The position numbers and the translations under genes are program-made. A model generated the notes under the pieces. It saw nothing but the letters and a program-made list of their open reading frames with translations, did not search any database and was not told the origin of the DNA. From a virus (Duplodnaviria; Caudoviricetes), in IMG/VR virus record IMGVR_UViG_3300005758_000042, positions 1-32,329 of that record: a DNA stretch of 32,329 bases. One strand, 5' to 3'. Shown here one piece after another: positions 1 through 32,329 of the stretch (position 1 is the stretch's first letter; the number at the start of each line of letters is the position of its first letter).

Positions 1-2
1 AA

Positions 3-257
3 GCCTTGGCACAGCCAGAGCAGGAGCCTGTGGCGTGGGGAATGATGAACGATGACGGGAAGATTTATGACTGCATCTGCCCGGAAGAGCATGACCGGGT
101 TGAAGGGGAGTACACCGTTCCCCTCTACACCACCCCACCACAGCGCAAGCCGCTTTCAAATCAAAAGATCATTGAGATGTACAACGAGCCACGCAGTGAC
201 GCTGAGATGATTGAATTTGCCCGAGCCATCGAAGCCGCACACGGCATTAAGGAGTGA
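3..257 (+). CDS. Hypothetical early protein, probably 5'-truncated by the window edge
   Basis: Frame is open from the window start (ALAQPEQEPVAW...PLYTTPPQRKPL...AIEAAHGIKE), a style common in small phage accessory proteins. Confidence 0.7.
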   Translation, partial: ALAQPEQEPVAWGMMNDDGKIYDCICPEEHDRVEGEYTVPLYTTPPQRKPLSNQKIIEMYNEPRSDAEMIEFARAIEAAHGIKE

Positions 258-263
258 GAGATG
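230..263 (+). repeat. Gene-junction repeat, copy 1 (CGAAGCCGCACACGGCATTAAGGAGTGAGAGATG)
   Basis: 33/34 identical to 1403-1436; encodes EAAHGIKE, stop, SD (AAGGAG) and the next ATG. Confidence 0.9.
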
Positions 264-410
264 GGACAAACTTGGTACACAAAACTTGGCTGGTGGCTTT
301 GCGAAAAGACTGGTCACCTATGGATTCGCAAAGGTTGGATTTACGCAGGGTGCTATCACCGCGAGTGCAGGCTGTGCGGACGCATCATCAGTGAGCCAAT
401 TAAGGAGTGA
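261..410 (+). CDS. 49-aa Cys/His protein, DUF1660-like probable zinc finger (not in ORF track)
   Basis: Manual translation MGQTWYTKLGWWLCEKTGHLWIRKGWIYAGCYHRECRLCGRIISEPIKE*; AAGGAG SD; C-x4-H...CxxC pattern; fills the gap between its neighbours. Confidence 0.75.
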   Translation: MGQTWYTKLGWWLCEKTGHLWIRKGWIYAGCYHRECRLCGRIISEPIKE

Positions 411-416
411 GAGATG
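399..416 (+). repeat. Gene-junction repeat, short copy (ATTAAGGAGTGAGAGATG)
   Basis: Identical to 246-263. Confidence 0.85.
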
Positions 417-659
417 AAAGAAGAATGGCTAATGCCCGGTGCGGTTGTGCCGGTAGATGTAGAAACCACTGCGGCGCTTGTGGCTGAGATCAAGAGGCTT
501 ATCAGCGTTGTGGGTGGGATGGCGTTAAATCAACAGCGCCCATGGGTTGGGCTGACGGATGAGGATAAGCAGAATGCTTTTGATGACACCCAAGAAGGCG
601 GCGGTTTTTGGGAATTTGCTGATGCCATCGAAGCCAAACTCAAGGAGAAGAACACATGA
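414..659 (+). CDS. Hypothetical protein
   Basis: 81 aa, AAGGAG SD; ends RPWVGLTDED...AIEAKLKEKNT; ATGA overlap with the next gene. Confidence 0.75.
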   Translation: MKEEWLMPGAVVPVDVETTAALVAEIKRLISVVGGMALNQQRPWVGLTDEDKQNAFDDTQEGGGFWEFADAIEAKLKEKNT

Positions 660-967
660 AATCGTTGAGCAAGTTACATCAAGAGGCAGTCATCAAGGCG
701 CAGAACGAAACCGACCAAAACAAAGCGGCGGCACTGGCAATGATTGAAACGCCCATTGAGATGATTAAAGCCATCATGCTCAAGCATGAGATAGCTGTCA
801 TTGAGGTGATGCGTGAACTGCACGAATCCCGCGAGGCGGCAGTCAGAGCAGAGCGTGAGGCTATTGCGCAGTCTCTGGACAAACAAGCAGACCTTGCCGC
901 TGATGATATTGACAGACAGTGGGCGATGGAGATGGCGAAGGCAGTTAGATCAAGGAGCAACAAATGA
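656..967 (+). CDS. Hypothetical helical protein
   Basis: 103 aa, AAGGAG SD, ATGA coupling at both ends. Confidence 0.7.
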   Translation: MKSLSKLHQEAVIKAQNETDQNKAAALAMIETPIEMIKAIMLKHEIAVIEVMRELHESREAAVRAEREAIAQSLDKQADLAADDIDRQWAMEMAKAVRSRSNK

Positions 968-1173
968 GTGGAGATCACAACATGAATCAGAAATTCCCAA
1001 ACTCAAACGTCTACTACACAGACACGGTTAAAACATACGCAGAAGGTGTAATGGCAGAAAGACAGCGCATCATCAACTTGTTAATGGTGCAGCACGAGGC
1101 GGCTAAGGGGTCGCACAACTATTGGCACGTTGCGGCAAGTTTAATCAAAGCAGAATCAGGAGAGAACGCATGA
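964..1173 (+). CDS. Hypothetical protein
   Basis: 69 aa, AAGGAG SD, ATGA coupling. Confidence 0.7.
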   Translation: MSGDHNMNQKFPNSNVYYTDTVKTYAEGVMAERQRIINLLMVQHEAAKGSHNYWHVAASLIKAESGENA

Positions 1174-1430
1174 GCAAAGACACAAGATGGGAAAGAAGCA
1201 TTGAGACATTCTCAGACGAGCAGTTGCTGTTTGAGTTGGTGCGCCGCAACGGTTTTCAACGAGCCGCAAAAAGGACAGAATATTGCGGTGAACACTGGAT
1301 GACCAGCACGGTGGGTATTGGCAAAGACCACAGCGTAGCAATCATGATGGATGCAGATGACTTCAAAGAGCTTGCGGCACTTGCTGTTGCGGGGTTTAAA
1401 ACCGAAGCCGCACACGGCATCAAGGAGTGA
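1170..1430 (+). CDS. Hypothetical protein (start moved to ATG 1170)
   Basis: AGGAG SD and ATGA overlap; MSKDTRWERS...EAAHGIKE. Confidence 0.7.
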   Translation: MSKDTRWERSIETFSDEQLLFELVRRNGFQRAAKRTEYCGEHWMTSTVGIGKDHSVAIMMDADDFKELAALAVAGFKTEAAHGIKE

Positions 1431-1436
1431 GAGATG
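1403..1436 (+). repeat. Gene-junction repeat, copy 2
   Basis: CGAAGCCGCACACGGCATCAAGGAGTGAGAGATG, one mismatch to 230-263. Confidence 0.9.
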
Positions 1437-1673
1437 ATCTCAGAGATTGACATTCAAGACTTTACAGAACTTTACAAACTACAGCAGGGAGATACTTTTG
1501 AGTTCGCTGAAGACTCAAGCACTAAGGTTCCTCCAGACGCTAACGAAATTGATCCATTGAAAGTATATAAATTCCTAGGAGTGGACGGAATGTACGCTAA
1601 AATACGTCAACTGCAGGCTTCTGTTGGTACATTGGATTATGTTGTAGCCTGGGCTAAGGTGAGGAAAGTATGA
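1434..1673 (+). CDS. Hypothetical protein
   Basis: 79 aa, SD lies within the junction repeat; ATGA overlap with the primase-helicase. Confidence 0.7.
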   Translation: MISEIDIQDFTELYKLQQGDTFEFAEDSSTKVPPDANEIDPLKVYKFLGVDGMYAKIRQLQASVGTLDYVVAWAKVRKV

Positions 1674-3274
1674 TTCATGAAACAACCTCCGAGTTTGTAC
1701 GCCATGTGGCTTGTGAGCACTGTGGTAGCTCAGACGCCAATGCACTCTATTCTGATGGACACACCTACTGCTTCTCCTGTGGTGTGATAGAATCAGAGTC
1801 CTCGCATGAGGATCGTGAACGATGGAAAGAAGCTGTTAACCGAGCAAACGCTATGAAAACTGAAGGCGAAGTTAAACCGATTCCAGACCGAGGAATCACC
1901 AGGGATACCTGTGAGTACTACAAGGTCACCCAGACAGGTCAGAAGCATATCTACCCATACACCGATGAATCTGCGGCGTATGTGGCCTCTAAAGTCCGCA
2001 CAGTGGCTAACAAGACCTTCTCTGTAGAAGGGCATTGGGGTAAAACCACTCTATTCGGTCAATCCCTGTTTCACAAGGGAGGCAAGTATGTCACCCTGGT
2101 AGAAGGTGAATTGGACGCACTAGCGGCCTTTCAGATGCTCGGGAGCAAGTGGCCTGTGGTATCGGTCAAGAATGGCGCTCAAGCGGCCCTGAAGGACTGT
2201 AAGGCTAACTTTGAGTGGTTGGATTCATTCGAGAGCGTGGTGATCTGCTTTGATGCTGACGAGCCGGGTAAGAAGGCAGCAGCAGAAGTGGCTGAACTGT
2301 TTGGCTCCAAGGCCAAAATTGTTAAACACATTCAAAATTGTAAGGATGCTTGTGATTATCTCAAATCTGGTGAAACGAAGTCTTTTGTGGATTCTTGGTG
2401 GAAAGCTGAAACGTATGTCCCTGATGGAATTGTTGCTGCCAGCACACTCTGGGAGGAAGTGAACACTCCAGAGAAACCAGCAGAGGCTATGTATCCGTTC
2501 AAAGGACTGAACGACCTGCTTTATGGCCTGCGTCCTGCGGAGCTTATTACGGTCACCGCAGGCTCTGGGTTGGGTAAGAGTCAGTTTCTGAGAGAGATTC
2601 TGTTCCATGTATTGAATAACACCAAGTGGAATATCGGTGGGATGTTTCTGGAGGAATCTGTACGCAAGACAGCCCGTAGTATCATGAGCTTGAGGGCTAA
2701 TAAACTGTTACACCTACCGGACACCAAGGTATCGCAGGAGGAACTGAAAGATGCTTTTGAACACACTCTGGGCACTGATAGGATTTTTCTATTTGATCAC
2801 TTCGGTAGCACTTCTTCCGATAATATTCTTAACCGTATCCGGTATATGGCGAAAGCTTGCGATTGTCGTATCATTTTCCTTGATCACTTGTCTATTATTA
2901 TTTCTGGGCAAGACAATGGTGACGAGCGTAAAGCTATCGATGGTTTGATGACAGACCTTCGTACACTGGTGCAGGAACTAGAGATTACATTGATTGTTGT
3001 GTCTCACCTAAAGCGTCCTAACGGTAACCAAGGGCATGAGGATGGTCAGGCAGTGTCATTGAGTCAACTGCGAGGCTCAGGGGCTATCGCTCAGTTATCA
3101 GACGCTGTGATTACCCTAGAGCGTAACTCGATGAGTCCTGATGCTACTGAGAGACATACTACTAAAGTAGCAGTGGCTAAGAATCGTTATAGTGGACTCA
3201 CTGGGCCTGCCTGTGACCTGCGCTACGATACGGATACTGGTAGAATGTTTGAAGTTAAACTGGAGGAACTATGA
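1670..3274 (+). CDS. T7 gp4-like DNA primase-helicase
   Basis: Zn-binding CEHC...CFSC; TOPRIM VEGELD and FDADEPG; Walker A AGSGLGKS; IFLDHLS; QLRGSGAIAQLSD; KNR. Confidence 0.97.
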   Translation: MIHETTSEFVRHVACEHCGSSDANALYSDGHTYCFSCGVIESESSHEDRERWKEAVNRANAMKTEGEVKPIPDRGITRDTCEYYKVTQTGQKHIYPYTDESAAYVASKVRTVANKTFSVEGHWGKTTLFGQSLFHKGGKYVTLVEGELDALAAFQMLGSKWPVVSVKNGAQAALKDCKANFEWLDSFESVVICFDADEPGKKAAAEVAELFGSKAKIVKHIQNCKDACDYLKSGETKSFVDSWWKAETYVPDGIVAASTLWEEVNTPEKPAEAMYPFKGLNDLLYGLRPAELITVTAGSGLGKSQFLREILFHVLNNTKWNIGGMFLEESVRKTARSIMSLRANKLLHLPDTKVSQEELKDAFEHTLGTDRIFLFDHFGSTSSDNILNRIRYMAKACDCRIIFLDHLSIIISGQDNGDERKAIDGLMTDLRTLVQELEITLIVVSHLKRPNGNQGHEDGQAVSLSQLRGSGAIAQLSDAVITLERNSMSPDATERHTTKVAVAKNRYSGLTGPACDLRYDTDTGRMFEVKLEEL

Positions 3275-3447
3275 GCAACTCTGACGGTGGTAAAGGTTCT
3301 AAACCTCGTCCCTTGAGTATCACGGAGCAGGAATACGCAGAGCGTTGGAATGCAATCTTTGGTAGGGACAAGGTAGAGAAGATCATTAATGATGCACGAG
3401 AGTATCTGATGGAACATAAACAAGACAAAGAGAAACAAAATGATTGA
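3271..3447 (+). CDS. 58-aa hypothetical protein (not in ORF track)
   Basis: MSNSDGGKGSKPRPLSITEQEYAERWNAIFGRDK...; GGAGG SD; ATGA overlap with the helicase stop. Confidence 0.75.
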   Translation: MSNSDGGKGSKPRPLSITEQEYAERWNAIFGRDKVEKIINDAREYLMEHKQDKEKQND

Positions 3448-3586
3448 ACACATCATCGTAGGGGCTACAGGAGTGGGTTACGCTATCGTGGGCACACTCC
3501 AGTGGCTCAAAGGGGACTTGCCTAACGGTATGATCTGGGTAGGTTACGCTTTTGCTCAGGTGGGGCTATGGATGAATCTAAAATGA
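3440..3586 (+). CDS. 48-aa small membrane protein (not in ORF track)
   Basis: MIEHIIVGATGVGYAIVGTLQWLKGDLPNGMIWVGYAFAQVGLWMNLK*; two hydrophobic segments; coupled to both neighbours. Confidence 0.7.
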   Translation: MIEHIIVGATGVGYAIVGTLQWLKGDLPNGMIWVGYAFAQVGLWMNLK

Positions 3587-3771
3587 TGGACATTGATACA
3601 CTTGTGGGTAGACTGATGGATCTTGAGAGCAAGTATTATGAGTTACAATCCAAGTATCAAACCCTGATTCACCAATACGAACAATTGAAAACCGATCATG
3701 AGAATTGCCCTCGACATCGAAACGAACTTGGCACACGATACGATCCATTTGTGCGTAACCAAAAACCTTGA
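3583..3771 (+). CDS. Small coiled-coil hypothetical protein
   Basis: ATGA-coupled start; heptad pattern LMDLESKYYELQSKYQTLIHQYEQLK. Confidence 0.6.
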   Translation: MMDIDTLVGRLMDLESKYYELQSKYQTLIHQYEQLKTDHENCPRHRNELGTRYDPFVRNQKP

Positions 3772-5410
3772 CACCGGAGAACTGAAAGTATGGAAAAATC
3801 AAAGTGGCCTAAACGACTATCTAAGCAAGGCTACTCTCCTGATAGCTCACAATGGGATCGCCTTCGATTTCTATCTCCTGAACAAATTATGGAATACGAA
3901 GATCGGCTTGAAGAAGGTGTACGACACATTAGTAGCAAGCAGGCTATTAGAGCCAACGAAAGAGAACGGACACAGCTTGGAAAGCTACGGAAAGCAGCTA
4001 GGTATTCCCAAGATTGACTACCCTGCTGTATGGTCATGGATAATGGACAGACGAGAGGAATACCCAGGAGAATGTTATGATAAGCCGATTGAAGGTTTGC
4101 TTGACTATTATTGCATTAGGGATGTTGACGTACTTGCTCGTACCTTTCACTGGATCAACGATCAACTAGAGTCTAAATGCTTTAGCTTGGACTCTTTGGA
4201 GCTAGAGCATCAAGTAGCTGCAATCATTGCTCAACAAGAACGTAACGGATTCAAACTGGATACCATTCATGCAACCTGCCTACTTACTGACCTCAAAACA
4301 AAAATGGCTGGAATATATGAGCAAATGCAAGAACGATGGCCTCCAGTCACCGTTGAGCGATTCTCAGAAAAGACAGGTAAACGACTCAAAGACGAGATCA
4401 TTACCTTCAATCCTGGTTCAAGAAAGCAAATTGGAGAAAAGCTTCAAGAGCTAGGATGGAAGCCTAAAAAGTTTACCGAGACGGGACAACCTATCGTGGA
4501 TGAAGTTGTATTGATGAACACAGACATTCCTGAAGCTAAGATGATTGCTGAGTTCCTGCTGCTTCAGAAGCGTATTGCTCAGGTGGAGTCTTGGCTAGAA
4601 GCGATGAGTTCAGACGGACGAGTACACGGTAAGGTGATCACCAATGGGGCTGTAACAGGCCGTATGACGCACTCTAAACCTAACATGGCTCAGATCCCTA
4701 ATGCCGGTAGTCTGTATGGCCCTGAGTGTCGCCAATGCTGGACGGTTGATGAAGGAAATGTACTTGTTGGTTGTGATGCTAGTGGTCTTGAGTTGCGTAT
4801 GCTTGCACATTACATGAAAGATGATGAATACACCAAAACAGTCACTGAAGGAACTTCAAAAGATGGCACAGATGTGCACACAGTTAACCAAAAGGCAGCA
4901 GGTCTTGCTACAAGAGATGAAGCTAAGACTTTCATCTACGCCTTCCTATATGGAGCCGGAGATGCAAAAATTGGAAGCATTGTTGGAGGAAACGCTAGTC
5001 ATGGTGCAAAACTTAAAGCAAAGTTTCTTGCAAAAACCCCCGCCCTTGCAGCCTTATTGCAGGCAGTCTCTAAGGCAGCTACGAAAGGATCTGTACGGGG
5101 CTTAGACGGTAGACGTATCTGGATACGCTCCGAACACGCAGCACTTAATAGTCTCCTACAAGGAGCAGGGGCTATCGTGATGAAGAAAGCCCTGGTGATC
5201 TTTAATGATAAAATCAAGGTCAACAAGTGGCCTGTGAAGATGGTAGCCAATGTCCACGATGAGTGGCAGTTTGAGGTTCCTAAGCAACTGGCTGAAGTGA
5301 CTGGAGAAGCTGCAAAGCAATCCATCATTGAAGCTGGGATATATTACAATCTACATTGTCCCTTGGACGGAGAATACAAATATGGAGCCAACTGGCGAGA
5401 AACCCACTGA
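3698..5410 (+). CDS. Family A DNA polymerase with 3'-5' exonuclease
   Basis: Exo motifs ALDIET, AHNGIAFD, YCIRDV; TGRMTHSKPNMAQIP; motif A DASGLELR; motif B KTFIYAFLYG; motif C VHDE. Confidence 0.98.
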   Translation: MRIALDIETNLAHDTIHLCVTKNLDTGELKVWKNQSGLNDYLSKATLLIAHNGIAFDFYLLNKLWNTKIGLKKVYDTLVASRLLEPTKENGHSLESYGKQLGIPKIDYPAVWSWIMDRREEYPGECYDKPIEGLLDYYCIRDVDVLARTFHWINDQLESKCFSLDSLELEHQVAAIIAQQERNGFKLDTIHATCLLTDLKTKMAGIYEQMQERWPPVTVERFSEKTGKRLKDEIITFNPGSRKQIGEKLQELGWKPKKFTETGQPIVDEVVLMNTDIPEAKMIAEFLLLQKRIAQVESWLEAMSSDGRVHGKVITNGAVTGRMTHSKPNMAQIPNAGSLYGPECRQCWTVDEGNVLVGCDASGLELRMLAHYMKDDEYTKTVTEGTSKDGTDVHTVNQKAAGLATRDEAKTFIYAFLYGAGDAKIGSIVGGNASHGAKLKAKFLAKTPALAALLQAVSKAATKGSVRGLDGRRIWIRSEHAALNSLLQGAGAIVMKKALVIFNDKIKVNKWPVKMVANVHDEWQFEVPKQLAEVTGEAAKQSIIEAGIYYNLHCPLDGEYKYGANWRETH

Positions 5411-5576
5411 TTACGATGCACGAATCGTGATTGATGTCAAGGACACTACTTTTATGGTGTCGCATACAGCCAACATTGATCTAGACCAAGTGTACGTAAT
5501 CTTCTTAGCTGCGATAGAATATATGGAGGAACAGGAGTTTGGATTAGATCCAGATAAACCTCGAATCCTGAATTGA
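5382..5576 (+). CDS. Hypothetical protein
   Basis: ATG 5382 with GGAG upstream; MEPTGEKPTDYDARIV... Confidence 0.6.
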   Translation: MEPTGEKPTDYDARIVIDVKDTTFMVSHTANIDLDQVYVIFLAAIEYMEEQEFGLDPDKPRILN

Positions 5577-5622
5577 CAGTCTGGAAAGACAGACATTTTA
5601 TTAACTTTCAAAGGATTGAAAA

Positions 5623-6042
5623 ATGAGTGATTTGAAACCCGTGAAGATCTCTGGTGAACTGTTTTGGACTAAGTGGATGGCTGAGTTCAATACTATGTTT
5701 AACGAAGGTAATGATCGTTACGAGTGTACTATTGGTAATATCTCTGACGAAGATATGGCTAAACTGACTAGCCTGGGTATTCGTGTCAAGTACAAGGATG
5801 CTATGGGTAACTACATCGTTGGCAAGAGCAAGTATCTGTTTGCTCCTTTGGATGCTGATGGTAAGTCTGTGGCTATTGAGGCTCTTGGTAACGGCTCCAA
5901 GTGCGAGGCCCTTATCTCTTCATACAAGCATAAACTGAGTGCTAAACACGGTAATGCTCCGAGTATTCAGAAGATTAAGGTGACTGAGGTGAAGACCTAT
6001 GTGCCTGATGCTAAAGTAGAAGAAGCGGATGACCTCCTCTAA
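5623..6042 (+). CDS. Probable single-stranded DNA-binding protein (gp2.5-like)
   Basis: 139 aa between polymerase and exonuclease; beta-rich with LGNGSK motif; acidic tail EEADDLL; AAGGA SD. Confidence 0.65.
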   Translation: MSDLKPVKISGELFWTKWMAEFNTMFNEGNDRYECTIGNISDEDMAKLTSLGIRVKYKDAMGNYIVGKSKYLFAPLDADGKSVAIEALGNGSKCEALISSYKHKLSAKHGNAPSIQKIKVTEVKTYVPDAKVEEADDLL

Positions 6043-6823
6043 GCTTCCTAAGCTAGCCCTCGTTGACGCAGACGTTCTCGTATATCGGGTAGCGTTTGCG
6101 TCCGAGGACGAAGAAGAGGATATTTGCTTTGCTAGGGCTAAAGAACTCCTCTTTGAAATTGTTTACACGGAGTTGGACTGCAATGACTACAAAGCCTACA
6201 TCACAGGAGCCGGGAATTTTCGATATTTGGTGGCAAAGACAGCCCCCTACAAAGGAAACCGAAAAGACTTCCAAAAGCCCCGACACTACGATGCCCTCAG
6301 AGCCTATCTCCAACGACTCGGAGCAGAGCTTGTCGAAGGGCAAGAAGCAGATGATGCTATCGCCATTGAAGCCTCAAAAGAACCAGGATCTACTTGGATA
6401 GTATCAATTGATAAAGACTTTGATCAAGTACCTGGATGGCACTATAACTTCGTCAAGAAAGAGAAGTATTATGTCACCGAGGATGAAGGAATAAGGAGTT
6501 TCTATACTCAGATTCTGACCGGAGATCGAGTCGATAACATTATTGGTATCAAAGGAATTGGCCCTGTAAAGGCTGAGAAAATTCTGGCAGATTGTAAAAC
6601 AGAAAGGGAATATTATGATGCTTGTGTTAAAGCGTATGATGGGAATATTGAGCGAGTTACCGAGAACGGAGTTCTCTTGTGGTTAAGACGACACCCAAAC
6701 CAGCTGTGGCTTCCTCCTTTACCCTCGCAGGATTCGACTGGACAGTCAGGTACGTTGAGGGAATTACCGAGTACGGACTCTGTAATCCCAGCACCCAAGA
6801 AATCATCCTCCGATCAGGAATGA
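6029..6823 (+). CDS. 5'-3' exonuclease (T7 gp6/FEN-like)
   Basis: LVDADVLVY; NFR...YKGNRK; EADDAI; SIDKDFDQVPG; LTGDRVDNIIGIKGIGPVKA (H3TH). Confidence 0.95.
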   Translation: MTSSKLPKLALVDADVLVYRVAFASEDEEEDICFARAKELLFEIVYTELDCNDYKAYITGAGNFRYLVAKTAPYKGNRKDFQKPRHYDALRAYLQRLGAELVEGQEADDAIAIEASKEPGSTWIVSIDKDFDQVPGWHYNFVKKEKYYVTEDEGIRSFYTQILTGDRVDNIIGIKGIGPVKAEKILADCKTEREYYDACVKAYDGNIERVTENGVLLWLRRHPNQLWLPPLPSQDSTGQSGTLRELPSTDSVIPAPKKSSSDQE

Positions 6824-6963
6824 ATGAACAAATGACGCAGCAGACCTTCTTGCATGAGTTGGTTCATGCGATTCTGTTCACGATGGGTAAGACTAATCAT
6901 GATGAGGAATACACCGATGCCTTTGGCTCATTGCTTCATCAGTATGAGAGGACTAAGGCTTGA
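6679..6963 (+). CDS. Small HExxH metallopeptidase-like protein
   Basis: YGLC...IIL...TFLHELVHAI...EE; GTG start with GGAG upstream. Confidence 0.7.
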   Translation: MVKTTPKPAVASSFTLAGFDWTVRYVEGITEYGLCNPSTQEIILRSGMNEQMTQQTFLHELVHAILFTMGKTNHDEEYTDAFGSLLHQYERTKA

Positions 6964-7307
6964 AAACCAGTAGTGCTAAAGCCAAGGGACGTAACCTACA
7001 GAAGTGGGCTGCTGCAAGGCTCCTAGAGTTCGCACCAGAGCTTGAAGGAGACGATGTTAAGTCCACCTCTATGGGAGCTTCTGGAGAGGATGTAATGCTC
7101 TCTCCTGCTGCTCGTAGGATCTATCCGTGGCAGATTGAGTGCAAGAGTTACGCTCGTATTGCTGTTTATGACTTCTACAATCAAGCCTGCTCACACGGGA
7201 CTCATGAGCCTGTAGTGTTCATTAAACAGAATCAATGTAAGCCTCTTGTTGTCGTAGATGCTGAATACTTTGTAAGGAACTTTAGAAATGCGAGTAAATC
7301 TACTTAA
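6960..7307 (+). CDS. PD-(D/E)xK endonuclease, probable Holliday junction resolvase
   Basis: KAKGRNLQ...GEDV...QIECK pattern; located in the replication module. Confidence 0.8.
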   Translation: MKTSSAKAKGRNLQKWAAARLLEFAPELEGDDVKSTSMGASGEDVMLSPAARRIYPWQIECKSYARIAVYDFYNQACSHGTHEPVVFIKQNQCKPLVVVDAEYFVRNFRNASKST

Positions 7308-7557
7308 AGAGAATGAAGATGGATCAGCAGACTATACTTTTGATCTATCATCAACGGAACAAGATGATTTAGTTCGTTGGGCTATCATGGAAGCAATCAA
7401 ACGAGCAGTAGAAGAAGGAAAGAAATATGACCCGAGTCAGTCTAGTGTGGGTGACTCCACAAGCGGAGGAGAAGGTAGCGTACATGGCTCGGGTGAGCAA
7501 TCCAACGAACCAGAACAACCAGGAGACGGCTTCAAAACTTCTCAAGTACTTGGTTAA
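7288..7557 (+). CDS. Hypothetical protein
   Basis: MRVNLLKENEDGSADYTFDL...; AAGGA SD; low-complexity tail overlaps thyX. Confidence 0.6.
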   Translation: MRVNLLKENEDGSADYTFDLSSTEQDDLVRWAIMEAIKRAVEEGKKYDPSQSSVGDSTSGGEGSVHGSGEQSNEPEQPGDGFKTSQVLG

Positions 7558-8083
7558 AAACAAGCACTGGAGTCCTTTTGAGATGGTCAATGTCTGTATG
7601 GAGATTGAAACCACCAGAGACATTGCTCGTCAGATCCTGCGGCATCGTAGCTTCTCCTTCCAGGAGTTCAGTCAACGGTATGCAGTAGCTGAAGGGTTTA
7701 ACATTCGTGAATGCCGTAAGCAAGACGCCGTAAACCGTCAGAATAGCCTAGAAGTGGATATGACCGAACACGATGATCGTTATCTAGCTACTTGGTGGGA
7801 CGGAGTACAGAATAGACTGCTTAAAGAGGCTGAGTTCCTGTATCAAGCTGCTCTCAGTAAAGGTATCGCTAAAGAGGTAGCCCGTAGTCTACTTCCTGAA
7901 GGCCTGACAACCTCTAGGATGTACATGAATGGAACCTTACGTAGCTGGCTCCATTACATTGACATTCGTTGCGATAAGGCTACACAAAAGGAACACCGTG
8001 AGGTAGCAGATAAATGTCGGGATATAATCTTTGAGCAGTTTCCTTCTATTAAAGAGGTCTTGAATGAAAATTCGGTTCATTAA
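7427..8083 (+). CDS. thyX: Flavin-dependent thymidylate synthase
   Basis: HWSPFE; signature RQILRHRSFSFQEFSQRY; KEVARSLLP; TQKEHR. Confidence 0.97.
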   Translation: MTRVSLVWVTPQAEEKVAYMARVSNPTNQNNQETASKLLKYLVKNKHWSPFEMVNVCMEIETTRDIARQILRHRSFSFQEFSQRYAVAEGFNIRECRKQDAVNRQNSLEVDMTEHDDRYLATWWDGVQNRLLKEAEFLYQAALSKGIAKEVARSLLPEGLTTSRMYMNGTLRSWLHYIDIRCDKATQKEHREVADKCRDIIFEQFPSIKEVLNENSVH

Positions 8084-8246
8084 GACAGACTTTAATACGT
8101 ACATTGAACTTGGAGGTGTTATGGTAGGGTACTTCACTAAGAGATACAACGGTAACCTTATGTGCAGTTTCATGTCAGAACAGCCGCTGAAGTTAGATGA
8201 ACTTGCTCAGATTTACGACAAGATGGAGGAACTAAATGGAGCTTGA
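8064..8246 (+). CDS. Hypothetical protein
   Basis: 60 aa, GAGG SD, packed in the operon. Confidence 0.6.
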   Translation: MKIRFIKTDFNTYIELGGVMVGYFTKRYNGNLMCSFMSEQPLKLDELAQIYDKMEELNGA

Positions 8247-8610
8247 AGAATATTTCCACTCAATCCAACAGGAGAAACCCATGATTCATAAAGATACTGT
8301 AGTTACCATTAGCATTGATCAAGATAATCACGATCTTGCAGACTTTCCTGATTCTTATGTTCAACAACGCAATGCTTACTCTGTCCCCACATGGATGGAG
8401 GTTCTTGAGGACTTGATTAAGGTTCTGGAACTATATTATGGTTATGGTATTCGTGAGCACGTATACTATGCTGTCAAGTCCCCCATATTTGACCACAATG
8501 TTTCACCTGCTCCTGGGCGTGAACTTAATCAAGACTTGTTTATGGAGTTGTTGCAAGACAATCCTGAATTGAACAACGGTGGTGAACACAAGGTCATGAG
8601 CCGGGAATGA
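8236..8610 (+). CDS. Hypothetical acidic protein
   Basis: 124 aa, GGAGG SD; a second in-frame ATG at 8281 has an AGGAG SD. Confidence 0.65.
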   Translation: MELEEYFHSIQQEKPMIHKDTVVTISIDQDNHDLADFPDSYVQQRNAYSVPTWMEVLEDLIKVLELYYGYGIREHVYYAVKSPIFDHNVSPAPGRELNQDLFMELLQDNPELNNGGEHKVMSRE

Positions 8611-9398
8611 GAATCCTTGTCATACCCGATTGTCAAGTCAAGCAAGGTGTTCCTCTGGAGCATCTTTCTTGGGCTGGTCAGGCTATTACGGATTACCGTC
8701 CTGACGTTATCGTTAACATCGGTGACTTTGCTGATATGCCTAGTCTGTCTTCCCACGATATTAAAGGCTCCAAGTACTTTGAAGGGCTTAGGTACAAGTC
8801 TGATGTTGACGTTACGAAGCAAGCTATGAAAATGCTTCTAAAGCCTCTTAAAGACCTACAGAATCGTCAGAAGAAGAACAAGGAGAAAGTTTATAAGCCT
8901 CGTATGGTGCTCACCCTAGGGAATCATGAGAACCGTATCGACAGGGCTGTAAACAATAACCCTACTCTTGAAGGTTTGATCTCAACAAAGGACTTAGGCT
9001 ATGAAGCTGACTGGGAAGTTCATCAATTCCTGCATCCAGTGTTCATTAATGGTGTTGGCTTCAATCATTATTGGCCTGTGGGCGCTATGGGAAGACCGGC
9101 TGGTTCTCCTGCTGCTATTATCTCTAAGCTGCATATGTCTTGCGTTGCCGGACATCAGCAGGGTAAACAAGTCGCATACGGGAAACGAGCAGATGGTAAG
9201 CCAATTACCGCCATTGTTGTGGGTAGCTATTACCTTCATGATGAGTCTTATATGGATCAGCTTAGTAATAGACATTGGCGTGGTTTACTTATCATGAATG
9301 AGGTAGAAGACGGTCATTTTGATGAGATGTTTTTGAGTATCGAATATTTGGAGAAGAAATATGGACAATTGGACACCGTTTCACAAGCCAACAAATGA
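8607..9398 (+). CDS. Calcineurin-like metallophosphoesterase
   Basis: IPDCQ; IGDFAD; LGNHE; FNH; AGHQQ. Confidence 0.9.
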   Translation: MRILVIPDCQVKQGVPLEHLSWAGQAITDYRPDVIVNIGDFADMPSLSSHDIKGSKYFEGLRYKSDVDVTKQAMKMLLKPLKDLQNRQKKNKEKVYKPRMVLTLGNHENRIDRAVNNNPTLEGLISTKDLGYEADWEVHQFLHPVFINGVGFNHYWPVGAMGRPAGSPAAIISKLHMSCVAGHQQGKQVAYGKRADGKPITAIVVGSYYLHDESYMDQLSNRHWRGLLIMNEVEDGHFDEMFLSIEYLEKKYGQLDTVSQANK

Positions 9399-9660
9399 TC
9401 AAATAGAAGACTATATGAAATCCTTGGAAATTTATAAAGAAATGCCCCAAAAAGGTGCTAATTCTAAGCAAGTAGCAGGCAGTCACTATAGTGACAAAGA
9501 TATTCAGCCTTGGGACTTCATTCATGCAAATAACCTTGGCTATTTTGAGGGAAACTGTGTAAAATACGTGTCCCGCTGGAAAGACAAGGGCGGTATAGAA
9601 GACCTCAAGAAAGCCATCCACTATCTTGAAAAGCTGATTGAACTAGAACAAGGAAAATAA
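9361..9660 (+). CDS. DUF3310 protein (T7 gp1.7-related, putative nucleotide kinase)
   Basis: QVAGSHY...IQPWDFI...GNCVKYVSRWKDKGGIEDLKKAIHYLEKLIE. Confidence 0.88.
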   Translation: MDNWTPFHKPTNDQIEDYMKSLEIYKEMPQKGANSKQVAGSHYSDKDIQPWDFIHANNLGYFEGNCVKYVSRWKDKGGIEDLKKAIHYLEKLIELEQGK

Positions 9661-11558
9661 TGACCCCATACCAGACTTATATTGCTAAATCCCGTTATAG
9701 CCGCTTCCTGGACAATAAAGGACGCCGAGAGCACTGGGATGAAACCGTGGCTCGGTACTTTAACTTCATGGAAAAGCACCTTCAAGACAAGCACCAATAC
9801 ACCCTCAGTCCTGCCCTTCGGCATGAGCTTGAGCAGGCTGTACTGAACCTTGAGGTTATGCCCTCTATGCGGTCTATTATGACTGCTGGAGATGCCCTGG
9901 AGCGTCAGAATATCGCTGGCTATAACTGTTCCTATCTGCCTATTGATGATCCTAAAGCCTTTGATGAGGCTATGTACATCCTCTTGTGTGGTACAGGTGT
10001 AGGCTTTAGCGTGGAGCAGAAATATGTTAACAAACTACCAGAAATTCCTGAAAAACTGTACGACAGCAATACTGTTGTGGTTGTTAAAGACTCCAAAGAA
10101 GGATGGGCGAAAGCACTTCGTCAAGTTATTGCACTTCTGTACGCTGGAGAGGTTCCAAAGTGGGATGTATCCGCAGTTCGTCCTGCCGGTACACGCCTTA
10201 AGACCTTTGGGGGCCGTGCATCCGGACCTGAGCCGTTGGTCGAACTGTTCAAGTATGTCGTTGGTAAGTTCAAGTCTGCTGTGGGCCGTAAGCTGCACAC
10301 AATCGAGTGTCATGACATTCTGTGTAAAATCGGGGAAGTTGTTGTCGTTGGTGGAGTGCGCCGATCAGCAATGATCTCTCTGTCTGACCTTGGTGATGAT
10401 CGTATGGCTCACGCTAAGGCAGGTAACTGGTGGGATGGTAACGGTCAACGAGCCTTGGCTAACAACAGTGCTGTTTACGAGGTTAAGCCAGATGTAGGCC
10501 AGTTCATGCGTGAATGGTCCAATATCTATGAATCCCACTCAGGTGAACGAGGAATCTTTAATCGGTATGCGTCAGAGAATCAAGCAAGCAAGAACGGACG
10601 CCGTGTCTTGGGTAAAGAATGGGGTACAAACCCTTGTAGTGAAATTATTCTTCGTCCTTACCAGTTTTGTAATCTATCCTCTGTTATTGTTCGTAACGGC
10701 GATGATATGGATCGACTTCGTAACAAGGTGCGTTTGGCAACGATTCTGGGAACTTTTCAATCGACCATGACTAACTTCCCGTACCTGCGGAAGATCTGGC
10801 AGACTAACACCGAGGAAGAGCGTCTCTTGGGCGTATCTATGACAGGTATTCTGGATAATCCGCTGCTAAACGGAGCCTATGACTTGGATCTGCCTAAACG
10901 ACTTGAGGAATTGAAGAATGTTGCTATTGACACAAACGCTCGGATGGCTAACGATATTGGTATCCCTGCTAGTGCCGCTATTACTTGTGTTAAACCGGAA
11001 GGCACTGTATCTCAACTCACGGGAACTGCTAGTGGTATCCATCCCCAGCATAGTCAGTTTTACATTCGCCGTGTGCGTTCTGACAACAAAGATCCTCTGA
11101 CCAACTTCCTGAAGTCTCAGGGATTCCCGTCTGAGCCGTGTGTTATGAAGCCTGATTCCACCACGGTGTTCAGCTTTCCGCAGAAGGTTGGTGAAGGTGC
11201 TGTACTACGGGAGGATCTGTCAGCTATTGAGCATTTGGACCTGTGGCTGGTATTCCAGAAGCATTGGTGTGAACATAAGCCTTCTGTGACCATCTCTGTG
11301 AATGAATCAGAGTGGCCTACGGTGGGTGCATGGACTTGGGATCACTTCGATGAGGTCACTGGCGTGTCTTACCTGCCTTATGATGGTGGTACGTATCGTC
11401 AGGCTCCTTATGAAGAGATTACTCATCTTGAGTATGAGAACCTAATGGACGATATGCCTAAGTTTATCGACTGGGACGCCTTCATGGAAGGTACTGACAA
11501 CGTAGAGGGTGCTCAGATGCTATCCTGCACCGCAGGGGCTTGTGAGATTGCTTTCTAA
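9660..11558 (+). CDS. nrdJ: Class II adenosylcobalamin-dependent ribonucleotide reductase
   Basis: YNCSY; GGVRRSA; TNPCSEI; FCNLS; VKPEGTVSQL; C-terminal CTAGAC; no beta-subunit gene in the window. Confidence 0.93.
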   Translation: MTPYQTYIAKSRYSRFLDNKGRREHWDETVARYFNFMEKHLQDKHQYTLSPALRHELEQAVLNLEVMPSMRSIMTAGDALERQNIAGYNCSYLPIDDPKAFDEAMYILLCGTGVGFSVEQKYVNKLPEIPEKLYDSNTVVVVKDSKEGWAKALRQVIALLYAGEVPKWDVSAVRPAGTRLKTFGGRASGPEPLVELFKYVVGKFKSAVGRKLHTIECHDILCKIGEVVVVGGVRRSAMISLSDLGDDRMAHAKAGNWWDGNGQRALANNSAVYEVKPDVGQFMREWSNIYESHSGERGIFNRYASENQASKNGRRVLGKEWGTNPCSEIILRPYQFCNLSSVIVRNGDDMDRLRNKVRLATILGTFQSTMTNFPYLRKIWQTNTEEERLLGVSMTGILDNPLLNGAYDLDLPKRLEELKNVAIDTNARMANDIGIPASAAITCVKPEGTVSQLTGTASGIHPQHSQFYIRRVRSDNKDPLTNFLKSQGFPSEPCVMKPDSTTVFSFPQKVGEGAVLREDLSAIEHLDLWLVFQKHWCEHKPSVTISVNESEWPTVGAWTWDHFDEVTGVSYLPYDGGTYRQAPYEEITHLEYENLMDDMPKFIDWDAFMEGTDNVEGAQMLSCTAGACEIAF

Positions 11559-11567
11559 GGAACCAAG

Positions 11568-11732
11568 ATGCAAGTTGAATTTGAATTCAAAGCAGGGCTT
11601 GTATTTGGCCTAGAAGCTGATAAAATCCTGGTATTGCCTGAAGAGGGAGAACCAGACTTTGAATCTGAACCTAATGAAGTGATTTATCTCCATCTAGGGA
11701 TCATATCCATAGCTTTTATTCTTGGTGTGTAG
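11568..11732 (+). CDS. 54-aa hypothetical protein (not in ORF track)
   Basis: MQVEFEFKAGLVFGLEADKILVLPEEGEPDFESEPNEVIYLHLGIISIAFILGV*; AAGGA SD; last gene before the terminator. Confidence 0.7.
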   Translation: MQVEFEFKAGLVFGLEADKILVLPEEGEPDFESEPNEVIYLHLGIISIAFILGV

Positions 11733-11737
11733 TAACT

Positions 11738-11765
11738 TAAAAGGCCCCTTACGGGGCCTCTTTTA
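11738..11765. terminator. Bidirectional rho-independent terminator between the two arms
   Basis: AAA-AGGCCCC-TTAC-GGGGCCT-CTTTT; A-tract on one side and T-tract on the other; lies between convergent stop codons. Confidence 0.9.
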
Positions 11766-12218
11766 TGCTATCAATGAACATTCAACTGTTCGTCTCTTAA
11801 CCAGTCCTGGGAGGATTCTACCGCCTCCTTTGACCCACTTCATCAGCTCTTCCTTTGCTCCTTCTTTATCCCCTGCTTGGATACGCTTACGAAGGGTAGA
11901 AGACTGTAATTGACCAGATCCAAGGTTGTAGACAAAATCCATGATAGCTGCTACAGCTCCTGGACCCCAATCGCTTAGGTTAGGACACAGCTTCAGGACT
12001 TTAGGTAGACAGTTCTTCTCCAGCTCCCACATGAGTAGCTGTTCAGCCCTCTCACGTGTGATAGGAGGGTCTGCCAAAGTCACCCGAGTACCATTCTCAT
12101 AGAATGTTGATCCTACACCGATGGTAGGTATTCCAGCAGGACAGAGATAAGGCTTTAGATACACTCCTTCAAAGAGGATACAAAGCCTTTTAGCTATCTC
12201 TATAGGGTTATTTTCCAC
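11763..12218 (-). CDS. GH24 lysozyme (endolysin), start moved to GTG 12218
   Basis: FEGVYLKPYLCPAGIPTIGVGST (E-x8-C-x5-T); FVYNLG; SSTL; KWVKGGGRILPGLVKRR. Confidence 0.95.
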   Translation of the reverse strand: MENNPIEIAKRLCILFEGVYLKPYLCPAGIPTIGVGSTFYENGTRVTLADPPITRERAEQLLMWELEKNCLPKVLKLCPNLSDWGPGAVAAIMDFVYNLGSGQLQSSTLRKRIQAGDKEGAKEELMKWVKGGGRILPGLVKRRTVECSLIA

Positions 12219-12672
12219 GACCCAGTGCTCGATTAGCAAAGAAGAAGCCAAGAACCACACCAGCAAGGGAGAGATCCCAGTCTTGCATAACAAAGTGCTG
12301 CTCATTGAGCTTCAAGCACCACAGAACCAACACAATGGTAGCCGCAGCAGGACGAATTAGCCCATTCCAGGCATCTACAAAGGTGATTCCAGTAGGCTGG
12401 AAAGCACTCTTCATGGCCTCTGTAAAAGCATCTGCCTCTACTTGGTCAATATGCGACTGAGCCTGAGCTTCAATGGTCTTGATTCCTAGTTCATTCTGAA
12501 GCCTTAGAGCCTCTTGCATACGCTGGTGAGCACGATCATCCAACTCAGCCTGGAGCTGCATCCTGGCTTGCTCAAACTCATGATCTTGCTTCTTTGTATG
12601 CCATGCAGACATCTCACCCCAGATCATACGGAATACAGAGCCACCTAGGAAGGATAGGAGAGCTTCTAACAT
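12208..12672 (-). CDS. Holin-like membrane protein
   Basis: N-terminal hydrophobic segment, coiled coil, NGLIRP plus two TM segments, GFFFANR; directly upstream of the endolysin. Confidence 0.65.
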   Translation of the reverse strand: MLEALLSFLGGSVFRMIWGEMSAWHTKKQDHEFEQARMQLQAELDDRAHQRMQEALRLQNELGIKTIEAQAQSHIDQVEADAFTEAMKSAFQPTGITFVDAWNGLIRPAAATIVLVLWCLKLNEQHFVMQDWDLSLAGVVLGFFFANRALGRGK

Positions 12673-12830
12673 TATTTCTTCTCTCCTATCTTATTCAACA
12701 AGTCAAACAGGGTCTTAACCTTCTCTTCAAGCACTGCCACACGAAGATCCAACTTAGACAGAACAATGATTAGAGTGATAATGGCTAGCAACATAGGCCA
12801 GCCTTTAGCTAGTAGATCAAATAGTTCCAT
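12672..12830 (-). CDS. 52-aa single-TM protein in the lysis cassette (not in ORF track)
   Basis: MELFDLLAKGWPMLLAIITLIIVLSKLDLRVAVLEEKVKTLFDLLNKIGEKK*; TAATG overlap with the next gene. Confidence 0.7.
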   Translation of the reverse strand: MELFDLLAKGWPMLLAIITLIIVLSKLDLRVAVLEEKVKTLFDLLNKIGEKK

Positions 12831-12832
12831 AG

Positions 12833-14944
12833 TTATTGTCCTACCAAGCTAGAGGTTTGAGGAACAGTAAATGATTGAATAAAGGCAGCACGAGTTGGCT
12901 CATCCATGACTTTCATTAGCGATGAAACAAAATCGTTAACTTTACCTTTCTTTATATCAGTAGACATAAAGGTAGCCATGCCTTTAGGATCAAGCATAAG
13001 TTCTGTCATCTTGTTATTAAACTCTTTGGCATTACCACGCTGAAGATGTTCAATACCTGCACGAAGAACTGACACAGTACGGCTCAAAAGGCTTGGGATT
13101 TCTTTGGTAATATCTGCCTGTCCCTCTGGAAGGTTAGACACCTTCTTAGCAGCTTGGCCTGCTTGAGTTGCTCGTTTTAGGTCTTCTAGAACACCGTTTA
13201 CAGAAGCTACCTCGCGTGGGGTAAGAATATCCGACAGTTTTTCGTATCTAGGAATTCCAGTAGCCCCTTTAATGGTTCCAGCAGCGTTCTCAACAGCCGT
13301 AGCAAAGACACCTGCTCGTTCTTTGTCAAGAGGAGTCTGAAGCTTCTTAGACAGATAATCCCCAATCTCCATACGATTAAGTTTAGTACTATAGTCTACA
13401 TAGGAATCAAGGTATTTCTTCCAGATTCCTCCTGAAGATTTATCAATTGCAGCGTCAATAAACGATTTTACATTAGCTGCGGTTTTAGCAGCTTGTTGAG
13501 GTAGCCCCCCTTGAGCAAACTTCTGACCTTGCTGAAGAAAAGATTCAATATCTTGATTCAATGTTTTACGTACATTATCGTATAGGTCTTGACTACTCAA
13601 AATACCATTATCATCAGCTTTAGACAATATCTTTTGTTTTGCAAATTCCAGTACTTGCTTAGATAGATCAGACGATGTTCCTTTTATTGCTTTATCAATC
13701 TGAGCTGCAATATCAGATGCTTTTAGCGGAAATACTCCAGATTCAGCCAGAGAAGTAAGTTGAAGTTGTTTCAGTTGAGAAGCTGTTTGATCTGCAATTT
13801 CTTTAATTGAACGTGTTTGCTCTTGAACAGCCGTATTAAAGCCAGGATATGGAAGATTTGATGCTTCTTCAGCTTGTTTAACCAATTGTCCTGCTTTGGT
13901 CATAACCTGCTTATCAATACCATTGATAATGTTCTGAGCTTCATCTGCTTTTGCGATAGCTTGATCCCGCAATTCACCAGTAACTTGACCACGTTCAAGA
14001 GCCAAATTAGTACGTTCTACCTCTGTTTTAGCAATATCTTGAAGAGCACGTACTCGTGCAGCTTGCTGCTCAGCAGAACGCTCAGCAAACTTAGCTGCTT
14101 GTCCTGGCTTAGTTGAAAGCTTACTTTGAGCAGCCGCCAATTCAACAGCAGAAGGAATATCAGACAGTGCTTCAGCAACAGTGGGACGAGAGCCTGAAAC
14201 AAGCTCTTTAGCGTCTCTCAAAGCTTCGATAACCTTGGTTTTATCTTCTCCCGCCAAGTTATCAACATACTTTTTCATAGCCGCTTCACGACCAGCAGGA
14301 GTCAAGCCTTTCAGCATACCTGCCAAAGCACCGACAGCTTTAATGCCACCTTCAGTCAAAGGACCAAGAACAGCTCCAGTAGCCATTTGTTCTAACTTGG
14401 CTTCTGCAACATCTTTACCAGTTCCTGTAACAGGCTGAAAAGCCGCTAGGCCAGCTCCAGTGGCTGCGGAACTGCCTATCTTGGAGATAAGCCCACCAGC
14501 TTGAGCAGGAGCTTGTGCGGCCCCTACAAGACGGTTAACAGGACTCACAATATTACCAAGCAGCTGATAAGGATCAAAACCAGTGCTACCAACACGGGCA
14601 CGTCCTGCCTCAGTTGCTTGTTCAGTCTGCTGAACCAGACGATTAGCTCCTGCCTTAATGTCCTGACCAAAAAGACCAGTATTAGCCAGCATCTGGTTAA
14701 CTGCCAAAGCAGGATCTACAATGGCTCCCTTTAGAGTACGGGCAATAGGACTACCAGCACCAAACATTTGCTCCATCGTAGACGGAGCTTCTTGTTGAGC
14801 AGGGGGAGCTTTAGCAGCTTGCCCAGGAATACCAGCAGTAGGAGCAGGAGTAGATTGTCCTTTCAAAGCAGCAGCAATCTGAGCATCTGACATATTGTCA
14901 GGAAACTCAATAGTCTCTCCATTAAATTCAATATACTGAGGCAT
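12833..14944 (-). CDS. Probable internal virion/DNA ejection protein
   Basis: 703 aa, Ala/Gln-rich and helical with Gly-rich hydrophobic patches; third of three genes downstream of the tail genes. Confidence 0.65.
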   Translation of the reverse strand: MPQYIEFNGETIEFPDNMSDAQIAAALKGQSTPAPTAGIPGQAAKAPPAQQEAPSTMEQMFGAGSPIARTLKGAIVDPALAVNQMLANTGLFGQDIKAGANRLVQQTEQATEAGRARVGSTGFDPYQLLGNIVSPVNRLVGAAQAPAQAGGLISKIGSSAATGAGLAAFQPVTGTGKDVAEAKLEQMATGAVLGPLTEGGIKAVGALAGMLKGLTPAGREAAMKKYVDNLAGEDKTKVIEALRDAKELVSGSRPTVAEALSDIPSAVELAAAQSKLSTKPGQAAKFAERSAEQQAARVRALQDIAKTEVERTNLALERGQVTGELRDQAIAKADEAQNIINGIDKQVMTKAGQLVKQAEEASNLPYPGFNTAVQEQTRSIKEIADQTASQLKQLQLTSLAESGVFPLKASDIAAQIDKAIKGTSSDLSKQVLEFAKQKILSKADDNGILSSQDLYDNVRKTLNQDIESFLQQGQKFAQGGLPQQAAKTAANVKSFIDAAIDKSSGGIWKKYLDSYVDYSTKLNRMEIGDYLSKKLQTPLDKERAGVFATAVENAAGTIKGATGIPRYEKLSDILTPREVASVNGVLEDLKRATQAGQAAKKVSNLPEGQADITKEIPSLLSRTVSVLRAGIEHLQRGNAKEFNNKMTELMLDPKGMATFMSTDIKKGKVNDFVSSLMKVMDEPTRAAFIQSFTVPQTSSLVGQ

Positions 14945-14952
14945 ACGCTTCC

Positions 14953-16149
14953 TTAAATTGCTTCAAACTGTCCGGTAGCAGGATTAAATCGTCTTGTTGC
15001 TTTCGGTGTCTTAGGAGCAGTGGGGGCATTAGCTGTTAGGTTTTTACCGCCACGCTCTGCGCTATAGAGTTCCAAAGATTGCATATCAGAATCTTTAGCA
15101 TCTTCAAGAATCTTCTTCAATCCCTGCAAGCCACGTTTAACGGCCTTTTCATCGTTCTTGTTCAATCCTTCAATAATCTGTTTCTCAGCACGTTTAGCAT
15201 CTCCTTCAGTCTGAGCGCCTTTAGCCAGATTAAGAATACTATTTACAGCTCCGGAAACAAACTGTTCAAACTCTACTTTATTCAAGTCAGAAGTATTGGA
15301 TTTACCCAGAACCTTACGAACAACGCCTAGAGCATTCTCACCTGCTCCAAACTTCATTTCACCTTTGTCAATCTTGTTGATGAAATCATCGGCTTGATCA
15401 ATGGTGGAAGTAGTTGACCGAATATTCGCATTAATCTTGTTAATGTCTTTAATCTCGGTAGCAGACAAAGGTTTGTTTTGATTGTTCTTCAAAGAAGCAA
15501 CCAAAGCAGCCAAATCAGCACGATCCTGAGCACGAAGACGGTCACGCTCAAGCTCGTGTTCACGTTGTTTAGCTTTTTCTTCCTGTGTCATTTCACGTTG
15601 AGCTTTTTTATCTTGAGACAACTGCAAAGCCTGAAGAACTTTGCTAGGATCACCATAACGAGAAACAACAGCCATGATTTCTTTTTCTGTTGCGTCCGGT
15701 CCAAGTTCACCAAGAGCTTTACGGAGTTGGTCTTCACGATCAAAAGCTTGAAGTTCTTTACTGGTTTTAGCAGCCGTCAAAGACGCTTGAGCTTCTTGCT
15801 GTTTACGGGCTGTAATGGTTTGACCTAGCTGAGCGGCCTCTCCTGAAAACCCGTTCTGTTGGAGACGACTGGCAAACTCTTCAAGCCCTTTCGTTGTGGT
15901 TACATCAATGCCGCTAGCCATTTGACGAAGCATCGTGGCACGTTTAATAGACGGATCTTGAATATCCACACCAGCGGCCTGTGCCAAACCTTGACCAAGA
16001 CCTGCACCGGCTTTATAACCCATAAAAGCTAGCTGCTGAGAAGGAGCAAGTTGAGCAAACTGAGTAGCACGAGACTCGGTAAGTTGACGCTGTTGCTCCT
16101 CAGGAGTAAGAACTCCACCAAAGAGTCCAGAAATATCTGCTGTAGCCAT
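14953..16149 (-). CDS. Probable internal virion/ejection protein
   Basis: 398 aa, coiled-coil, ejectosome gene position. Confidence 0.6.
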   Translation of the reverse strand: MATADISGLFGGVLTPEEQQRQLTESRATQFAQLAPSQQLAFMGYKAGAGLGQGLAQAAGVDIQDPSIKRATMLRQMASGIDVTTTKGLEEFASRLQQNGFSGEAAQLGQTITARKQQEAQASLTAAKTSKELQAFDREDQLRKALGELGPDATEKEIMAVVSRYGDPSKVLQALQLSQDKKAQREMTQEEKAKQREHELERDRLRAQDRADLAALVASLKNNQNKPLSATEIKDINKINANIRSTTSTIDQADDFINKIDKGEMKFGAGENALGVVRKVLGKSNTSDLNKVEFEQFVSGAVNSILNLAKGAQTEGDAKRAEKQIIEGLNKNDEKAVKRGLQGLKKILEDAKDSDMQSLELYSAERGGKNLTANAPTAPKTPKATRRFNPATGQFEAI

Positions 16150-16158
16150 TATTACTCC

Positions 16159-17283
16159 TTAATCGTAACCTGTGATAAGATTACCGCTTTCGTCAATATA
16201 AGCGGACATATCTTGCTGAGGAATGGTATTAGTATTCAACCAACTAAAATCATTCCCAGCAGGACTTCCTGTATATGTTCCTCCAGTATACGTGCCGCTA
16301 GTCAAAGAAGCAATCAATTTGGAGACAGGATCACTCAATCCAGCAATTCCACCAGCAACTGCTTGTTGCTTCATCGTAGCAGCTTGTTGCAGACGGTTAT
16401 TTGCATTAGTAGCGGCAGTCTGAAGAGCGTTTGCAACCTGAGCACCAGCAGTGGACTGTTTAGCACCCAAAGCAGAGGAAACATCAAGAGGATTCTGTCC
16501 CAAACCTTCAATAGACCCTGCACCAGCCAAATAGTTTGTATACGGAGCCAAAGCAGCAACCTGATACTGGGGAACCTGATTCAATAGGTTAGCGCCGGTA
16601 GAGAACAAGCCAGCACCATAGGTAGTCTGTTGTTGACCCTGTTGCATTGCTTGAGCAGCCAACTGAGCATCTTGCTGAGCTTGAGCATTATACAATGCCT
16701 GCAACTGAGGGTTAGAAGCCCCCATAGCCACACTACCACCAGCACCAGAGGTAGCACCAACGCCTAGACCCAGTCGACCTTGTTGGAACTGCTGATTGGT
16801 GGTCTGAGCCAGTTGCTGTTCACGCCCAGGCTGAAGCAGTGCTTGTTGCTGTTGCATCCAATTCTGAGCAGCGGCTTGAGGCGAAGTAGCCAAATAACCT
16901 TGACCGAGATTAAACAGACTCTGAGCAGCCTGACCCACAGGAGCAATTTGACCGGCTGCCTGTGTTGCTTGTTCCAGATTAGTGCCTGCCTGACCGATAA
17001 GACGCTCACGCATTGCAGCAATATCAGGAGCAACCTGATAGCCAGCACCAGTCAAGCGGCCTTGGTCATCATAGGTGAAGCCACTCGTACCAAAACGAGA
17101 GGTAACACCGACAGGACGGAACTGAGCAGCTGTAGCAGCCTGTTGACCAGCAGCCAAAAGCTTATTGGCTAGGTCAGTCTGTTGATTAGCTCCATATTGA
17201 GCAGCAAGATAAGTACCGAGAGCATTAATGCCTCCGCTGAGCAGGCCAGCCGTAGGATCAGTAGTAGTTGCTGTCGTTGCCAT
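16159..17283 (-). CDS. Probable DNA pilot/ejection protein
   Basis: 374 aa, very rich in Q/A/G with a Gly-rich hydrophobic N-terminus. Confidence 0.65.
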   Translation of the reverse strand: MATTATTTDPTAGLLSGGINALGTYLAAQYGANQQTDLANKLLAAGQQAATAAQFRPVGVTSRFGTSGFTYDDQGRLTGAGYQVAPDIAAMRERLIGQAGTNLEQATQAAGQIAPVGQAAQSLFNLGQGYLATSPQAAAQNWMQQQQALLQPGREQQLAQTTNQQFQQGRLGLGVGATSGAGGSVAMGASNPQLQALYNAQAQQDAQLAAQAMQQGQQQTTYGAGLFSTGANLLNQVPQYQVAALAPYTNYLAGAGSIEGLGQNPLDVSSALGAKQSTAGAQVANALQTAATNANNRLQQAATMKQQAVAGGIAGLSDPVSKLIASLTSGTYTGGTYTGSPAGNDFSWLNTNTIPQQDMSAYIDESGNLITGYD

Positions 17284-17513
17284 TAGTAAGTCCCTCCGTC
17301 TACGGTGGCGGTAAATGTTCCAGAAACAGTCAGGTTCACTGCCGTTGCGTCACCTGTCAGTGCAATGTTGTTAGCATCAGCTTTTGAGGCAATCGCAGAA
17401 GCAATATTGTCAAACTCCGTGTCAATCTCAGTACCTTTAACAAGCTTTGCAGGGTTGCCTGTCTCCAGCGCATCCTTTGCCGCAAAGTTAGTACTTTTCG
17501 TATAGTTACTCAT
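17283..17513 (-). CDS. Short tail-fibre anchor/adaptor protein
   Basis: 76 aa directly after the nozzle gene; EIDTEFDNIASAIASKAD helix; ends TVDGGTY. Confidence 0.55.
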   Translation of the reverse strand: MSNYTKSTNFAAKDALETGNPAKLVKGTEIDTEFDNIASAIASKADANNIALTGDATAVNLTVSGTFTATVDGGTY

Positions 17514-19051
17514 TACCGAGTCCTTCCTGCTTTACAGAATATATCTAATTTTTGGATAGACATTTCAGAGCCATCAATAAACGTCTCAACACCAAGTTGA
17601 ATCACGTTACCGGCTCCTCCTACTTGAACCTTTTGATTATCAAATACAGCTCCGATACTATATTCATCAGAGCCATATTCAGCATACCCATATTCAGAGA
17701 AAGCAACTGACCGAAGGGTCATTACTTGTGAATTGTAGTTGTTGCTATAGTCAAAACCATACTTTAAGACCACAGAAGCCTCGCTTCCTCCGACCACAGA
17801 GAAACTGACTTTCTTCAGAATCTTTACAGCAGAAGGGGAACCAAGATCAAAGTAATTGGTGTAGTAGCTCATCAAATACCGTACACCGTTATCCTGATAC
17901 CCTGCATAAGAAGCCACGTAGCTGGCAAAACCCATCAATACTTCTTTATCACGAGTAGCACAAAGAGCAGAAGGAGTCAGCGCCCAGGTGGTCATGCGAG
18001 AGGCTCCTGACTGCAATGCTCCACGCATATCAAAGCAGTAGGTAACACCAGAAGTAGGGAAGACCAGGATATAGAAGGCTTGGCTGTCTGAATATACAGA
18101 CTTAATGTTAGCCAACGTTTCAGAAGATACTGCCTTGACAAGATCATCACGCACATTGGCGCTCATGTCTCGCAAAGGAGCAGAGCGATCCTGGACCACC
18201 CGCTTGATAGACCGTACCCCTGAATCGCTCAGGAAGATAATATCATCTCCAGTAGCTTGAATAGAGTCACGAGCACAACAACCGATACCAGTAATAGCGT
18301 CAGCCAAAGAAAGATTAGTTGGATCATTTGCGTTCTGATAGATCAGGATCTGTCTACGACCAAAGATATACAAATAATTGTTATGAGAAGCCAATCCTTG
18401 GATCTCATCAGCACCAACAGGCCACACCTGAGCCACATTAAGAGTCCCAGAAGAGCCGGTATTGAGCACATGACCAGAAAGCAGGTCAGAGAATTGAACG
18501 GTGTTCTTATCCGTAGCCGTAGAAGCACTCCAGGTGCGTCCATAAGCGCTTATAACGCAGTTTGCCTGCTGTACCGTACCTAGGTATCCAGTCTTCTCAG
18601 AAACACGCTTAAACGTGGTTGTAGACACCGCAGGATCGAATACTAGAGGATCGTGTCCTGACTGATAGAGGTACAACACACCATTAAGTGCTGCCATCTG
18701 CCAGTTATCAGCCGTAATCGTAGGAGCAGTACCTCCACCGCCGTAGGTCAGAGTGACCAAGGTAGCACCATTGAGCTTAAACAGCTTATTGTTACCAGCA
18801 GCAATGATGTACGATGTTCCACCATTAGAAATCAGCTCACCGATGGCTTTAACCTTATTGGTACTCAGATCAGAGTTAGTGGTATGCTTAGGAACCCACC
18901 CTTTACGAGCACCAATACGACCAAACTTGTCAATAACGCAGTTATTAGCCGTGGTAGCATAGCCAGCCTCAAGAGACACAGAGGAATCTTGGGTATTTAC
19001 CCCCATAAAGCCGGGGGCAGCAATACTGGAGGTTAGGATATTTTCTGCCAT
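17513..19051 (-). CDS. Tail nozzle/hub protein (P22 gp10 or T7 gp12 analogue)
   Basis: 512 aa beta-propeller-like; GCCARDSI...IIFLSDSGVRS; follows the adaptor gene. Confidence 0.75.
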   Translation of the reverse strand: MAENILTSSIAAPGFMGVNTQDSSVSLEAGYATTANNCVIDKFGRIGARKGWVPKHTTNSDLSTNKVKAIGELISNGGTSYIIAAGNNKLFKLNGATLVTLTYGGGGTAPTITADNWQMAALNGVLYLYQSGHDPLVFDPAVSTTTFKRVSEKTGYLGTVQQANCVISAYGRTWSASTATDKNTVQFSDLLSGHVLNTGSSGTLNVAQVWPVGADEIQGLASHNNYLYIFGRRQILIYQNANDPTNLSLADAITGIGCCARDSIQATGDDIIFLSDSGVRSIKRVVQDRSAPLRDMSANVRDDLVKAVSSETLANIKSVYSDSQAFYILVFPTSGVTYCFDMRGALQSGASRMTTWALTPSALCATRDKEVLMGFASYVASYAGYQDNGVRYLMSYYTNYFDLGSPSAVKILKKVSFSVVGGSEASVVLKYGFDYSNNYNSQVMTLRSVAFSEYGYAEYGSDEYSIGAVFDNQKVQVGGAGNVIQLGVETFIDGSEMSIQKLDIFCKAGRTR

Positions 19052-19701
19052 TACGGATTCACCCAGACCGTTTCTTCAAGGTAGCGGTTACGCTCAATAG
19101 CCACAGCATCAGCCAAAGCCTGACGATAGAGGTTATATGCCTCAGAAGACAGAATACCTGAGTCCTCACCACGCTCAGCGATAGCCTTAGCATAGGCCAA
19201 CAAGCATACCAAGTGAGGAGCAACCAACACACGGTCAGTATCTGCCACTAGATCAACTTGAGGAATAATCAGGTTAAAACGAACAGTGTAAACACCGTCA
19301 GGGATAGGATACAGATCAACCTGGGTATCTCCGTTATTATCAACTCCGTTAAAGTTAAAGTAATAAGGAACACCTTTGGTATTATTTGTCAGAAGGAATT
19401 GACGATCCATCCAGGTCGTAGGTGCATACCGCATCTGGAAGTCTTTGGTATCGTTTAGTACATCAATAACGCGAAAGCGAGTACCTGAAGTAGACAAAAC
19501 ATAGTTAAAAAGACCATCTGATGTCTCAGCGGTCAGTGTATTGGACAAAGCGTTCCAGTCATAAGCATCTTCTACTTCGCGTTTGGCATCGTTGATATAA
19601 ACACCGATAAGCTTAGAATAGGACTTATCTTGCACTGACGACACCGTTTGTTCACGGAGCCTAGTCAATACATTATTAACCAGTTCAAGATACGTAGACA
19701 T
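19051..19701 (-). CDS. Head-tail adaptor (tail tubular protein A-like)
   Basis: MSTYLELVNNVLTRLRE...INDAKREVEDAYDW...LYPIPDGVY. Confidence 0.75.
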   Translation of the reverse strand: MSTYLELVNNVLTRLREQTVSSVQDKSYSKLIGVYINDAKREVEDAYDWNALSNTLTAETSDGLFNYVLSTSGTRFRVIDVLNDTKDFQMRYAPTTWMDRQFLLTNNTKGVPYYFNFNGVDNNGDTQVDLYPIPDGVYTVRFNLIIPQVDLVADTDRVLVAPHLVCLLAYAKAIAERGEDSGILSSEAYNLYRQALADAVAIERNRYLEETVWVNP

Positions 19702-20037
19702 TTAGATTCCTTCTTTCTTAATCTGCTCAAAGGTGGCAATGGTGCTAAAGGTGCTACCAGACTCAGAGGTAATTGTCACATAATCACCTTCTTCAAGCAC
19801 CATATAAGCACCTCCGTCAATCTTCAAGAATTCTTTGGTGTTAACACCGTATTGATAGAGAATGCTAATATCGATGTTTTGACTTTTATCGTGCCAAGTA
19901 ACTGTAATATATTTAGTAGAACCAGACCCGTTCAGCACATACAGCAGATTCCACTTGGCATAATAACCAACTGGAACTGTGTAAATAACTGTAGGAGTAG
20001 CAGCAGTTAAGTTGCTGCCAATGGTAAGTTCTCTCAT
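19702..20037 (-). CDS. Hypothetical beta-rich virion-associated protein
   Basis: 111 aa; TVIYTVP...VLEEGDYV. Confidence 0.6.
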   Translation of the reverse strand: MRELTIGSNLTAATPTVIYTVPVGYYAKWNLLYVLNGSGSTKYITVTWHDKSQNIDISILYQYGVNTKEFLKIDGGAYMVLEEGDYVTITSESGSTFSTIATFEQIKKEGI

Positions 20038-20219
20038 TTCTTCTTCTTCTTATTGGTAGCAGTGCGCTGACCACGCATGGGCATATCAGCCTCGCTCATG
20101 GCGATAGCAATAGCTTGTTTACGGGATTTAACCACAGGACCGCCTTTACCGCTATGCAGAGTACCTTCTTTGTACTCTTTCATAACTTTACCGATCTTCT
20201 TTTGACCTTTAGACATCAT
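20034..20219 (-). CDS. Small basic protein (DUF6496-like)
   Basis: KVMKEYKEGTLHSGKGGPVVKSRKQAIAIAMSEA. Confidence 0.75.
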   Translation of the reverse strand: MMSKGQKKIGKVMKEYKEGTLHSGKGGPVVKSRKQAIAIAMSEADMPMRGQRTATNKKKKK

Positions 20220-20220
20220 A

Positions 20221-20439
20221 TTAAACCTTATGTGTTAGGGCTGCATATACAGCACCGAAGAAAGCACCAACAATCAGGATAGGCTTAACAGCCTTAGCCA
20301 ACCACTCCAACACCGTAAAAGCCCCGGAAGCAGCATTAAACGCTTTTACCATGTCTTTAGTATTGGAATCAATCTTATCCACCTTCTGTTCAACTTGAAC
20401 TAGGCGCTCATAGATCTCTTTGTGGCTAATGTCTTCCAT
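20221..20439 (-). CDS. Coiled-coil plus C-terminal TM protein (XhlA-like, possible holin)
   Basis: ERLVQVEQKVDKID followed by PILIVGAFFGAVYAAL. Confidence 0.6.
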   Translation of the reverse strand: MEDISHKEIYERLVQVEQKVDKIDSNTKDMVKAFNAASGAFTVLEWLAKAVKPILIVGAFFGAVYAALTHKV

Positions 20440-20451
20440 GATATTATAGTA

Positions 20452-20733
20452 TTAATATTTGTTTTCTGCAAATACATTCATAAAGACAGTGCCATCCTCC
20501 AATGCTTCAATTTCATGCCATTCACTGGCAACTAGATTGATAGGCTGAGTGTTCTTATCCATAATAATCTCTTTGTTTTCTTTACGGATAAGGCAACCAC
20601 CGGATAAACAAGTAGTCAAATGAGCGTAAGCGTGGGAATGCTGAGGAATACCTTCTCCCTTATTTGCATGGAAGATATGCAAAACAGCACCATCGTAATT
20701 AACGATATGCTTAGGGAGAATGGCTACAGTCAT
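20452..20733 (-). CDS. Cupin-fold protein
   Basis: IPQHSHAYAHLT...WHEIEALEDGTVF. Confidence 0.8.
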   Translation of the reverse strand: MTVAILPKHIVNYDGAVLHIFHANKGEGIPQHSHAYAHLTTCLSGGCLIRKENKEIIMDKNTQPINLVASEWHEIEALEDGTVFMNVFAENKY

Positions 20734-21026
20734 GCTGATTGTGCTCCAAACACAACAGGCTGATCCTCAGCAGCAGGCTTAGGAGGCATAGGAGGAACAA
20801 TCAAAATAGCTTTGATTATGGTATCATAATACCATTGGTCTGCCACAACCTCGTCCACACACTCTACCCAGAACAGAGGCTCAGCCACAGGAAACATTTG
20901 AGCCGCCACTTCTGCTACACGAGCAGAGTTAGCAATCTGTTCTAAAATAGGCATAGGAGGAGTAGCGGAAGTCCATCCAACAATTTTATTTACTTGTTCA
21001 CGAGGATCAATAATTGCGTTTTTCAT
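20730..21026 (-). CDS. Hypothetical protein, possible fibre assembly chaperone
   Basis: 98 aa directly downstream of the Gly-rich fibre gene; FPVAEPLFWVECVDEVVADQWYYD. Confidence 0.55.
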   Translation of the reverse strand: MKNAIIDPREQVNKIVGWTSATPPMPILEQIANSARVAEVAAQMFPVAEPLFWVECVDEVVADQWYYDTIIKAILIVPPMPPKPAAEDQPVVFGAQSA

Positions 21027-21037
21027 TTATCACTCCA

Positions 21038-21982
21038 TCAATATTCAATAATCACTGCACCAGCGCCACCAGCATAGCCGCCAGTAGGGGCAGAACCGCC
21101 TGCACCAACAGTAATAGATAATGTGTTTCCTGAAGTAAGTCCAGTCAACCATTTAATAGCATTACCACCGCCACAACCAGGGCCGCCTTGTGCAGTATTT
21201 CCGGTAGCTCCTAGAACACCTGCATTATTTTGTGAACGATAACCAGAAAGAATTGAAGTGCCTTGAGAAGCGCTACCACCATATCCATTAAGATCCCCTC
21301 CGCTTCCTACTCCTCCAGAAGTATTTGAAGGGGCAAAAGGATTTCCTCCTGCACCGCCGGTGGCAGAAATTGTAGAGATAGTTTGAGTACCGGAAGCAAC
21401 ACTACTGGTTCCTCCTGTGTTTCCGGTAGTATATGTACATCCATTCCATCCGTTACTGGAGCCACCGCCACCAACAACAGTTACTTTAAGCTTGGTAACG
21501 CCAGAAGGAATAGTAAACGTATGTGAACCAGAAGTAGTATAAACAGTCGCTGAAGGACCGGCAAAACTACTGCCGCTAGAAGCAGTAGCCCACGAAAGCG
21601 TACCAGTACCGTTAGTGGACAACATTTGACCGCTGGTTCCATCGGCAGACGGTAGCGTATAGATCGTAGAACCAGCAGCAGCGGCTCCTTTAAGGCCCAC
21701 ATAACCAGAGCTAGAGCCATACAAACGCAGATTATTCACATAAGCGTCTGCTTTGGTGGTTGCACCGATGGCAGTACCGTCAATATTACCGCCAGTGATA
21801 GCAACAGCGTTAGCTTCCTGGTTACCAAGGCCACCAACAACCTTAACAACGCTGCCGCCGTTGTCTTTGGTATAGATCTTTTTATCAGTGACGTTAACAG
21901 CCAACTCACCCTTAGTGAGCTGACCTGCTGTCGGGACTGCTGATGCAGTGCTTGAGTTTTTAGTTACGATAGTAGAAGCCAT
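21038..21982 (-). CDS. Gly-rich tail fibre/receptor-binding protein
   Basis: N-terminal PTAGQLTKGELAVNVTDKKIY; LPSADGTSGQMLSTNGTGTLSW shaft motif; C-terminal FTIPSGVTKLKVTVVGGGG...GAVIIEY. Confidence 0.8.
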   Translation of the reverse strand: MASTIVTKNSSTASAVPTAGQLTKGELAVNVTDKKIYTKDNGGSVVKVVGGLGNQEANAVAITGGNIDGTAIGATTKADAYVNNLRLYGSSSGYVGLKGAAAAGSTIYTLPSADGTSGQMLSTNGTGTLSWATASSGSSFAGPSATVYTTSGSHTFTIPSGVTKLKVTVVGGGGSSNGWNGCTYTTGNTGGTSSVASGTQTISTISATGGAGGNPFAPSNTSGGVGSGGDLNGYGGSASQGTSILSGYRSQNNAGVLGATGNTAQGGPGCGGGNAIKWLTGLTSGNTLSITVGAGGSAPTGGYAGGAGAVIIEY

Positions 21983-21991
21983 AGTTTTTCC

Positions 21992-23257
21992 TTAATAGGT
22001 TCCCCCGTCAATTGTACCAGTAATTTTAGATCCTGCCAAGGCAGTAATCCAAGAAGGGTCTGAATATGACCCAGAAGTGGACACATAAGTGGTTGTATCA
22101 ATAGACCAAGTATTTGTCCCTGTTTTCTTCAGAAATCCAGTAGATCCGTTCAAGGCAGCAATGGCTGTCAAGTCACCGTCCAAAGGTTGATAGGTAGTAG
22201 CAGCAGTAGCGCTGGTCAAATAACCAGCAGATGCGTGGTTTCCCCATCCGTAGGCCGTATCTGCCTTTGTTCCTTGGGCAGCAGTAGCATAATCCGTAGA
22301 TGCTGTCGTAGCAGCAGTGCCTAGACCCAGGTTTGTCCGAGCCGTAGCTGCGTTAGTTAGATCAGAAAGATTATTAGCCTTCAACAGAGATGAACTAAGA
22401 GTAGTCACAGCAGCAGCGGCACTGGCAGCAGCATTAGTTGCGCTAGTGGCTGCATTAGAAGCACTGGTTGCTGCACTAGAGGCGCTATTAGCCGCATTAG
22501 TAGCACTGGTTGAGGCAGAAGAAGCACTAGAAGCAGCAGCCGTAGCGCTGGAATCTGCTGCATTCTTGTAGGTCAGTGCGTTGCTTTCGCTAGTAGCAGC
22601 GTTAGTAGCACTTGTAGAAGCCGCAGAAGCGCTGTTTGATGCGTTTGTTGCTGACGTAGAAGCTGCTGATGCACTTGAACTTGCATTAGATGCGCTCGTA
22701 GAAGCATTTGAAGCACTTGTAGAAGCAGAAGAAGCACTGCTTGATGCGCTAGAAGCACTTGCAGAAGCGTTAGTTTCGCTTGTGGCTGCATTGGAAGCAC
22801 TTGTAGAGGCACTAGAAGCGCTACCAGAGGCTGCACTAGCGCTTGAAGCTGCGGCAGAAGCACTAGAGGCAGCAGCAGCAGCGTCAGCGGCTACAGAAGC
22901 CTCACTAGCGGCAGCGTCTGAGGCACTGGAAGCAGCAGCAGATGCACTACTAGCGGCAGCACTTGCGCTTGCAGAAGCTTCAGAAGCTTTGGTGGTTGCT
23001 GTAGACGCGCTAGAGGCTGCTGAAGAAGCGTCTCCTAGAGCAGAAGCTGCGCTTGCAGATGCCGATGAAACATAAGCAGCAGAAGTGATTGCAGAATTAG
23101 CAGCAGAAACAGAACTAGCAGCAGCAGCGGTAGCACTAGAGGCTGCGGCAGTGGCTGCTGCAACAGCTTCAGCAGTTTTTTCAATCACCAAGGCGGCTTG
23201 ATTAGCTGCCTCGTTGGTAGTATCCCCTGATCCACCAGGGCCACGATAAATTGCCAT
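21992..23257 (-). CDS. Ala/Ser-rich long fibre protein
   Basis: Long stretch of SASSASTSASNA-type repeats; NNLSDL...ARTNLGLG fibre motif; ends TIDGGTY. Confidence 0.8.
   Translation of the reverse strand: MAIYRGPGGSGDTTNEAANQAALVIEKTAEAVAAATAAASSATAAAASSVSAANSAITSAAYVSSASASAASALGDASSAASSASTATTKASEASASASAAASSASAAASSASDAAASEASVAADAAAAASSASAAASSASAASGSASSASTSASNAATSETNASASASSASSSASSASTSASNASTSASNASSSASAASTSATNASNSASAASTSATNAATSESNALTYKNAADSSATAAASSASSASTSATNAANSASSAATSASNAATSATNAAASAAAAVTTLSSSLLKANNLSDLTNAATARTNLGLGTAATTASTDYATAAQGTKADTAYGWGNHASAGYLTSATAATTYQPLDGDLTAIAALNGSTGFLKKTGTNTWSIDTTTYVSTSGSYSDPSWITALAGSKITGTIDGGTY
22410..23170 (-). repeat. Low-complexity coding repeat (Ala/Ser/Thr heptads)
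   Basis: Recurrent GAAGCACT/GCAGCACTAG units on the + strand. Confidence 0.8.
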
Positions 23258-24928
23258 TTAGACTCCGAACAGTTTCTGAGAGATGTTGGTATCAGGAACA
23301 AACTTAGTTGCGTACCAAGACTGCAACGGGGTTGTAATATCTGCCGGAGCAGTGGGGAACAGTCGATTATAGTTTTGCTGAATCTGTTGATAATAAGCAG
23401 GACTATAGTTAGCCGTACCGCTGTAAGTCCCTGCCTGAGACACAGGAGCAGGGGTGGTAGAAGATGAACCACCAGTCAATGCACCAATAGCAGCCGCCCC
23501 TGCCAAAGCACCAGCAGCCCCTCCAAGAAGACCAGTAGAAGACAGCAGATTCTTAGCTGTATTTGCGGTACTGATAAGACTCTTGATCTTGTTAACATCA
23601 GAAGCAGTTACATTGGTAGTACCTGCTTGAAGAATCTGATTAATCTCAGCCGTGGTAGCAGGAGGAAGGTCAGACAAAGAAGCGGGATCAATACCAATAT
23701 CTTTATAGAACTGGTCTTGAGCTTCTGCTTCAGTCATTCCAATGTTGCTCATGGAATTGACATCATTAGCCACCGTCTGTGCAGCGTCAGCTTCAAGATA
23801 ATCCGAAGGAGACGGAGGCAACTGAGGCTGTTCCGTCACAGCAGGCTGCTGAGCAACTGCTTCAGGCACAGGCTCTGGAACACTAGGCATGGTTGCAGTC
23901 GTGTCAGCAAGAGGATTAGTCAGGTCTTCTGTCGTATAAGCAAAAGGATCTTTAAGAATGTCTTGCGTAGCAGCCGCATCAGCAGCCAAGTAGTCAGGCT
24001 GAGTTACCGAAGGAGTTACGTTAGGAATCTGAGTAGGCGTAACTTCAGGGGTAGTGATACCTGTGCCAACAGTAGCCACTTCAGGAAGGATGTTTTCAAT
24101 CCCTGTAGCAACTTGGTCGATGGGAAGCTCTCCACCATACACGTTCTGCAAGTCAGCAGTGCCTGCATTGAGGATGTCTTCACCGCCGCTAACGGCTGAT
24201 CCAAGAGCGTTAGTGCCTGCTCCAATAACAGAAGAAATCAATGCTTTTTCAGCATCTCCACCGTTTAAGGCAGTCTGGATCAATGTATTACCAGCAATCG
24301 TAGCTGCCGTTCCTGTCAATCCCAAAGCAGAGCCAATAGCAGTTCCAGCTCCAGGCAACGCCGCCGCAAGAATAACAGGAACTAAAGGATTATTCAACAG
24401 TCCTTGAACACTTCCTAAGAAACCAGTTCCTTCATTACTTCCAGTCTGATATACAGTAGGATTATACGAAGTGATTTGCCCGGTTCCTGCCTCAGGCTGA
24501 AAAATCATTTCATTAAATACGTTGTTATCAGCCCTAGTACGGACACGATATTGTCCTGTTTTAACCTGTTCATAAACAGGGTAAGGGAAACCGTCTTCGT
24601 TTACTGCTGTTCCTGTCTGTACGGTTTTGGTTATAGGTTGAAAAGTCCAGCTATTACTAGGAACATAAATCTTACCGTCAACTTCTAAAGCTTCAACCCC
24701 GCTAGTGGGGACAAACCCACTTTCGTAATCATAAACAGTCCCGCCATGAGGCTGATCGTAATAACGAACATCCCAAGCCCCTCCGTTAACGTAGCTTTCT
24801 GGATATACGGTAACTACTTTTGCTTGTCCAGATTTTAGAAAAGAACCAATGGTATTAATGTCAGGGGCCGAATATGTAGACGGGCCTGCATAATTAGCAA
24901 CAGGGATTACTTTAGGAGAGGTTGCCAT
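23258..24928 (-). CDS. Hypothetical virion-associated protein
   Basis: 556 aa: beta-rich N-terminus, two Gly/Ala hydrophobic patches, acidic Pro/Thr-rich linker. Confidence 0.6.
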   Translation of the reverse strand: MATSPKVIPVANYAGPSTYSAPDINTIGSFLKSGQAKVVTVYPESYVNGGAWDVRYYDQPHGGTVYDYESGFVPTSGVEALEVDGKIYVPSNSWTFQPITKTVQTGTAVNEDGFPYPVYEQVKTGQYRVRTRADNNVFNEMIFQPEAGTGQITSYNPTVYQTGSNEGTGFLGSVQGLLNNPLVPVILAAALPGAGTAIGSALGLTGTAATIAGNTLIQTALNGGDAEKALISSVIGAGTNALGSAVSGGEDILNAGTADLQNVYGGELPIDQVATGIENILPEVATVGTGITTPEVTPTQIPNVTPSVTQPDYLAADAAATQDILKDPFAYTTEDLTNPLADTTATMPSVPEPVPEAVAQQPAVTEQPQLPPSPSDYLEADAAQTVANDVNSMSNIGMTEAEAQDQFYKDIGIDPASLSDLPPATTAEINQILQAGTTNVTASDVNKIKSLISTANTAKNLLSSTGLLGGAAGALAGAAAIGALTGGSSSTTPAPVSQAGTYSGTANYSPAYYQQIQQNYNRLFPTAPADITTPLQSWYATKFVPDTNISQKLFGV

Positions 24929-24930
24929 TA

Positions 24931-25095
24931 TTACTCTTCTTTAGATTTGAATTTCTTCTTCGGCTCTTCTTTAACTTCTACAACTACAACTTCTTCCCAT
25001 TCAGGGTTGTTTTGAAAACTCTTAATGTCACCTTCCTCCACTACGACAGCGTAGCGATTAGGGTCATTATTGTCGATCATCTTGAATGTAGCCAT
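24931..25095 (-). CDS. 54-aa hypothetical protein downstream of the capsid gene (not in ORF track)
   Basis: MATFKMIDNNDPNRYAVVVEEGDIKSFQNNPEWEEVVVVEVKEEPKKKFKSKEE*; AAAGGA SD. Confidence 0.75.
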   Translation of the reverse strand: MATFKMIDNNDPNRYAVVVEEGDIKSFQNNPEWEEVVVVEVKEEPKKKFKSKEE

Positions 25096-25109
25096 TATGT
25101 ATCCTTTCT

Positions 25110-25163
25110 GAAAAGCCCCGTAGGGCTCTTTAAAAAGGACTCCATCCTTTTGAGATGGAGCCT
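25110..25163 (-). terminator. Tandem intrinsic terminators after the major capsid gene
   Basis: On - strand GGCTCCATC-TCAAAAG-GATGGAGTC-CTTTTT, then GAGCCC-TACG-GGGCTTTT. Confidence 0.8.
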
Positions 25164-25195
25164 TAGGGGTGCAAGCTCTTAACGAGTTATAGTTA

Positions 25196-26116
25196 TTAAG
25201 CCAGAACGATCAGCGGAACGCAGGACTTGTCACGCAGCTCAGCAGCGCCATACAGCGTGTCAGCGGTGAACAACGTACCCAGGAATTCCTGCTTGTATTG
25301 CGTCTGCGAACGAACGCCCAACTGCTCAACCAGCACAGCGAAGTCACGCTGGAACAGCAGAGCAACCTTGTCAGGGGTCGAAGCAGCGGTGGTGTCACAG
25401 TTGGTGGACACGAACACTTTCACGCCGTAGATGTCACCAAACTCGCCGTTCATCAGCGTAGAACCCGTACCTTTGAAGGCTTGCTCGGTGAAACGAGCGA
25501 TACCCAACATAGAGTTACGAGCCACCGGGGGAACGACCAGCGAACGACCGTCCATCGGCACATCGTTATCGTCCAGCGACTGGATAGCCTTGCGGATACC
25601 AGCGTCAGCGATAGCGGCAGCGTTAGACGAACCGTAGGTGTAAGCAGCACCGGTAGAACCGATCAAGCCGCCAGCGTATTGCTGGTTGCCAGCCGTACCG
25701 CCGTTAGCACCACGACCCAACTGGATCAGGGTGGTGTCAACTTGCTTAGCCAGGGCGTAGCCAGCATCTTCGGTGTAGAAACCGCGCAGGCTCGACAGAG
25801 CTTGGGCTTCAACGATGTCCTCGATCAAACGCGAGTATTCGTAGTGGTTAGCGATGCTCACAGAGATGTCGCTATCGCTTTCAGCAATCAGCGTCACCGT
25901 GTTAGCAGCGGCCTTGGCAGAAGCAGAACCACGAGCCGGGCTAGGAATGTGAACCGTGTCACCTTTCTTGCCCTTGAAGTTCATTTTCTTAACCAAGTTA
26001 GCCATAACGAGGTTTTTCTTATACGCAGCAACAATCTCATCACTCCATACTTCGGGGATGAAATTAGCTGCGCTGGTGGTGGTTACGGCATTTGCGCCGG
26101 AAAAAGTAGCTGCCAT
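25196..26116 (-). CDS. Major capsid protein (HK97 fold, P22/T7-like)
   Basis: FIPEVWSDEI; KGDTVHIP; GYALAKQVD; LDDNDVPMDGR; GDIYGVKVFVS; ADTLYG; AGGAG SD; strongly biased codons. Confidence 0.93.
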   Translation of the reverse strand: MAATFSGANAVTTTSAANFIPEVWSDEIVAAYKKNLVMANLVKKMNFKGKKGDTVHIPSPARGSASAKAAANTVTLIAESDSDISVSIANHYEYSRLIEDIVEAQALSSLRGFYTEDAGYALAKQVDTTLIQLGRGANGGTAGNQQYAGGLIGSTGAAYTYGSSNAAAIADAGIRKAIQSLDDNDVPMDGRSLVVPPVARNSMLGIARFTEQAFKGTGSTLMNGEFGDIYGVKVFVSTNCDTTAASTPDKVALLFQRDFAVLVEQLGVRSQTQYKQEFLGTLFTADTLYGAAELRDKSCVPLIVLA

Positions 26117-26139
26117 TTTATAAAACTCCTAAGTTTTGT

Positions 26140-26898
26140 TTATTTAACTCGACCTTCAGCGTATGCCTTCATAATCTCAGGCTGAAGCTGTTCATAACGG
26201 TCAGGATCTGTCATTTTTAGCCGGATTAGGTCAGCACGGCGATAGACTTTGGCTGAAGACTCTCCAGTACCTCCAGTATCAACAGATGCGGCCTTAAGAT
26301 TCTGTTTAAGCATCTTCTGACCAGCATCAGCAGTTTGCTTGGCTTTTACACCACGAATCTGCTTGAACGTACTCAACAACTCATCAGCAGCGCCGAAATC
26401 GTATTGACTGTCTGCCATAGCAAACATATTCAAACGGATCGGGGAGGCTTTTACCCACTCCTGGAACTCACCGTCTCCTACCACCTCTGCAAAATCAGGA
26501 TGCTTTTGTTGAAGCATTTGCTGAGTCTGCATCTTCTTGAACTGCTGAGCAGCTTCACGAGCAGCGATAATATCCGGATGAGTCTCAACTGCTTTCAGAA
26601 CCGCTGTTTTCGGATCTTCAAAGAAGTCAATCTCTGTTTCTTGTTTAGCAACTGGTTGCTCTTTATTGAGGTTCTGCTGAATCAACTGGTCTGCGAGCTT
26701 TCGCATTTCCCCTACTTCTTGTGCCTGCCTCCCAATCAGCTTTTCAGCCTCTTGGTGCATTTTCACAATATCCTCCAGACTCTTACCTGAGTATTTCTCA
26801 GGAATCTGGGGAGCCGCAGGTTCAGAATTTAGTTCTTGTTTCTGCTCTTCAGCCTCAATTTCACTCGGCTTCTCAATTTCTTCGTCAATCAATGCCAT
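26140..26898 (-). CDS. Capsid scaffolding protein
   Basis: IPEKYSGKSLEDIVKMHQEAEKLIGRQAQEVGE; C-terminal EIMKAYAEGRVK; upstream of the capsid gene. Confidence 0.85.
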   Translation of the reverse strand: MALIDEEIEKPSEIEAEEQKQELNSEPAAPQIPEKYSGKSLEDIVKMHQEAEKLIGRQAQEVGEMRKLADQLIQQNLNKEQPVAKQETEIDFFEDPKTAVLKAVETHPDIIAAREAAQQFKKMQTQQMLQQKHPDFAEVVGDGEFQEWVKASPIRLNMFAMADSQYDFGAADELLSTFKQIRGVKAKQTADAGQKMLKQNLKAASVDTGGTGESSAKVYRRADLIRLKMTDPDRYEQLQPEIMKAYAEGRVK

Positions 26899-26951
26899 AC
26901 TTACCTTTCCTGCCGTAAACGGTTCTAGGATATTTATAGAATGGAACGAAC

Positions 26952-27197
26952 TTAAGCTAAGTCTTCTGTTCCGTTTTGTTTGCGTTCAACAGCCAATTTC
27001 TCAGCCCTCTTACGCTCCCAAGCGTCATAAGCCGTAGGGAATTGACCTGTAATTCCTTCCAACTTAAACATGGGTTTTGAGATTATGCGTTTAGCGTCTT
27101 TTGAACAGATAGGGCAAGCCTTTGTTCGGACACTATCATCCACATAAGCCTCAGTTACATGAAAATCCTCACAGCAGAACTCAAACATTCGTTTCAT
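26952..27197 (-). CDS. FmdB-like zinc-ribbon protein (start moved to ATG 27197)
   Basis: MKRMFEFCCEDFH...CPICSKDAKRIISKP; GAGGAG SD. Confidence 0.75.
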   Translation of the reverse strand: MKRMFEFCCEDFHVTEAYVDDSVRTKACPICSKDAKRIISKPMFKLEGITGQFPTAYDAWERKRAEKLAVERKQNGTEDLA

Positions 27198-27423
27198 GTT
27201 GAAGCTCCTCGTAGGCTTTTTCACATATCTCCTTGCGCTGGAGAACCAGATTAAGAATATCTAACTGTCCTTGACGGAAATAAAGCGTTTGTGTGTCCGC
27301 GACAGTAGATAAATCGTTTAAACTAGCCTTCAATGCTTGGAAATCTTCCATCAACAATGACCACCCTTTGGTAGCCATCATTGAAAACATTTCTTCGTAG
27401 TAAACTTGTAGTTCTTTGTCCAT
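27181..27423 (-). CDS. Conserved hypothetical protein downstream of the portal gene
   Basis: MFSMMATKGW...LYFRQGQLDIL. Confidence 0.75.
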   Translation of the reverse strand: MDKELQVYYEEMFSMMATKGWSLLMEDFQALKASLNDLSTVADTQTLYFRQGQLDILNLVLQRKEICEKAYEELQHETNV

Positions 27424-27453
27424 TTGGAGAACCTATTAGTTAATAATAACGGT

Positions 27454-27482
27454 AGCTTAACCTAAAAAGATTACTTTGTCAA
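27454..27482 (-). promoter_or_regulatory. Sigma-70-type promoter for the scaffold/capsid block
   Basis: TTGACA-N17-TAAGCT on - strand; the -35 overlaps the portal stop codon. Confidence 0.7.
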
Positions 27483-29482
27483 GCCTTTTTTGATCTATTC
27501 ATCATTTGAAGGGCTGCAATACGCTCATTTGAGGCAATATCAGCCGCTTTTAGGTTAACTTGCTTCTCTTTTAGCATAACATCTGCCAATTTCAGACGTT
27601 TCTCAAAGTCAGCACCGTTGTCCAGATTGGTGGCAGCAGCCTGAATAACGTCTACACGATGCTTTTCAGGAATCATCTGAGCTTCAATCATTGTTTTCTG
27701 AGCTTCTGCTTCCTCTTTAGAGGCTTTAGCAGACAGTTCTTGTATCTGAGCCTGAGTAAGAGCCTGCTGAAGCTGTTGAGCCTGCATAGCAGCCTGCTGA
27801 GCCTGCGGATTAGGTTGACTCATCTGATCCAAAGCCTGAATAAGCTCAGAACGATTAGAAAGTGAGCTATTAGACAGGATACCTTTTAGGATAATAGGCA
27901 GCACCGGAGTGTCAGGACCGAGGGTCTGCAACAAACCAATAAACTGCTGCTGTTCATACTCACGGGCCATAATACCCAAAGTACCTGTTGGAACAAAATC
28001 CATATCCACAGACGGATAACGCTCAGGATCGAATTGCATATAACGGAAGGCAGCTTTCCTGATAAAGGGAATAAGGAAATCTTCCTGGAAATTGCTCAAG
28101 GTACGTTTGTACTTCTTGATAATACCTGCCAAGACCATGCTCATTCCGCTTGCGCCTGCATCACGAGGAACATTGGAAGGCATTCCGGAGGCATCCACAG
28201 TTCCGGTGGCCTGAAGCAGCATACGCTCAAAATTCTGAGCTGCAGCAGCATTAGTTCCGTCAGTCTGCCCAAACTTAAACGGCATCAGGATCTCAGAAGG
28301 AGCGCCGTTGGTCAGGATAGCCTTACCAGGGCGAACCTCGAACTTAGCTCCACGAGGAAGACGGGTAGCATCCATAGCCACCATAGGAGCAGAAGTCAAG
28401 GCCATCGAGTCCAACATGGCACGATACTGGCTATCAATAGCTTTCTGCATATTAAATGCCTTCTCAGCTGTACCGCGCCCCCAGAAACGACCAGGAACCG
28501 TATCGTCTTGATACGCCACCACAGGGCGATCTTTCATCATATAAGGAGAGGCTTCAGCTTTCAAAAGAATACCATCATTGGCAATAACCACGATGGCTTC
28601 CACCAAATCCGCATAATCCTCTGCTTCAGAACCTTCAGGGAATAGATCTTCGTATTCACCTTCTTCAACACCTTCTAGGTACTCACGAGGAACTAGACCA
28701 TAATAGGTCAAAAGTTTAACCTTATCGTCACGGTATTGAGTTTCTTCTTGAGTAGGTTCAAGAAGCTGTGAGGGATAATCAGAACCAATATCAACCTTTT
28801 TATAGGTTCCGTTCTCCATGTTCTGAACCACTTTGTGGATGGAGACATACTTCTCAATCGCCACCCCAAGCGCATCCTCGATGCTATCAGCGTTAGGGTC
28901 AATCAAAAAGTTCTTTGGATTAACCGGCTTCAAAGGAACGCTGATACGGCTATATTCCTCTACGCCAATAGCAGCTGTGCCAGCAACACCAGGAATAGCT
29001 TTGGTAGCGGGACGATAGGCGGTGGTTTCTTTTACCAGAACTTCACCAATACCAGTACCATAGATTTCAGCCATCAATTCGATAGCGTCAATAGCTTTAA
29101 CAATCTTGTCTCGTTTGAAGTCTTCATTCAGCTTGGCTTTGATTTCTTCAACATCCAGAGGATTACCATTCACATCCATGATGTCATCTTTGATGTCAAA
29201 GAATTCGCCTTGACCAAAGATAGCTTCCATCACCTCAGCGTGTCGAGTCTCAATGGCTTGCTGCGTTGCAGGAGATACAATACGACTACGCTCAGTCTCT
29301 TTGGTTTTATCTAGCGCATTCCATTTACCACGGAAAATACGCTCATATTCTTCCCAATCAGGAAGGAAGTTTACATCACGGTAGTCACGCCACCGATCAG
29401 TATGTTCGATAACAAAGGAAACCAGTTCATTTTCAGGTTCCGTAGGTTCCTCAAACATATTTTCATCTGTAATTTCTGCCAT
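27479..29482 (-). CDS. Portal protein (P22-like)
   Basis: 667 aa; YGTGI; NFLIDPNA; PGRFWGRG; Gln-rich C-terminal coiled coil; follows the terminase. Confidence 0.9.
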   Translation of the reverse strand: MAEITDENMFEEPTEPENELVSFVIEHTDRWRDYRDVNFLPDWEEYERIFRGKWNALDKTKETERSRIVSPATQQAIETRHAEVMEAIFGQGEFFDIKDDIMDVNGNPLDVEEIKAKLNEDFKRDKIVKAIDAIELMAEIYGTGIGEVLVKETTAYRPATKAIPGVAGTAAIGVEEYSRISVPLKPVNPKNFLIDPNADSIEDALGVAIEKYVSIHKVVQNMENGTYKKVDIGSDYPSQLLEPTQEETQYRDDKVKLLTYYGLVPREYLEGVEEGEYEDLFPEGSEAEDYADLVEAIVVIANDGILLKAEASPYMMKDRPVVAYQDDTVPGRFWGRGTAEKAFNMQKAIDSQYRAMLDSMALTSAPMVAMDATRLPRGAKFEVRPGKAILTNGAPSEILMPFKFGQTDGTNAAAAQNFERMLLQATGTVDASGMPSNVPRDAGASGMSMVLAGIIKKYKRTLSNFQEDFLIPFIRKAAFRYMQFDPERYPSVDMDFVPTGTLGIMAREYEQQQFIGLLQTLGPDTPVLPIILKGILSNSSLSNRSELIQALDQMSQPNPQAQQAAMQAQQLQQALTQAQIQELSAKASKEEAEAQKTMIEAQMIPEKHRVDVIQAAATNLDNGADFEKRLKLADVMLKEKQVNLKAADIASNERIAALQMMNRSKKA

Positions 29483-29491
29483 TGTGTTTCC

Positions 29492-29752
29492 TTACCATTT
29501 AACTTTGTTGGCCCAATATGCAGCACTCATCTTACCTTTGGCAATGTTTGCAGCATGACGAGCCTTGAAAGCCTTGTTACGGGCTGTACCATCAGGAGAA
29601 CCTTGAACGCCTTGCTGTCCAAAGCGAATAGTCTTTACCTCGTCACCTTCTTTAGCCACCACAACGTGGCTCTTGGTAGGATGATTGGGAGTGCGTTTAG
29701 GTTTGTTGTAACCACTAACGCCTACACGAGCAAGTCTTGGATCAGTAGCCAT
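29492..29752 (-). CDS. Small basic conserved phage protein
   Basis: GYNKPKRTPNHPTKSHVV...IRFGQQG...FKARH...SAAYWANKVKW. Confidence 0.8.
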   Translation of the reverse strand: MATDPRLARVGVSGYNKPKRTPNHPTKSHVVVAKEGDEVKTIRFGQQGVQGSPDGTARNKAFKARHAANIAKGKMSAAYWANKVKW

Positions 29753-29760
29753 TTATGTCC

Positions 29761-31017
29761 TTAATAACCAGCAATCGGGTCAAGAATTTCAAATTCATCT
29801 TCTTCATAATCAGCGTTGTAGTTAGCAACTGCAAGCTGATCCACGTAACTCAAAGCATCCACTAAGTCATCATGCACACCATTGGTAGGGAACATGATGA
29901 GTTGATCCCTAAACTCAGTCCAATCTTCATTCTCATTGAATGAAATCCGTCCATGCTCAAGGCGTCCTTGAAGTGACCAAATAACTCGATCAGTTTTCTT
30001 TTTGTTTCCGTGAGTGAGATCATGAATATGAGCATAGATATTATTCTTCCTCATCAAGTCATTCAGATACGGTAAAACAGCATTCTTCAATGCTCCTCGC
30101 TCAATCCCAATTGCACTCGGTTGGAAATCCCTGATGGTTTTAAGAATATTGACAGCTGTTTGTCTAATATCCCATCGACCATGCTCAATACTATGAACCC
30201 ACCAATCACCGTTATCCAAAAGCTTAACAATAGCAATAGCAGTTTCATCTAAACGCTTCTTGGAAGCTCCAGCATTCTTAGCCACATCCTCAAATCCAGC
30301 CAAGTCCACCGCAACGTAATAAGCCCCAAACTGAGGTTCCTTAGCTTTCTTAAACCACTCTTCCTTAAAGACATCAGCACCAGCGGTATCAAAAGAACTT
30401 AGGTATTCCTGCTTGAAAGCAAATGAACTAAGCGTCTTTTTAGCAGCCTCAATTTCCTTCGGATCAATAGTCTCATTGTCCTTAGTGGTAAAATGCCAGC
30501 TTTTCCATTCTTCATCATCTTCTTGACCCAGTTGGAAAACATCATAAAACCAGTTACGGCCTGACGGAGTGGAGATAAACAACGCTCTACCCTTCTTGTC
30601 AGACAAAGATGCTCGAATAATCTTTTCCCAAACATCCTGCTTAACGAATGCACACTCGTCCAAGACTACATACGTCAAAGACATACCACGAAGACTGTCA
30701 GGGTTATCAGCCCCACGCACGAGAATCTTCCGTCCATTCACCAACGTGATCTCAAGGTTGTTCACATGACTGGACTTAATTACCGGCCTACCTAGCTCAT
30801 GCAACAAGTCCCAGATAATAGATCTTGCTTGCCCCAAAGTAGGAGCAATGTACATCACCGCTGATCCGTCAGGACAATTCAGAGCCTCAATCAATAGCGT
30901 TACCGCTGATAGACGAGATTTACCGCAACGTCTGCCTGCGGCAACCACCTTGAATCGTTTCTTAGACCCAAATACCTGCTGTTGCCACTTAAGGAGTTGG
31001 AAGTTAAGTTCAGCCAT
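29761..31017 (-). CDS. terL: Terminase large subunit
   Basis: Walker A AGRRCGKS; YIAPT; Walker B VVLDE; ISTP; nuclease VDLA...HDDLVDALSY. Confidence 0.96.
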   Translation of the reverse strand: MAELNFQLLKWQQQVFGSKKRFKVVAAGRRCGKSRLSAVTLLIEALNCPDGSAVMYIAPTLGQARSIIWDLLHELGRPVIKSSHVNNLEITLVNGRKILVRGADNPDSLRGMSLTYVVLDECAFVKQDVWEKIIRASLSDKKGRALFISTPSGRNWFYDVFQLGQEDDEEWKSWHFTTKDNETIDPKEIEAAKKTLSSFAFKQEYLSSFDTAGADVFKEEWFKKAKEPQFGAYYVAVDLAGFEDVAKNAGASKKRLDETAIAIVKLLDNGDWWVHSIEHGRWDIRQTAVNILKTIRDFQPSAIGIERGALKNAVLPYLNDLMRKNNIYAHIHDLTHGNKKKTDRVIWSLQGRLEHGRISFNENEDWTEFRDQLIMFPTNGVHDDLVDALSYVDQLAVANYNADYEEDEFEILDPIAGY

Positions 31018-31414
31018 CTAAATCCTTAATTTCCACATCAACCACATCATCCTGTTCCAAAACATCCTCAGCAAGGCCCACAGAAGGGCTTTGGAGCCCT
31101 GAAATGTTAATGGATATACTTGGGGTACTACCACCTTGTTTAGAGGCCTCAAAAGCCGATACAGGCACAATACGGTCGACAATCAACTTCCATGCTGCAG
31201 CTTGGTTCTTATGATCATCATTCAATGCTGCATCATAAATAGCCTCAAGCACCTTAGCACTCTTAGGTGAGTTGAGCATCCGTACCTTGTACTCATTGAT
31301 GATAGCCGTATCACCTTTTGGACGCCCAATAACCCCAGTATTCTTTTTCTTTACGGCGACAATCTCACCCTTCTTGGGACGCCCTCGACCACGCTTCTTA
31401 ACTTCTGGTTCCAT
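31010..31414 (-). CDS. Probable terminase small subunit (start moved to ATG 31414)
   Basis: Directly upstream of terL; AAAGGA SD; AT-hook-like KKRGRGRPKK and GRPKG; AAWKLIVDRIVP. Confidence 0.75.
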   Translation of the reverse strand: MEPEVKKRGRGRPKKGEIVAVKKKNTGVIGRPKGDTAIINEYKVRMLNSPKSAKVLEAIYDAALNDDHKNQAAAWKLIVDRIVPVSAFEASKQGGSTPSISINISGLQSPSVGLAEDVLEQDDVVDVEIKDLDG

Positions 31415-31500
31415 GTTTATCCTTTGGGACATGGTTAGACAATTCTTAATCTTTCGCATAACCCTTATAGGGGGTTAGACAAAAAATCTCAGAGCCCTAC

Positions 31501-31610
31501 TATACTTTAATGTACTCTAATGTTATATATTTATATATTTATATTAATGTATAACACTAATGTACTTTAGTGCTTTAATGTACATTAGTGTACTTCTATG
31601 TACATTAGAG
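31501..31610. repeat. AT-rich array of ~10-bp TGTAC(A/T)(T/C)TA(A/G) units
   Basis: tatactttaa 31501, tgtactctaa 31511, tgtactttag 31561, tgtacattag 31579, tgtacttcta 31589, tgtacattag 31599. Confidence 0.8.
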
Positions 31611-31612
31611 AT

Positions 31613-31641
31613 AGAGTATCATAAATAAACATAGTTGTCAA
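31613..31641 (-). promoter_or_regulatory. Sigma-70-type promoter for the late (packaging/structural) arm
   Basis: TTGACA-N17-TACTCT with extended TG on - strand, pointing at the small terminase gene. Confidence 0.65.
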
Positions 31642-31860
31642 GCATTTATGCACAAATAACATAAATATTTATTGTCTACAACTTATGCGGCTTCACTTTA
31701 AAGTCCCCTTTAAGGGTGCACAGATGGCACTTTAGAGTCTCTATTTGTCTTATGTTAAGTTATTTGTCTATGTCTAACACAATATCGTTATAAATCATAA
31801 CCTTATTTGATTCTCATCTGTCCCCAATTAAATTAACTATTTAGTTACTTTTTAGTTCCA

Positions 31861-31920
31861 GGTTTACTTTTTTGTGAACGCTAGAGGCTTAGTTTTCTTT
31901 TTTGTGAACGCTAGAGGCTA
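31861..31920 (+). repeat. 30-bp tandem duplication
   Basis: 27/30 identity; identical 23-bp core CTTTTTTGTGAACGCTAGAGGCT at 31867 and 31897. Confidence 0.9.
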
Positions 31921-32045
31921 CCGCAAAAGTAAACACTCACGTACACCCCTCCCCCCCTATGTCTCTGGAGCCACCAGCGAAGTGAGTACTTACTTCAGAG
32001 TTACTGACCAGTCAGTCATTAGTGCACACGTTAGTGAGTGCTTAC

Positions 32046-32094
32046 ACACTACAGGTAGTGTCTTAGGTTAGTGAGGACACACTATAGGTAGCGT
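32046..32094. promoter_or_regulatory. Pair of NrdR-box-like sites
   Basis: ACACTACAGGTAGTGT (32046-32061) and ACACTATAGGTAGCGT (32079-32094), 33 bp apart; consensus acaCwAtATaTwGtgt matched except at the centre. Confidence 0.5.
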
Positions 32095-32127
32095 GTGAGG
32101 GACGGTGTAGCACCCTCTAAAGGGTAC

Positions 32128-32157
32128 TGTGGATAACCTGTGAACTAATGTGGATAA
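32128..32157 (+). promoter_or_regulatory. DnaA boxes
   Basis: Perfect TGTGGATAA at 32128 and 32149; degenerate TGTGAACTA at 32139. Confidence 0.75.
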
Positions 32158-32168
32158 CTTTAAAGACC

Positions 32169-32223
32169 GGCAAATATTGCAGTCAAAGCGGCAAAAATTG
32201 CCGTTAGTGTGGCAAATATTGCC
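32169..32223. promoter_or_regulatory. Three phased palindromes, candidate upstream activator sequences
   Basis: GGCAAATATTGCA 32169, GGCAAAAATTGCC 32190, GGCAAATATTGCC 32211; exact 21-bp period. Confidence 0.7.
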
Positions 32224-32264
32224 GCTGGTGTTCAGAATTTGAATACTATAGGTTTACAAAATAG

Positions 32265-32281
32265 CTGGCACGGGAGTTGCA
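32265..32281 (+). promoter_or_regulatory. Sigma-54 (RpoN) -24/-12 promoter
   Basis: CTGGCACGGGAGTTGCA matches YTGGCACG-N4-TTGCW; GG and GC are 10 nt apart; AAGGA SD follows at the window end. Confidence 0.8.
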
Positions 32282-32329
32282 ATATAGATTGTGCCTGCAA
32301 CGGGCAATAACTTGCAAAGGATCAGCAAT

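Follow-up and report, generated by a model that had tools for sequence, protein, structure and literature searches.

Sites resembling host operators in a swappable cassette at the predicted terminal repeat of an uncultured freshwater phage family

Host-factor sites at phage ends and related systems

The closest known likeness to the locus described here is in bacteriophage T5, where host DnaA boxes lie in non-coding terminal DNA with helical-turn spacing and a function that is unproven. In the accessible part of the T5 study (Davison, bioRxiv 10.1101/866236), the boxes are located in Repeat Region 3, at the injection-stop signal of the left terminal repeat, and form pairs 3 bp apart that lie within inverted repeats of that long terminal repeat, together with A1/A2; T5 is set apart by its 10-kb repeat, by injection in two steps and by having a single named class of site in a fixed arrangement. 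The supplement to that work describes further palindromes, which may bear on novelty. In the phage family studied here, by contrast, the predicted repeat is ~170 bp, at least 10 classes of site occur in 55 combinations, and A1/A2 were not seen among the ORFs scanned. The DnaA boxes of the sequence at hand also differ from those of the T5 stop signal, being 21 bp apart and outside a predicted 194-bp repeat.

In datA and in the Fur titration assay, a regulator is titrated away from the chromosome by additional copies of its operator; both differ from the present locus in being chromosomal or engineered, with one class each, rather than a swappable phage cassette. Tandem matches to a 12-bp SlmA site on DNA that becomes multicopy also recall the SlmA-site plasmid, on which, in the available text, tandem SlmA sites block cell division with SlmA at ~4x its native level (PMC3573117; see also PMC3020112). 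That plasmid was constructed in the laboratory, in E. coli cells whose SlmA was raised, whereas the present locus is a natural phage element, with a likely Burkholderiales host, in which the sites are matches of sequence.

Convergent arms, a short direct terminal repeat (DTR) in an ORF-free region, a G+C-rich 5' end and a class II ribonucleotide reductase (RNR) form a likeness to the Zobellviridae and cobaviruses, the latter having DTRs of 159-173 bp with G+C-rich 5' ends according to the accessible sections of PMC6775973, in which an operator array is not mentioned. The ICBM1 and RIO-1 DTRs, too, have a C-rich run close to their left ends. However, no member of the Zobellviridae was among the best terminase, capsid or primase matches listed. 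The combination of a six-base FlrC motif with a sigma-54 promoter resembles the FlrC/FleR and FlbD enhancers, as far as these are described in the available text of bioRxiv 10.1101/2021.08.29.457346 and PMC3930126, but here it faces predicted phage early genes, and NtrC-type sites are found instead in other relatives. A search of the open literature (titles and beginnings of abstracts, with subscription journals outside its scope) found no account of a phage terminal repeat with a swappable operator cassette of several classes. Host-factor sites at phage ends are already known from T5, though unexplained, and the multi-class swappable cassette would be a new variation.

The phage, the array and the predicted terminal repeat

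The stretch of DNA analysed, hereafter the window, comprises the 32,329 nt of Caudoviricetes record IMGVR_UViG_3300005758_000042, and ORF and family searches gave a two-armed genome. The + strand arm encodes a primase-helicase, a family A polymerase, an exonuclease, a ThyA-type thymidylate synthase and an RNR. The - strand arm carries terminase, portal, capsid, tail and lysis genes, with the terminase large subunit at 29761-31017 (-; phrog_2, E 8e-52) and the likely small subunit, placed by position and having no family match, at 31010-31459 (-). A nucleotide search against cultured phages produced chance matches only, and the best cultured-phage protein matches listed were distant (terminase ~28%, capsid 33%, primase 49%). 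Uncultured relatives of this uncultured freshwater phage are abundant, at ~2800 stored stretches as estimated from the terminase, and come from freshwater, wastewater, sediment and estuary runs. The records of near-complete relatives are 35-38 kb long, and therefore ~6 kb of early genes would be absent past the right edge of the window. The genome was read as linear and podovirus-like, with the array stretch as its predicted leading end. The host is likely to be a Burkholderiales bacterium, the order to which the host search was confined; host matches of NrdR, SdhR and enhancer/sigma-54 sites point to Burkholderiales, and 401 genomes of this order held two distant matches, and no close one, to the terminase.

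Several features outside the array were also recorded. A 67-aa ORF at 3568-3771 (+) has a weak ZapB-like coiled-coil match (E 0.003, below the cut-off) that is probably generic. Upstream of the small terminase gene, a sigma-70-like -35 word at 31637-31615 (-), which the promoter scan did not list, faces the late genes and recurs, by eye, in many relatives. An AT-rich stretch at 31497-31610, also upstream of that gene and of similar composition in relatives, contains short direct and inverted repeats and is a possible origin or packaging signal. A 26-kb phage-like contig within a Burkholderiales genome (L452, G064:C117) is distantly related, with 28-53% identity in three window genes; its bases 1-600 begin at a C-run and contain DnaA boxes, sigma-54 promoters and SlmA-type sites, two of each.

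The initial annotation placed an ordered array of host-regulator-type sites at 31925-32329, at the presumed early end of the genome. Every element was found where it had been described, the spacings of the multi-copy classes (52, 33 and 21 bp) were confirmed, and none of the six site classes recurs elsewhere in the window. Two 12-bp palindromes at 31982-31993 and 32034-32045, 52 bp apart, match the SlmA-binding site within its allowed bases, and both fit the base preferences measured in PMC3020112, as given in its accessible text. Between them lies a 14-bp palindrome (32003-32016) that is a candidate operator for a TetR-family regulator. Two NrdR boxes follow at 32046-32061 and 32079-32094, 33 bp apart, and enclose a decayed third SlmA-type site (32067-32078) that is intact between the NrdR boxes of two relatives (L333 and L090). 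Further inward are two perfect DnaA boxes (32128-32136 and 32149-32157, both -, 21 bp apart), three phased 13-bp palindromes at 32169-32223 (starts 32169, 32190 and 32211, 21 bp apart), which are a likely enhancer, and a sigma-54 (-24/-12) promoter at 32266-32281 (+) that faces the early genes. By their matches to NrdR, SlmA, DnaA and sigma-54, the sites do appear to be of host-regulator type, and the classes previously unnamed now have candidate binders, namely SlmA, a Burkholderiales TetR-family protein and a flagellar-type sigma-54 activator.

The only ORFs in the array stretch are a 65-aa GTG frame with no PHROG match, two further frames (30 and 33 aa) and an open-ended frame of 27 aa (-), and no Rfam match for a structured RNA reached its gathering score. 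A single contig of an independent assembly (run X11) covers 31700-32322, shows 26 differences and 17 gaps, and extends further into an ATG. Because this contig spans the stretch whole, the array is not an assembly artefact, and because it continues into the ATG, the window edge is not the genome end. The loose ends of X10 and X11 both run into the ATG, one relative (L357) likewise supports the start position, and the first early ORF is predicted to begin just beyond the window edge.

Two conserved landmarks flank the outer part of the array. The outer half of landmark 1 (31862-31919, +) is present twice, as a 28-bp direct repeat, and the terminase is predicted to cut after 31917, where the contigs of two relatives end; the conserved repeat start that follows (31918-31957, +) ends in a C-rich run. 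In relatives, landmark 1 lies ~750-1600 bp upstream of the terminase start and also ends in a C-rich run. Landmark 2 (32092-32120, +) would hold the right physical end, predicted after 32111, and four contigs end there. It was found 64-246 bp beyond landmark 1 in 70/70 distinct arrays, with scores of 13-46 against a best control of 2.3, using a profile trained on 43 of the 70. When 98 distinct truncated contig ends were examined, a landmark was nearby in 47; of the 32 with landmark 2, four ended exactly at a single base within it, and of the 15 with landmark 1 only, two ended exactly on the corresponding base, with the caveat that assemblers break at conserved repeats too. We infer that the landmarks are terminase cut sites bounding a 194-bp direct terminal repeat at 31918-32111 (+), which would occupy both genome ends; the predicted length across the family is 110-295 bp, with a median of 169. 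The far end of one record (G405) begins within the C-run and not at the predicted base.

Near-identical phages change to unrelated sequence at 32114-32116, and the three segments bounded by the landmarks reassort among relatives. The conserved landmarks and the contig ends of relatives support the presumed early genome end as a prediction. The single array proposed at the outset is present, but it consists of two modules divided at the predicted repeat boundary: the two SlmA matches, the TetR-type palindrome and the NrdR pair are inside, while the two DnaA boxes, the triple enhancer and then the sigma-54 promoter are inward of it. The duplication of the outer half of landmark 1, shared by the window with L006, L018, L030, L034 and L308, may have been left behind by recombination or mis-cutting at the terminus.

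Reassortment of site classes among relatives

The slot was compared in 360 sequences (359 loci and the window), of which 229 had both landmarks and 129 were kept after exclusion of duplicates and of loci with <215 inner bases. In the DTR and the next 300 bases, counts against shuffled means were 56 against 0.1 for exact SlmA sites, 178 against 0.7 for DnaA, 32 against 0 for NrdR, 62 against 0 for sigma-54 and 8 against 0 for the enhancer. Enrichment is partly circular for six patterns (Fur, HexR, tight NrdR, TetR-type, SdhR and enhancer) whose design drew on loci of the family. Four of these patterns were then tried on host genomes. The DnaA, sigma-54, LexA, CIRCE, parS and NtrC patterns were consensus motifs. 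Within the repeat, SlmA-type sites were present in 60 of the 129 loci (exact in 44), Fur-type in 39, DnaA in 35, NrdR in 17, the TetR-type palindrome in 16 and CIRCE-type in 7. The next 300 bases held DnaA boxes in 59 loci, sigma-54 promoters in 52, a further 12-bp palindrome in 37, NtrC-type sites in 36, SdhR in 34, HexR-type in 16, LexA-type in 14, parS-type in 12 and the flagellar-type enhancer in 4, the shuffled means across classes being 0-2.2. The relatives' sites labelled Fur-, CIRCE/HrcA-, parS/ParB-, LexA-, NtrC- and HexR-type are enriched over controls and are candidate sites for those regulators.

Altogether, 55 class combinations were found among the 129 loci, 11 of which lacked any recognised class, and the contents of the slot are interchangeable between relatives. 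On the terminase side, 400 bases gave 0 matches for SlmA, NrdR, DnaA, SdhR, LexA, parS, CIRCE and sigma-54, and only the HexR (9), Fur (4) and NtrC (4) patterns matched. Patterns for FNR, CRP, IHF, dif and matS were not clearly enriched in the slot (IHF 4 against a mean of 1.5, the terminase side having 9), a relaxed NrdR pattern carried little information (32 against 16.8 shuffled), and no host factor was matched to the common 12-bp palindrome. The SdhR sites of relatives agree with the accessible text of PMC4494728, and 3/3 such sites in host genome G001 lie before icd, sdhR/mdh and aceA. A DnaA-flanked 14-mer in relatives was considered as an oriC mimic, a reading that was ruled out, the 14-mer being the SdhR site; the DnaA-SdhR-DnaA block, with near-constant flanks, is common to otherwise different leaders (L017, L052, L057 and others). 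The repeats of L346, L307, L057, L147, L344, L083 and L152 carry tandem short motifs outside the tested classes, some of them like parS half-sites, and further host binders are likely in these repeats.

Exchange is also seen among near-identical phages. A Fur-type site replaces the NrdR pair in run X3, a CIRCE-type site is present at 31970 in X1, the TetR palindrome is missing as a unit in X11 and one enhancer copy is damaged in X10; two variants in X1 and X3 remain within the SlmA and NrdR patterns. The expectation that motifs are kept over spacers received mixed support: for X11, the differences listed affect 1/129 box against 11/186 spacer positions (p 0.03, with a worst case of p 0.6 should the 4 remaining differences all fall in boxes), but local alignments to six relatives gave no significant difference between box and spacer (p 0.26 and 0.33). 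That the same classes return in one slot although the surrounding sequences cannot be aligned is a stronger argument for selection than these substitution tests.

It could be that the sites serve a phage-encoded regulator or are neutral filler. The ~6 kb early region absent from the window, and the lack of a family for most small early ORFs, speak for a phage regulator. However, no regulator family was found among 32 small ORFs, and no TetR-family gene in 5/5 near-complete relatives, in agreement with the initial annotation, which had recognised no cognate phage regulator. Moreover, at least 10 distinct classes match host operators where shuffles give almost none, and we regard this explanation as highly improbable. 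The sites might instead form a scaffold of host factors that serves replication, concatemer formation or packaging at the terminal repeat, and in fact DnaA is the commonest class, in both DTR and inner segment taken together, and sites flank the predicted terminase cut sites. Such a scaffold is very unlikely, given that the phage has its own primase-helicase and polymerase, that many loci have no DnaA boxes and that the two landmarks, rather than the cassette, are the universal part.

Host counterparts of the sites and proposed function

SlmA scored over the cut-off in 87/121 Burkholderiales genomes (a tally that includes the unpublished G028), and in the one Burkholderiales protein aligned the recognition helix is that of the solved SlmA. 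Exact SlmA sites were near the reversed-control level in most of the 121 genomes, reaching 5-8 against 0-2 only in G042, G051, G105 and G116, and an extended form was found in 6/121 with a similar control count. These four genomes are small (1.9-2.4 Mb) and are candidates for SlmA site mapping in Burkholderiales. NrdR pairs 32-33 bp apart occur in 8/70 arrays, with 0 on the terminase side and 0-1 in shuffles, and host NrdR pairs at 31-32 bp are present in G105 and G051. Across 201 genomes, phage-type NrdR boxes stood before ATP-cone RNR genes in 3/3 cases, one of them (in G073) being the same 16-mer as box 1. No promoter-like site was found over the phage boxes (32046-32094), and the phage's own RNR gene is ~20 kb away. 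The 14-bp palindrome had seven host matches, three at the start of a TetR gene, two before an AraC gene and two with no promoter context, and is likely to be the operator of a host TetR-family regulator.

The enhancer palindromes stand 97, 76 and 55 bp before the sigma-54 promoter, at the same distances in the window, L023, L030 and L038. Pairs of enhancer and sigma-54 promoter were detected in 22/301 Burkholderiales genomes (G028 included) against 0 in the reversed control, and among 21 host pairs inspected, 8 precede Pfam-confirmed flagellin, FlgB or FlgH genes, 2 a methyltransferase gene and 1 a DUF7417 gene, with 10 lacking an assignment or scan. The enhancer arms hold the six-base FlrC motif named in the available text of bioRxiv 10.1101/2021.08.29.457346, and FlbD ftr sites are described in that of PMC3930126; the activator would accordingly be sought among FlrC/FleR/FlbD-like, flagellar-type proteins. 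In relatives, NtrC-type sites lie 116 or 145/146 bp from the promoter in 23/30 measured pairs. Of the 119 long loci, 27 combine an enhancer with a promoter and 59 lack both; a promoter without an enhancer is present in 22, and an enhancer without a promoter in 11. The unit of enhancer and promoter looks functional, so early transcription in such members would need a host activator. A scan of the whole collection for the tandem 13-bp palindrome gave 27 matches, mostly unrelated or coding, two of which lie, by eye, before flagellin-like genes of Alphaproteobacteria. Two host pairs (L264:1647-1835 and L251:1635-1817) precede small ORFs, one of them DUF7417, and are possibly prophage leaders of like design.

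One interpretation of the array, raised when it was first described, is that it senses the state of the host to gate early transcription; spelled out, all sites would act jointly and respond to dNTP, iron, heat, DNA damage, motility and nitrogen. The conserved enhancer-promoter geometry, and the 27/119 long loci with both elements, are consistent with this for the enhancer-promoter part. The repeat-borne repressor sites, however, are 170-280 bp upstream of the only visible promoter, sigma-70 promoters in the repeats show no excess (17 against 13-25 shuffled), the cassette reassorts independently of the promoter segment, and SlmA and ParB are not typical transcription sensors. The sensor reading is therefore limited to the enhancer and promoter, since the repeat has no excess of sigma-70 promoters on which repressors could act, and as an account of all the sites it is quite unlikely.

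The reading that we prefer, at a little under even confidence, is that of a host-activated early promoter combined with an interchangeable DNA decoy that would titrate repressors and misdirect cell-cycle proteins. In the first module, a host flagellar-type activator would start early transcription through the enhancer and sigma-54 promoter; in the second, the swappable operator cassette would act as the decoy. With the left end presumably entering first, binding by host proteins would precede the appearance of any phage protein, and upon genome amplification the phage sites would come to outnumber the few operators of the host. Titration of NrdR, and of Fur, HrcA, LexA, SdhR and HexR in relatives, would raise nucleotide, iron, chaperone and carbon supply. 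Soaking up of DnaA and ParB would slow host replication and segregation, and SlmA bound to dispersed phage DNA would block assembly of the FtsZ ring.

The decoy reading builds on four observations: the sites are present, are confined to the slot, are reshuffled from one relative to another and match operators of hosts. The many site mixes at the same spot in relatives suggest that the phage would manipulate its host by DNA alone. Extra Fur, HrcA, LexA and DnaA sites are known to titrate their regulators. SlmA, DnaA and ParB-type sites differ from the usual operators of promoters. No promoter is visible over the repressor and cell-cycle sites, and these reassort independently of the promoter segment. 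On the other side, no class is universal, NrdR being found in 17/129 loci, and there would be less need to titrate NrdR because RNR and ThyA-type genes are present in the phage genome itself. Note, too, that a pure decoy needs no terminal position, yet the equally non-coding terminase side is almost free of sites.

This confinement to the terminus, together with interchangeable contents, would also be expected of an entry anchor or end cap, in which any tightly binding host protein, placed on the first few hundred bases, would hold, ratchet or shield the leading end for as long as the remainder has yet to be drawn in by host RNA polymerase. Repeats with no recognised class are still built of short tandem motifs, the first SlmA site in relatives is mostly 41-65 bp from the predicted end, no phage RNA polymerase was found among 30 ORFs scanned, and anchoring through DnaA boxes is proposed for T5 in the accessible text of Davison (bioRxiv 10.1101/866236). 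Nevertheless, the classes include regulators of narrow regulons (SdhR, a local TetR) while FNR, CRP, matS and dif sites are lacking, and the stereotyped order of classes and their partition between repeat and inner segment exceed what a generic anchor needs. RecBCD can, in addition, evict bound proteins in vitro. An entry anchor is rather unlikely; it was ranked second after the decoy because the terminal position is clearly important and any protein that binds tightly might suffice. Decoy and anchor could coexist.

Extending the decoy reading to the whole of this abundant freshwater family, we propose, tentatively and at somewhat below an even chance, that the terminal repeat is a modular, protein-free takeover device. 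It would combine recombining operator decoys, covering division, replication, segregation, nucleotide, iron, chaperone, SOS and carbon functions, with a swappable enhancer that links early transcription to the motility or nitrogen state of the host. If true, phages would reprogramme their hosts by non-coding DNA alone, including an SlmA-mediated division block with no phage inhibitor, and the decoy cassette would be an equivalent, acting in cis, of auxiliary metabolic genes and sponge proteins. The proteins that the sites match are conserved in laboratory bacteria, and 200-400 bp is enough to hold the sites, so the question left by the host sites in the T5 terminal repeat becomes directly testable, and the 129 natural variants separate the predictions of a decoy from those of an entry anchor. 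The mix of operators may also offer a route by which the hosts of uncultured phages can be inferred.
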